64,000 nucleotides of DNA from Macrostomum hystrix (Eukaryota > Animalia > Platyhelminthes): assembly GCA_950097015.1 (NCBI GenBank), contig CATNEN010000025.1, positions 3,534,001-3,598,000 of the forward strand, given 5' to 3'. The notes beneath the pieces were generated by a model that was not told where the DNA came from, did no database searches, and was given only the letters and a program-made list of their open reading frames with translations. Made by a program: the position numbers and the translations under genes. Shown here piece after piece: positions 1 to 64,000 of this stretch (positions are counted from its first letter, which is position 1; each line of letters starts with the position of its first letter).

Positions 1-113
1 GCAAACGCGTTAGACCTCTCTGCCACTAACCCCCCAACCTCCTGAGCCAATCAAAAAGTTTTGTCAGCGAAGGACTAAATGACCTAAATACATTCCGTTA
101 ACCCGACCTGCAG

Positions 114-3100
114 TCTACCAATGGAGGACTGCGGCAGCATGTTCGTCAGCAACAAGGCTCTGGACATCGCCAAGCCCAGCTCCGTGTTCTCCGTGGTAGT
201 CGCCGACTGCTCCGAGTGCACAGTGGGGCTGCTTCGCATGGACCCGATGTGGTTCAATTTTGCCCAGAAGTTTCACAGCTTCGCAGACATCACGGAGCGG
301 GCGACTGTGAAGCTAGAATTCAGTGATTTTGGCAAGGAGTTGTGAGTATTGAATACCATATGTGGGCAGGGCATTTATTCCTGGAAATGTCACTGATGAA
401 AATATTCAACGATCGCTACCTTCGAGATGTAAACTCAGAAAATGAAATTACATTTTTTGTGTAACACTAACTGTATGTACTTTAATAGATTCACTCTCAA
501 TAAATAAGTATTAAATGTTGCATCTCCACTGATTCAATGTGCTCTCAATATGCAGGCTTGATGAGTGTAACTTCAATATTTTCAATAACTTTATATCGCT
601 GAATATCCTGACGATGCTTTGAAAGTTAGTTAGTTCATCGTAAACGTCAGAAAATTTTCATCCAAATTTTGGACCGTCAAGAAAGTCGGTCATTTGGTTT
701 GGGAGCTGTCGTGAGGTAGGCAGTGGGTATTTTTAATACCTCTCCAGTGTCCTTCCCACGGGCAATAGCCTGGTCTTTCTGCTGCTATTGTGCACTGATT
801 TCACTGAGTCCCACCAACCAATCGCATCGCAGCAAGCTCAGCTGCGTTAAGGACGACGGCAAGCTGGCGACGCCAGCCACGTGGAGAACGGCCGCATTCG
901 CTTCGGACACGGACCAGTTTGTGGTGTCCATCGAGGTGCGCAAAGCCGCACTCAGCAACGAGTCGAACATGGTGCACATCCTCCTGAACAACACGACGGT
1001 GCATCAGTTCATCGTGAAATCGACCGCTCTGTCGCGCGGCGGCCAGCAGCAGAAGAGCGGCGAAGTGACGCAGACGGTGCACGAAGGCATCTTCGGTTAC
1101 GTCAGCTGCCCCAAAGGCAAAGCCGGCCGGTCAGCCTTCTACCCGCTGGCCGAGGCCGACAGTCCGATCTACAAGACGTCTGGCTCAAGCGCGCCAGCTG
1201 CGACCAAACCGAAAAAGGACGAAGCTGAAGCCGCTACGAGCGCTGACAGCGATCTGGCGGTTGGAACCCCGCTGCACACGCCGCCGTTTCGCGTCCTCTG
1301 CCACCGGATGTTGCAGGCGGCGTCGGGTTCAACAGTTGGCCGAGTTCGCGAGGCAGTTTCGGCCGAGTTAAAGCGTGTTCGCGACCGCCTCGATGCGGAG
1401 GCCAAGAAGCTGACGAATGCAATCGAGAAGGCCGGCGACGGAGTATTTCTGCAGCAGCTGCGCTGGGCGGAGCTCACCGCCACCGCTGAGCGAATCGAAG
1501 CCTATTTGAAGACTCGACTCGGCGACGACCTGGAAGTGTTCGGCACCGACCAGCTGGCTGAGCTGCGCGCCGCATTGGCGGCCACTTCGCAGGCGGCAGT
1601 TGAAGCCCTGCTGCCTGACCGTCTCTGGCGTATTCGGCAAGTCAAGGAGGCGCTGAAGGTAGCCACCGAGGAGGCCGAGAAGAAGGGCCGAATCCGAGCA
1701 TTGGACTGCCTGGCTGAGGCAGACAAAAAGTACGGCCGATTGCAGCTTGTCGAAGCGTTACAGTGGCTGCACGAGAGAGTGAGTCCTCGGACCTTGGAGA
1801 CCATGCAAGGCGGTGGTCAACTTCGTAGCGAATTCGAACTCGGGAGGTTTTTAGCCTTCATAAATGGCACATACCTTAACCAGCACAAGCCATAGATTTC
1901 ACTGCCATTCAATAGACGGGGAGCCTTAAACCCATGAATGCGAATTTCAAACACCTGCATTTGGAACATAAATGAAATTTACTACTATTATAAGTAGCAA
2001 TTCAGCTTTAGGTAATGTCAAATTTTATGATTTTGCAAAAAATCTATTTGTCCAGGGCACACTAATCTTCCTGCGACACCTGGGCCTGATTGTTACCGAC
2101 CTGCCCTGGTTCTTCGACCTGCTCGAGTCGCTGCCCTTCGATCCGCCTCTGATGGCCGGCCCGCTGCTGCCCGGCCTAGAGCCCGACGCTGGCGTCTGGA
2201 GCGAAGCCACCCTGGAGCAGGCATTTAAGGCGGCCGGAGTAAAGTCCACTGAAGAGGTCAGGGCCGTTGGTGTTGTATTGCTCTGTCTCAATCCCTGTCT
2301 GTCTCCATCCCTGTCTGTCTCCATCCCTGTCTGTCTCCATCCCTGTCTGTCTCCATCCCTGTCTGTCTCCATCCCTGTCTGTCTCCATCCCTGTCAGTCT
2401 CCATCCCTGTCAGTCTCCATCCCTGTCTGTCTCCATCCCTGTCTGTCTCCATCCCTGTCTGTCTCCATCCCTGTCTGTCTCCATCCCTGTCTGTCTCCAT
2501 CCCTGTCTGTCTCCATCCCTGTCTGTCTCCATCCCTGTCTGTCTCCATCCCTGTCTGTCTCCATCCCTGTCTGTCTCCATCCCTGTCAGTCTCCATCCCT
2601 GTCAGTCTCCATCCCATCCCTGTCTGTCTCCATCCCTGTCTGTCTCCATCCCTGTCTGTCTCCATCCCTGTCTGTCTCCATCCCTGTCTGTCTCCATCCC
2701 TGTCTGTCTCCATCCCTGTCTGTCTCCATCCCTGTCTGTCTCCATCCCTGTCTGTCTCCATCCCTGTCTGTCTCCATCCCTGTCTGTCTCCATCCCTGTC
2801 TGTCTCCATCCCTGTCTGTCTCCATCCCTGTCAGTCTCCATCCCTGTCTGTCTCCATCCCTGTCTGTCTCCATCCCTGTCTGTCTCCATCCCTGTCTGTC
2901 TCCATCCCTGTCTGTCTCCATCCCTGTCTGTCTCCATCCCTGTCTGTCTCCATCCCTGTCTGTCTCCATCCCTGTCTGTCTCCATCCCTGTCTGTCTCCA
3001 TCCCTGTCTGTCTCCATCCCTGTCTGTCTCCATCCCTGTCTGTCTCCATCCCTGTCTGTCTCCATCCCTGTCTGTCTCCATCCCTGTCTGTCTCCATCCC

Positions 3101-4725
3101 TGTCTGTCTCCATCCCTGTCTGTCTCCATCCCTGTCTGTCTCCATCCCTGTCTGTCTCCATCCCTGTCTGTCTCCATCCCTGTCTGTCTCCATCCCTGTC
3201 TGTCTCCATCCCTGTCTGTCTCCATCCCTGTCTGTCTCCATCCCTGTCTGTCTCCATCCCTGTCTGTCTCCATCCCTGTCTGTCTCCATCCCTGTCTGTC
3301 TCCATCCCTGTCTGTCTCCATCCCTGTCTGTCTCCATCCCTGTCTGTCTCCATCCCTGTCTGTCTCCATCCCTGTCTGTCTCCATCCCTGTCTGTCTCCA
3401 TCCCTGTCTGTCTCCATCCCTGTCTGTCTCCATCCCTGTCTGTCTCCATCCCTGTCTGTCTCCATCCCTGTCTGTCTCCATCCCTGTCTGTCTCCATCCC
3501 TGTCAGTCTCCATCCCTGTCTGTCTCCATCCCTGTCTGTCTCCATCCCTGTCTGTCTCCATCCCTGTCTGTCTCCATCCCTGTCTGTCTCCATCCCTGTC
3601 TGTCTCCATCCCTGTCTGTCTCCATCCCTGTCTGTCTCCATCCCTGTCTGTCTCCATCCCTGTCTGTCTCCATCCCTGTCTGTCTCCATCCCTGTCTGTC
3701 TCCATCCCTGTCTGTCTCCATCCCTGTCTGTCTCCATCCCTGTCTGTCTCCATCCCTGTCTGTCTCCATCCCTGTCTGTCTCCATCCCTGTCTGTCTCCA
3801 TCCCTGTCTGTCTCCATCCCTGTCTGTCTCCATCCCTGTCTGTCTCCATCCCTGTCTGTCTCCATCCCTGTCTGTCTCCATCCCTGTCTGTCTCCATCCC
3901 TGTCTGTCTCCATCCCTGTCTGTCTCCATCCCTGTCTGTCTCCATCCCTGTCTGTCTCCATCCCTGTCTGTCTCCATCCCTGTCTGTCTCCATCCCTGTC
4001 TGTCTCCATCCCTGTCTGTCTCCATCCCTGTCTGTTTCCATGCCTGTCTGTCTCCATCCCTGTCTGTCTCCAGGCTGGTCTCTACTCCTGTACAACTCCT
4101 GTACATTTCCAGCCGCATCTTCGCCGCATCCTAGCCGACTCCGGCGCCCTCGTTTCCCTGACGCCGCTTCGCCGCTTCGCCGAAGACGAGCGCCAGTTCT
4201 ACAGCAACCTCTACTGCGCGGGCGCCCGACGGAAACGACTCGACTGGCCGCTGCGCAGCCATGCCGACCTGCCCAAGGAGAAGGACGGCAAGTCGAGTGC
4301 AGCCGCAGTCTACAGAATCTACCGGGGCATCACCCGGCCGATCGAGAGGGCGCTGCCCGCCCTGTTCGCCCTGACTAGCCGGCTTGGCCAGCTCTGTCGC
4401 TGTTCAACTGGCGGCGGCTTCGTTCGCAGCCTCTGGGGCGTAGAGATTGTCGTCGCCTACGTCGCCGCGACGGATGACGCCGATGATGATAACCACACTG
4501 ACGAAGACAAAGCCGGGGCGCTGCACCTCACGTCCTGGCTGCCGGTGTCTGCGGCTTCCAATCGACTATCGGAGGCCGAAAAAACCTCCACCCGCCAGCT
4601 GCTGTGGTCCGCCCTGCACCTGTTCACTGACGCCCTGGACTCTCTGCTGCTGCGCCAGGGCTGTCTCGGCGTCCAAATCGAGTCCTCAGCCGACGCCGAC
4701 GCCGGAGAAGACGGAGGAGAGCTGG
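114..4725 (+). CDS. Roco gene, N-terminal part: degenerate ROC-like region followed by a COR domain (exons 114-341, 833-1778, 2056-2256, 4074-4725)
   Basis: The spliced sequence LQLVEALQWLHER|GTLIFLRHLGLIVTDLPWFFDLL fits the COR pattern aL.fLH..G.i.....v..dP.Wl. Exon 4074-4725 (LDWP...VYRIYRG...LWSALHLFTDALDSLL) resembles COR-B. Upstream LEFSDFG and AVGTP resemble the G3 and G4 motifs. Confidence 0.65.
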
Positions 4726-7700
4726 GTTCGTGAGCTAAGCTACTCACATTTTTACTTCTCACAACAGTAGATAGACAGGCTTTTAAATAGAATTAGGTTA
4801 GGCAGGTTTTTTAAATCCTTAAGTTAACCGACAGAACAGTCGCAGCTATTGTGGGGCGCATCTGAAGGCTGGGTACGGCTGTTCAGTCCATAGACTGGGG
4901 GGACGCCACACCCACCTTCAATTACCCAGCTAATGCTGGTGCAGAGATAAGTGTCGTGCTTAAGGACACAAATTGTTCCACTGGAGTCGGGAATCGAACC
5001 CCCGACCTTCAAGACGTAAGTCTGACGCTCTAACCACTAAGCTACAAACTCCTAGTAGTAGAATCCCCAGTTACTCTCATTGTGCAAGCTACTTAATCCC
5101 TCGGATACTAGAATTTCACCAATTACTGAATCCCCTTGTTGCATTATCCCCAAACAGTCACAATATTCCTGAGTGTAAATCAACTTTTTGTCTATGGGCT
5201 ACCCTCCTCCATCCTATGTTAAACAGAGAACCGATCGCTCACCTGTCAGCACACCTGGGACTCGGCTAGTCCCGAGGCCGCGCACGCGCCCAGCGTCTGC
5301 ACTCTGTGCGGCAACTGCGCTCGAGCCGGCGTCGCCTGCCGCTACAACCGCATCGACGGTGGCGGCGGCGTCGGGCGCTGCCTCTGCGCCGCCACAGCGC
5401 AGCGCGCCTGCGCCACCTGCGGCGTCTGCGCCGACTGCGTGGCCGCCGTCTGGGCCCTGCACAGCCGGGTGCACCCAAACAGGGCGCTGCCTGGCTCCAT
5501 CAACTTGTCCTCCGGCGACAGCGGCGGCGAGGCCCGACGAAATAATCGGCTGCGACTTGATGATCAGGTTTGCGATGCTTGGTTTCTGCTGCATCTTCCC
5601 TAACTCCACAATGACTCAAATGAATTATATTCGTGTTGCAGGGTCCCTCGGTGGAGCTGTGTCCGCGCCTGTCACTGCAATCGGCGTCTCGGCCCGAGGT
5701 GACATTCTGTCGCAATCAGCTGATTGCGCAAGACGAGCTGGTTGTGTGCCTCAGAGAGTGAGTTGCAGTTCTGCATTTTGATCGACTCAGATCAGTAGAT
5801 CAGTTTTCTCACTTTTTACGAGGGTCACTCAGAAAACCCTTAGCCTGTACAAGAATATAACCGTATTATCTAAACAACCCAACCCTAACCCTAACCCTAA
5901 CCCTAACCCTAACCCTAACCCTAACCCACACCCTAACCTCCTCCTACGAGAAATTTTAACTAATAAATTATTCTCTTTTCAGCAATTCAACACCCGGTCT
6001 GATCCAGATCTACCCAGAAGTTATTGTTCGAGAGAGCGGTGCGTTCAGCAAGCAAATCCAAACAAATTTCACATTCTAGCAGTATAAAAAATAAATAAAA
6101 ACACGATTTTCAGATTTGAGTTTTAAGTCTAAGCCGCTCTCGTTGGACTATTCGATCGACATTAGCTTTCGACTGTCACCTGTGACTGTGAGTCAGTTAA
6201 CGGGATTCGATTGGTTGACACCCAACCGCTTCATCCAACACCTACTAGCATCATCCAACACCCACTAGCATCATCCAACACCCACTAGCATCATCCAACA
6301 CCCACTAGCATCATCCAACACCCACTAGCATCATCCAACACCCACTAGCATCATCCAACACCCACTAGCATCATCCAACACCCACTAGCATCATCCAACA
6401 CCCACTAGCATCATCCAACACCCACTAGCATCATCCAACACCCACTAGCATCATCCAACACCCACTAGCATCATCCAACACCCACTAGCATCATCCAACA
6501 CCCACTAGCATCATCCAACACCCACTAGCATCATCCAACACCCACTAGCATCATCCAACACCCACTAGCATCATCCAACACCTACTAGCATCATCCAACA
6601 CCCACTAGCATCATCCAACACCCACTAGCATCATCCAACACCCACTAGCATCATCCAACACCCACTAGCATCATCCAACACCCACTAGCATCATCCAACA
6701 CCCACTAGCATCATCCAACACCCACTAGCATCATCCAACACCCACTAGCATCATCCAACACCCACTAGCATCATCCAACACCCACTAGCATCATCCAACA
6801 CCCACCGCCTCGTCCAACACCCAACGCCTCATCCAACACCCAACGCCTCATCCGACACACACCGCCTCATCCAACACCCAACCTCCTCATCCAACACCCA
6901 ACGCCTCATCCGACACACACCGCCTCATCCAACACCCAACCTCCTCATCCAACACCCAACCTCCTCATCCAACACCCAACCTCCTCATCCAACACCCAAC
7001 GCCTCATTCAACACACACCGCCTCACCTCATATGCACCCACCTCATTCCAAACAAACCCACCCGAACCTTCACACTCCCAACTCACTCAAAACCCACCCA
7101 CCTCATCCAACATCCACCACATTCAACACACACCTACCACGCCCCACACACACCCACCTCACTCCAAACACACCCACCTCAACCCACACGCACCCACCTC
7201 ACCCACCCCCGCTCAGCTGGCAGACGAATCGCAGGCTGAGTTACCCTCGGCAGCGGAGCAGACGCCGAGGTTCAGCTACTCGGCCAGGTCCAGCAGCTTC
7301 CTGTGGCAAGATGCCGGCCTGCTTGCCTACGGCTGCATCGGCGAAAACTCCACCCAGCTACCCGTGGCAGTGCTGATTGGCCAGTGTCCGCTAACAAGTG
7401 GCAATGACTCTTTCACAATCAGTTTGTGGCCCTCAACAGCTTTTTTCAAATCTATCTTAGTTTTGTTGGGTTGGATTTCATGTTAAACTCTGTGAATGCC
7501 GCCTTTTTTAGGAATCGTTTCTCGTGGCACCGACGGCAAAATCTCCATCGGCCTGGTGCCGCACGGCTACCACACCGATTCGCAACCCGGCTGGCGATCC
7601 GGCTCTGTTGGTTACCATGGTGACGACGGAGGGTGAGTCTGAGCAATCAGGGTAAAGGTGTTAGAGCCCCAATTTACTGACTCGCGATTATTGATGATTT

Positions 7701-10700
7701 AGAAATCATTACGCTCGTATATCCAAATCTGAACTCAGTTTACCCAAATCTTAACTCAGTTTACCCAAATCTGAACTCAGTTTACCAAAATCTGAACTCA
7801 TTATACCCAAATCCGAACTCAGTTTTACCGAATCTGAACTCAGTTTTTCCAAGTCTCACCTGTTCCACAATTCGCAGAGTCTTTGTCAGCAGCGGAGTGC
7901 CATCAATGAACTCGGAAGCGTTCGCCTCGGAGGACTCGCTGCCCGGAGCCCAGGTCCGCTGCCAGCTAAAGTCGCAGGCCGGCAGAATCCGCTGCGTCTT
8001 CTCGCTGGATCGGCGCGGAGTCGGCGAATTTGTCGACGTCGCCAGTGAAGTGATTGAACCGCCGTCTGGCGGCCTGCTCGCCTGCGTCGGCCTGCACTCG
8101 CCTGGTGAAATCGTACAGCTGGTCGACACCGCCGCCTGGCGGCCGGCGCAACCGCGTCTGGCGGACGGCTCGGCCGAGATTTCGACGGCCGGTTCTCAAG
8201 ACAGCGAAGACAGCATCCTGTTTGACTCTGTCAGATACCAGCTGGCTGACATTTGGCCAAAGCTTGAACTGCCCTGTCAGGTGGGAGCTGGGATTCACCT
8301 GCTAGCCTTCCACTGGGAAGATTCTTGGTTGGGGAAAAGTCTAGATTGGGGAAGAGTCCAGAGTGGGGAAGAGTCTAGATTGGGAAGATTATAGATTGGG
8401 GAAGAGTCTGAACAAAGGCAGTTGACACGCGCTAACAGGTGCAGTCGCTGTCGCTAACGGGTGGAAGAAGTCGCGGCTTCTCCTGTGTGCTCTCCGGCGT
8501 TCTCATGATTGAGCTGCGCAGCTCAGAGGCGACCCAGATTCGAGTGATCAGCAGCGGCCCGGTGCATTGCCGCCTGATGTCCGGGGCTACCGGCGGGACC
8601 GACGTCGGTGCCGGCGCCGGAGCCAGCACGGGCGGAGCCGTTGAATCCTTGCAGGACCTCCTGGAGACGCTCGGTACAGTGAAGGAGGACAATGTGGCGG
8701 TCACGGCTAATCCACCGAGGATTAGGCCTCAGACCGACCCGACAGGACAGCTGGTGAGTGCTTTGGCGAACATCCATTGTTACTCTCCCTCATCTCACTA
8801 GATCTCCCATTGTCACCCCTCCTTCATCCCAAAAATTCCCCCATTTGTCACTCTCCCTCATCTCACTTGATCTCCCATTGTCACTCTCTCTCATCCCACT
8901 AGATCCTCGATTGTCACTCTCTCTCATCCTACTAGATCCTCGATTGTCACTCTCTCTCATCCCACTAGATCCTCGATTGTCACTCTCTCTCATCTCACTA
9001 GATCTCCCATTGTCACTCTCTCTCGTCCCACTAGATCCTCGATTGTCACTCTCTCTCATCCCACTAGATCCTCGATTGTCACTCTCTCTCATCCCAAGAG
9101 ATCCCCTAGTGTCACAACTCTTTATCCCACTAGATCCCTAGTCTCACACTCCGTTATCCCACTATATCCCTAGTGTCACACTCCGTTATCCCACTATATC
9201 CCTAGTGTCACACTCCGTTATCCCACTATATCCCTAGTGTCACACTCCGTTATCCCACTATATCCCTATTGTCCCACTCCGTTATCCCACTAGATCCCTA
9301 GTGTCACACTCCGTTATCCCACTAAATCCCTAGTGTCACACTCCGTTATCCCACTATATCCCTAGTGTCACACTCCGTTATCCCACTAGATCCCTAGTGT
9401 CACACTCCGTTATCCCACTATATCCCTAGTGTCACACTCCGTTATCCCACTATATCCCTAGTGTCACACTCCGTTATCCCACTAGATCCCTAGTCTCACA
9501 CTCCGTTATCCCACTATATCCCTAGTGTCACACTCCGTTATCCCACTATATCCCTAGTGTCACACTCCGTTATCCCACTAAATCCCTAGTGTCACACTCC
9601 GTTATCCCACTATATCCCTAGTGTCACACTCCGTTATCCCACTAGATCCCTAGTGTCACACTCCGTTATCCCACTATATCCCTAGTGTCACACTCCGTTA
9701 TCCCACTATATCCCTATTGTCCCACTCCGTTATCCCACTATATCCCTAGTGTCACACTCCGTTATCCCACTAAATCCCTAGTGTCACACTCCGTTATCCC
9801 ACTATATCCCTAGTGTCACACTCCGTTATCCCACTAGATCCCTAGTGTCACACTCCGTTATCCCACTATATCCCTAGTGTCACACTCCGTTATCCCACTA
9901 AATCCCTAGTGTCACACTCCGTTATCCCACTATATCCCTAGTGTCACACTCCGTTATCCCACTATATCCCTAGTGTCACACTCCGTTATCCCACTATATC
10001 CCTAGTGTCACACGAACCCGAGTTCAACATCAAAGTCCCCATTCCACTCGCAGTTCTCCAAGGCGAAGAGCTCCAAGGCTTCCGTTTTTGCCTTCAAAAC
10101 GAATGCGGGCAAGGTTGAGGAAGATAACGAGGCCAGCAGCAAGGAGGAGCTGGATAAGGACGAGCGCGAGCTGGTAGTTAGCGCCAGTCGGAAGGAAGGC
10201 CATCGGTTTGTCTGCATCCGAGTTCTGGCGGCTCTGCGCGGTGCACTAGCGGCTGCTGCTGCCGCGTCTGGCCGACTATCCGATCTAGCCGAAGCCGACG
10301 AGAGGTTGAAAGGTCACGACAGCGTCGAGGTGGTTATCAGCAGCCTTGGAGGCGAGCAGCAGAAGCACAAGGTGCGCCTGCGGCTGCTGACCGCTAGCGA
10401 AATAGCCGGCGCTGGTTCTCAAATTCAACGCAGCCTGTTTGCGGTGCCCTACACCGAGGACAATGTCCGACAGTCTGGCGGCCTGTGCGACCTGCTTGAG
10501 GTGCTGGATAGCGGCGTACCAATCAACCGGGTGCTCCTGCCGAGGCGCGGCTGGTCGCTGGTGTTTAACAGGAAGGCGATGGCGTCGCTGCACGTGCGGG
10601 CTGAGAATTTCCCGGTGAGTTCAGCTCTGACCAGTTTTTGTCTGACAAGTCAGTTCTTTCTGACAAGTCAGTTCTCTCTGACAAGTCAGTTCTTTCTGAC

Positions 10701-13700
10701 AAGTCAGTTCTCTCTGACAAGTCAGTATTTTCTGACAAGTCAGTTCTCTCTGACAAGTCAGTTCTTTCTGACAAGTCAGTTCTCTCTGACAAGTCAGTTT
10801 TTTCTGACAGGCCAGTTCTGTCAAGCTGTCAATATGTCTAACAATAACAAGTCAACATGAAATGCTTTCTATAATCAAATGCAAGATATTTCTATTGGCA
10901 CCTTTTCTCCACCGCAGTCGTTGAATTTCGCCAGTCGCCTGCAGCGAGATCACTGGGTTCGCTACACTGAGAAGGGTGCCTCCGCGCTCTACAGAGTCAC
11001 CGAAGTTGACAGCAAGGAGGTCAGCATCAGATCTCTTAGTTTGCTCAACGTCACCAAAACTAAGGTCAAGCTGGACTCGCCTGAGCTTGAGTCGCCTCAG
11101 TTATCGGACCTGGCTAGCATGAGCGGTGAGTACACTCGTTCAGATCCTCAAATGTTGAAATCCATCAACGAGTTGACGATTCTTTAATTCTAAAAATACC
11201 TCTGTGAATCGTTGATCCCTTATCTTCAAAATCAATCGATTTTTCATCCCAAATCCCACCCCCACTCGCAGCCGCCTCGCTGGCCAATCCGGAGCTGCCG
11301 CTGCCCCGCTACCCGAGTCCCAACGCCTTGGGCTCCTGGAACAGCCGCTCCCTGCACAGACTCGTCAGCGACGAATCCTTTCTCTATGGCCACTCCTGCC
11401 AGCTCTTCAGGCATCGGACAGCAGTCGGACTGGGCTTGAGCACAGTCGGCTCGCTGCTGTCCGGAGCCAGTAGAACTGGCGCAGCGGGCGGCCTGCTGTG
11501 GGTGTTCCTGCCAGGCCGGGTGCACCGGGCCGGACTGCCAGATCTGGCCAGAGCCGACCAGCTCAGAGCCCACCTGCTGTGCAGCTGCGGCGAGCCGCAC
11601 CTCATTGACTCATCCGGCATCGGCCACTCGATGCCGTCGGCCCTCGAGTGCCACCAGAGTGCTCAATCGGCTGTGCGCCAGCTGTTCAGACACCGGGTGA
11701 GACACTGCGGACTCAGACTTAAACTGAGAGGTCCGGAGTTCGATTCTCAACCGATGGGAAAAAAATTAACAGTAGAACTACCAAAGGCCCCCAGACATTT
11801 CTGCACCTGAACAGAGCAACGCAAGCACCTTGCGAATCTTGAAGTCGCCGGCTCTTCAGACCGTCGAGATATTCGATGGTTCTGGACGAAGGTCGGATTT
11901 TTCCCATAAGCGCTAGTGTATTTCATACACCTCTATAGACGAATTAGCACTGCGCCTCAGTGCGGCCTTGCCAGGCCTTCAAACTTTATCAGCATGTCAC
12001 CCGAATGTGCCTGCATCATCTCCGTCTTCGGTGGTCACCTGCCTTTATCTAGACGGACTGCTGGACCTTCAAGGGCTACAACAGGTGGAACTAGGCCACT
12101 ATGGACACCCTGACGCGAATTTCTCCAATTTCACTGATCAAGCCTAAATATTAGGCGCAGCTCAACCACAGGACACCCTTGTCTAGTCTGTCAACCAATC
12201 AGTCACCACCCAACGTTGTTGGCATTCAGGCGCTGTCAAAAAAATTCTGGGTGGGAGAAATTTCCCCATTTTAGTATTTTTGGTATTTTTGGTTTAGAGC
12301 GAAGCGGCAAAACGGTTTGGTAGTCCTACTGTAAAATCAACATTTGAATAATGCCGCGCAAAAACTGCGTCTGTACCTCACCAACTTAAGCTATCGCCTT
12401 CCTCTCCTCCGCCGCAGCTTTCCGTTCCGTCGTATAAGCTACTGGCTGCCGGAGTCGACTCCGCTGCCCTCGACCAGGAGCTGCTGCAGTCGCGCCTGTG
12501 GATCGAGGCGGCCGTCAGGCGACACCTCCTGGACGGCTACGCGGCCGCCCACTGGCGCTACGTCAGCTCGGTGACGGCCGGCAACGCGGCCCTCTCCGCC
12601 ACCGCCAGCGCAGCCTCGGCTGCCGCCCTCGCAGCCACACCAGCCGGCGACAGCGAGGTGGACAAGCAGCAGCGCCAGCTGGTCCAGCAGCTACTGGCCG
12701 CCTACCTGACTGCGCCGCCAGCTACGGCTGAAGACAAGCTCTACAATGCTGGCCGATCTGCTCCGGCCGCCTGCCGGGCCCACATGCTGTGCCTGACCGA
12801 TGGTGGCCTGGACGAAGCTCTGGAGGCGGACCCGGCTGGAGGTCTGGCCAAGGCTCTGCGGCCGTACGCCGAGTGCGTCCGGACAGCCCGCCTAGTGGCC
12901 TCCAGCCGCCTGACCGACCCGGCCAGCCTATCAGAACTATCCTCACTCGAGTCGCTGGCTCTGGTGAAACTGTCCGGCCTGCGGACTCTCGGCTCGCCTG
13001 GCCAGCTGCCTTCTGGGAGATTGCGCAACCTGCAGGCGAGTCTGACGTCATGACCGTTGCTGGCGGGCAGTCTGAAGGCAGAATAGAGACAAGCAGGAAC
13101 AGGAGATCAAAGAGCAGGGCTGTTTAGGGGTGTGGTAGCGGTAGATCAAAGAGCTGGGCTGTTTAGGGGTGTGGTTGCGGAAGATCAAAGAGCAGGGCTG
13201 TTTAGGGGTGTGGTAGCGGTAGATCAAAGAGCAGGGTGTTTGGGAGGTGTGGTAGCGGTAGATCAAAGAGCAGGGCTGTTTAGGGGTGTGGTAGCGGTAG
13301 ATCAAAGAGCAAGGTGTTTGGGAGGTGTGGTAGCGGTAGATCAAAGAGCAGGGCTGTTTAGGGGTGTGGTAGCGGTAGATCAAAGAGCAGGCCGTTATTA
13401 ATTCACGCAGCGGTACTTTAAGTGACATTAAATGTGATGACAGAAAAGAATGCTGTGCATTATAATGCTGTGCATTACAATCCTAAAGCCTATGATCCCG
13501 TGCTGCAGGTGACGCAATGCGACCTGGAGTCAGCAGACGCAGCGGCCGCCTGTCCCAATCTAAAGAGCATAAGCCTGACTGCCACCCGCCTAACCTCGCT
13601 GCCCGACACCTGGAACTCGGACAGTCCGCTGGAGACCCTCACGATTGACTGCTGCCCGATGTCGGCACTGCCGCCAGGCCTTGGCCGACTGAGGCATCTT

Positions 13701-16700
13701 CGCGTCCTCCGCCTGTCGCAGCTGCCGCTCAGGACGCTGCCGCCGGAGCTGGCGGGCCTTCAGAGCCTGGAGGAGCTGGCTGTTGACGGCGTCGCCTGGC
13801 CGGAGAGCCTCATGGATGGCCTGACCAGCGGCAGTCAGGTTTGTCAGTTTTTACCGAACTTCAATTACTATGAGTAGTCTGGTGGAGACCCAAGGTCCCT
13901 GAGCTCGATTTCGCGGCGAGGCCACTTTCATTTGGGAGCCGCGGAGTGAAAGGTTGTGGTTTGTCGTAAAATTTGCGTCCTTGAGGGACAATCTCAAAGG
14001 CAGAGTGAAGTGTACACTGCCTTACGATGGGAATTCGGGGCAAATGTACACACCTGTGTGAGCGTATGCCTGCTTACAGTATCTGTGTTTGTGTGTGCTC
14101 AGGAGTCAGCGGAATTGGGTTGAAATTGACTCCTCGCTGGCTGCGGGTCTAGTGTCACCAAATGATGTTACTATGAGTAGTCCGTCATGCACTTAGAAGA
14201 ACTCAGTCTTAAAAGTCCTTTCGTCTTGTTTGAGTGTTTTAGTCTCACAAAAGTTCCATAGAAACTCATTAAACGAGTTCACATATCAACAATATTCCGA
14301 TTCATTTTCAAAGGTCTCTGACGGTCACAAATTTCTCACTGCCCTGCGTGGCGTTTCCATGGCAACCGGACCAGATCAACAGGCGCAGCAGCAGCGCTAT
14401 TTCAGCGCCCTGCTGACCGACGCTCAGGTGGCCAGCATCGCCCAGTCTGAGTCGCTGCCTGCCACCCTCGCACGACTGGTGCTCGAGCTGCCACGGCTTG
14501 GCGTTGATGCGCCACCAGAGGACGAATTTGGCGGCCTGCCGCCCTGCCTATTTGAGCTGGCCGGACTCACAACACTGCGCCTTACCTACCAGGTGAGCGG
14601 TAGCAGCATCTAGGCGTATGACCTACCAGTACAGGGTGTTTTGGGGGTGGGGCAGCGGTAGATCAAAGAGCAGGGTGTTTTGGGGGTGGGGCAGCGGTAG
14701 ATCAAAGAGCAGGGTGTTTTGGGGGTGGGGTAGTCTTAGATCAAAGAGCAGGGTGTTTTGGGGGTGGGGTAGCCTTAGATCAAAGAGCAGGGTGTTTTGG
14801 GGGTGGGGTAGCCTTAGATCAAAGAGCAGGGTGTTTTGGGGGTGGGGTAGCCTTAGATCAAAGAGCAGGGTGTTTTGGGGGTGGGGTAGCGGTAGATCAA
14901 AGAGCATGGCGATATTGATTCACGCAGCGGTACTTTAAGTGTGTTGATAGGAAAGAATTCTGGGCATTGTAATCTAAAATCATATAGATAATAATCTGCT
15001 GCAGGTGATACAATGTGGTGGTACCAGTTCAGGTGTATGACGATTGAGCTCGGTATGGTCTATCATTAGCCGGAATTCAAAAAGAAAAAAGTAAATTGGA
15101 CGTTCCCGCCTTTCCCAGGCCATTCGCCGCATCCCCGACGCGATCGTCCGACTGGGCCGGCTGAAGGTGCTGCAGTTGAGCAGCAATCCGCTGCTCGAGT
15201 CACTGTCGCCTCGGCTGTCTGAGCTGCCCGCCCTAAGTCACGTGGACGTCAACCGGTGCCCGGCTCTCCGCACGCCACCGTTGGAGGTGGTGCAGAGAGG
15301 CTCGGCCGCTCTGCTGAGCTACCTGAAGTTTCTGGCATCAGATCAGGTTGGGCTGAATGATTCTCTAAACCCTGGAACTTAAACTTATATTTCTATTATT
15401 TCTATTCCGTTCGCTTCGTTCAGAATCTTCACTACACATCGAAGCCTCAGCATGGAACCTTCAGAACATAGGCTTCTTTCTCCAGTCCCTGAAGCTTAAC
15501 ATAAAACCCAGACTGAATGAACTTTAGCCATTAGCAATAAGCTTTGCAATAATGACTGACTCCCTGATTAAAAAATGCCCAGGTGGAGTGCAAGCGCACC
15601 AAACTGATGTTTGTCGGCCTCGGCGGTGTTGGCAAGACCAGCCTGCTGCGCGCCCTGCGAAATCCGGACAACCGCACCATTCCAGTTGGCGTCGAGGAGA
15701 TCACAGACGGCATCGACATCGGCGACTGGACCATCGACATTGGCGACGGTAGCCAGCCGTTAAACTTCAGCACCTGGGATTTTGCCGGCCAGAAGGTGTA
15801 TTACAACACTCACCAGTTCTTCTTAACTCACCGCGCTGTGTACCTGCTGCTGTACACTGTCCGGACTGGCTATGAACACGCCGGCCTGGACTTCTGGCTT
15901 AGCTCCATCAGCAGCCACGCGCCCAACGCGCCAATCATTGTGATTGGCACGCATTCAGATCAGGTAAATAATGGCGTCATTACACTAGCACCGCCAGTTG
16001 TGTAAGTCTGTTTACCTTAGCAACGTCCCAAGAAATATTCCCACAAGGGTCAAGAAGGACGGGAAAGTACATTTCTTTGAAAAATTCTTGGTGCTACGGA
16101 GATAGGAAATATTTCACCTCTTTTGCACAAATGTAGTGAATTCGTTTAATAGGAAATAAAAGTGTTTAAAGGGCTAATCTTTTATTATTAACTTTTTATT
16201 TATAGCTTCATCGATTTCTGCCAAACTATATTTGGGAAAACCAAATGAAGATGACATTTTTCCGTTTCTGTACATGCCCTCCCCTGTTCCCAGGGGGAAA
16301 TATCGTGATCTTTCTACTGTTAGGCTCTCGAATCAAATAAACTAGCATTTAGTTTTCTCCATTCTCAGATCAGTGATCATGAGATAACTAGAAACTAATG
16401 TGTGGGCAAATCTTATGACCATCTGCTCACATTTCCTATATGGCCCACTGCCAGTTGTCACTGGCTAGTTTTTTTCGACTTGAACGTTTAAGATCTGAAA
16501 AATTCGTTAGAGCAACATGATGTAGGTTAATTATATCAAAATGTCTCATTCCCAAATGAGGAGGTTGCAGCCTAGTAGTTAGAGCGTTGGACTCAAGACT
16601 TCAAGGTCGGAGGTTCGATTCCCGACTCCACTGGCAAAATGTTTTTCCTTTAGCAAGACTCTGCATTTCATCAGTTCACCCAGCTACTAAATTGGTACCA

Positions 16701-19700
16701 AAATTAGCTGGGGTAATTGAGGGTGGGTGTGGCGTCCCCCCAGTTCATGGACTGAACAGCCGTACGCAGCCTTCAGGTGCGCCGCGCAATAGCTGCGGCT
16801 GTGCTGTCGGCTGCACATCTGACCCGATTGGGGCTGGTGTATCCAATAATAATAATTATAATTATTATTGCATTCCCAAAACAACAGGTAGAGAAGGGCG
16901 ACACGCTGCCGCAGGACACGTACAGGTCGCGCTATCCCCAGATACACAGCTTCCACCAGGTGTCTTCGCACACCGGCGCGGGCATATCCGAACTGCGCAG
17001 AGAGCTAGTCCAGGTGGCCCTCAACCAGCCCTACATGAACGAGAGCGTGCCGAGGCTGTTCCTGGACTTCGAGGAGCGCCTAATGGAGAAGCGAACTCGG
17101 GAGCGCCAGAACATCCTGGACTGGGGCGAGGTGAGCAGCCTGGCCCAGCAACACGGCCTCTACGAGGAGAAGCACGTGCGCCAGGCCGTGAACTTTCTTA
17201 ACGACATCGGCTCCATCCAGTACTTCGACACTGAGTTCTTGCGCCAGAAGGTGGTCATCAATCCGAAGTGGATTGTCGACGTCATGGCCTGCGTGGTTAG
17301 CGTGAAGAATTCACCGATTCAGGTGCGTCTGCACTTTTTCAATTAGTATGTACATTCTTTCGCCTTTGTCAGCGAGAATGTGCGTTCGCTCTCTGATCAC
17401 TTATCAGCTAGAAGTGATAGACCATCAGCTAGAATGTACATTCGCCCTCTAACCATTTATCAGCTAGAATGTACATTCGCCCTCTAACTATTTATCAGCT
17501 AGAATGTACGAGTACCTTCGCTCTTTGACGATTTATCGGCCGGAATGTACATTAGCTCCTAGACCATTTATCGGCCGGAATGTACATTAGCTTCTAGACA
17601 TTTATTGCTGGAATGTACATTAGCTTCTAGACCATTTATCGGCCGGAATGTACATTAACTCCTAGACCATTTATCGGCCGGAATGTACATTAACTCCTAG
17701 ACCATTTATCGGCCGGAATGTACATTAACTCCTAGACCATGTATCGGCCGGAATGTACATTAGCTTCTTGTCCATTTATCGTCTGAAAAGTATTTTCCTT
17801 CTTGGGACTAATTTTCATTTATCCTGGCCTTCAGCCTTAATTGATCTAACTAAAAAAACACTTCAAACTTCTTGCAGAAAGGCCAGCTAAAAAAGTCCGA
17901 CGTGCCAGTTGTTTGGGCAAAGTTCGACCCCGCTCTGCACGACTGGCTGCTCAAGCTCACTGAAGCCTTTGACCTGACCTACCCGATGCAGGGCGACTGC
18001 AATATGGTGCCATGTCTGCTGCCAGAGGAAACACCAAATGTGAGACACGTCTCTATGACCAGATAGAGAGACACGTCTCTATGACCAGATAGAGAGACAC
18101 GTCTCTATGACCAGATAGAGAGACACGTCTCTATGACCAGATAGAGAGACACGTCTCTATGACCAGATTAACCCGCCCAATGACCAGATAGAGACCTGTC
18201 TCTCACCCCGCAATGCCGAATTTGCAGTACGTGTTTCCGCCTCCAATCGCCGACGGCAGCGACTGCAGTCTGGCCCGATTCATCTACCAGTTCGAGTACC
18301 TGCCAGCCGGTCTGTTCAACCGGGCCCAGGTGCGGCTGTTCGAGTTCACTGATAGCACCACCGTGTGGAAGCGGGGCTCCCTATTGCGAAAGAACAACCA
18401 CGAGGCGGTCATTGTTATGGACGAGTGAGTTTTTAATTTCCAAGTCTATTTCTATAATAGTTCCGCGCTTTACAATGAACTAACTTTCAAAGATGTCCGA
18501 TGTCAGCATCGTCGGGATATTCAGAGATTTTTGTCGAATACCCTGGCGACAACAAAATGCCAATGTTTTGTGATTCTGGAAGTTTTTGTATCGAATAGAC
18601 TGGAAAATTTTAGGCCGTGTTCTGCATTTTCAAGGCGATTGGTTGACAATTTTAGGAGAAGCATAAAATAGAAAAAATGTGAATATTTGAACAACCCGTG
18701 GTCTACTGTTAAAAGCCACACAGGACGCTCTATAGGGATATGAAGAGGAAAGCGATATAGATCTAGATCCAATCTGTTAGCTTGAAGACACTTTTTATCT
18801 CCCTGACCGTCCATCGCAGCAAGCAGCGCCTGAGCATCTCAGTGTTCGGCCCCAAGCCTGAGAATGTCCTGTTTATGATTCGCGACGTCATCGACGGCCT
18901 CATCCAGGAGACATTCCAGGGTGTCCACTACGATGAGATTCTGCCCTGCCCGGAGTGCCTAAACTCGCCCGGGGCCACCGAGGCCGAGATAAGCCTCATC
19001 CGCGTGGCAACAGTTCGCAAAGCCAGCTCCAAGCAGGTGGCGTTCCTTCAGTGCTCCCAGGAGTTCCACATCCTCAACCTCAGCCAGCTGCTGGCCGCCG
19101 TGCCTCCAGTCAGCGTTGCCGACTTCGATCATCAGCTGGAGCAGAGCCTGCTGCAGCTGCGTCGGGTCAGGCTCGAGATGAACCGCGACCTCTGCCTGCT
19201 GTTCTGCGTCTCTGACTATCCAGACGGACCGCGCGGCGAGATGGCCGGCCTAGTCAGCCCGGATATTGTGCTGCAGAAGATGGAGGCAGAGGGATTCACT
19301 TGGTGAGCCTGATCCCAACCAGCCTGATCCCAACCAGCCTGATCCCAACCAGCCTGATCCCAACCAACCTGATCCTCAACCAGCCTGATCCCAACCAGCC
19401 TGATCCCAACCAGCCTGATCCCAACCAGCCTGATCCCAACCAGCCTGATCCCAACCAGCCTGATCCCAACCAACCTGATCCTCAACCAGCCTGATCCCAA
19501 CCAGCCTGATCCCAACCAGCCTGATCCCAACCAGCCTGATCCCAACCAGCCTGATCCCAACCAGCCTGATCCCAACCAACCTGATCCTCAACCAGCCTGA
19601 TCCCAACCAGCCTGATCCCAACCAGCCTGATCCCAACCAGCCTGATCCCAACCAGCCTGATCCCAACCAGCCTGATCCCAACCAACCTGATCCTCAACCA

Positions 19701-22700
19701 GCCTGATCCCAACCAGCCTGATCCCAACCAACCTGATCCCAACCAGCCTGATCCCAACCAGCCTGATCCCAACCAGCCTGATCCCAACCAACCTGATCCC
19801 CAACTAGCCTGATCCCCAACTAGCCTGATCCCAACCAGCCTGATCCCCAACCAGCATGATACCAACCAGCCTGATCCCAACCAGCCTGATCCCAACCAGC
19901 CTGATCCCAACCAGCCTGATCCCCAACCAGCCTGATCCCCAACCAGTCTGATCCCCAACCAGTCTGATCCCCCAGATGATTCCAAAACAGCCTGATCCCC
20001 AACCAGCCTGATCCCAACCAGCCTGATCCCCAACCAGCCTGATCCCCAACCAGCCTGATCCCCAACCAGCCTGATCCCCAACCAGCCTGATCCCCATCCA
20101 GAGCCTAGTCCTCACGCCTTTGCTTTCAGCTACCCAATCGATCAGGACCTGCTCGAGGACCGGCTGCTTCAGGTGAAGGACTGCAAGGTGCTGCTGGTAT
20201 TTTTGTCGAAGGCCTTCACAGAGGATGAGGCGTGCCGCGGCATGTTCATCAACGCCAAGAACATCCTGCGCAAGCGGATGATCTTCATCAGCGTCGGCGC
20301 AGACAAGTCCTGGCGGGACAGCAACGACGTCGCTTTCCTAGTTGGCGCCGACAAATACATTGACTTCACCGCCGGCAAGAAGGATGTCCTGGCGTCGAAA
20401 TACGCCGAACTAATCGTCGACGTGAAGTCAGCGTTGGCCACGGCTCGCCAGTCGGACTCGGAGCTGCTGGGCAAGGACGTGTTCATCTCCTACTGCTGGG
20501 CCAACTCACATGACGCCGTTTCCAAGGGAACCCGGAACGGTGTGCTGGGCTGTCCGGACAGCGATCCCAGGAGGGTGGCCGCCAGGCTGCAGGACAGGGG
20601 CATCCACTGCTGGCTGGATGTCAAGGATATCGGCGCGGTGAGGCTTGGTTTGGTGGCGTTGTTTCTACTGCTCGAAGAATTTGTATTCTTGAGCACTGAT
20701 TCGTGCTCAGGTATAATCAGAAAAATATTCGCACGTGGGACTCAGATTCAGTCCACATTGAGATTGAGCACAAATGAGATTGAGCACACATTGAGATTGA
20801 GCACACATTGAGATTGAGCACACATTGAGATTAAGCACACATTCGCACCGACTGCAGCGCAGCCTATTCGAGGACATCAGTGACGGCCTGCGTCAGTGCT
20901 CTGTTGTGCTGGCATTCGCCAGTAACGAGTACCAGCGCAGCGCCAACTGCATGATGGAGTACCGCTTCGCGTCTCGCAACTTGCGCAAGCCCCTAGTGAT
21001 GGCCATTGTGGGCGAGTCGTTGGACTTCAAAACCCAGGAGCTTGGCATGCTCAGCATGGGCCTAGACGAATTCGACTTCCGCCACGAGGTCAAGGAGTCG
21101 CACTTCGACCGAATGGTTGGACGGCTCAAGCAGCTGCTGGAGGAGCAGAAGAAGAAGAAGAAAGAGCAGGAGGTCGAGGCACAGGCCGGCAAGTCGACCG
21201 CAAAGACGGCAACGGCTGCCAACACAGCCGGGCCGCAGAGCAGGCGGGGCCTTTTCAGGGAGGAGGCGGAGCTGGCACAGAGGCGATTCCTGAAGCAGTT
21301 TCAGCAGCACCACGGAATGCCGCGCCTTCTGGTGTTGGACTTCGCTGATGTGGCTGCATTCAACGAAAGCTCAGCTAGCGAAGAAGACAGAGACATGCAG
21401 CTGGTGAGGCTGGGTGGGGTTGGGGGACAGGCAGCTGGTGAGGCTGGGTGGGGTTGGGGGACAGGCAGCTGGTGAGGCTGGGTGGGGTTGGGGGACAGGC
21501 AGCTGGTGAGGCTGGGTGGGGTTGGGGGACAGGCAGCTGGTGAGGCTGGGTGGGGTTGGGGGACAGGCAGCTGGTGAGGCTGGGTGGGGTTGGGGGACAG
21601 GCAGCTGGTGAGGCTGGGTGGGGTTGGGGGACAGGAAGCTGGTGAGGCTGGGTGGGGTTGGGGGACAGGAAGCTGGTGAGGCTGGGTGGGTTTGGGGGAC
21701 AGGCAGCTGGTGAGGCTGGGTGGGGTTGGGGGACAGGCAGCTGGTGAGGCTGGGTGGGGTTGGGGGACAGACAGCTGGTGAGGCTGAGGGGGGCAGATAA
21801 AGTTCTATATTTTCCTTAAGGTTTATTCTAATTAAATAATTACCGCATTTAATTGCAGGATGTCATCAAAGTTCTGTGCGAAAACGAGCAGGTAAACAAT
21901 TGTTCTCAACCTACTATGCTACTTGTATCCACAAACAGTAGTATGAATTGGGACAGATTTCAAATTCGAACAGGGCTGGCACGTGCATGGACCGGGCGTT
22001 GAGTTACACGGCATGTCATCGGACACCCGAGCTCTGCTGCTATCTTCCACCTCCGCTTACCTGTTGAGAATCTACGCACTGCTGCAGACTAGCGGCATTC
22101 CATTGAATTGCCTGGACGGACGGCGCGGAGGCGTCGCTGGAGGCGGCGCTGGAGGCGGCGGTGAAGGCGGGGTTGGCGCTGGAGGCAGCGTTGGAGCAGC
22201 AAAGATAGGCGATGGCGTTGGAGCTGACGACAATGGCGAGGACTTCATGCAGCAGATTCGCTCGGAGGCATCGGCAACTTCGCAGTCATTCGCGGAAGCT
22301 TATCAGAACATGCAGAACCTCTTCCTGCGGCACAACGGTGAGGCAACTGTCACTCTCCGTGACCTTCAGTCACTCTCCGTGACCTTCAGTCACTCTCCGT
22401 GACCTTCAGTCACTCTCCGTGACCTTCAGTCACTCTCCGTGACCTTCAGTCACTCTCCGTGACCTTCAGTCACTATCCGTGACCTTCAGTCACTCTCCGT
22501 GACCTTCAGTCACTCTCCGTGACCTTCAGTCACTCTCCGTGACCTTCAGTCACTCTCCGTGACCTTCAGTCACTCTCCGTGACCTTCAGTCACTATCCGT
22601 GACCTTCAGTCACTCTCCGTGACCTTCAGTCACTCTCCGTGACCTTCAGTCACTCTCCGTGACCTTCAGTCACTCTCCGTGACCTTCAGTCACTCTCCGT

Positions 22701-25700
22701 GACCTTCTGTCACTCTCCGTGACCTTCTGTCACTCTCCGTGACCTTCTGTCACTCTCCGTGACCTTCTGTCACTCTCCGTGACCTTCTGTCACTCTCCGT
22801 GACCTTCTGTCACTCTTTGTCCTTTAAGTTTTTGCCGTATCTCATCTGCAAATTTTGATACTTTAGCCGACCCAAAAATAGCAAATTCGCAAATTAACTC
22901 GTCAAAAAGCGGAAATGCATTGCGATTTCTGCGACTCATGTCCAGCAATAAGAACGCAATTTATAAAATTGATATCAACTGCACATTACTCAGATTAGTC
23001 ATCTGACACTAAGATTTGTACTATTTTTCCTAGAAAAGGCTGAAGCATTCTAGGCTTTTTTGCGAGCGAAATATTTAGCTATACTCGTTGGTAATGTATT
23101 AGTCTTTATTCCATTCCTTCTATTCCATTGCTACCATACCATTGCTTCCATTCCAATGCTTCCATTTCATTCCTTCCATTCCAATGCTTTCAATCCATTC
23201 CTTCCAATCGATTCCTTCCAATCCATTCCTTCCAATCCATTCCTTCCAATCCATTCCTTCCATTCCAATGCTTTCAATCCATTCCTTCCAATCCATTCCT
23301 TCCTATCCATTCCTTCCAATCCATTCCTTCCTATCCATTCCTTCCTATCCATTCCTTCCAATCCATTCCTTCCTATCCATTCCTTCCAATCCATTCCTTC
23401 CAATCCATTCCTTCCTATCCATTCCTTCCAATCCATTCCTTCCTATCCATTCCTTCCTATCCATTCCTTCCAATCCATTCCTTCCAATACATTCCTTCCA
23501 ATCCATTCCTTCCATTCTAATGCTTTCAATCCATTCCTTCCATTCCAATGCTTTCAATCCATTCCTTCCAATCCATTCCTTCCTATCTATTCCTTCCTAT
23601 CCATTCCTTCCATTCCAATGCTTTCAATCCATTCCTTCCATTCCAATGCTTTCAATCCATTCCTTCCATTCCAATGCTTCCAATCCATTCCTTCCATTCC
23701 AATGCTTCCAATCCATTCCTTCCATTCCAATGCTTCCAATCCATTCCTTCCATTCCAATGCTTTCAATCCATTCCTTCCATTCCAATGCTTCCAATCCAT
23801 TCCTTCCATTCCAATGCTTTCAATCCATTCCTTCCATTCCAATGCTTCCAATCCATTCCTTCCATTCCAATGCTTCCAATCCATTCCTTCCATTCCAATG
23901 CTTCCAATCCATTCCTTCCATTCCAATGCTTCCAATCCATTCCTTCCATTCCAATGCTTCCAATCCATTCCTTCCATTCCAATGCTTCCAATCCATTCCT
24001 TCCATTCCAATGCTTCCAATCCATTCCTTCCATTCCAATGCTTTCAATCCATTCCTTCCATTCCAATGCTTCCAATCCATTCCTTCCATTCCAATGCTTT
24101 CAATCCATTCCTTCCATTCCAATGCTTCCAATCCTATCCATTCCTTCCAGTCCATTCCTTCCATTCCATTCCTTCCATTCCAATGCTTTCAATCCATTCC
24201 TTCCATTCCAATGCTTTCAATCCATTCCTTCCATTCCAATGCTTCCAATCCTATCCATTCCTTCCAGTCCATTCCTTCCATTCCATTCCTTCCATTCCAA
24301 TGCTTTCAATCCATTCCTTCCATTCCAATGCTTTCAATCCATTCCTTCCATTCCAATGCTTTCAATCCATTCCTTCCAATCCATTCCTTCCTATCCATTC
24401 CTTCCATTCCAATGCTTTCAATCCATTCCTTCCATTCCAATGCTTTCAATCCATTCCTTCCATTCCAATGCTTCCAATCCTATCCATTCCTTCCAGTCCA
24501 TTCCTTCCATTCAATTCCTTCCATTCCAATGCTTTCAATCCATTCCTTCCATTCCAATGCTTTCAATCCATTCCTTCCATTCCAATGCTTTCAATCCATT
24601 CCTTCCAATCCATTCCTTCCTATCTATTCCTTCCTATCCATTCCTTCCATTCCAATGCTTTCAATCCATTCCTTCCATTCCAATGCTTTCAATCCATTCC
24701 TTCCATTCCAATGCTTCCAATCCATTCCTTCCATTCCAATGCTTTCAATCCATTCCTTCCATTCCAATGCTTCCAATCCTATCCATTCCTTCCAGTCCAT
24801 TCCTTCCATTCCATTCCTTCCATTCCAATGCTTTCAATCCATTCCTTCCATTCCAATGCTTTCAATCCATTCCTTCCATTCCAATGCTTCCAATCCTATC
24901 CATTCCTTCCAGTCCATTCCTTCCATTCCATTCCTTCCATTCCAATGCTTTCAATCCATTCCTTCCATTCCAATGCTTTCAATCCATTCCTTCCATTCCA
25001 ATGCTTTCAATCCATTCCTTCCAATCCATTCCTTCCTATCCATTCCTTCCTATCCATTCCTTCCATTCCAATGCTTTCAATCCATTCCTTCCATTCCAAT
25101 GCTTTCAATCCATTCCTTCCATTCCAATGCTTCCAATCCTATCCATTCCTTCCAGTCCATTCCTTCCATTCCATTCCTTCCATTCCAATGCTTTCAATCC
25201 ATTCCTTCCATTTCAATGCTTTCAATCCATTCCTTCCATTCCAATGCTTTCAATCCATTCCTTCCAATCCATTCCTTTCTATCCATTCCTTCCTATCCAT
25301 TCCTTCCATTCCAATGCTTTCAATCCATTCCTTCCATTCCAATGCTTTCAATCCATTCCTTCCATTCCAATGCTTCCAATCCTATCCATTCCTTCCAGTC
25401 CATTCCTTCCATTCCATTCCTTCCATTCCAATGCTTTCAATCCATTCCTTCCATTCCAATGCTTTCAATCCATTCCTTCCATTCCAATGCTTTCAATCCA
25501 TTCCTTCCAATCCATTCCTTCCTATCCATTCCTTCCAATCCATTCCTTCCATTCCAATGCTTTCAATCCATTCCTTCCATTCCAATGCTTTCAATCCATT
25601 CCTTCCATTCCAATGCTTTCAATCCATTCCTTCCAATCCATTCCTTCCTATCCATTCCTTCCATTCCAATGCTTTTAATCCATTCCTTCCATTCCAATGC

Positions 25701-27515
25701 TTTCAATCCATTCCTTCCAATCCATTCCTTCCAATCCATTCCTTCCATTCCATGCCTTCCATTCCAATGCTTTCAATCCATTCCTTCCATTCCAATGCTT
25801 TCAATCCATTCCTTCCATTCCAATGCTTTCAATCCATTCCTTCCATTCCAATGCTTTCAATCCATTCCTTCCATTCCAATGCTTTCAATCCATTCCTTCC
25901 AATCCATTCCTTCCTATCCATTCCTTCCATTCCAATGCTTTTAATCCATTCCTTCCATTCCAATGCTTTCAATCCATTCCTTCCAATCCATTCCTTCCAA
26001 TCCATTCCTTCCATTCCATGCCTTCCATTCCAATGCTTTCAATCCATTCCTTCCATTCCAATGCTTTCAATCCATTCCTTCCATTCCAATGCTTTCAATC
26101 CATTCCTTTCAATCCATTCCTTCCTATCCATTCCTTCCATTCCATGCCTTCCATTCCAATGCTTTCAATCCATTCCTTCCATTCCAATGCTTTCAATCCA
26201 TTCCTTCCATTCCAATGCTTTCAATCCATTCCTTCCAATCCATTCCTTCCTATCCATTCCTTCCAATCCATTCCTTCCATTCCAATGCTTTCAATCCATT
26301 CCTTCCATTCCAATGCTTCCAATCCATTTCTTCCATTCCAATGCTTCCATTCCAATGCTTCCAATCCATTGCTTTCATTCCAATGCTTCCATTCCAATTC
26401 TTCCAATCCATTTTTTCCATTCTAATGCTTCCATTCCATTGCTTCCATTCCTTTGCTTCCATTCCTTTGCTTTCATTCAATTGCTTCCAATCCATTCCTT
26501 CCATAGTATTCCTTCCATTCTATCAGATATTTAGAACGCAACCTATTTTTATGAAACTTTTCAATGTAGTAATAATTTTTCTACGAAAAACCGAAAACCG
26601 AGATGTTCTTTCTTAGAAAACTGAAATGTTCTTTCTTAGAAAACTGAAATGTTCTTTCTTAGAAAACTGAAATGTTCTTTCTTAGAAAACCGAGATGTTC
26701 TTTCTCAGAAAACCGAAATGTTCTTTCTTCGAAAACTTTTAAAGCAGACATCCTTTCTCCTGCGTATAATTCTCTGCATGTTTCTTCTAGAATATTGTAA
26801 ATTTTTTCGGTTATTAAACACTTCAAAGGGTATTTCCGCCAGCAGCTGAAACATTCCGTATTCTTCCACCTAAAGTACTGCCGCACCTTCAAACACCATC
26901 CGCACCCTCAAACCGGCAGGCGTGAAGTCTGTTCAGGACTCGGGTCTGGCCAAGTGTCAGCTGGGCAGCGGCAAGTTGGTCTGGCTCTGCCCTGAGCATC
27001 AGCGCTCCGGCAACGGTCGAGTGACGGTCCTCCCCCCAGCCGAGTCCGGCGGAGTCCGGCTTCAGCAGGTGGTCACCGAAGGCGACCGGGTCCTGAAGGA
27101 CGCCCTCGACGCGGTGCTATCGTCGGCCAATTCTAGTCAGAAGCGCAACGCTCGCGAAGCCGATCTAGACAAGTACAAGAAGCACCTGGAAGAGCAGGAG
27201 AAAGCCGCCAAGAAGGCCAAGGAGCAGAGCGCCAATGTCGGCGCCGTCGGCAGCTCTGGCGGCGGTGGCGGTGCCGCCGCCCCAACCAGCCGGGCGAGGC
27301 TGCAGCGTCGCCGCACTTCGGTTCTGATTGGCCAGGAGGAGGCGGTGGCGATGTCGCCGAAGCCGCCGCCGCCGAAGACTCGCTCGTCGACGCGTCGTCA
27401 ACAGGGCGACGGTAAGTCGTCGGCGAACTCTGCTGCAGCTGCAGAGGACACGACTCTCACTGCCAGTCAAGTATCGTTAAAGAAGAACCGCAGCAAGATC
27501 TGCTCCGTGCAGTAG
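114..27515 (+). CDS. Giant multi-domain Roco protein (pseudo-ROC-COR, Cys-rich, SPRY, LRR, ROC-COR, TIR-TIR, CaaX); probably 5'-partial; ~3,400 aa visible
   Basis: Phase-consistent exon chain: 114-341, 833-1778, 2056-2256, 4074-4725, 5227-5567, 5642-5757, 5983-6038, 6114-6187, 7217-7421, 7512-7632, 7878-8280, 8439-8753, 10054-10614, 10918-11125, 11272-11696, 11776-11878, 11939-12084, 12418-13035, 13509-13838, 14314-14592, 15119-15346, 15583-15963, 16888-17322, 17878-18039, 18228-18424, 18820-19302, 20130-20637, 20858-21403, 21859-21891, 21974-22337, 26920-27515 (stop TAG). All introns are GT-AG except one GC-AG. The 4725/5227 junction and the exons at 11776-12084 are the least certain. Confidence 0.85.
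2284..4073. repeat. 16-nt minisatellite (TCCATCCCTGTCTGTC)n filling Roco intron 3
   Basis: About 110 near-identical units. Confidence 0.98.
4822..5047 (-). mobile_element. tRNA-derived SINE, family 1
   Basis: Reverse copy of the element at 16562-16870, with the B box ggttcgattcc and the shared body gtggcgtcccccc...gactgaacagcc. Confidence 0.8.
5227..8280 (+). CDS. Roco gene: Cys-rich module and SPRY domain (RanBP9/SPRYD3 type)
   Basis: A frame not shown in the ORF track gives HTW...VCTLCGNCARAGVAC...RCLC...ACATCGVCADC. The spliced SPRY signature reads PLTSGNDSFTIR|IVSRGTDGKISIGLVPHGYHTDSQPGWRSGSVGYHGDDGG|...LLACVGLHSPGEIVQL. Confidence 0.8.
5881..5938. repeat. Interstitial telomeric repeat (CCCTAA)n
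   Basis: About 8 units of AACCCT inside a Roco intron. Confidence 0.9.
6232..7200. repeat. 20-nt minisatellite (CATCCAACACCCACTAGCAT)n degrading towards the acceptor
   Basis: Visible tandem units. Confidence 0.95.
8790..10010. repeat. 33-nt then 32-nt minisatellite (CCACTATATCCCTAGTGTCACACTCCGTTATC)n
   Basis: Visible tandem units with a change of unit type at ~9120. Confidence 0.95.
10640..10820. repeat. 18-nt minisatellite (TCTGACAAGTCAGTTCTY)n
   Basis: Visible tandem units. Confidence 0.9.
11776..15346 (+). CDS. Roco gene: leucine-rich repeat region
   Basis: LxxLxxLxL repeats such as LGRLRHLRVLRLSQLPLRTLPPELAGLQSLEELAV, IVRLGRLKVLQLSSNPLLESL and LSELPALSHVDVNRCPALRTPPLEVVQRG, the last being a typical pre-ROC motif. 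Confidence 0.9.
13110..13390. repeat. 36-nt minisatellite (GTAGATCAAAGAGCAGGG...)n
   Basis: Visible tandem units; a related array lies at 14620-14910. Confidence 0.9.
13875..14200 (+). mobile_element. SINE family 2 (~350-400 bp, degenerate tRNA-like head)
   Basis: Shares gaggccac...gtgaagtgtacactgcct...ctcgctggctgcgggtctagtgtcacc with the copies at 32700, 40205 and 56710. Confidence 0.75.
14620..14910. repeat. 36-nt minisatellite related to 13110-13390
   Basis: Visible tandem units. Confidence 0.9.
15583..19302 (+). CDS. Roco gene: ROC GTPase and COR domain
   Basis: G1 GLGGVGKTS (15616-15642), G2 EEITDGID, G3 WDFAGQ and G4 VIGTHSD are present. COR motifs include AVNFLNDIGSIQYF, VVINPKWIVDVM and YQFEYLPAGLFNRAQVRL. 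Confidence 0.95.
16562..16870 (+). mobile_element. tRNA-derived SINE, family 1 (CORE-like centre, AAT tail)
   Basis: A box (tagttagagcg), B box (ggttcgattcc), ttcacccagct...aaattggtacc core and an (AAT/ATT)n tail; five copies occur in the window. Confidence 0.85.
17400..17770. repeat. ~36-nt minisatellite (GAATGTACATTAACTCCTAGACCATTTATCGGCCG-like)
   Basis: Visible tandem units. Confidence 0.85.
18042..18200. repeat. 26-nt minisatellite starting at a splice donor
   Basis: (GAGACACGTCTCTATGACCAGATAGA)n. Confidence 0.9.
19170..21403 (+). CDS. Roco gene: two tandem TIR (TIR_2-like) domains
   Basis: TIR1 reads CKVLLVFLSKAFTEDEACRGMF...KRMIFISVG. TIR2 reads DVFISYCWANS...GIHCWLDVKDIG|...CSVVLAFASNEYQRSANCMMEYRFA...KPLVMAIVG. 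Confidence 0.9.
19305..20100. repeat. 15-nt minisatellite (AGCCTGATCCCAACC)n
   Basis: Visible tandem units beginning inside the donor GTGAGC. Confidence 0.95.
21397..21790. repeat. 34-nt minisatellite containing the splice donor
   Basis: (GCAGCTGGTGAGGCTGGGTGGGGTTGGGGGACAG)n. Confidence 0.95.
22350..22815. repeat. 20-nt minisatellite (GTCACTCTCCGTGACCTTCA)n
   Basis: Visible tandem units. Confidence 0.95.
23100..26530. repeat. Complex CCATT-based satellite (14-nt subunits ATCCATTCCTTCCA / TTCCAATGCTTTCA)
   Basis: A 3.4-kb array in the last Roco intron. Confidence 0.95.
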
Positions 27516-28030
27516 AACCTTAAAAAAAGTTTGGACTATTTCTGATTTTATTTTCATCAATTTTGTTTACTTATTTTTTGTGTTTAAAGTAACTGTTTGG
27601 TAATTAACTTGTTAACCTTAAAGATAACAATCAGGAAAATATCTTTTTTTCCGAAAGAGCTGCGGCTACTATGTAAACCTTAAAACCATACTTTTCTTCG
27701 CATAATTTATTTTATTATTAAGTTATTGACTTATATTGTCCTTCAACACGATAACTTAACTTTTTGGCAGTGCATACAGAAATTTCCATGAAATATATTT
27801 TTTCCTGTGACATCTCATTCTTCTGAAAGTACCACTTAACACATGATTTTCAAAACAGTTTTTTATTTAAAAGATATGAAAAGAACCGTTTTTCAGTGCG
27901 ATCAGAAAAACTGGGAAGTGTTCGAATATTTATTTTGTTTTGTTGTAGTCTTGTGTTCCATTTTATTCACCTATGCTATACTCTGTTAACTGCAAAGATT
28001 ATAAATAATAAATAATAAATAAATAAAGGC
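27516..28030 (+). promoter_or_regulatory. AT-rich 3' UTR of the Roco gene with clustered AATAAA polyadenylation signals (~28000-28027)
   Basis: Several overlapping AATAAA hexamers lie ~500 nt after the stop codon. Confidence 0.5.
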
Positions 28031-30339
28031 TATTTATAATCTTTGGTTAACTGTGATCTATGATTTGGCAATTAAAGGTTTTCCTTTTTTCAAATTTACT
28101 TTATGTCGAATATAACCTTCATTTTTTCTTCTAAGAAATGTGGTAGTCCGGTTTTTTGTTTTTTTTTAACTTTTGTGATTTTCTAGTAAATTGTGGTTTC
28201 AATTCGGTTTTATAAGAAACAAAAGCCCGTCGTGTTTTCTAGGAAATTCGAAGCGTTATCTACGAAATACAGATAGGCTTTTCTTGAAACGAAAGCGTTA
28301 CTTTCATGGGGCATTATCTTGTCGTTTATTCGTTTTTATAACCAAAATTTCTTACTAGTCGAAAACTGACTAAGAATTACAGTTGAATATTTGTAATAAA
28401 CGTTTGATAAATTGACATAATAGACTCAGTTGCAAATACTTTTATAGCAACGATTTTTTATCTATTACTTAGTTTTAATGATTTCGCTATGTGTCGGTAA
28501 AACCATTTTTTCAAGCCGTTGTCAAGATGGGAATATCAAAAAAGTGCACATTTTGTTAAGTTTTTTTGTTTTTTTTGAGTTTTGAGTTTGTTTTTACTCG
28601 ACTCAGATACATTTTTATTGAAAGTGAAACGGATGGCATAAAATGGCAGTGCTTAATTAATTAATTGGCAGGCTTTTCGTAAAGACTTTTACCTATGTAA
28701 ACAGGATATTATTTTTATTTGGATTACTCACACATCTTGACTGATAATATTTCTTTGAAATGAATTTAATCACAGTTTATATATATATATTATTACTATA
28801 GCACTAAATCATCCTGTCGCGCCTTCTTGAATACAATCCGCACCAATCTGAAAAACTAATTACAAACGAGAAAATATGAATACTACTAGTGAAACTAATT
28901 TGTTGACTCATTTAATTTCATCTAAATTTTGGCATTCCCGCATTCAGTGTCGCACTGATATATTATTTACCCGATAGAAAAATAACTGCAACTCTGATCT
29001 TTATCATTGGATTTCCACGATGATGAATGAATGTTTGGCTGCTAATGCCTGAATGGCCTATTAGTCACACATTGACCCAGTTCATTCATTCATTCCGTGT
29101 TCATTGTCTAGTCGTGTCCCAACAGTTACATAGTTCCCTTTTTGGTGTTAAAAATGCCGGCTAATGTATATCCAGCTGCAACGGCGTGGAGATAAAAAAG
29201 GATTGGGCTTTTGTACAGGTGTAGAAGCCTTGCTACATGTGCGCCTGTGTGTACACATTGACGTACGCCATTTTAGGGTCGATTGTACCGCATTCACTGA
29301 GCTGACACTAGCATTGCTCATACATTACATTCCTAATCTGGACAAACATCTGCAGGTCCAGCAATCTCCTTTGTACAGTACTAAACGGCTGGAAGATTGC
29401 CAGAACTGCTGACTTCACAATTTCTGGCCCAGTTCCAATTGTCAGGGACGATTGCAGACGACTGGATAGCCGACAGGGTCAGGGGCCGATGTACTTTTAA
29501 ATTATTTCACTGACGGTTGAGTAATTCCTAGAGCAGATAAATGTGAAATCCAACGCAAAAAACTGTTTAATTTAATACAGCCGAAAGTTTTAAACTTTTT
29601 AAGAACGTTTTTTCTGAAGTTGAAAATTTCCGAAATCAACATTTTTTCTATAAGGTAGAAGTTAAAGAAACGATTCGATTCTATTGAAAAAGCCTGAAAT
29701 CCTCTTACGCATGCATAGGCTCGTCGATAAATATATGCATGGATTAAGACAGGTGAAGAATGGACAGTCAAACCCCCTTCCAGTTCTTGCCATGTCTGTA
29801 GCCTTTTACAATGGACCAGATGAAATTAGATGGAAACTGTCTGTCTAGCCAGTCATAGGCTGAGCTAAGACTGCAGTTACTGTATCGTCATGTCCTTGCG
29901 TGGGCGGCGCATTGAGTCACACTGCCGTGATCTACTAGGATAAGCCCAACAAGCCATGCGCACACGCACCAGAACACTGCTCCGCATATGGTACGCCCAC
30001 GCAATCATCTGGCAGCTAAGGTCAAGCAACGGCTCGTTAAGCCTGTTCCGTCTTTTAGTACCCCGTTAAGCTGTGAGAAGACAGATTACTATATTTAGAA
30101 TTCAAAGCACAAACAGCCAAGCAACTATTGTGCTCCTAATTACCAACTATTGCCAAATATTTATACTATTCAGAGGGGCGAGTGAAAGAGAGTTAATTGC
30201 GTTTGCCTCTTACACCAAGATCCCAAGCTCGATTCCGTGGCGAGGCCACATTTACTTGGGGCGCAGCCGCGTATAGAGAAGGCTTGTGGTGAAATGTGGC
30301 CTTTGATATTTATGATTAGAAAGTCGGTTGCACGACAAT

Positions 30340-30930
30340 TGCCTGCTGTGACAACTGACTGCTGTGACAACTGACTGCTGTGACAACTGACTGCTGTGAC
30401 AACTGACTACTGTGACAACTGACTGCTGTGACAACTGTCTGCTGTGATAACTGACTGCTGTGACAACTGACTGCTGTGACAACTGTCTGCTGTGATAACT
30501 GACTGCTGTGACAACTGACTGCTGTGACAACTGTCTGCTGTGATAACTGACTGCTGTGATAACTGACTGCTGTGATAACTGACTGCTGTGACAACTGACT
30601 GCTGTGACAACTGTCTGCTGTGATAACTGACTGCTGTGATAACTGACTGCTGTGATAACTGACTGCTGTGACAACTGACTGCTGTGACAACTGACTGCTG
30701 TGATAACTGTCTGCTGTGATAACTGACTGCTGTGATAACTGACTGCTGTGATAACTGACTGCTGAGACAACTCGCAGCTGTTACAACTGGCTGCTGTGAT
30801 AACTGGCTGCTGTGACAACTCGCTGCTGTTACAACTGGCTGCTGTGATAACTGACTGCTGTGACAACTCGCAGCTGTTACAACTGGCTGCTGTGATAACT
30901 GACTGCTGTGACAACTCGCTGCTGTGACAA
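30340..30930. repeat. 16-nt minisatellite (CTGCTGTGAYAACTGA)n
   Basis: Visible tandem units. Confidence 0.95.
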
Positions 30931-31569
30931 GTCCCTAAAAGTAATTCTTAAATGCTTAAATTCTTAAATTCCTAAAACAATTGTAATACAAGCTTTAAAA
31001 GTGCGACATTTTTTATGATTTTTTATAACAGTTGTTTTTATAACGAGAATTATCTCTATGACTATTAAGACATCTATGTACTAAACCTGCGAATGTCAAT
31101 AATTGTACTAGCGCGGAATCGAGCTCAGTGCGATAGGCAAACGCGTTACTGCTCTGCCACTCGTCCTTTTAATAATTCTACTTCTACTACTTCTCATACC
31201 AGATTGATCGACACTATTAAAGTAATAATAGCAATATTATTACTTCAAAACTCTTATTACTGATAGCTGTCTTGTTGTCTTGTCTTGTCTTGTCTTGTCC
31301 CTAAGGTCACTGCGGAATTCAACCCCCAATTCGAACTTAAAATGGACCCTATTCGTTGATTTTTACAGTTTCACACACTCCGGCCCCATCTCCCCTCTAT
31401 TTTCAATTTTTTTAAGCAAGAATTTATGACTGGCTCTCGCTAGCTCTACTATAGCAGATGCTGCTGATACAACATCGGCCTTTTAGTCACATGCGACTGA
31501 GGGAGTGAAAGAGGTGAAGAGGAAGGTGAGTGGGAGAGAGGCCATAGCGTACACTCTACAAATAAAAGG

Positions 31570-31993
31570 CTACTGAAAGCGCCCGCCCCTCGCCAAACGA
31601 GACGTACTAAATGTACATACCGGTTTGGCGAGCTCCCATTGGCTGGGACTTATTTAGAGCCTCCACCCCTTCCGTTACCTTTCACAGAAGTTCATTCAGT
31701 CCAAATCGCTACTATACTCTCTCTCTCTACACGCCTTCCTTACCCGTCTCGATCTCTCTCGTCTTGCGCTCCTAGTTTATAAAAATCTAGGGGAGAAAAA
31801 TAGAAGTATTATAAGGGTATAGAGGGACTACGACTTCTCTCTTCCCGTCACGAACCTGAGCTAAAAGAGTGCATTCCAATTTTTCTATTGGTGCGATAGA
31901 ATCAGGACTATTTTTGTATTGTTTTATCAGCGAAAGCACTCACACGATTGGGACAAAGGTCGAGTGCTTGATTGATCGGTGTCCTCTCATTTG
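31570..31993 (+). promoter_or_regulatory. Putative promoter and non-coding first exon of the ACK-like gene
   Basis: A GC box (cgcccgccc), an ATTGG box (~31638), an initiator-like ttcattcagt (~31692) and a pyrimidine-rich leader are followed by the donor G|GTAAGA at ~31993. Confidence 0.35.
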
Positions 31994-32137
31994 GTAAGAA
32001 GAGATAATTGGTAATCAACTATATATTCCTGAACAGTACACTTCTAACCATATTATCTAGAGCGAGTGTTTATTATTTTAATTTAAATTTTAAAGATTCA
32101 AAATGTGAGGCCAATGTGAGCGTGTATTCAATTTATG

Positions 32138-32440
32138 CTGTAGCCTTGTGGTTAGAGCGTCGGACTCATGACTTGAAGGTCGGGGGTTCGATTCCTGACT
32201 TCACTGGAACAATTTGTGTCCATTAGCAAGAAACTTAACTCTGCAGTGCTTCAGTTCACCCAGCTGTTAAATAAGTACCAGCATTAGCTGGGATAACTGA
32301 AGGTGGGTGTGGCGTCCCCCCAGCCCATGGACTGATCAGCCGTACGCAGCCTTCAGATGCGCCGCGCAATAGCTGCGGCTGTGCTGTCGGCTGCACATCT
32401 GGCCCAATCCGACAGGTGTAATCAATTCTTATTATTTATT
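32138..32440 (+). mobile_element. tRNA-derived SINE, family 1
   Basis: Full-length copy with A and B boxes and an AT-rich tail. Confidence 0.85.
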
Positions 32441-32699
32441 TTTATTATTCAATTTAGAACTTCTGCAGTGAGCTTGTGAAAATGGGAGATAGCTTGGGGG
32501 ATTCAGATACAGTTTGGGAGATTCATGAGCAGTTAAAAATTTAAGCAAGTTTGAGTATTATCAATTGAATTAGAGGATTTTTAAATCAGTTAGAAGTTTC
32601 ACGGACATTTTAAAGAATTTTGTAATATTTTTGAATATTTTAGGATAGGTACAATTTTCTGGGATGTTCTAGAAGGTTAATAATTGCAGTTCGAGTAAT

Positions 32700-33030
32700 A
32701 AGAATGATAATAATTGGAGGTCTGCAGGTAAAGGCACACCATCTGGTGACCCTAGACCCGCAGCCGGCGAGGAGGCAATTCTGCCTGTTCTGCTGACTCC
32801 TGAGCAGCAGCACACACACACAGATACCGCAGGCACAAGCTCACACGGGGTGTGTACATCTACCCTGACTTTCTCATCGCCAGGCAGTGTACACTTTCAC
32901 TGTGCCTTGGAGGTTGGTCATCCAAATCGCTCGACAAGCGACCAAGCCTTCTCTCCGCGGCTGCGCCCTAAATGAATGTGGCCTCGGCGTGGAATCGAGC
33001 TCAGGGACCACCTTGCGAGAGGCAAATGGG
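32700..33030 (-). mobile_element. SINE family 2
   Basis: Reverse copy with a tail at ~32700. Confidence 0.75.
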
Positions 33031-33171
33031 TTTCAAAAGTGGTTTCTGAGATGGATGATGGCCTTAAGGATTTTAAGATGGGTAGAGTGTATCACGGTAA
33101 CTCTAGCCCTAACCCTAGCTAAACATTCTGCATCGCAGACATTCGGACCGACCGTCTGCCGTCGGTGGGCC

Positions 33172-34128
33172 ATGGGCAATCGGGAATCGCAGATGGCGGC
33201 AGCGACTCCCGATGCAGCCGCCGCCGCCACCGCCCCCGCCGACGCCATTACCGCCGACGGCGACGACGCCGCCGCTGCTGACGCTGCCGACTGTTCGGCG
33301 TTATCGCCATATTCCTCCACGGCAGTGCGGCATCGCGCAGTCTGTGATCAAGCTGACACCACCGGCCGGATGCCGACGTCACCAAATCGCAGCTCACCTG
33401 ATGGCAGCCTGCAGACTGTAGGCGCTTACTGGCGCTCGCGTGGATCATCGTTGTCCAGCTTCGGCCTGTCGCTGGCTGCATTCGGGGCTCCGCTAGCCGA
33501 GCTGGACTCCCCGCTGATGCGCTCGGAGGCTTCGTCACCGTCGTCGGCAACTCCGCCGTCTCCGTTGACGCCGCCACCAACGACGCATCGTACAGTCGGA
33601 TCGTCGTCGACTCTGCCATTGTCGGCGGCAGAGGTGGCGGCGCTGAGCCGGCCGCGGATTCACCCGATCCTGCGCGGCGGTCGGCAGATCTCCGACGATC
33701 TCTACTGGGTGCTGCCGCCGCGGTCCAAACGGAGGCGCGACCAAAAGACGCTGCCAGCCGAGGACAGACAGGCGGGCGTAGATTGGCAGGATCAGCGGAC
33801 CTACGGCCCCGGCCGGACTCCGTTGGATTTGGTGCGCGGCGTCACCGGTCGGGTGTTTGGCGTCACGGACGAAGAGAGTCACGCGGCTCTGAGCCTCCAC
33901 AGGTGGGACACGGAGGCTGCGGTTCGCTACCTGAAGATTGAGCAGCTGTTTCGCCTGGGCCTGTCGGATCGGCAGGCTTGTCGCACCCTGCTGGATAGTC
34001 ACCAATGGCACTTAGAGGCCGCCTGCGCCGCCGCTGCGGCTGAAGCGGCTGAAGCTGCTACTGAGGCAGCTGCGACGGCATCTGCGGTGGCGGAGACTGC
34101 CAGTGCCGAAGCCGAGTGTCTTTCTTAA
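33172..34128 (+). CDS. ACK1/TNK2 C-terminus-like protein (Mig6-homology segment plus ACK-type UBA), 318 aa; no kinase exons visible
   Basis: [24 protein letters not shown] resembles ACK1 [79 protein letters not shown] resembles the ACK1 UBA region. The ATG is in a strong context (gccATGG), 33 nt after an acceptor ending at 33138. Confidence 0.8.
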   Translation: [318 protein letters not shown]

Positions 34129-34139
34129 TTCTAATTGTA

Positions 34140-34457
34140 CTTATAGAATAATAATTGATTACGACCTGACCGAATTGGGCCAGATGTGCAGCCAGCAGCA
34201 CAGCCGCAGCTATTGCGCGGATGCATCTAAAAAGCTGTGTACAGCTGTTCAGTCCATGGACTGGGGAGATGCCACAAACAACGTCTACACATCACACACA
34301 CCCTCAATCACCCCAGCTGATGCTGGCACCCAATTAACAGCTGGGTGAACTAAAGCAGTGCGGAGTTACGTGTCATGCTAAAGGACAGTTAGAGTTGGGG
34401 TCGAACTCCTGACCTTCAATTCGTGAGTCCGACGCTTAAACCAATAGGCTTCAACCC
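34140..34457 (-). mobile_element. tRNA-derived SINE, family 1
   Basis: Reverse copy starting just after the ACK-like stop codon. Confidence 0.8.
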
Positions 34458-35229
34458 CTAATAGTTTATAAATAACCATTTTTGTTACATTTCGGTCGAC
34501 AGCTCGTCCAAGCTAAAGAATTGCACAGAGCTGCGCAACATCCACTCCTAGAAGTACATTTTCTGCGCCTCTAACTAAATGAATAATACGAATGCAGATT
34601 CTTGTCTCGATCTAAACATTTTTGCTATTCGACTGCACCTATAACTAAGTTTGCTAGTGCATCTTGATCAAAGAAAATCCCATCCACCTAACAGTGGCTC
34701 ATGCTACCTCATAGCATTCGTTAACTTGTCAAGTCATTTTTAAACAATTATCATATACTCGTATATTAAATGTTACACGCATGCGGGTTTAAATTGGATT
34801 TAGCTGAAGCTCTGACAACTTAATATGGATTCGTTTTATTACCAACCGCTGCTTTTAGTCTAAGTAGTGTGTCGTGTTTTATTTTTATAATTATATTTTT
34901 CAAAAACGTCTCACTCCAGTCCCCCTGGGAAATTCGTCCAGTGATTCCGTGAAGTTACCTCAAAATTGTGGAATCGACACGCACTCAATTGTTTTTCACG
35001 TTTATGTACTGTTCTTTTTGTATTTACCACACCAGCTCTGACCTAGAATAGTTTGTCTGTCTAAAAGTCAAGCAGCAATTGCTTTAATTTCAATTTTGTG
35101 CAAAAATGTAAGTTTAATGCATTGTTGTCCATTACAATTTTTTATACAATTTATACGACCCTAGGAAAAAATTCAAATGCAGTTGTCTTCAAACCAACAT
35201 TTTGTTCAGTTCAGATTCGTGGGAATGCA

Positions 35230-36200
35230 TGCTGTTAGATCTGGGAGAATCGCTGTAGGATCTGGGAGAATCGCTGTTGGATCTGGGAGAATCAATGTAG
35301 GATCTGAGAGAATCACTGTTGGATCTGGGAGAATCGCTGTAGGATCTGGGAGAATCGCCGTTGGATCTGAGAGAATCGCTGTGGGATCTGGGAGAATCGC
35401 TGTTGGATCTGGGAGAATAGCTGTAGGATCTGGGAGAATAGCTGTAGGATCTGGGAGAATCGCTGTAGGATCTGGGAGAATCGCTGTAGGATCTGGGAGA
35501 ATCGCTGTAGGATCTGGGAGAATCGCTGTAGGATCTGGGAGAATCGCTGTAGGATCTGGGAGAATAGCTGCAGGATCTGGGAGAATAGCTGTAGGATCTG
35601 GGAGAAAAGCTGTAGGATCTGGGAGAATAGCTGCAGGATCTGGGAGAATAGCTGTAGGATCTGGGAGAATAGCTGCAGGATCTGGGAGAACCGATGAATG
35701 ATCGAGGAGATCTGGGAGAATAGCTGCAGGATCTGGGAGAATCGCTGTAGGATCTGGGAGAATCGCTGTAGGATCTGGGAGAATAGCTGTAGGATCTGGG
35801 AGAATAGCTGTAGGATCTGGGAGAATCGCTGTAGGATCTGGGAGAATCGCTGTAGGATCTGGGAGAATAGCTGTAGGATCTGGGAGAATCGCTGTAGGAT
35901 CTGGGAGAATCGCTGTAGGATCTGGGAGAATCACTGTGGGATCTGGGAGAATCGCTGTAGGATCTGGGAGAATCGCTGCAGGATCTGGGAGAATCGCTGC
36001 AGGATCTGGGAGAATAGCTGTAGGATCTGGGAGAATCGCTGCAGGATCTGGGAGAATCGCTGTAGGATCTGGGAGAACCGATGAATGATCGAGGAGATCT
36101 GGGAGAATCGCTGCAGGATCTGGGAGAATAGCTGTAGGATCTGGGAGAATCGCTGTAGGATCTGGGAGAACCGATGAATGATCGAGGAGATCTGGGAGAA
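35230..36200. repeat. 21-nt minisatellite (GGATCTGGGAGAATCGCTGTA)n
   Basis: Visible tandem units. Confidence 0.95.
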
Positions 36201-38329
36201 TAGATGCCAAAAAATTATGAAAATTTATGCATTTATCAACCTTGATTGAAATCGACTACTACTACTTACTTAGATTAGTAGTTTAGTTTAGACACGAGCT
36301 CTTTAATTTCATATAAAACTGCATTGTTCCCATCGCCACTCGCCAGTAAGTGTTTTTACCAGAGAGTAGGAGCTGTTAGAACTAAAGTCTCATTTGAAAA
36401 CAGAATATGCCAAAAAGCCCATAACAGAAGCAGAAAACGAAACACAATTTCCATTTGTTTGCAACGAAAACATGCAATTAAACATAGTGTAGTCCCTTTA
36501 AAATCAATTTATTAGAAAAATCTCAAACTGAACTTATAAAATCATACATCCTGGGACAAAGCAATCTACTCAGTGGTGCAAGGCAATAGAGAAGTAACAG
36601 GAACACTTGCAAGGTATATATAAATGATTTTGAGAAGACAGCAAGTGTGCTGAGTGTATATACTTGAAGTATGCTGCCTCAGCTTCATAGACTTCGTAAA
36701 AGTATTTCCCCAGCTTTTTTAATTCTCTACTTTAACTTTAACTTTTTAATTTAATTTCGTATCATTTTATCCTCGTTAGCAACCTTACTATTTCCTGATT
36801 GGTTTCTTCTCGATAAATGAGTAATGTTTTTTTGTTTTATTTAGAAGCTATATTATTGAAATCTCTAATGTATTTGAATAAATAAAATAATTTATCAGAA
36901 AATCAATCATAAGAAAAAATTATTTTTTATGATAGTAATTAAATTATACCTACTTTTTTTCAAATAAAATTCTAATGGATGATTTTTTTGTTACAGGCCC
37001 GGTGGTGTATATTCATTTGTGCTTATTACAACTCTTATTTACGGGATATCTGTACTATTTCTAAGGATAAGGGCCTCTGCTTTATATAAGTCAGTTCACT
37101 CTAACTATGGCTTTAAGCACAATACTTTAAACGGAATAACTCCAATCAAACATTAGTAAAACACTTTGTTATTCATGAGGTATCGATATTGTGTCCTAGT
37201 GGTAAAAGGCACCTTTAATTACTATGCACTTGGGATACCACACTATGGATTAGAGTTACCCAGTCAATCACCGGCTTTTATGTGAAAAACTCCCTATTTA
37301 TTGGTTCTTCTCAGGAATTTTATGTCTTATTCAATGCTCAGAACGAGATATATGTATATTTTGAAGGTAAATAAGTAAAACAGTACGATCATTTAACTCG
37401 TTATTCAACATTTTACTTTGAAAAACTGTTATAGTTTCCAGTTTATTACTCCCAAAACGGCAAGTTTAATTTGCTTACGTAAACCGATTTGTATAAAAAA
37501 AACTGGAGCAAAAGCGCTAGTTGGAAGTTTAATAGAAATTGTGCGTGTTACATATATAGTATTCGATCGGGGATGTCCGTACGCATTTAAACAACATTTA
37601 GGGCATTAAAACAAGCATTTAGTTTTTTTTCCGCAAATTAGAATTGCTAAAATACGATAACAAAAAAATTGTTTAAAAACATATTTACCAGGTTCTGATG
37701 GCGCGATGTAAGTCTGAGCTAAGAGCAAGGCAAGAAAAGAAATGTGTAGAGCAACACGCACTCGATAGATAACTGCTGGCATTTGCGTCACCGAGGGTTC
37801 AAAAAGGGATCTTATAATTGGTGAAATTCTCGGACACGCAAGCATCGGCAGTCCTCAATGGATGGACTAAAAAAGGTGTGATAAGAAAATTAGAGGCGAT
37901 AATTGGAAAACTGGATAGAACCGGCCGAATAGCCGATCTGATGATGGGGGCAGTCGAGAGCGAATTTCAAGCCTTGAATGGAGTAATAGCAATCCAGATT
38001 TGTTAGAACGCGCACCGGTGAATCAATTAAAACAATAAGAGCCTTTTTAACTAAGAAGGGTTGAAAAGAATGCAAGTAGTTCTTAACAAGAAAAAAATTA
38101 TTTATTGATTTTCTTGTATAATTTCACAAGATTACATTGCATATAATCTAAATCTGAACATTATAATCTGATAATTTACGAGTACATTATCAACTTGCAC
38201 AAGGCAAATAAAAAATCTGTCCAATTCCAGTCTTGTCAGGATGAGTTGTGACAATTCAATGTGGCTCAGGGTGAGTTGGTAATTGTCGAGATGGGTCAGG
38301 GTGAGATGGAACTTATCCTGGGATGAGTC

Positions 38330-39230
38330 GAGGTAGGCCAGGATGAGTTGGGACTAGTCAAGGCGGGTAAGAACGAGTTGGTACTTGTCAAAGTGGGTCA
38401 GGATGAGTTGGGACTAGTCAACGTGGATCAGGATGAGTTGGTACTTGTCAAAGTGGGTCAGGATGAGTTGGGACTAGTCAAGGCGGGTAAGAATGAGATG
38501 GTACTTGTCAAAGTGGGCCAGGATGAGTTGGGACTAGTCAAGGCGGGTAAGAACGAGTTGGTACTTGTCAAAGTGGGCCAGGATGAGTTGGGACTAGTCA
38601 AGGCGGGTAAGAACGAGTTGGTACTTGTCAAAGTGGGTCAGGATGAGTTGATACTTGTCAACGTGGGTCAGGATGTGTTGATACTTGTCAATGTGGGTCA
38701 GGATGAGATGGGACTAGTCAAGGTGGGTCAGGATGAGATGGGACTTGTCAAGGTGGGTCAGGATGAGATGGGACTTGTCAACGTGGGTCAGGATGAGTTG
38801 GGACTAGTCAAGGTGGGTCAGGATGAGTTGCGACTAGTCAACGTGGGTCAGGATGTGTTGACACTAGTCAACGTGGGTCAGGATGAGTTGGGACTAGTCA
38901 ACGTGGGTCAGGATGAGTTGGTACTTGTCAAAGTGGGTCAGGATGTGTTGACACTAGTCAACGTGGGTCAGGATGAGTTGGGACTAGTCAACGTGGGTCA
39001 GGATGTGTTGACACTAGTCAACGTGGGTCAGGATGAGTTGGGACTAGTCAACGTGGGTCAGGATGAGTTGGGACTAGTCAAGGTGGGTCAGGATGAGTTG
39101 GGACTAGTCAACGTGGGTTAGGATGAGTTGGGACTAGTCAACGTGGGTCAGGATGAGTTGGGACTAGTCAACGTGGGTCAGGATGAGTTGGTACTTGTCA
39201 AAGTGGGTCAGGATAAAATAGGACTAGTCA
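38330..39230. repeat. 30-nt minisatellite (GGATGAGTTGGGACTAGTCAACGTGGGTCA)n
   Basis: Visible tandem units. Confidence 0.95.
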
Positions 39231-39984
39231 TGGGATGAGTCAGGCATATTTGCAATTAGACATGGTACATTCAGAAAGCGACTCAGACTGAGGTAGTTCA
39301 TTTAAGAGCACTGGCAATAGCGGCTCTAGTTGCTTAATTAGCAGATGTAGTAGGGCCTCTGAGAACCGCTTCCAGCTGTCCATGTTTGGCATTGCAGTTC
39401 CAGGACCGTTCAGAAATTCCTACCCTGATATGTCTAGATAAGCTCATCTTGAAAAATAGAGCTCAATCTCAATGAATACTGCTTAAGTAGCTCCTAAAAC
39501 TGGAATTCATAGATTTCTGTTTGCACCTGCGCCATCCTCTACGTTTGATCCTGGACTTCTAAACCGGCCTAGTTATCTTCGGCCTGCACATACATATTTG
39601 GCTGAACAATTATTAACATCAAACGAGGCGGCCGCTTTAGATATCGACTCCATTGAGTAGCTTACTGCTCCAGCGATGATTGACTCATTGACGTCAGGAG
39701 TGTGAATGCGCCATCTGCTGATGACCTGCGACTGGGGGGAGGGAGCATTGCTCATTCTGGTGCTACTCAAACAGAATACAAAAGTTCAGAGTTGGAATAA
39801 CTCACATGTATTCATAACCTTGTTTAAAATAAACATTTTAAAATTTAGTTTAGTAATTAAAAACAAGACAAAATTTTTTTTTACCTTTTTGTACATTTGT
39901 ACATTTTTAATCGAAGTAATTTAGTAGCGAATTTCGTTATAATTTTATAACGTTATAGTATTTTCATAATTGAATCAAAACCTT

Positions 39985-40150
39985 ACGCTCGAATAGACTA
40001 CAAGGCTGTTGAATTGGTACCAGGATCTGCTGGGGGAAATTGAGAATGCGTGTGTCGTCCCCCCAGTCCATGGACTGAACAGCAGCCTTCAGATGCGCCG
40101 CGCAATAGCTGCGGCTGTGCCATCCAGTGCACGTCTGACCCAATTGTGAA
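39985..40150 (-). mobile_element. SINE family 1, 3' half
   Basis: Contains cccccagtccatggactgaac...gcgccgcgcaatagctgcggctgtg, shared with the other copies. Confidence 0.75.
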
Positions 40151-40204
40151 AGGTTCAATGAATTATTACCTCGTATTATCATTGTTAATTCGCACGTAAC
40201 TAAT

Positions 40205-40630
40205 AAATTATAGCTTTTTACTCTCGCTCGAGGTTAAATGGCGGAGCGTTGGACTTGTCGCTCCAACGATCCATGGGTTCGAATCCACTATATATGAGGC
40301 CGAATTTATTTGGGGCGCAGCCACGGAGAGAAGGCTTGGAGGCTTGTCGGGGAAAAGGTTTGGGGCTTGTCGTGTGCAATTTACGCTCTTGAGGGCCAAC
40401 CTCCAAGGTACAGTTAAATGTACACTGCCTGACGATGAGAAAGTCAGGGCAGATGTACACACCTGTGTGAGCGTGTGCCTGCGTACATTATCTGTGTGCG
40501 TGTGTGCTCAGGAGTCAGCGAAATGGGCAGAATTGCCTCCTCGCTGGCTGCGGGTCTAGTGTCACCAAATGATGTGCCATTGCGCGCAGCCCTCCTGCAA
40601 TTATTATTGTTATTATTGTTATTATTATTA
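40205..40630 (+). mobile_element. SINE family 2, near full length
   Basis: Head with A/B-box-like motifs (aatggcggagcg, gggttcgaatcc), shared body and a (TTA)n tail at 40600-40630. Confidence 0.8.
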
Positions 40631-41028
40631 TTGGAGGCTTGTCGCACAGAGTACCCTCATGAGGGCCAAATCCTTTCGGCACACGAGAATGTACACCGGA
40701 TGCACACACCTTTCTGCGCAGACCATCGCAAAATGATGCGTCAGTGGTGGACACGTCCCCAAAATCCGCATGCTATTTTATAGTATCGAAAAAAATAGAA
40801 TTACAACCTTATAATTTAAAATATTCTTGAAAACACTTTCATTAAATAGCGAACAAACTATTTTTACCTTCCAAAAGTAACATTGTGAACTAAAGCCCCC
40901 GATAAGTCAATAATTGGCTGGGCCGAGTCTCAGCGAATCCCGAATCGTTGAGCACAGTAACAAGTGCATAAATAGAGCAGCGGCTCAGGGCATTGCGGCC
41001 CGGCTAGGTAAAATCCCAACTGTACACA

Positions 41029-44000
41029 ATGCAGCAGGCGAGGCAGCTACACAGGCAGAATTTGTTGATGCGTTTGATGCGAGAGCTGGCGTTTCAGAGC
41101 GAAGCAATGAAGCGAGGGTCTGGTCCTGAAGCTGACAGATGCTGTTTGGGATCATCGTCAGTGGCACCTGCAGCAGCGGCAGCAGCAGCAGCAGCCGTCG
41201 CCTCCAGAAGTGTAAGTAAACAAGCTGTGCTGAATCGAATTGAGTTCTAAGCTCATGGAATCCAATGATTTCAACTATGCTCCCACTGGATAAACAGGAG
41301 TCCAACTGGTATTTACGCTGTTCCTTTTCTCAACCTATCTCAGCCTATACGAGCATCCGAACTCAGCTACCCATAGAAATCAATGGTGGCAAAGATGGGG
41401 GTTTGGCCCATAGACTGTCTCTTCGTGACAATTAAACTCAGCAGTGAGCAACCAAACTCAGCCATATGCGTTTTCCCTTGCAGACCATATTTAGTTTCTA
41501 TATGGCGCAACTGAGACCAACTTCTAACAAGGACAGAACACGCTTAATCACTGCTTTTATTGAAGGGCAGAATTTGAACACCGCGTCGCGCATTCTGGGC
41601 ATCAAGTTGAAGACCGCCAGACTCATCGTTAGATGTTTTGAGCAGACTGGAAGGACTGATGCGCTTCCGCGAGGTGGGAGGAAGCATGCAAGGTGCAAGA
41701 TGGACGAAGAGATGAGGCAAGAGCTGACCAACATAGTGGATGCCAATCCATTTGCCACCCTGAACATCATGAGAGAGCAGCTGATGGAGAGACTGCCAAA
41801 GAAGCCTGCTGTCTCAATCGCCACCGTGGCCAGAGCTCTGGAAGGTTCCCTGTACACCTTCAAAATCGGATCCAAAGATGCCGATGTTCGACTGCAGGCC
41901 AATTCGGCCGAAGTGATCGCTGCTCGACGGGAGTACGCACAGCTGATGACAAATTCGCCACAAGAAGCCGTTGTCATCTACATTGACGAGACCGGCTACA
42001 ATCTGTGGAATCGGAGGACTCAGGGCTGGTCTCCGAGGGGTCAGAGAGTGCGCCGGCAGTGCACAACCCAGCGTGGTCCCAACCTGACAATGTGCTTAGC
42101 CGTGTCATCAACCATTGGCCTGGTCAAGACTGAGATCTTCCGAGGGGGCAAACTCGACAGCGTTTTCAACAGTTTGTCACTGAGCTCATTGAGCATGCTT
42201 ACGGCCTTGTTGGCACTGCAAGAGTCGTAGTTGTTTGCGACGGTCCGACCTTCCACCGCGGTGTCACAGTGCCTGCAGTCCATCAGCCGCAGTTTTCCCT
42301 ACAGCTGCTTCCTGCCTACTCGCCATTCCTCAACCCATGCGAGATGGCTCACAGCGCCGTGAAGTCTCGAATCCGGCAGCAGCTGGTTGATCCGTCATTC
42401 GCTGAAGAGGCTGGTGGCCAGCCTGACGGGGTGACTCGTGAGGAGTGGCGTTGGACGCTGTCACGCCATTGAAGGTTACCCACTGGGAGGTCCACTGCAG
42501 CAGGAATTTTCACCGGTGCATCATGCAGCAGCCGTTCCTGTTATTGATTAAACTTTCTCATTGATGTTCGTTCGTACGTGTTGCCTGTGTTTGCATGTTT
42601 GCCCGTGCGTTTGTCAACTTTGAAATGTAACTGCCTCTTGGCTTTATGGGAAATAAACCATGGATGAATGAATAGAATGGATTGCTATTCTGGCTCTGGC
42701 TATTTTCGTTTTTGACTCTTTTGCATCCGGTTCCCCCCCCCCGTGCCTTTTCATTGGTTGATGATTGCCATAGACAATTGATGTACCACAAGTTTTGATG
42801 TGTCGCTGAAGAAATAGAACTTACTAAAAGGGCACACACAAAGGTACTCCCTAGATGATGAAACTGAACTTACTACTTAGGCCGGGAGAGTTCTGGGCGA
42901 AATAGAAGTTACTTGGGTTGAAATAGAACTTTAAAACCAATTTCATAACTCCAATAGTAAAAATCAGATAAAGCATCGCCAGTAATCCATTATTGTAGCA
43001 TTGTCATCGCACCCTCATCATCACCCTCGACATAAAATCTGAAATCATTACTGTTGTAATTTGCAGGGGATTTGTTATCATTCCTCTGCTTCAATTAACA
43101 ACTTCAATTGACAAACAAGTAACCAGGGAATAACGAGCGCTCGATAATCTCTGCAAGTAACCGACATTCTCAGTTCTTTGCGCTTGTGCATCGAAAGAAA
43201 GAGGCGAAGGCCGAAAATTGTCTATGGCAATCATCAACCAATGAAAAGGCACGGGGGGAACCGGATGCAAAAGAGTCAAAAACGAAAATAGCCAGAGCCA
43301 GAATAGCAATCCATTCTATTCATTCATCCATGAAATAAACGCATATGGCTGAGTTTGGTTGCTCACTGCTGAGTTTGATTGTCACGAACAGACAGTCTAT
43401 GGGCCAAACCCCCATCTTTGCCACCATTGATTTCTATGGGTAGGCTGAGATAGGTTGAGAAAAGGAAAAGCGAAATACTAGCAGTGCCAGTGGATATTTT
43501 CAGCAGAAGCTGCAGCAGCACGGACATCGCTGGACCAATTTTACCATAGACAAAATTCTCGAACGAGACAGACCTGCGACTGAAGCTTCGAGTTGTTCAT
43601 CGAGTGGTGAGCAAATATAGGAATTACAGTGTAGTGGATAATAAGTCGTGGGAAATCCTGGTGATTACGGTAAGACGGTCAACACTAAAACCTTGCAGCC
43701 TCAATTCAGCCGTCAAGAAGGTCGTGTTCGCCCCAGCATGCCAAGAGATTTCGGACTCAATTCACCCGCATGCAGCTGGACCGCTTAGAGAGCGAATTCA
43801 AGCAGCAACAGTACATTGTGGGACCGCAGCGCCACTCGCTAGCCAGTGAGCTCAACTTAAAAGAGATTCAAGTCAAGGTCTGGTTCCAGGTTAGTTTCTG
43901 CCAGCTTCAGCCGTTTGGCGATTTCCAAGAAACTCTTTTCTAGAAACTCTTTTCTAGAAACTCTTTTCTAGAAACTCTTTTCTAGAAACTCTTTCCTAGA

Positions 44001-44238
44001 AACAAATTCCTAGAAACTATTTCCTAGAAACAAATTCCTAAAACTATTTCTTTGAAATTAATTTTAAGAAATTAGGAATTAATTGCGTGTAACGAGGTTA
44101 CAACTTAAGATCACTGTCTATAAAGTGTGTGCTCAATTATTCTAGAACCGTCGCATCAAATGGCGAAAGCAGCACCAGACGGAGCAGGGCGTCTGCACTA
44201 GTTGTCAGCCGGGGGAGGACGGCGACTCGGCGGTGTAA
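41029..44238 (+). CDS. Not: Not/Noto-like NKL homeobox gene (exons 41029-41211, 43504-43606, 43699-43889, 44146-44238)
   Basis: The homeodomain [49 protein letters not shown]|NRRIKWRKQ is missing from the ORF track; QQY.VG and NRRIKWRK are typical of Not. Exon 2 has the eh1 motif FTIDKIL. A TATA-like ataaata lies at ~40966. Exon 1 is less certain than exons 2-4. Confidence 0.8.
41502..42472 (+). pseudogene. Frameshifted DDE transposase (IS630/Tc1-like)
   Basis: An HTH region and PRGGR linker precede [15 protein letters not shown] and RGPNLTMC. After a one-base frameshift at ~42150 the sequence continues VVCDGPTFH...[13 protein letters not shown], with 33 residues between D and E by my count. 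Confidence 0.85.
42659..43332. mobile_element. Non-autonomous TIR element (674 bp, CATGG...CCATG termini, 8-bp TSD), P- or hAT-like
   Basis: Inverted repeats of ~120 bp at 42659-42780 and 43217-43332, with the direct repeat AAATAAAC at 42651-42658 and 43333-43340. Confidence 0.85.
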
Positions 44239-44239
44239 A

Positions 44240-44360
44240 TGGCGAGAGAGATCGGCGATGCAATAGCGAGAGAGATCGGCGATGCAATAGCGAGAGAGAT
44301 CGGCGATGCAATGGCGAGAGAGATCGGCGATGCAATAGCAAGAGAGATCGGCGATGCAAA
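44240..44360. repeat. 24-nt repeat immediately after the Not stop codon
   Basis: (GCGAGAGAGATCGGCGATGCAATA)n, about 5 units. Confidence 0.85.
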
Positions 44361-44789
44361 GAAACAAATCAGCTAATTGTTTTTGTTGGTTCATTTGTTA
44401 GTTTGTCTGGCTTTCGCTTGAGTGTCTGTCTTTTGTAAAACTCCTATATTTTTTACGCCATGTCACAAACATCCCAAATCCCCATTGAGATTTTTTCGAA
44501 AGTCTAAGTTTATAATTTGTTTAAATAAAGTTGTTTTTATGTTAAGTTGCATTTGTAAAATGATGAAAAGTATGAAATCAGCGTTCAGTCTTTGTACCTT
44601 TCTTATCAGGTTTGTCACAATTTCTTGTCGCGGCATTATACGACTCGTAATTTTTATTTTACATAGGGTTTTCCGCTATTTTTGGTAGCACTATCGTATA
44701 TGAGTACATATGAATTGATTAGTATCGAAATGTAATATGCATTATATATATCTGTATATTATATCGTCATCTCTTGCTTTGGTCTAGTT

Positions 44790-45350
44790 GCGATTCCTGT
44801 GACGATTCCAGCTGCAGCTCTAACTGCGACTCTAGCGACGATTCCAGCTGCAGCTCCAACTGCGACTTTAGCGGCGATTCCAGCTGCAGCTCTAACTGCG
44901 ACTCTAGGGGCGATTCCAGCTGCAGCTCTAACTGTGACTCTAGGGGCGATTCCAGCTGCAGCTCTAACTGCGACCCTAGGGGCGATTCCAGCTGCAGCTC
45001 TAACTGCGACCCTAGCGGCGATTCCAGCTGCAGCTCCAACTGCGACTCTAGCGGCGATTCCAGCTGCAGCTCCAACTGCGACTCTAGCGGCAATTCCAGC
45101 TGCAGCTCCAACTGCGACTCTAGCGGCAATTCCAGCTGCAGCTCCAACTGCGACTCTAGCGGCAATTCCAGCTGCAGCTCCAACTGCGACTCTAGCGGCG
45201 ATTCCAGCTGCAGTTCTAACTGCGACCCTAGCGGCGATTCCAGCTGCAGCTCCAACTGCGACTCTAGCGGCGATTCCAGCTGCAGTTCTAACTGCGACTC
45301 TAGCGGCGATTCCAGTTACGGCTCTAACTTCGATTCCAGTTGCGATTCCA
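44790..45350. repeat. 36-nt minisatellite between the convergent Not and Ddc 3' ends
   Basis: (CGATTCCAGCTGCAGCTCYAACTGCGACTCTAGCGG)n. Confidence 0.95.
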
Positions 45351-45979
45351 GCTATAGCTCCAATTAAAATTCTCGTGGAGTTTCTTTACAGCTTCTGCTG
45401 CGATTCTAGGGGGGGTATTTATTGAAACGGCTCTCGATACGGAGATTCGAGCCTTGCTTGAAGTCAAACTTTCAGATATTTTTTTTAGATTTCTGCTGCG
45501 ATATTTAAACGAAGAAATTGTTAAGCAAAGAGCAAGTTGCTCAGCATTGAGCTAATTCATATCCAATAAATATGGTCTAAGCAGGTAAAAATTAGTATAC
45601 TTAAGATAGTATACCTGTTTTAGTGACAATGCTAAAGTAAGCACTAATAATAGAGACACTGCCTAATAAAGAAATTAACATTAGATAAATAGTTGCTAAA
45701 ATAGAAATTTGAATCAAGACAAAAATGGTTTCCATCAGTGCCAAAACTTAGTAAACTGAGTAAAAAGAAACAGACTTTTCTATAACTAATTCACCAACAC
45801 CGAAAGATATGTTAACCATAGTACGCTCGTATGAGAATTTTCGCATGCATTCGAGTTTATTTTCGGAAAACCAGATCAGCCAATCCTGTCTTACTTCGCC
45901 TGCCAGAGCGCCTTTGATTGGTTTGTTCAGAAACGACGCCATTTTGTTGACTCCTTTTCATTGGTCAGCTAACATGACG

Positions 45980-48900
45980 TCACTGGCTAGACGAAACCTG
46001 ATTGGCCAGTTCAGATATGACGTCGTATGCGTAACGAACATCGGATTCCTCGCAGAATTCGGAGCAGACAGCGAAGCGGATGAAGAATTTGTCGCTCGAC
46101 TCGAATTCTGACGCAATCAGATGGATCCGGCCGTCCTCTCGGATGCGCCGATACAGCTCTCGACTGGGCCCGTTTGCGCCCTGTATGGCGATTTAAACTA
46201 ACTAGTTCAACGCAATGAGCGTATCCTTCTACGCCCCAAGCTCTAGATACGATTATTTTGGCGATTCTTAATATGGCTGCTGATACGATACTTAGGATCG
46301 ATTTTAGCGACGGTTGTCCTTACAATTCTTGCGGCGTTTCCAGATATGTTTTTTGGCAATTCTTCATTTGGCTCTATACACGATTCTAGAGTCGATTCTA
46401 GCTACGATTCTAGCTGCGATTCCTTATACGTTTCTAGCTTCGTTTCTTTAGGCGATTCTTCCTACGGCGCTATACACGATTCTATGGTTGATTTCAGATA
46501 CGATTCCAGATCTCTTACGATTCTAGCTGCGATTCTAGGGTCGATCCTAGATCATAAATAACTAGCAATGTAATAAATGAAAAAAAAATCGTACACTGCG
46601 TTAGCATATCCAGACACTTGAAGTTTATTCTATCGAAATTCTAGAAATTCCTTTCTTGTAGAGAATGACTCACTCAATGATCAATTGTTCACCGCAACAC
46701 ATCGTTCATACTTAGTACCTCCCACGCAAGCCTCACCTTCAATCTGAAACAGACTAGGCCAAGCACCACCTTCTCCACTATTTCAAAGCGCTCATCGGCT
46801 TTGACTAGCTCCTCAAACAGTTTGGCCAGTTGAATGTGCTGAAATAATAAATTTCAATAGTACAATTAAAACAAAAACAATTGCAGCTAGAGACATAAAA
46901 ATCATCGCGCCAACCTTCCTGATGTACTTTTGGAGGCCTTCAACGCCGTAGGTGCGCAGCACGAACCAGATTTTTAGCGAGCGGAACCTGCGCCCGAGCG
47001 GAATCTGCCAGTGCTGCGGGCGGAGAAAGGAAGCTTTTTCCGGGTTTATTTTTAGTTCTTTCTTTAACGAAAATGTAATTATTTGAATAAGTTTTTCTTG
47101 GAAATGTTTTATGTTTAAATTAGTGATAAAATATATATTCCAAATCCATGTAGCTCACATGGACACCCGATACTAAAAATAATGTCATCTAATCCGAAAG
47201 TCCGAGAGTAATAAGTCAGTCAGATTAGCCACATAATCCAGCACAGTTGTCCAGAATTATTATCCCGTTAATCCGGCACAATAATCCAGAATTATTATCC
47301 CGTTAATCCGGCAAAATAATCCAGAAATTTTTACTTATGGATAACAATTAACGGGATTAACCCGTTAATCCGGCATAATAATCCAGAAAGATTAGCCCCT
47401 TAATCCTGTGAAATAATCCCAAGGGAAAAACAAGTCTATCCGGTAGAATAAATCCAGATTGATAAAGAACGAAGTCAGCTTACCCGATAATCCGGCACAA
47501 TACCGCTGAACTCATGCTGCAGGTACACAGGATCGACATTGAAAGTGTCCACAACCTTTGACGAGTCTTTTAGCCACAGGGCCGAACAGTCGAAAGTGAT
47601 TTGCAGCCACTTGCCCGGATTGAAGTTGAAGGAATCCGCCAGCTGGTTTTGGAATTTGAATTTTATAATTCTTATTAATTGCTTACATTTTATACACAGG
47701 TTTCCATTGAAACCAGACTGCCCGGCTACCTCGATTCCGTTAGCGATGTGTCGATACTCGGGACAGATCAGGGACGCACCGGCATAAGCCGCGTCCACGT
47801 GACACCAGAGACCTTCGACTTTACCTGCCGTGTTTAGAGAGGCCCTTGGTGAGATCTGTGTTGGCTTTTGACGATTCAAGTAGAGAGTTAATTTTAATCT
47901 GGAAAGCGAAAGCTTACAGACTTCTCCGAGCTCGGCAAGATTGTCGAAGGCACAAGAGCTTGTGGTGCCCAGAGTGGCAACCAGCTGAGGATGAAAAATA
48001 TGTTGACTGGTACTGCAGGAATCCATCTCCCTCTCAACCCATAGTAGGACAGCCACCTCGCTATCTACCCATATTAGCACAGCCACCTCAATCTCTACCC
48101 ATATTAGCACAGCCACCTCACTATCTACCCATATTAGCACAGCCACCTCACTATCTACCCATATTAGCACAGCCACCTCACTCTCTACCTATATTAGCAC
48201 AGCCACCTCAATCCTCTAACCATATTAGGACAGCGAACTCATTCTCCGACCCATAGAAGGACAGCCACCTCACTCCACTACCCATAGAAGGACAGCCACC
48301 TCACTCCTCTACCCATAGTAGGACAGCCACCTCACTATCTACCCATATTAGCACAGCCACCTCACTCTCTACCTATATTAGCACAGCCACCTCAATCCTC
48401 TAACCATATTAGGACAGCGAACTCATTCTCCGACCCATAAAAGGAGATCCACCTCACTCCACTACCCATAGAAGGACAGCCACCTCACTACTCTACCCAT
48501 AGTAGGACAGCCACCTCACTTGCTAACTAAAAAGGACCCCTCAGTCTACATGCTACAGTCAATGAATTCTAGTCACATAAATGCCAACAAACCAGCATGG
48601 GCAGCAGACCCTTGGCCCGGTCCTCAGCAACCGCCCTGGCCAGGGTGTCGCCGCGCAGAGAGTGCTGGTCGTCTGTTGGCAGCTTGCGCAGTTGCACGAA
48701 GGCCAGCATGGCCGCCCTTTCCACTGACGAGTGACTCTAGACCCCAATGAGGGAATAGGAGAGAGATATTTGAATCTGGTTGTCATGCGGTTGCTAAGAT
48801 GTTTTAAACCGACAAGCCAACCTGATCAGACGCGTACGCCACTAGACGGGACAGCGCCTGACACGGCTGCGTGTCCGGCTGCTCAGACTGCAGCCGTTGA

Positions 48901-51665
48901 ATTGTGAGATTCCTGGCTGACAGAAATATCACTAGGCAGGCTTCGCTAGCTGAGCCCTGGATGACACCGCCGCCGCCGCTGCGACCTCCGCCGCCGCTTC
49001 CGCCGCCGGCCGGAAATAGGAAATGATCGGGCAGGCCGAGAGCCTTAGCTAGCCAGTCCATCATGACTGTCTCCAGCTCCGTACAGGCCGGACTGGCGAT
49101 CTGGACAAAGGTGCAGCCGGAAATTTGAAATTAGTCCTCATTTTTTCTTGAATGATCAGGAAAACACGAGATTTGTTTCGCGTTCTACTGTCAGTAGGAT
49201 ATCTAGGATAGTTAATTATAAAACTGGCTAAATCAACGGATTGATTCAGTTACCCAGGAGAAGCCGATGCAGCCAATCGCGTCGCTCAGCATGTCGGCCA
49301 GAATTGAAGGAAACGAATTCGCGGTGGGATAATAGGCGTGAAACTGCGGGTGATGCCAATTAGTCACCTTGATGAGGTTGGAGGGGAGATTTTATTAAAG
49401 TTTTGGTGTCTTAAGTTTAATTTATTCCTAAAGAATTAAGTGCTGACGTAATAATAACAGTAACAGTAATAGTAATAATAACACGTGTTAAATAGATAAA
49501 ACTCTAATATTTATGCTTGATCCCACAAGAATCACACCAGGAGATTGAGGCTAGATCACACAATAATCTCATCGGTAGATTGATTGAGGCTAGATCACAC
49601 AAGAATCTAAAAAGGATATTAGGGCAAGATCCTACCAGAATCTCATCGGGACATTAAGTCTAGATCCCACAAGAATCTCATCGGGAGATTAAGGCAAGAT
49701 CCCACAAGAATCTCACCGGGAGATTAAGGCTAGATCCCACAAGAATCGCATCGGGAGATTGAGGCTAGATCCCACAAGAATCTCATCGGGAGATTAAGGC
49801 TAGATCCCACAAGAATCGCATCGGGAGATTGAGGCTAGATCACACAATAATCTCATCGGTAGATTGATTGAGGCTAGATCACACAATAATCTCATCGGTA
49901 GATTGATTGAGGCTAGATCACACAAGAATCTAAAAAGGATATTAGGGCAAGATCCTACCAGAATCTCATCGGGACATTAAGTCTAGATCCCACAAGAATC
50001 TCATCAGGAGATTAAGGCAAGATCCCACAAGAATCTCACCGGGAGATTAAGGCTAGATCCCACAAGAATCGCATCGGGAGATTGAGGCTAGATCCCACAA
50101 GAATCTCATCGGGAGATTAAGGCTAGATCCCACAAGAATCTCATCAGGAGATTGAGGCTAGATCCCACAAGAATCTCATCGGGAGATTAAGGCAAGATCC
50201 CACAAGAATCTCAACGGGAGATTAAGGCAAGATCCCACAAGAATCTCATCGGGAGATTGAGGCTAGATCCCACAATAATCTCATCCGGAGATTGAGGCTA
50301 GATCCCACAAGAATCTCATCGGGAGATTGAGGCTAGATCCCACAAGAATCTCACCGGGACATCAAGGCTAGGTCCCACAAGAATCTCATCGGGAGATTGA
50401 GGCTAGATCCCACAAGAATCTCACCGGGACATCAAGGCTAGGTCCCACAAGAATCTCATCGGGAGATTAATGCTAGATCCCACAAGAATCTCATCGGGAG
50501 ATTGAGGCTAGATCCCACAAGAATCTGATCGGGAGATTGAGGCTAGATCCCACAAGAATCTCATCGGGAGATTGAGGCTAGATCCCACAAGAATCTGATC
50601 GGGAGATTTAGGCTAGATCCCACAAGAATCTCATCGGGAGATTGAGGCTAGATCCCACAAGAATCGCATCGGGAGATTGAGGCTAGATCCCACAAGAATC
50701 TGATCGGGAGATTTAGGCTAGATCCCAAAAGAATCTGATCGGGAGATTTAGGCTAGATCCCACAAGAATCTCATCGGGAGATTGAGGCTAGATCCCACAA
50801 GAATCGCATCGGGAGATTGAGGCTAGATCCCACAAGAATCGCATCGGGAGATTGAGGCTAGATCCCACAAGAATCGCATCGGGAGATTGAGGCTAGATCC
50901 CACAAGAATCTCATCGGGAGATTAAGGCTAGATCACACAAGAATCTCATCGGGAGATTGAGGCTAGATCCCACAAGAATCTCATCGGGAGATTAATGCTA
51001 GATCCCACAAGAATCTCATCGGGAGATTGAGGCTAGATCCCACAAGAATCTCATCGGGAGATTGAGGCTAGATCCCACAAGAATCTCATCGGGAGATTAA
51101 GGCTAGATCCCACAAGAATCTCATCGGGAGATTGAGGCATGATCCCACAAGAATCTCATCGGGAGATTGAGGCATGATCCCACAAGACCCCACAAACATC
51201 GAGATATTTAGGCTTGATCCCACAAGAATCTCACCGGAAGGTTGAAGTTAAATCCCTAAAAATCTTATCGGAGGATTAAGGCTTGATCCCACAAGAATCT
51301 CCCACAAGACCCACAAACATCGGGAGATTAAGGCTTGATCCAATCGAATCTCACCGGGAGATCAAGTAGCAATCTCATGAGAATCCAGAAGAGTGTGACT
51401 GGAAGTGGCGCAATACAAAATCGACTGTATCCAAATAGTTTCTAAGAATGTTAAGCAAGCTCACCCCAGACAGGACCAGGCGGTCCAGATCCTTCATGAC
51501 TTCGTCGAACTGTTCGCCGGCCACTGGAGGCTCAGCTGGCAGCAATGGCCGCAGGTAGCCAGGCCGAACATCTGGCGCCACTGGACGCTGGCGAAAGCTG
51601 GCAAAATAGTCGGCAATGAAGTCAACCATGGCTTTGCCCTGCCGTCTGAATTCTTCGCGATCCAT
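45980..51665 (-). CDS. Ddc: Aromatic L-amino-acid (DOPA) decarboxylase, 486 aa, 10 exons
   Basis: Exons 51465-51665, 49254-49367, 48822-49100, 48593-48736, 47918-47984, 47730-47824, 47484-47642, 46915-47013, 46737-46838 and 45980-46180 total 1461 nt in phase. Motifs include [34 protein letters not shown], the PLP-lysine motif NPGKW and [14 protein letters not shown] (Gly at the DDC-diagnostic position). Confidence 0.95.
48030..48520. repeat. 30-nt minisatellite in a Ddc intron
   Basis: (CAGCCACCTCACTATCTACCCATATTAGCA)-like units. Confidence 0.9.
49520..51350. repeat. 35-nt minisatellite filling Ddc intron 1
   Basis: (GAGATTGAGGCTAGATCCCACAAGAATCTCATCGG)n. Confidence 0.95.
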
Positions 51666-52319
51666 CGCCGCACAGATTTTGGTCAGCTGTTGTTAGTGTT
51701 AGACGCATGATTCAGCGAAATCCAATCCGAATTTTATATAGAAACCGGGGAGGGGGAGTCGGCCTTGTCAGAGCTGTCCGCAGAAACAACTTGAGCAGAA
51801 GATGAGTTTGTGGGGGCCAAACAGGAAGCTAAGCATATTTTCTTATCTTGGAGACTTGCTATTTGATATCTAGCCCCCACTGCCCGAGTCTCCGCTGGTC
51901 TTGACGAGCTATGCGATAGCCTAATCCTGCCAATTTGGAGCAACAAATCCTTGCTAACTCTCTCACTCTCACTGTCTCATTGCCCAGGGGGTGAGCGCGA
52001 AAGAAAATCGAAAATTGCCCCACCGAAACACCCGGGCCGCCTAGGGGTGGGTACTGTTTTTAATTGCTGTCTTGCTTTGAGACCATCTGGAGCCACACAT
52101 TTCACAGAGCTGCAATGCTAAAGCTTTCTTGCCTTAACTTGCTTTCGCTGGAAGGTCTGGCAATTTTTTCCAAGTCAGATCACATCCCGTTTCACATCTC
52201 TGTATCTGGTTTCTTGAGCTGCTTTCAAATTTTTGTTCCTCTGTGCACAAATTTTCCTTAATTCTCCGCCTTATCTCAGTTATTTACCCTATCTAACTCT
52301 TCATATCTCACCAATCTCA

Positions 52320-53870
52320 AACCACCCTCTGTCACCACCCTCTGTCACCACCCTCTGTCACCACCCTCTGTCACCACCCTCTGTCACCACCCTCTGTCAC
52401 CATCCTCTGTCACCACCCTCTGTCACCACCCTCTGTCACCACCCTCTGTCACCACCCTCTGTCACCATCCTCCCTCACTCTCTCAACACCCTCTGTCACC
52501 ACCCTCTGTCACCATCCTCTGTCACCACCCTCTGTCACCACCCTCTGTCACCACCCTCTGTCACCATCCTCCCTCACTCTCTCAACACCCTCTGTCACCA
52601 CCCTCTGTCACCATCCTCTGTCACCACCCTCTGTCACCACCCTCTGTCACCACCCTCTGTCACCACCCTCTGTCATCATCCTCCCTCACTCTCTCAACAC
52701 CCTCTGTCACCACCCTCTGTCACCACCCTCTGTCACCATCCTCCCTCACTCTCTCAACACCCTCTGTCACCACCCTCTGTCACCATCCTCTGTCACCACC
52801 CTCTGTCACCACCCTCTGTCACCACCCTCTGTCACCACCCTCTGTCATCATCCTCCCTCACTCTCTCAACACCCTCTGTCACCACCCTCTGTCACCACCC
52901 TCTGTCACCATCCTCCCTCACTCTCTCAACACCCTCTGTCACCACCCTCTGTCACCATCCTCTGTCACCACCCTCTGTCACCACCCTCTGTCACCACCCT
53001 CTGTCACCACCCTCTGTCATCATCCTCCCTCACTCTCTCAACACCCTCTGTCACCACCCTCTGTCACCATCCTCCCTCACTCTCTCAACACCCTCTGTCA
53101 CCAACCTCTGTCACCACCCTCTGTCACCATCCTCCCTCACTCTCTCAACACCCTCTGTCACCACCCTCTGTCACCACCCTCTGTCACCATCCTCCCTCAC
53201 TCTCTCAACACCCTCTGTCACCACCCTCTGTCACCACCCTCTGTCACCACCCTCTGTCACCACCCTCTGTCATCATCCTCCCTCACTCTCTCAACACCCT
53301 CTGTCACCACCCTCTGTCACCATCCTCTGTCACCACCCTCTGTCACCACCCTCTGTCACCACCCTCTGTCACCATCCTCCCTCACTCTCTCAACACCCTC
53401 TGTCACCACCCTCTGTCACCATCCTCCCTCACTCTCTCAACACCCTCTGTCACCACCCTCTGTCACCATCCTCTGTCACCACCCTCTGTCACCACCCTCT
53501 GTCACCACCCTCTGTCACCACCCTCTGTCACCATCCTCCCTCACTCTCTCAACACCCTCTGTCACCACCCTCTGTCACCACCCTCTGTCACCACCCTCTG
53601 TCACCATCCTCCCTCACTCTCTCAACACCCTCTGTCACCACCCTCTGTCACCACCCTCTGTCACCACCCTCTGTCACCACCCTCTGTCACCACCCTCTGT
53701 CATCATCCTCCCTCACTCTCTCAACACCCTCTGTCACCACCCTCTGTCATCATCCTCCCTCACTCTCTCAACACCCTCTGTCACCACCCTCTGTCACCAT
53801 CCTCCCTCACTCTCTCAACACCCTCTGTCACCACCCTCTGTCACCACCCTCTGTCGCCATCCTCGCTCAC
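52320..53870. repeat. 13-nt minisatellite (CCACCCTCTGTCA)n with an interspersed longer variant
   Basis: Visible tandem units. Confidence 0.95.
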
Positions 53871-55469
53871 TCTCTCATCATTCTTTTTACCTGTCAACCT
53901 CTTCGTATCCCCATCTCCCCTCGCTTTCTAACTGTCCTATTTTCTCTCTTTATCTCTGTCTCACCCAGTTATTCCTAGTCTCTAAGAGAAGCACAAAAAC
54001 AAAACGAGTTCAATTCAACTTTTTATTAGCTTTCCATTCCCAGAGTCTAATATTTCTACTACAAGTAGTACCGTAAGTAGTGTAGCAAAAATGTTTTTAA
54101 TAAAATTTGAAAAAAAACAGATTTATGCTTATAGTCGGAAAGAACCTTAAAGAATTTCAGCACAGATGTTGGGCGGAACGGAAGAAGGGATTATTTAAGC
54201 TAGAAAAAATCCCCAAAATGAGGTCATGATGGGATTAACACTGACCGGGAAGATTTTTTGGGCTTCTGTTCCCAAATTTGCTGGGAACTCTGCAAACGAT
54301 TTTTATCTTCAACTTGTTCTTTTTCCTCTGTCTTTAACCTTCTTCATCCTGTCTTCCTTAAAATATCTTAGTCTCGGCAGCCGCATGTGAAACAGATGGA
54401 ATAATACGAGTAATCCATCTAAGTTATCTAAGATACGAGTAATCGAGTAATAATGCGAATTTATTTAAACTGCAGCATTAGAAAAGTGCTTGCACACACT
54501 GCAGACTATGTGCTGATAGCATTTTTTCCGGTCAAAATTTACTCAAAATCGTGAACCCCAAACAGCATTTGAGTAAGTGCTCACCAAATTAGAGCTTAAG
54601 AGACGCAATTGATGTAGCTTGAATGCCTGTTTGTTCTGCCGAGTCCAAGACTGCATATTTGATTAGTTGAGCAAGCAGAATGACAAGTTATGAACAAATA
54701 TCCTAGTAGAAAATGCTAACATACGAGCGTATATAAGAGGGCCAAAATCTGCTTCACTGTTAATTCTAATCGTCCGAAATTATTTAATAATTGTCACCAA
54801 GGAAGCACAAGAAATCCGAACGAGCCTCAACAGTTTTTGCCATAGACATGTGCGCTAAAAGGTAAGGAATGACTGCTTGAATCATAGACATGTATGCTAA
54901 CCACAGCCTGCAGTTTCAACCATCGAAAGTTATTGAAACAATTTTAATTTGAAAACTTCGGCCATAGAATGAAGCGAGTGTCACCGTATTGAAGTTTGGC
55001 CATAGACATCTAAGCTTTTGTTTGTTTTCTTAATTATCGAAGGTTTAAGCCATTGAGTTTTTTCTTACAAAAAGGACAATTATGCAACATTAATAGTGAC
55101 TGTATCATAGATTACTTGAGCTGTTTTCAAGCTAATGACCTTTTGATGGTAGGCCTAAAAATACTAATTGAGTTCCTCTCTCCAAGTTCCGCTCCGAGAC
55201 ATCAGTGGTCAGTTTCGAGAGGATGGTCTAGTGAGGACGCGATACCATAAGGCATAGGGAAGAAAATTTCGCATAAGAGGAAATAAACTATGAAAGTGCT
55301 CTTATTGAGCATAACCAAGTGAGTCTGCTAGAGAGTCATTACATTAGAGGTGAACAAGCAGGTAAAAGTAGCTGGAATTAGTACTTCCAGGAAGGTCCAT
55401 CACAAGTAGATTTTAAGGTAGACGGTGGACAGCAAGGGTAGCTGCTACAAGGAGTGTGTGAGTTAGACA

Positions 55470-56070
55470 ACAGTAGAGTGTGAGGTAGACAGCATTAGAG
55501 TGTGAGGTAGACAGCATTAGAGTGTGAGGTAGACAGCATTAGAGTGTGAGGTAGACAGCATTAGAGTGTGAGGTAGACAGCATTAGAGTGTGAGGTAGAC
55601 AGCATTAGAGTGTGAGGTAGACAGCATTAGAGTGTGAGGTAGACAGCATTAGAGTGTGAGGTAGACTACAGTAGAGTGTGAGAGTAGACTACAGTAGAGT
55701 GTGAGGTAGACTACAGTAGAGTGTGAGAGTAGACTACAGTAGAGTGTGAGGTAGACTACAGTAGAGTGTGAGAGTAGACTACAGTAGACTGTGAGAGTAG
55801 ACTACAGTAGAGTGTGAGGTAGACTACAGTAGAGTGTGAGAGTAGACTACAGTAGACTGTGAGAGTAGACTACAGTAGACTGTGAGAGTAGACTACAGTA
55901 GACTGTGAGGTAGACTACAGTAGACTGTGAGAGTAGACTACAGTAGAGTGTGAGAGTAGACTACAGTAGAGTGTGAGGTAGACTACAGTAGAGTGTGAGG
56001 TAGACTACAGTAGAGTGTGAGAGTAGACTACAGTAGACTGTGAGAGTAGACTACAGTAGACTGTGAGAGT
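55470..56070. repeat. 21-22-nt minisatellite upstream of the Tob ATG
   Basis: (AGAGTGTGAGGTAGACAGCATT / ...GACTACAGT)n. Confidence 0.9.
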
Positions 56071-56131
56071 AGAAGTAGGGTGTTAGTTCGCACCGAAGCT
56101 ACTCACAGCTTTCACCGCTTCCAGCTGCAGC

Positions 56132-57714
56132 ATGCACTGCGAAGTTTCATCGGCCGTTGAGTTCATAGCTTCCCTTCTGTACCACCGGCTGCCTCGGCGT
56201 CGGGTTATTCAGCTAGCTGAGCAGCTCAGGCTAGACCTGACCGACCTTCTAGCCGAGCCTAATATTTCCTCGCCTACGTCGGCTTTCCCAGTCGGCTGTC
56301 TCCGAATAGACGGACCGAGTGACCTCGTGCTGACGCGGGCCGTCCAGGAGGTTGGCCTGCAGCCGGAGGAGCTGGCTAGACACCTGCCGGCGGGATTGTC
56401 GCTGTGGATCAGGCCAGGCCAGGTGGCCTACCGCGATTGCGAGGATGGTGAGTGGCGTTGCTTCAATAGCAGGCTTACTACACTACTGGACAAGGAGGTA
56501 GACGAGTAGTATGGAATGGGTGCGTTGTTTAATGATAATAATTTTTGCAGACATGCACATCATTCGCTGACAATAGACCTGCAGCCAGAGAGAAGGCATT
56601 TCTGCCCATTCCGCTGACACAGGTGTGTACATCTGTACATTTGTACATTGTACAACTATTTTCAAATCAATGTGACCTCGCCGCGGATTCGAGCTCAGGG
56701 ACCTTGGAGCGATTCCGCGGCGAGGCCACATTCATTTGGGGCGCAGCCGCGGAGAGAAGGCTTGGAGGCTTGTCGTGCAATTTACGCCCCTGAAGGCCAA
56801 CCTCCAGGGCACAGTGAAGTGTACACTGCCTGACCAGATGTACACACCTGTGTGAATGTATGCCTGCATGTGGTATCTGTGTGCGTGTCAGCGGAATACG
56901 CAGAATCGCCTCCTCACTGGCTGCGGGTCCAGTGTCACCAAATTATGTACAAGTATTACAGCACTACCGCAACTATTATTATTATGGGTAGGCTGGGTAG
57001 ATTGGGTAGACTGAGTAGATTGAGTAGACTGCGTAGATTGGTTAGATTGGGTAGATTGGGTAGACTGGGTAGATTAGGCAGATTGAGTAGATTGGGTAGA
57101 CTGGGTAGATTGGGTAGATTGGGTAAACTGGGTAGATTGGGTAGACTGGGTAGATTGGGTAGATTGGGTAGACTGAGTAGATTGAGTAGACTGCGTAGAT
57201 TGGTTAGATTGGGTAGATTGGGTAGACTGGGTAGATTAGGTAGATTGAGTAGATTGGGTAGACTGGGTAGATTGGGTAGATTGGGTAAACTGGGTAGATT
57301 GGGTAGACTGGGTAGATTGGGTAGATTGGGTAAACTGGGTAGATTGGGTAGACTGGATAGATTGGGTAGACTGGGTAGATTGGGTAGACTGGATAGATTG
57401 GGTAGACTGGGTAGACTGGATAGATTGGGTAGACTGGGTAGATTGGGTAGACTGGATAGATTGGGTAGACTGGGTAGACTGGGTAGATTGGGTAGACTGG
57501 GTAGACTGGGTAGATTGGGTAGACCTTGAATGAGTAGGTTGGGTAGACTCTTAACTTCTGGACTTCAAATACTAGAAAAACTGATGGACAATATGGCATA
57601 GTTAGACTGAGTAAGAACTGGTCTGAAGTGTTTTTTAATTAAATTATTAAAAAACTAATTTCAGAGCCACTGACAATATTGTATTCCGACACGGGTTCGA
57701 ACGCTAGTGCTCTT

Positions 57715-57748
<34 letters not shown>

Positions 57749-57894
57749 CATTGTTGCAAGCGAGTTACTATACACCGGAGGATTTTGCCCGAACAAAATT
57801 TGGTAGTACCAAGCTGAGAACCGAAAGGCGTCAAAGACATTGTCGAACAACCGGCAGCAATGGCGGCTTCGCTGGTGACCCCCGAAAGTTCTAG
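56132..57894 (+). CDS. Tob: Divergent Tob (BTG/Tob antiproliferative family) protein, 181 aa (exons 56132-56447, 57665-57894)
   Basis: LLYHRLPRRRV matches Tob LYNKLPRRRV. Box B-like LPAGLSLWIRPGQVAYR is present, and exon 2 carries the Tob motif FARTKFGSTK after a polyQ run. The GT-AG intron is phase 1 at both ends. Confidence 0.85.
56520..56985. mobile_element. Head-to-head pair of SINE family 2 copies (56520-56708 -, 56710-56985 +)
   Basis: An internally deleted reverse copy directly abuts a forward copy inside the Tob intron. Confidence 0.75.
56985..57530. repeat. 9-nt minisatellite (GGGTAGAYT)n in the Tob intron
   Basis: Visible tandem units. Confidence 0.95.
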
Positions 57895-58179
57895 AAATCC
57901 TGGCTAGATTTTCTTTCTAATTTGAATTTATTTTTTGTCAATATTTTATTTTTAGAAAGTCTGCTTTACATTTAGCGTACTACTTTGAGTACATGCTCTC
58001 GTTAAACAACAAGGATTAAAACAAGTTTTAGAATTTAAAATTTATATCATATTGTCATCCACTTAACTGCGACATTTTTCAGCCTGTTTATTTAAGGGGC
58101 TGTCAAACTTTATTATATAAAAAGCGAAATACACGTAGTTAAAAATTAATAAAATGCAAGTAACTATTGTTGAAGAAGT

Positions 58180-59970
58180 AAGAGTGTGCGTGTGTGGGTG
58201 TGAGTAAGATAAGAGTGAATGTGAGTGTGAAGAAAAATGAGTGTGAGTTAGTGTGAGTGTGAGTGAGTGCGAGTTAATGTGAGTGCGAGTTAATGTGAGT
58301 GTGAGTGAGTTGTGAGTGAGTGTGAGTGTGAGTGACTTGTGAGTGTGAGTGCGAGTGTGAGTGAGTGCGAGTTAATGTGAGTGAGTGAGTTGTGAGTGAG
58401 TGCGAGTTAATGTGGGAGTGAGTGAGTTGTGAGTGAGTGCGAGTTAATGTGGGAGTGAGTGAGTTGTGAGTGAGTGCGAGTTAATGTGGGAGTGAGTGAG
58501 TTGTGAGTGAGTGTGAGTGTGAGTGAGTGTGAGTTAATGTGAGTGAGTGAGTTGTGAGTGAGTGCGAGTTAATGTGAGTGAGTGAGTTGTGAGTGAGTGC
58601 GAGTTAATGTGGGAGTGAGTGAGTTGTGAGTGAGTGTGAGTGTGAGTGAGTGCGAGTTAATGTGAGTGTGAGTGAGTTGTGAGTGACTGTGAGTGTGAGT
58701 GAGTGCGAGTTAATGTGAGTGTGAGTGAGTTGTGAGTGAGTGTGAGTGTGAGTGAGTGCGAGTTAATGTGGGAGTGAGTGAGTTGTGAGTGAGTGTGAGT
58801 GTGAGTGAGTGCGAGTTAATGTGAGTGTGAGTGAGTTGTGAGTGAGTGTGAGTGTGAGTGAGTGCGAGTTAATGTGGGAGTGAGTGAGTTGTGAGTGAGT
58901 GTGAGTGTGAGTGAGTGCGAGTTAATGTGGGAGTGAGTGAGTTGTGAGTGAGTGTGAGTGTGAGTGAGTGCGAGTTAATGTGAGTGTGAGTGAGTTGTGA
59001 GTGAGTGTGAGTGTGAGTGACTTGTGAGTGTGAGTGCGAGTGTGTGAGTGAGTGTGAGTTAATGTCATTGTGAGTGAGTGTGAGTGTGAGTGAGTTGTGA
59101 GTGTGAGTGCGAGTGTGAGTGAGTGTGAGTTAATGTCATTGTGAGTGAGTGTGAGTGTGAGTGTGAGTGTGAGTGTGAGTGGGAGCGAGAGTGTGACAGT
59201 GAGGGTAAGTGTGAGTGTGAGTGTGAGTGGGAGCGAGAGTGTGACAGTGAGAGTAAGTGTAAGTGTGAGTGTGAGTTAATGTGAGTGTGAGTGTGAGTGT
59301 GAGTGTGAGTGTGAGTGTGAGTGCGAGTGGGAGTGTGAGTGTGAGTGTGAGTGGGAGCGAGAGTGTGACAGTGAGGGTAAGTGTGAGTGTGAGTGTGAGT
59401 GGGAGCCAGAGTGTGACAGTGAGAGTAAGTGTAAGTGTGAGTGTGAGTTAATGTGAGTGTGAGTGTGAGTGTGAGTGTGAGTGTGAGTGGGAGTGTGAGT
59501 AAGGGTGAGTTATTGCGATTGTGAGTGTGAGCGAGAGTGTGACAGTGAGAGTAAGTGTGAGTGTGAGTGTGAGTTGGAGCGAGAGTGTGACAGTGAGAGT
59601 AAGTGTGAGTGTGAGTGTGAGTTGGAGCGAGAGTGTGACAGTGAGAGTAGTGTGAGTGTGAGTGTGAGTGGGAGCGAGAGTGTGACAGTGAGAGTAAGTG
59701 TGAGTGTGAGTGTGAGTGGGAGCGAGAGTGTGACAGTGAGAGTAAGTGTAAGTGTGAGTGTAAGTGTGAGTGTAAGTGTGAGTGTAAGTGTGAGTGTAAG
59801 TGTAAGTGTGAGTGTAAGTGTGAGTGTAAGTGTGAGTGTAAGTGTAAGTGTGAGTGTGAGTGTAAGTGTGAGTGTAAGTGTGAGTGTAAGTGTGAGTGTG
59901 AGTGTAAGTGTGAGTGTGAGTGTAAGTGTGAGTGTAAGTGTAAGTGTGAGTGTAAGTGTGAGAGTGAGTG
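58180..59970. repeat. (GTGAGT)n-based complex satellite
   Basis: Visible tandem units. Confidence 0.95.
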
Positions 59971-60682
59971 TTATACAGATAGTGAAAACTGAATGCTGAG
60001 TGGAAGGTCACATAGATCTCACTGATCTGAGTGAGTCATGCTTTCATGATGCAAGCGAAAAAGCCCCACCATGTTGACCCAAAGATACAACAGTGGACGA
60101 TTGAAAACTGATATTATTTATCAACTTCTAATTCCGTCCCAAAATTCCTTCTGGTCTTCTTAATTTTTTTCGTTCTTCTTCTTGGATCGGTTAATTTCTC
60201 GGGCAATTATGCAGAACAAAAAGCAGCTACAAAACTGCATGTTTCGGATCAGGTTTTGGGGGCATGGCCTTAGGCGGGCCACCCCAGAGGCTAACGATGA
60301 AGCAGCAGCAGCAGCAGCAGCAGAGAACCTTGGCTAGCTTCCAGAAAGTGGCTATAAATTGTTTGCTGCTTGAAATGTGAAGCAGAGCAGCCAAAATTTA
60401 GTTTTAGGGCTTCGATCAGGCAAGGTTAGGCATAGATTTGAACACCCTAGGCAAACTAGTGGTTTAGGGGATGGCTATCTGGCCCCCCTTGGCCTTTGCC
60501 ACTCAAGAATTTTCAGAGTGACATTGTGTACTTTGTATTTTTTAGACTCTGTTATTAATATGATAATAATAATTGACACTAGACCCAAGGGCCAGTGCAG
60601 GTGTTGTGTGTCAGGCACACTAGCAGGTGGGGACTGCACACCTATTGTACTGCCCGGCTCTCTCGGACACCGGTTGACAGCC

Positions 60683-60957
60683 GCGTGTCAGAAATAGAAT
60701 TTATTTTTCCAAACATATCGGCAGCATCCAAACCCCACTGAATTGCCGCACAGAACTGCTTTATTCCACGCCAGCCGGAATTACGAATATTATTACCCGA
60801 CGAAATGCCGGTACTCATTTGCAGCTGAGTAGGCTGTGTGCACATCAGGGCAAAGCAGCTTGCCAAAGGCTGCACGAATAGTTCTAGACTAGGTCGGGAG
60901 TCGAACCCAGGACCATCTGATCCAGAGTCCGACACCTTACTGACTGAGCTATCCGTC
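60683..60957 (-). mobile_element. tRNA-derived SINE, family 3 (CORE-like)
   Basis: The reverse strand reads tagctcagtcagt (A box), gggttcgactccc (B box), a ctactcagctgcaaatgagtacc core and a distinct 3' part ending aaaataaattctattt. Confidence 0.75.
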
Positions 60958-61569
60958 CTTATCTGTCTTATCCCCTCAAAACAAAAGAAAGGGGAGAGAC
61001 TCTATTGCAGGGAAACAATCACGCTATGATAGCTCATGATACTATATTTGAGCACAGATAATTTATGAGGACACTATTTAAGCACAGAAAATGGATAGAA
61101 ATTAAATTTGAACGCAGATTAACCTGTAAGAACACTTTCTTATTAGTCAGAATTTTTCAGAACAAGGATGAACTTTGTAGTATAGAAACAATCTATACAA
61201 ACGTCAACTATATTGTTATCGCATTTAAATATATTTTCCCATTGCCCTCACTCAGCTCATGCAGTGCCCCCTAGTCTTACGTCACAGGCTCCCTAGCTAC
61301 TTGCACAACGCTACACCCCAATGAGTGTTCGCGCACCAAGTGTCAATTTTCAAATGTCAAATAGCCGGATGTTGTCAACCGAAACAGGTAGTGAGAGTTT
61401 TGTCAGTAAATCGATACCAAATTACTAACAATATATATTTGATTGCATTCATCCGACAGTCGAAAACTATAAGCAACCGATTTTATTTTGGTAAGGAGAC
61501 AAATGCTTGTAAACGTATTTTGTAATTTGGTAAAGGAATAATATTATAGTGGGTAAAACAGACGGAGTG

Positions 61570-62970
61570 AAGGTTGAGAGACAGAGAGGGTGAGAGACGG
61601 AGAGGGTGAGAGACAGAGAGGGTGAGAGACGGAGAGCGTGAGAGACAGAGAGGGTGAGAGACAGAGAGGGTGAGAGAATGAGAGGGTGAGAGACGGTGAG
61701 GGTGAGAGACAGAGAGGGTGAGAGACAGAGAGGGTGAGAGACAGAGAGGGTGAGAGAATGAGAGGGTGAGAGAATGAGAGGGTGAGAGACGGAGAGGGTG
61801 AGAGACAGAGAGGGTGAGAGACAGAGAGGGTGAGAGAATGAGAGGGTGAGAGAATGAGAGGGTGAGAGAATGAGAGGGTGAGAGAATGAGAGGGTGAGAG
61901 ACGGAGAGCGTGAGAGACAGAGAGGGTGAGAGACAGAGAGGGTGAGAGACAGAGAGGGTGAGAGACGGAGAGCGTGAGAGACAGAGAGGGTGAGAGACAG
62001 AGAGGGTGAGAGAATGAGAGGGTGAGAGACGGTGAGGGTGAGAGACAGAGAGGGTGAGAGACAGAGAGGGTGAGAGACGGAGAGGGTGAGAGACAGAGAG
62101 GGTGAGAGAATGAGAGGGTGAGAGAATGAGAGGGTGAGAGACGGAGAGGGTGAGAGACAGAGAGGGTGAGAGACAGAGAGGGTGAGAGAATGAGAGGGTG
62201 AGAGAATGAGAGGGTGAGAGAATGAGAGGGTGAGAGAATGAGAGGGTGAGAGAATGAGAGGGTGAGAGAATGAGAGGGTGAGAGAATGAGAGGGTGAGAG
62301 AATGAGAGGGTGAGAAAATGAGATGCTGAGAGTATGAGAGGCTGAGAGAATGAGAGGGTGAGAGAATGAGAGGGTGAGAGAATGAGAGGGTGAGAGAATG
62401 AGAGGGTGAGAGAATGAGAGGGTGAGAAAATGAGATGCTGAGAGTATGAGAGGCTGAGAGAATGAGAGGGTGAGAGAATGAGATGCTGAGAGAATGAGAG
62501 GGTGAGAGAATGACAGGGTGAGAGAATGAGAGGGTGAAAGAATGAGAGGGTGAGAGAATGAGATGCTGAGAGAATGAGAGGGTGAGAGAATGACAGGGTG
62601 AGAGAATGAGATGCTGAGAGAATGAGAGGGTGAGATGCTGAGAGTATGAGAGGGTGAGAGAATGAGAGGGTGAGATGCTGAGAGTATGAGAGGGTGAGAG
62701 AATGAGATGCTGAGAGAATGAGAGGGTGAGATGCTGAGAGTATGAGAGGGTGAGAGAATGAGAGGGTGAGAGAATGAGAGGGTGAGAGAGAGTATGAGAG
62801 GGTGCGAGATTGAGAGGGTGAGATGCTGAGAGTATGAGAGGGTGAGAGAATGAGATGCTGAGAGAATGAGAGGGTGAGATGCTGAGAGTATGAGAGGGTG
62901 AGAGAATGAGAGGGTGAGAGAATGAGAGGGTGAGAGAGAGTATGAGAGGGTGCGAGATTGAGAGGGGGCA
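61570..62970. repeat. 14-nt purine-rich minisatellite (GAGAATGAGAGGGT)n
   Basis: Visible tandem units. Confidence 0.95.
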
Positions 62971-63114
62971 GATTTCTAACACGCAATTATCTATCTTCGT
63001 TGCGCAAGATAGATGCCCTGGTAAGTTGCATTTTATGTCTATTTGGTGTCAGTTTGGTGGGAAAGGGTTTAATAGGTATAAAAGGTAGGTCCTTTGTCAA
63101 CCAACCCCATTATT

Positions 63115-63689
63115 GACAGCCAATAGGAAGCGTCCACAGGAAAGCCACCCCAGAAACTTGTCTAGCTGTATCTCCCGCTCTCTCTGTTTTCCTCCCAACC
63201 TCCTATTTCTTTCCCTGCGCCGGTATAAAGCCCCGGTCCTTGGTCGGCGCCAGTTTTCTCTCTCCTGCTCTCTCATTTCTGTTCTTTCAGTTCTTCCAAT
63301 TGCTAAAGGTTTTTTCTTCCGTCTGTCCGAAAAAAAGACAGATAGAGCTAAATAGAATTCTTAGTTTCACCAAGGCGAGGAGGAACCAATCTAAGCGAAG
63401 GTAATACAGTCCTAGAATTTTCACAATCGAAGGGTCGGCACGCGCTTTTCTTCTGAATAAAAAATAGTTTATAGAAGGTTTATAGTCGCGAGCTCTGTTA
63501 CGCAACTTAGAGAGAAGAGAAGAGAGAGAGCAGCGTGCGAGAGTCACAGTCACAGAGGACACCCCCAAAACATAGCCAGCAGAACAGACCATTTATTCGA
63601 CGCGCATTTTGGTCGAGAATTAGTCTTGATAGTTTAGACTAGAGATTCAGCCATATTTTCAGCATTCTGATCTATCACAATGAGCTCCG
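63115..63689 (+). promoter_or_regulatory. Putative promoter, 5' UTR and first coding micro-exon (ATG AGC TCC G|gtgagt, 63680-63689) of a gene extending beyond the window
   Basis: CCAAT (~63120), TATAAA (~63224) and a pyrimidine-rich leader lead to an ATG followed by a consensus donor. A minisatellite begins in the following intron. Confidence 0.4.
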
Positions 63690-63919
63690 GTGAGTTGAAA
63701 TTTGTCTTTTGTTATTTAAATTTTCGAACTCCATCAACTTTGGTACGCAGATATTACATTATTTATATGATATAGGACTTCACCTTAACTCATAATTAGT
63801 TGGATATGCTTTGTTGGGTATGCCATGCAACGCTCCCTAAACTCTCTTTCAATACCCTCAGTGCAGTTTTAAAATTCCCTTCAAAGCGAATCTTCACTCA
63901 CTTAAAGTAAATCCTGAAT

Positions 63920-64000
63920 CCCTTGAGAGCAGATCCTCAATCCCTTGAGAGCAGATCCTCAATCCCTTGAGAGCAGATCCTCAATCCCTTGAGAGCAGAT
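63920..64000. repeat. 22-nt minisatellite running off the window end
   Basis: (GAGAGCAGATCCTCAATCCCTT)n. Confidence 0.85.

What the first reader, a model, noticed from the sequence alone, without database searches (positions are those of the whole stretch)
114..4725. N-terminal pseudo-ROC-COR: a possible intramolecular partner for the active ROC-COR
Seen: at the position matching the active P-loop (LMFVGLGGVGKTSLLR), the first module reads VVVADCSECTVGLLR (~193-240) with no GKT. It still has G3-like LEFSDFG, G4-like AVGTP and a recognisable COR. Known: Roco proteins are regulated by COR-mediated dimerisation. Inference: a catalytically dead ROC-COR could pair in cis with the live one as a built-in pseudo-heterodimer switch.
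Basis: inference. Interest (0 to 1): 0.75.

Follow-up and report, generated by a model that had tools for sequence, protein, structure and literature searches.

The report
Degenerate Roc-COR remnant with beta-sandwich insert

Summary
The window is Macrostomum lignano. Spliced RNA contigs confirm exons 114-341, 833-1778, 2056-2256 and 4113-4729, and show at least 1178 nt of transcript upstream of the window.

- VVVADC...GLLR and LEFSDFG (D-x-G, not DxxG) lie in a stretch whose paralogue model in the ESM Atlas matches only ConA/galectin-like beta-sandwiches.
- AVGTP lies in a linker.
- No Pfam, BLASTP or profile test links 114-1334 to Roc.

A profile I built from 66 prokaryotic Roco proteins matches 1452-1778, 2056-2256 and 4113-4169 as the Roc C-terminal end plus COR-A (E 1.8e-5; 0 of 50 decoys). 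Paralogue models carry a beta5/G4-like strand (VVIVVLNDFD, E 0.005) upstream of the sandwich, and no Walker A.

So a degenerate Roc-COR is likely real, but split by an insertion of about 450 residues. Its G1-G4 part would lie outside the window.

COR-B, the part that makes Roco dimers, is not detectable, so cis pairing stays speculative. One transcript with the live LRR-Roc-COR-TIR half is not shown.

Earlier scan notes flagged dead N-terminal Roc modules in paralogues on other pieces of this genome.

The parts
114..341 (+). Exon (not the first one): first part of a predicted ConA/galectin-like beta-sandwich.
   Evidence: Spliced contigs in 4 runs, joint 341>833 with GT..AG, and 1178 nt of contig upstream of 114. 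The ESM Atlas model of paralogue P0006, residues 93-275, matches 10 of 10 beta-sandwich clusters at TM 0.54-0.60. No Roc signal.
342..832 (+). Intron 1.
   Evidence: Joint 341>833 in all four runs.
833..1172 (+). Exon 2, first about 113 residues: second part of the beta-sandwich (up to ...SPIY).
   Evidence: Corresponds to P0006 residues 168-275 of the Atlas match. Roc profile E 0.095.
1173..1334 (+). Low-complexity, acidic, Ala/Ser-rich linker.
   Evidence: Read from the sequence. No family match.
1335..1451 (+). Helix-prone stretch (VGRVREAVSAELKRVRDRLDAEAKKLTNAIEKAG...) of unassigned role.
   Evidence: Read from the sequence. No Pfam hit of any kind at E<=10, so no dynein stalk/MTBD hit either.
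1452..1610 (+). Roc C-terminal end (alpha4/beta6/alpha5 equivalent), degenerate and without a G5 motif.
   Evidence: hhalign against the 66-member prokaryotic Roc-COR profile. Exon 2 residues 207-314 match template columns 139-238, E 0.0022. With the paralogue rows added: E 1.8e-5, template 141-314, score 42.4 against decoys 13.6+-2.5, maximum 20.7. The live exon 16756-17343 matches the same columns, 139-271.
1611..1778 (+). COR-A, N-terminal part (LPDRLW ... ALQWLHER).
   Evidence: Same alignments. An in-register match to the live COR-A exon scores 16.4, reached by 0 of 40 shuffles.
1779..2055 (+). Intron 2.
   Evidence: Joint 1778>2056 in three runs.
2056..2256 (+). Exon 3: COR-A, middle part (GTLIFLRHLGLIVTDLPWFFDLL...). 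The best conserved piece, 88% identical to the paralogue.
2257..4112 (+). Intron 3, filled by a 16-bp tandem repeat (2282-4072, 112 copies).
   Evidence: The loose end after 2256 reads CCGCATCTTCGCC..., which is window 4113. Tandem repeat from TRF.
4113..4169 (+). Exon 4, first 19 residues: end of the detectable COR-A match (PHLRRILADSGALVSLTPL).
4170..4729 (+). Rest of exon 4, about 186 residues of unresolved fold. It sits where COR-B should be, and two rival registers can be drawn by eye, but nothing is significant.
   Evidence: hhalign E 0.54. Exon 4 alone: 9 of 25 decoys score as high. Donor gtgagc at 4730. 63-73% identical to paralogues.
13422..21472 (+). Context only: the live half. LRR (13422-13874, 15095-15379), Roc with GGVGKT (15568-16002), COR-A (16756-17343, 17854-18063), COR-B (18192-18425, 18767-19303), two TIR_2 domains (20059-20808, 20801-21472).
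   Evidence: Pfam. hhalign controls from E 8e-35 to 7e-8, colinear on the profile.

Best explanation
Window 114-4729 holds four internal, expressed exons of a large Macrostomum lignano gene. I read them as the back end of a degenerate Roc-COR module split by a large insertion.

Order along the protein:
1. Upstream of the window (inferred from paralogue models only): a Roc-like core. Only the beta5/G4 strand is still recognisable (VVIVVLNDFD, NKxD turned into NDFD), and there is no Walker A.
2. An insertion of about 450 residues: a linker, a ConA/galectin-like beta-sandwich (window 114-341 and 833-1172), an acidic linker and a helix (1173-1451). It sits between G4 and alpha4/beta6, the loop where Rho GTPases carry their insert helix.
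3. The Roc C-terminal end (1452-1610).
4. A complete COR-A (1611-1778, 2056-2256, 4113-4169).
5. A tail of about 186 residues (4170-4729) where COR-B should be but cannot be recognised.

Shown: Predicted only: the sandwich fold.

Inferred: the module binds no nucleotide and serves as a rigid scaffold that presents the inserted beta-sandwich, a likely ligand- or protein-binding surface, to the rest of the protein. It may use the usual Roc/COR-A packing surface to dock onto other domains.
For: - Exons and the upstream transcript.
- Organism and paralogues: only M. lignano gene models match exon 2 among 1.84 billion representatives.
- Profile controls: the prokaryotic Roc-COR profile comes, and five members checked by Pfam are LRR-Roc-COR proteins. 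It scores the live exons from E 8e-35 to 7e-8, colinear.
- N-module against that profile: A3 gives E 6.3e-4, score 33.7, against decoys 14.4+-2.7. The extended sub-alignment gives Prob 78%, E 1.8e-5, 165 columns, template 141-314, 0 of 50 decoys.
- The window's exon 2 alone gives E 0.0022 on template 139-238, the same columns as the live exon 16756-17343.
- Only 6 of 117 + strand ORF pieces in the first 22 kb hit the profile at E<0.02: the five live exons and this one.
- Paralogue upstream strand PDQVVIVVLNDFDRAVGHI matches template 123-141, E 0.005, 0 of 60 decoys. On the template it abuts the exon 2 match.
- Beta-sandwich: 10 of 10 structural neighbours of the Atlas model (galectin, GH43_C2, 3-keto-disaccharide hydrolase, GH59_C, phage Dit), TM 0.54-0.60.
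- No GxxxxGK[ST] in any paralogue model.
- UniRef names P0002 and P0005 'COR domain-containing protein'.
Against: - Current Pfam sees neither Roc nor COR in the module, even at E<=10 on clean paralogue pieces.
- Both of my AlphaFold jobs failed (pLDDT 27.8 and 39.4), so no fold is confirmed by a confident model.
- The Atlas model of P0006 has a whole-protein pLDDT of only 0.39.
- The upstream G4-strand match is short (19 columns) and comes from paralogue gene models with frameshifts and retained introns, not from this gene.
- The rest of the presumed Roc core is not significant: the P-loop-like SSASVVKT region is matched by 13 of 60 decoys, and the full-length alignment gives E 0.015, reached by 1 of 40 decoys.
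- COR-B was not found.
- The direct comparison with the live module is not significant.
Confidence: 0.6

Rival explanations
1. One reading: exons 1-2 (193-1271) are themselves the dead Roc domain, with VVVADCSECTVGLLR in place of the P-loop, LEFSDFG as G3 and AVGTP as G4, followed by COR.
For: The strings exist. The spacing from SDFG to LLNNTT (paralogues VLNKAT) is about 58 residues, close to the G3-G4 spacing of Ras. That is my own reading.
Against: - No similarity to Roc by BLASTP, Smith-Waterman, Pfam or the Roc profile.
- The Atlas model of the equivalent paralogue stretch is a beta-sandwich in 10 of 10 neighbours.
- The sequence has many strand-like stretches and no room for alpha2/alpha3.
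- LEFSDFG is D-x-G, and AVGTP is unrelated to NKxD.
- The Roc C-terminal end is found 280 residues further on, directly before COR-A.
Confidence: 0.04
2. Cis pseudo-heterodimer. This is a functional rival to 'scaffold that presents the sandwich'. The degenerate Roc-COR pairs within one chain with the live Roc-COR and mimics the COR-mediated dimer of Roco GTPases, so that the live Roc is regulated without a second protomer.
For: Roco proteins dimerise mainly through COR, and Roc-Roc contacts contribute (PMC6337361). A Roc-COR remnant is present N-terminal of the live one. Paralogue gene models chain the module to 11.6 kb on the same strand. Pseudo-GTPase domains in tandem with a GTPase domain exist in p190RhoGAP (PMC5593906).
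Against: [quoted passage not shown]
- One transcript that spans both modules is not shown by my data.
- No structural model was obtained.
- The two modules are too diverged to show even pairwise similarity.
Confidence: 0.15
3. No Roc-COR ancestry at all: 1335-4729 is an unrelated helical region and the profile match is chance or driven by composition.
For: Pfam is silent. hhalign probability is only 78% and the query profile is shallow (Neff about 1.3). PDB sequence searches are empty.
Against: - The score is 42.4 against column-shuffled decoys of 13.6+-2.5.
- Every conserved COR-A motif lines up in order: P..W, Is..ey..iC, L..yLHdlG, iIL.p.W, G.f....l.
- The match starts in the Roc C-terminal end, as in real Roc-COR junctions.
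- It lies in a gene region that paralogue models tie towards a true Roco.
- UniRef independently names two paralogue models COR proteins.
Confidence: 0.1
4. The N-terminal exons belong to a separate gene from the live LRR-Roc-COR-TIR gene.
For: My RNA evidence ends about 100 nt after exon 4. The stretch 11.6-13.4 kb is not bridged.
Against: The strand is the same. Paralogue models overlap in the exon at 5226-5567 and run on to about 11.6 kb. Earlier scan notes on a paralogue report one expressed gene (s1-319803, not checked here).
Confidence: 0.1

Closest known systems
Canonical Roc-COR tandem of Roco proteins (Chlorobium tepidum Roco, LRRK2, MFHAS1; Pfam Roc PF08477, COR-A PF16095, COR-B PF25497)
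   Same: A Roc C-terminal end runs straight into a COR-A with all its conserved motifs in order. It lies in a gene region that also encodes a true LRR-Roc-COR.
   Different: No P-loop. G4 reads NDFD, in paralogues only. There is no G5. An insertion of about 450 residues sits inside the Roc. COR-B is undetectable. The Pfam models do not reach it.
PseudoGTPase domains of p190RhoGAP (PMC5593906)
   Same: GTPase-like domains that have lost the nucleotide-binding motifs sit in the same polypeptide as a GTPase domain, and sequence models had overlooked them.
   Different: Those are Ras-like domains without COR and without a large insert. There the fold and the lack of nucleotide binding were shown by crystal structures and binding assays; here nothing is shown experimentally.
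Rho insert helix of Rho-family GTPases (established knowledge, not tested here)
   Same: The extra element is inserted after the G4 strand and before alpha4/beta6, a permissive site of the G-domain.
   Different: The Rho insert is about 13 residues. Here the insert is about 450 residues and holds a whole predicted beta-sandwich domain.
Bacterial LRR-Roc-COR-TIR proteins (L039 Cyclobacteriaceae, L056 Nostoc paludosum; L081 is similar but without a COR-B hit)
   Same: The domain order is that of the live half of this gene.
   Different: The prokaryotic ORFs I inspected show one Roc-COR each. None was seen with a second, degenerate Roc-COR or a sandwich insert, but I did not search for one systematically.

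Membership tests
Roco (Roc-COR tandem), applied to the N-terminal module only | Roc G-domain with a P-loop, GxxxxGK[ST] | tested here: not met
   There is none in window 114-4729 and none in the paralogue models P0001-P0006, which include about 330 residues upstream of the exon-1 equivalent. The upstream exons of this gene itself are outside the window and could not be read.
Roco (Roc-COR tandem), applied to the N-terminal module only | Recognisable Roc fold or sequence | tested here: inconclusive
   Pfam Roc/Ras gives no hit. The Roc C-terminal end is matched as part of the E 1.8e-5 alignment. A beta5/G4-like strand in the paralogue gives E 0.005. The rest of the core is not significant.
Roco (Roc-COR tandem), applied to the N-terminal module only | COR-A directly after Roc | tested here: met
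   Profile-profile comparison gives E 1.8e-5, 165 columns, 0 of 50 decoys. A3 gives E 6.3e-4. It is not met by the Pfam COR-A HMM.
Roco (Roc-COR tandem), applied to the N-terminal module only | COR-B (C-terminal half of COR, the dimer interface) | tested here: inconclusive
   hhalign of exon 4 with paralogues gives E 0.54. Exon 4 alone is matched by 9 of 25 decoys. No other ORF piece between 4.7 and 13.4 kb hits the profile. The query profile is shallow, so a diverged COR-B is not excluded.
Roco, applied to the live half at 13.4-21.5 kb | Roc with an intact P-loop, followed by COR-A and COR-B | tested here: met
   Pfam Roc E 2.5e-21 with GGVGKT, COR-A 1.3e-15, COR-B 9.4e-15.
ConA-like lectin/glucanase beta-sandwich (galectin, SPRY and relatives) | Jelly-roll beta-sandwich fold | tested here: inconclusive
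   The Atlas model of paralogue P0006 residues 93-275 has 10 of 10 neighbours of this fold class, TM 0.54-0.60. That model's whole-protein pLDDT is 0.39. My AlphaFold job failed. There is no Pfam hit. There is no similarity to the gene's own SPRY-like exons.
PseudoGTPase | GTPase fold without nucleotide binding or hydrolysis | not testable with these tools
   This needs a structure and nucleotide-binding assays. Only the loss of motifs is seen, and only in paralogue models.

The most novel reading that the evidence does not exclude
A single-chain 'GTPase activated by dimerisation'. The dead Roc-COR carries a ligand-binding beta-sandwich inside its G-domain and docks in cis onto the live Roc-COR. 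Ligand binding to the sandwich would then set the GTPase cycle of the live Roc and, through it, the assembly of the two C-terminal TIR domains. This would be a Roco-based innate-immune sensor built as an internal pseudo-heterodimer.
Probability: 0.1. Interest if true: 0.75.

Novelty: new variant of a known kind. Interest (0 to 1): 0.45.

Why it matters
As far as I know, described Roco proteins have one Roc-COR tandem, and how COR-mediated dimerisation controls the GTPase is still debated (PMC6337361).

A natural protein with a second, dead Roc-COR in the same chain, with a whole binding domain inserted into its G-domain, would be a ready-made test of whether a Roc-COR unit can act purely as a structural partner. 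That would parallel pseudokinase/kinase pairs and the pseudoGTPase domains of p190RhoGAP.

It also shows that family HMMs miss such remnants, and that a purpose-built profile can recover them.

The claim is limited. The key upstream exons are outside the window, COR-B is missing or unrecognisable, and the family is so far confined to Macrostomum paralogues.

Tried and rejected
- **Exon joining.** All searches used single exons by reference, or database gene models of the paralogue as spliced proxies. In the alignments the window exons are separate rows.
- **AlphaFold2.** Both jobs failed: beta region plus upstream (A2) pLDDT 27.8, and COR-like region (A3) pLDDT 39.4. Foldseek on the second model gave only noise. 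I ran no fold search on the first.
- **Pfam.** Nothing for the N-module on all exon pieces and clean paralogue pieces, down to E<=10.
- **PDB sequence and profile searches.** Nothing.
- **Word-index protein search with exon 2.** Nothing; the search is limited by length.
- **Atlas feature search.** Nothing usable.
- **Pairwise comparison with the live module.** BLASTP, Smith-Waterman with shuffles and hhalign were not significant, except for a weak in-register COR-A hit.
- **Chou-Fasman and hydrophobic-moment profile.** Uninformative: it fails on the live Roc control.
- **The search for related loci with the live Roc exon.** Nothing. I replaced it with a WDFGGQ[ED] pattern scan.
- **The look-up of encoding contigs for P0002.** Not on record.
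- **P-loop-like SSASVVKT and G3-like GEGGQ in the paralogue upstream.** Rejected as evidence. They are not above decoys and lie in stretches that look frameshifted.
- **Dynein MTBD-like module (scan note s1-319806, about a paralogue).** Not reproduced here. Pfam shows nothing, and only about 40-90 helix-prone residues lie between the linker and the Roc-end match. No fold could be obtained, so this stays untested.
- **UniRef names of the paralogue models** (SHR-BD, calpain, TNFR-Cys, PIH1_CS). I treat them as unreliable. Only the twice-given 'COR' name counts, and only as weak support.
Full report
**What the window is.** The window is eukaryotic, with many intronic minisatellites. The only database relatives of the N-terminal exons are UniRef gene models of Macrostomum lignano. 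Pfam confirms the live half of the gene on the + strand:
- LRR at 13422-13874 and 15095-15379.
- Roc at 15568-16002 (E 2.5e-21), with GGVGKT at 15622.
- COR-A at 16756-17343 and 17854-18063.
- COR-B at 18192-18425 and 18767-19303.
- Two TIR_2 domains at 20059-21472.

**The observation.** Four runs of one study hold about 59% of the sampled words of 60-2250. Their contigs skip GT..AG introns, so they behave as RNA. They give exons 114-341, 833-1778 and 2056-2256, and the loose end after 2256 reads the sequence at 4113. Exon 4 runs to the donor at 4730.

Intron 3 holds a 16-bp repeat in 112 copies, which explains the long false ORFs. Exon 114-341 is internal. One contig has 1178 nt upstream of 114, and the loose end reads through in frame (..ISNNWI|LPMEDC..). 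The ATG at 121 is therefore not the start, and about 390 residues or more lie outside the window.

**Is 193-1271 a dead Roc?** Every test says no.
- BLASTP of the exons against the live Roc and COR-A exons finds nothing.
- Smith-Waterman with shuffles gives z = -0.13 for exon 1 against Roc.
- Pfam finds no Roc, Ras or COR, even at E<=10.
- LEFSDFG is D-x-G rather than DxxG, and AVGTP shares nothing with NKxD.

The sequence reads as a run of short strand-like segments. The ESM Atlas holds the paralogue model P0006 letter for letter. Residues 93-275 of the Atlas's own model correspond to window exon 1 plus the first ~113 residues of exon 2 (66-80% identical to the paralogue models). All ten of their listed structural neighbours are ConA/galectin-type beta-sandwiches, at TM 0.54-0.60 over 136-159 residues: galectin, GH43_C2, 3-keto-disaccharide hydrolase, GH59_C and phage Dit. 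The caveat is that the whole-protein pLDDT of that model is 0.39. My own AlphaFold job on this region failed, with pLDDT 27.8.

**Is there a COR?** Pfam does not see one. My second AlphaFold job failed (pLDDT 39.4), and Foldseek on it gave noise. A weak but in-register hhalign hit linked QLVEALQWLHERG..IVTDLPWFFDLL to the live HVRQAVNFLNDIG..VVINPKWIVDVM, with score 16.4 reached by 0 of 40 shuffles.

To gain sensitivity I built a family profile.
- A scan of prokaryotic genomes for the Roc G3 motif WDFGGQ[ED] gave 120 loci.
- 66 ORFs with enough flanking sequence were aligned; their median identity is 24%.
- Five members checked by Pfam are LRR-Roc-COR proteins, four of them with COR-B as well and three with a C-terminal TIR.

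The profile scores the live exons from E 8e-35 to 7e-8, in colinear order. Against it:
- The N-module alignment A3 gives E 6.3e-4 on the COR-A columns. The score is 33.7 against column-shuffled decoys of 14.4+-2.7, maximum 22.5.
- A sub-alignment that starts 60 residues earlier holds window exon 2 residues 196-315, exon 3, the start of exon 4 and the paralogue rows, each window exon as its own row. It gives Prob 78%, E 1.8e-5 and score 42.4 over 165 columns, template 141-314. Decoys score 13.6+-2.5, maximum 20.7.
- That span is the Roc C-terminal end (alpha4/beta6/alpha5) running straight into COR-A. The live exon 16756-17343 matches the same columns.
- The window's exon 2 alone gives E 0.0022. 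It is the only ORF piece outside the live exons, among 117 tested, to pass E<0.02.

COR-B is not recovered. Exon 4 with paralogues gives E 0.54, and no later exon supplies it.

**Where is the rest of the Roc?** It is not in the window. In the paralogue models, the clean stretch PDQVVIVVLNDFDRAVGHI lies upstream of the exon-1 equivalent. It matches the beta5/G4 columns 123-141 (NKxD read as NDFD) at E 0.005, reached by 0 of 60 decoys. On the template this abuts the exon 2 match.

The simplest reading is one Roc-like domain split after G4 by about 450 residues: linker, sandwich, linker, helix. Rho GTPases carry their insert helix in the same loop (established knowledge).

Further upstream nothing is significant. 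The models are frameshifted there, so I discard the tempting SSASVVKT and GEGGQ strings. No paralogue model has GxxxxGK[ST].

**One protein with the live half?** My RNA evidence ends about 100 nt after exon 4. Paralogue models overlap in the Cys-rich exon at 5226-5567. They run on through SPRY-like exons to about 11.6 kb of the window. The last 1.8 kb to the LRR exons is not bridged. Scan note s1-319803 reports one expressed gene for a paralogue; I did not check this.

**Mechanism.**
- Shown: expressed exons, COR-A homology preceded by a Roc end, and no GTPase motifs in the window.
- Predicted: the sandwich fold.
- Inferred: a nucleotide-dead Roc-COR-A scaffold that displays an inserted binding domain.

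**Novelty.** I know of no described Roco protein with two Roc-COR units, and I found none. The nearest precedent for dead G-domains beside a live one is p190RhoGAP (PMC5593906). Earlier notes of this scan (s1-319803, s1-258471, s1-319845) already flagged dead N-terminal Roc modules in paralogues on other pieces of this genome, so this is not a first sighting. What is new here is the corrected anatomy.

Noticed in passing
window 2282-4072: A 16-bp tandem repeat (TCTGTCTCCATCCCTG, about 112 copies, 98% match) fills intron 3. It creates stop-free ORFs of 500-800 codons in several frames on both strands, all artefacts.
   Followed up: yes
window 5226-5567 and 5639-5758: The next exons encode a Cys-rich stretch (CTLCGNC...CATCGVCADC) that is 75-90% identical to paralogue models. 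UniRef calls one model 'TNFR-Cys domain-containing'. Pfam gives nothing convincing. It may be a zinc-binding or disulphide-rich module between the dead Roc-COR and the SPRY-like exons.
   Followed up: partly
window 7271-7633 and 7879-8283: SPRY-like exons (..GKISIGLVPHGYHTDSQPGWRSGSVGYHGDDGG..). Paralogue model P0007 scores Pfam SPRY at E 0.004, below the curated threshold. They show no detectable similarity to the N-terminal beta-sandwich.
   Followed up: partly
L039:4426-7038, L056:3354-6608, L081:3699-6758: These bacterial proteins (Cyclobacteriaceae, Nostoc paludosum and one more) have LRR-Roc-COR followed by TIR_2, the same domain order as the live half of the flatworm gene (L081 without a COR-B hit).
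   Followed up: no
window 681-732 (intron 1): Very short contigs (31-43 nt, one mismatch) at depth up to about 160 lie here in all four RNA runs, far above the exons. They may be a fragment of an abundant RNA or of a repeat encoded elsewhere. Rfam shows nothing.
   Followed up: partly
window 4983-5051 (- strand): A tRNA-like element between exon 4 and the next exon (Rfam tRNA 31.9 bits, E 9e-4), not called by ARAGORN. Similar peptide-like translations recur near 16.6 kb and 32.2 kb, which suggests a tRNA-derived repeat family.
   Followed up: partly
P0001-P0009 (UniRef M. lignano models): All paralogue gene models carry frameshifts or retained introns, and their automatic names disagree (COR, SHR-BD, calpain, SPRY, TNFR-Cys, PIH1_CS). 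One giant gene appears to be split into several overlapping fragments of 600-1000 residues in that annotation.
   Followed up: partly
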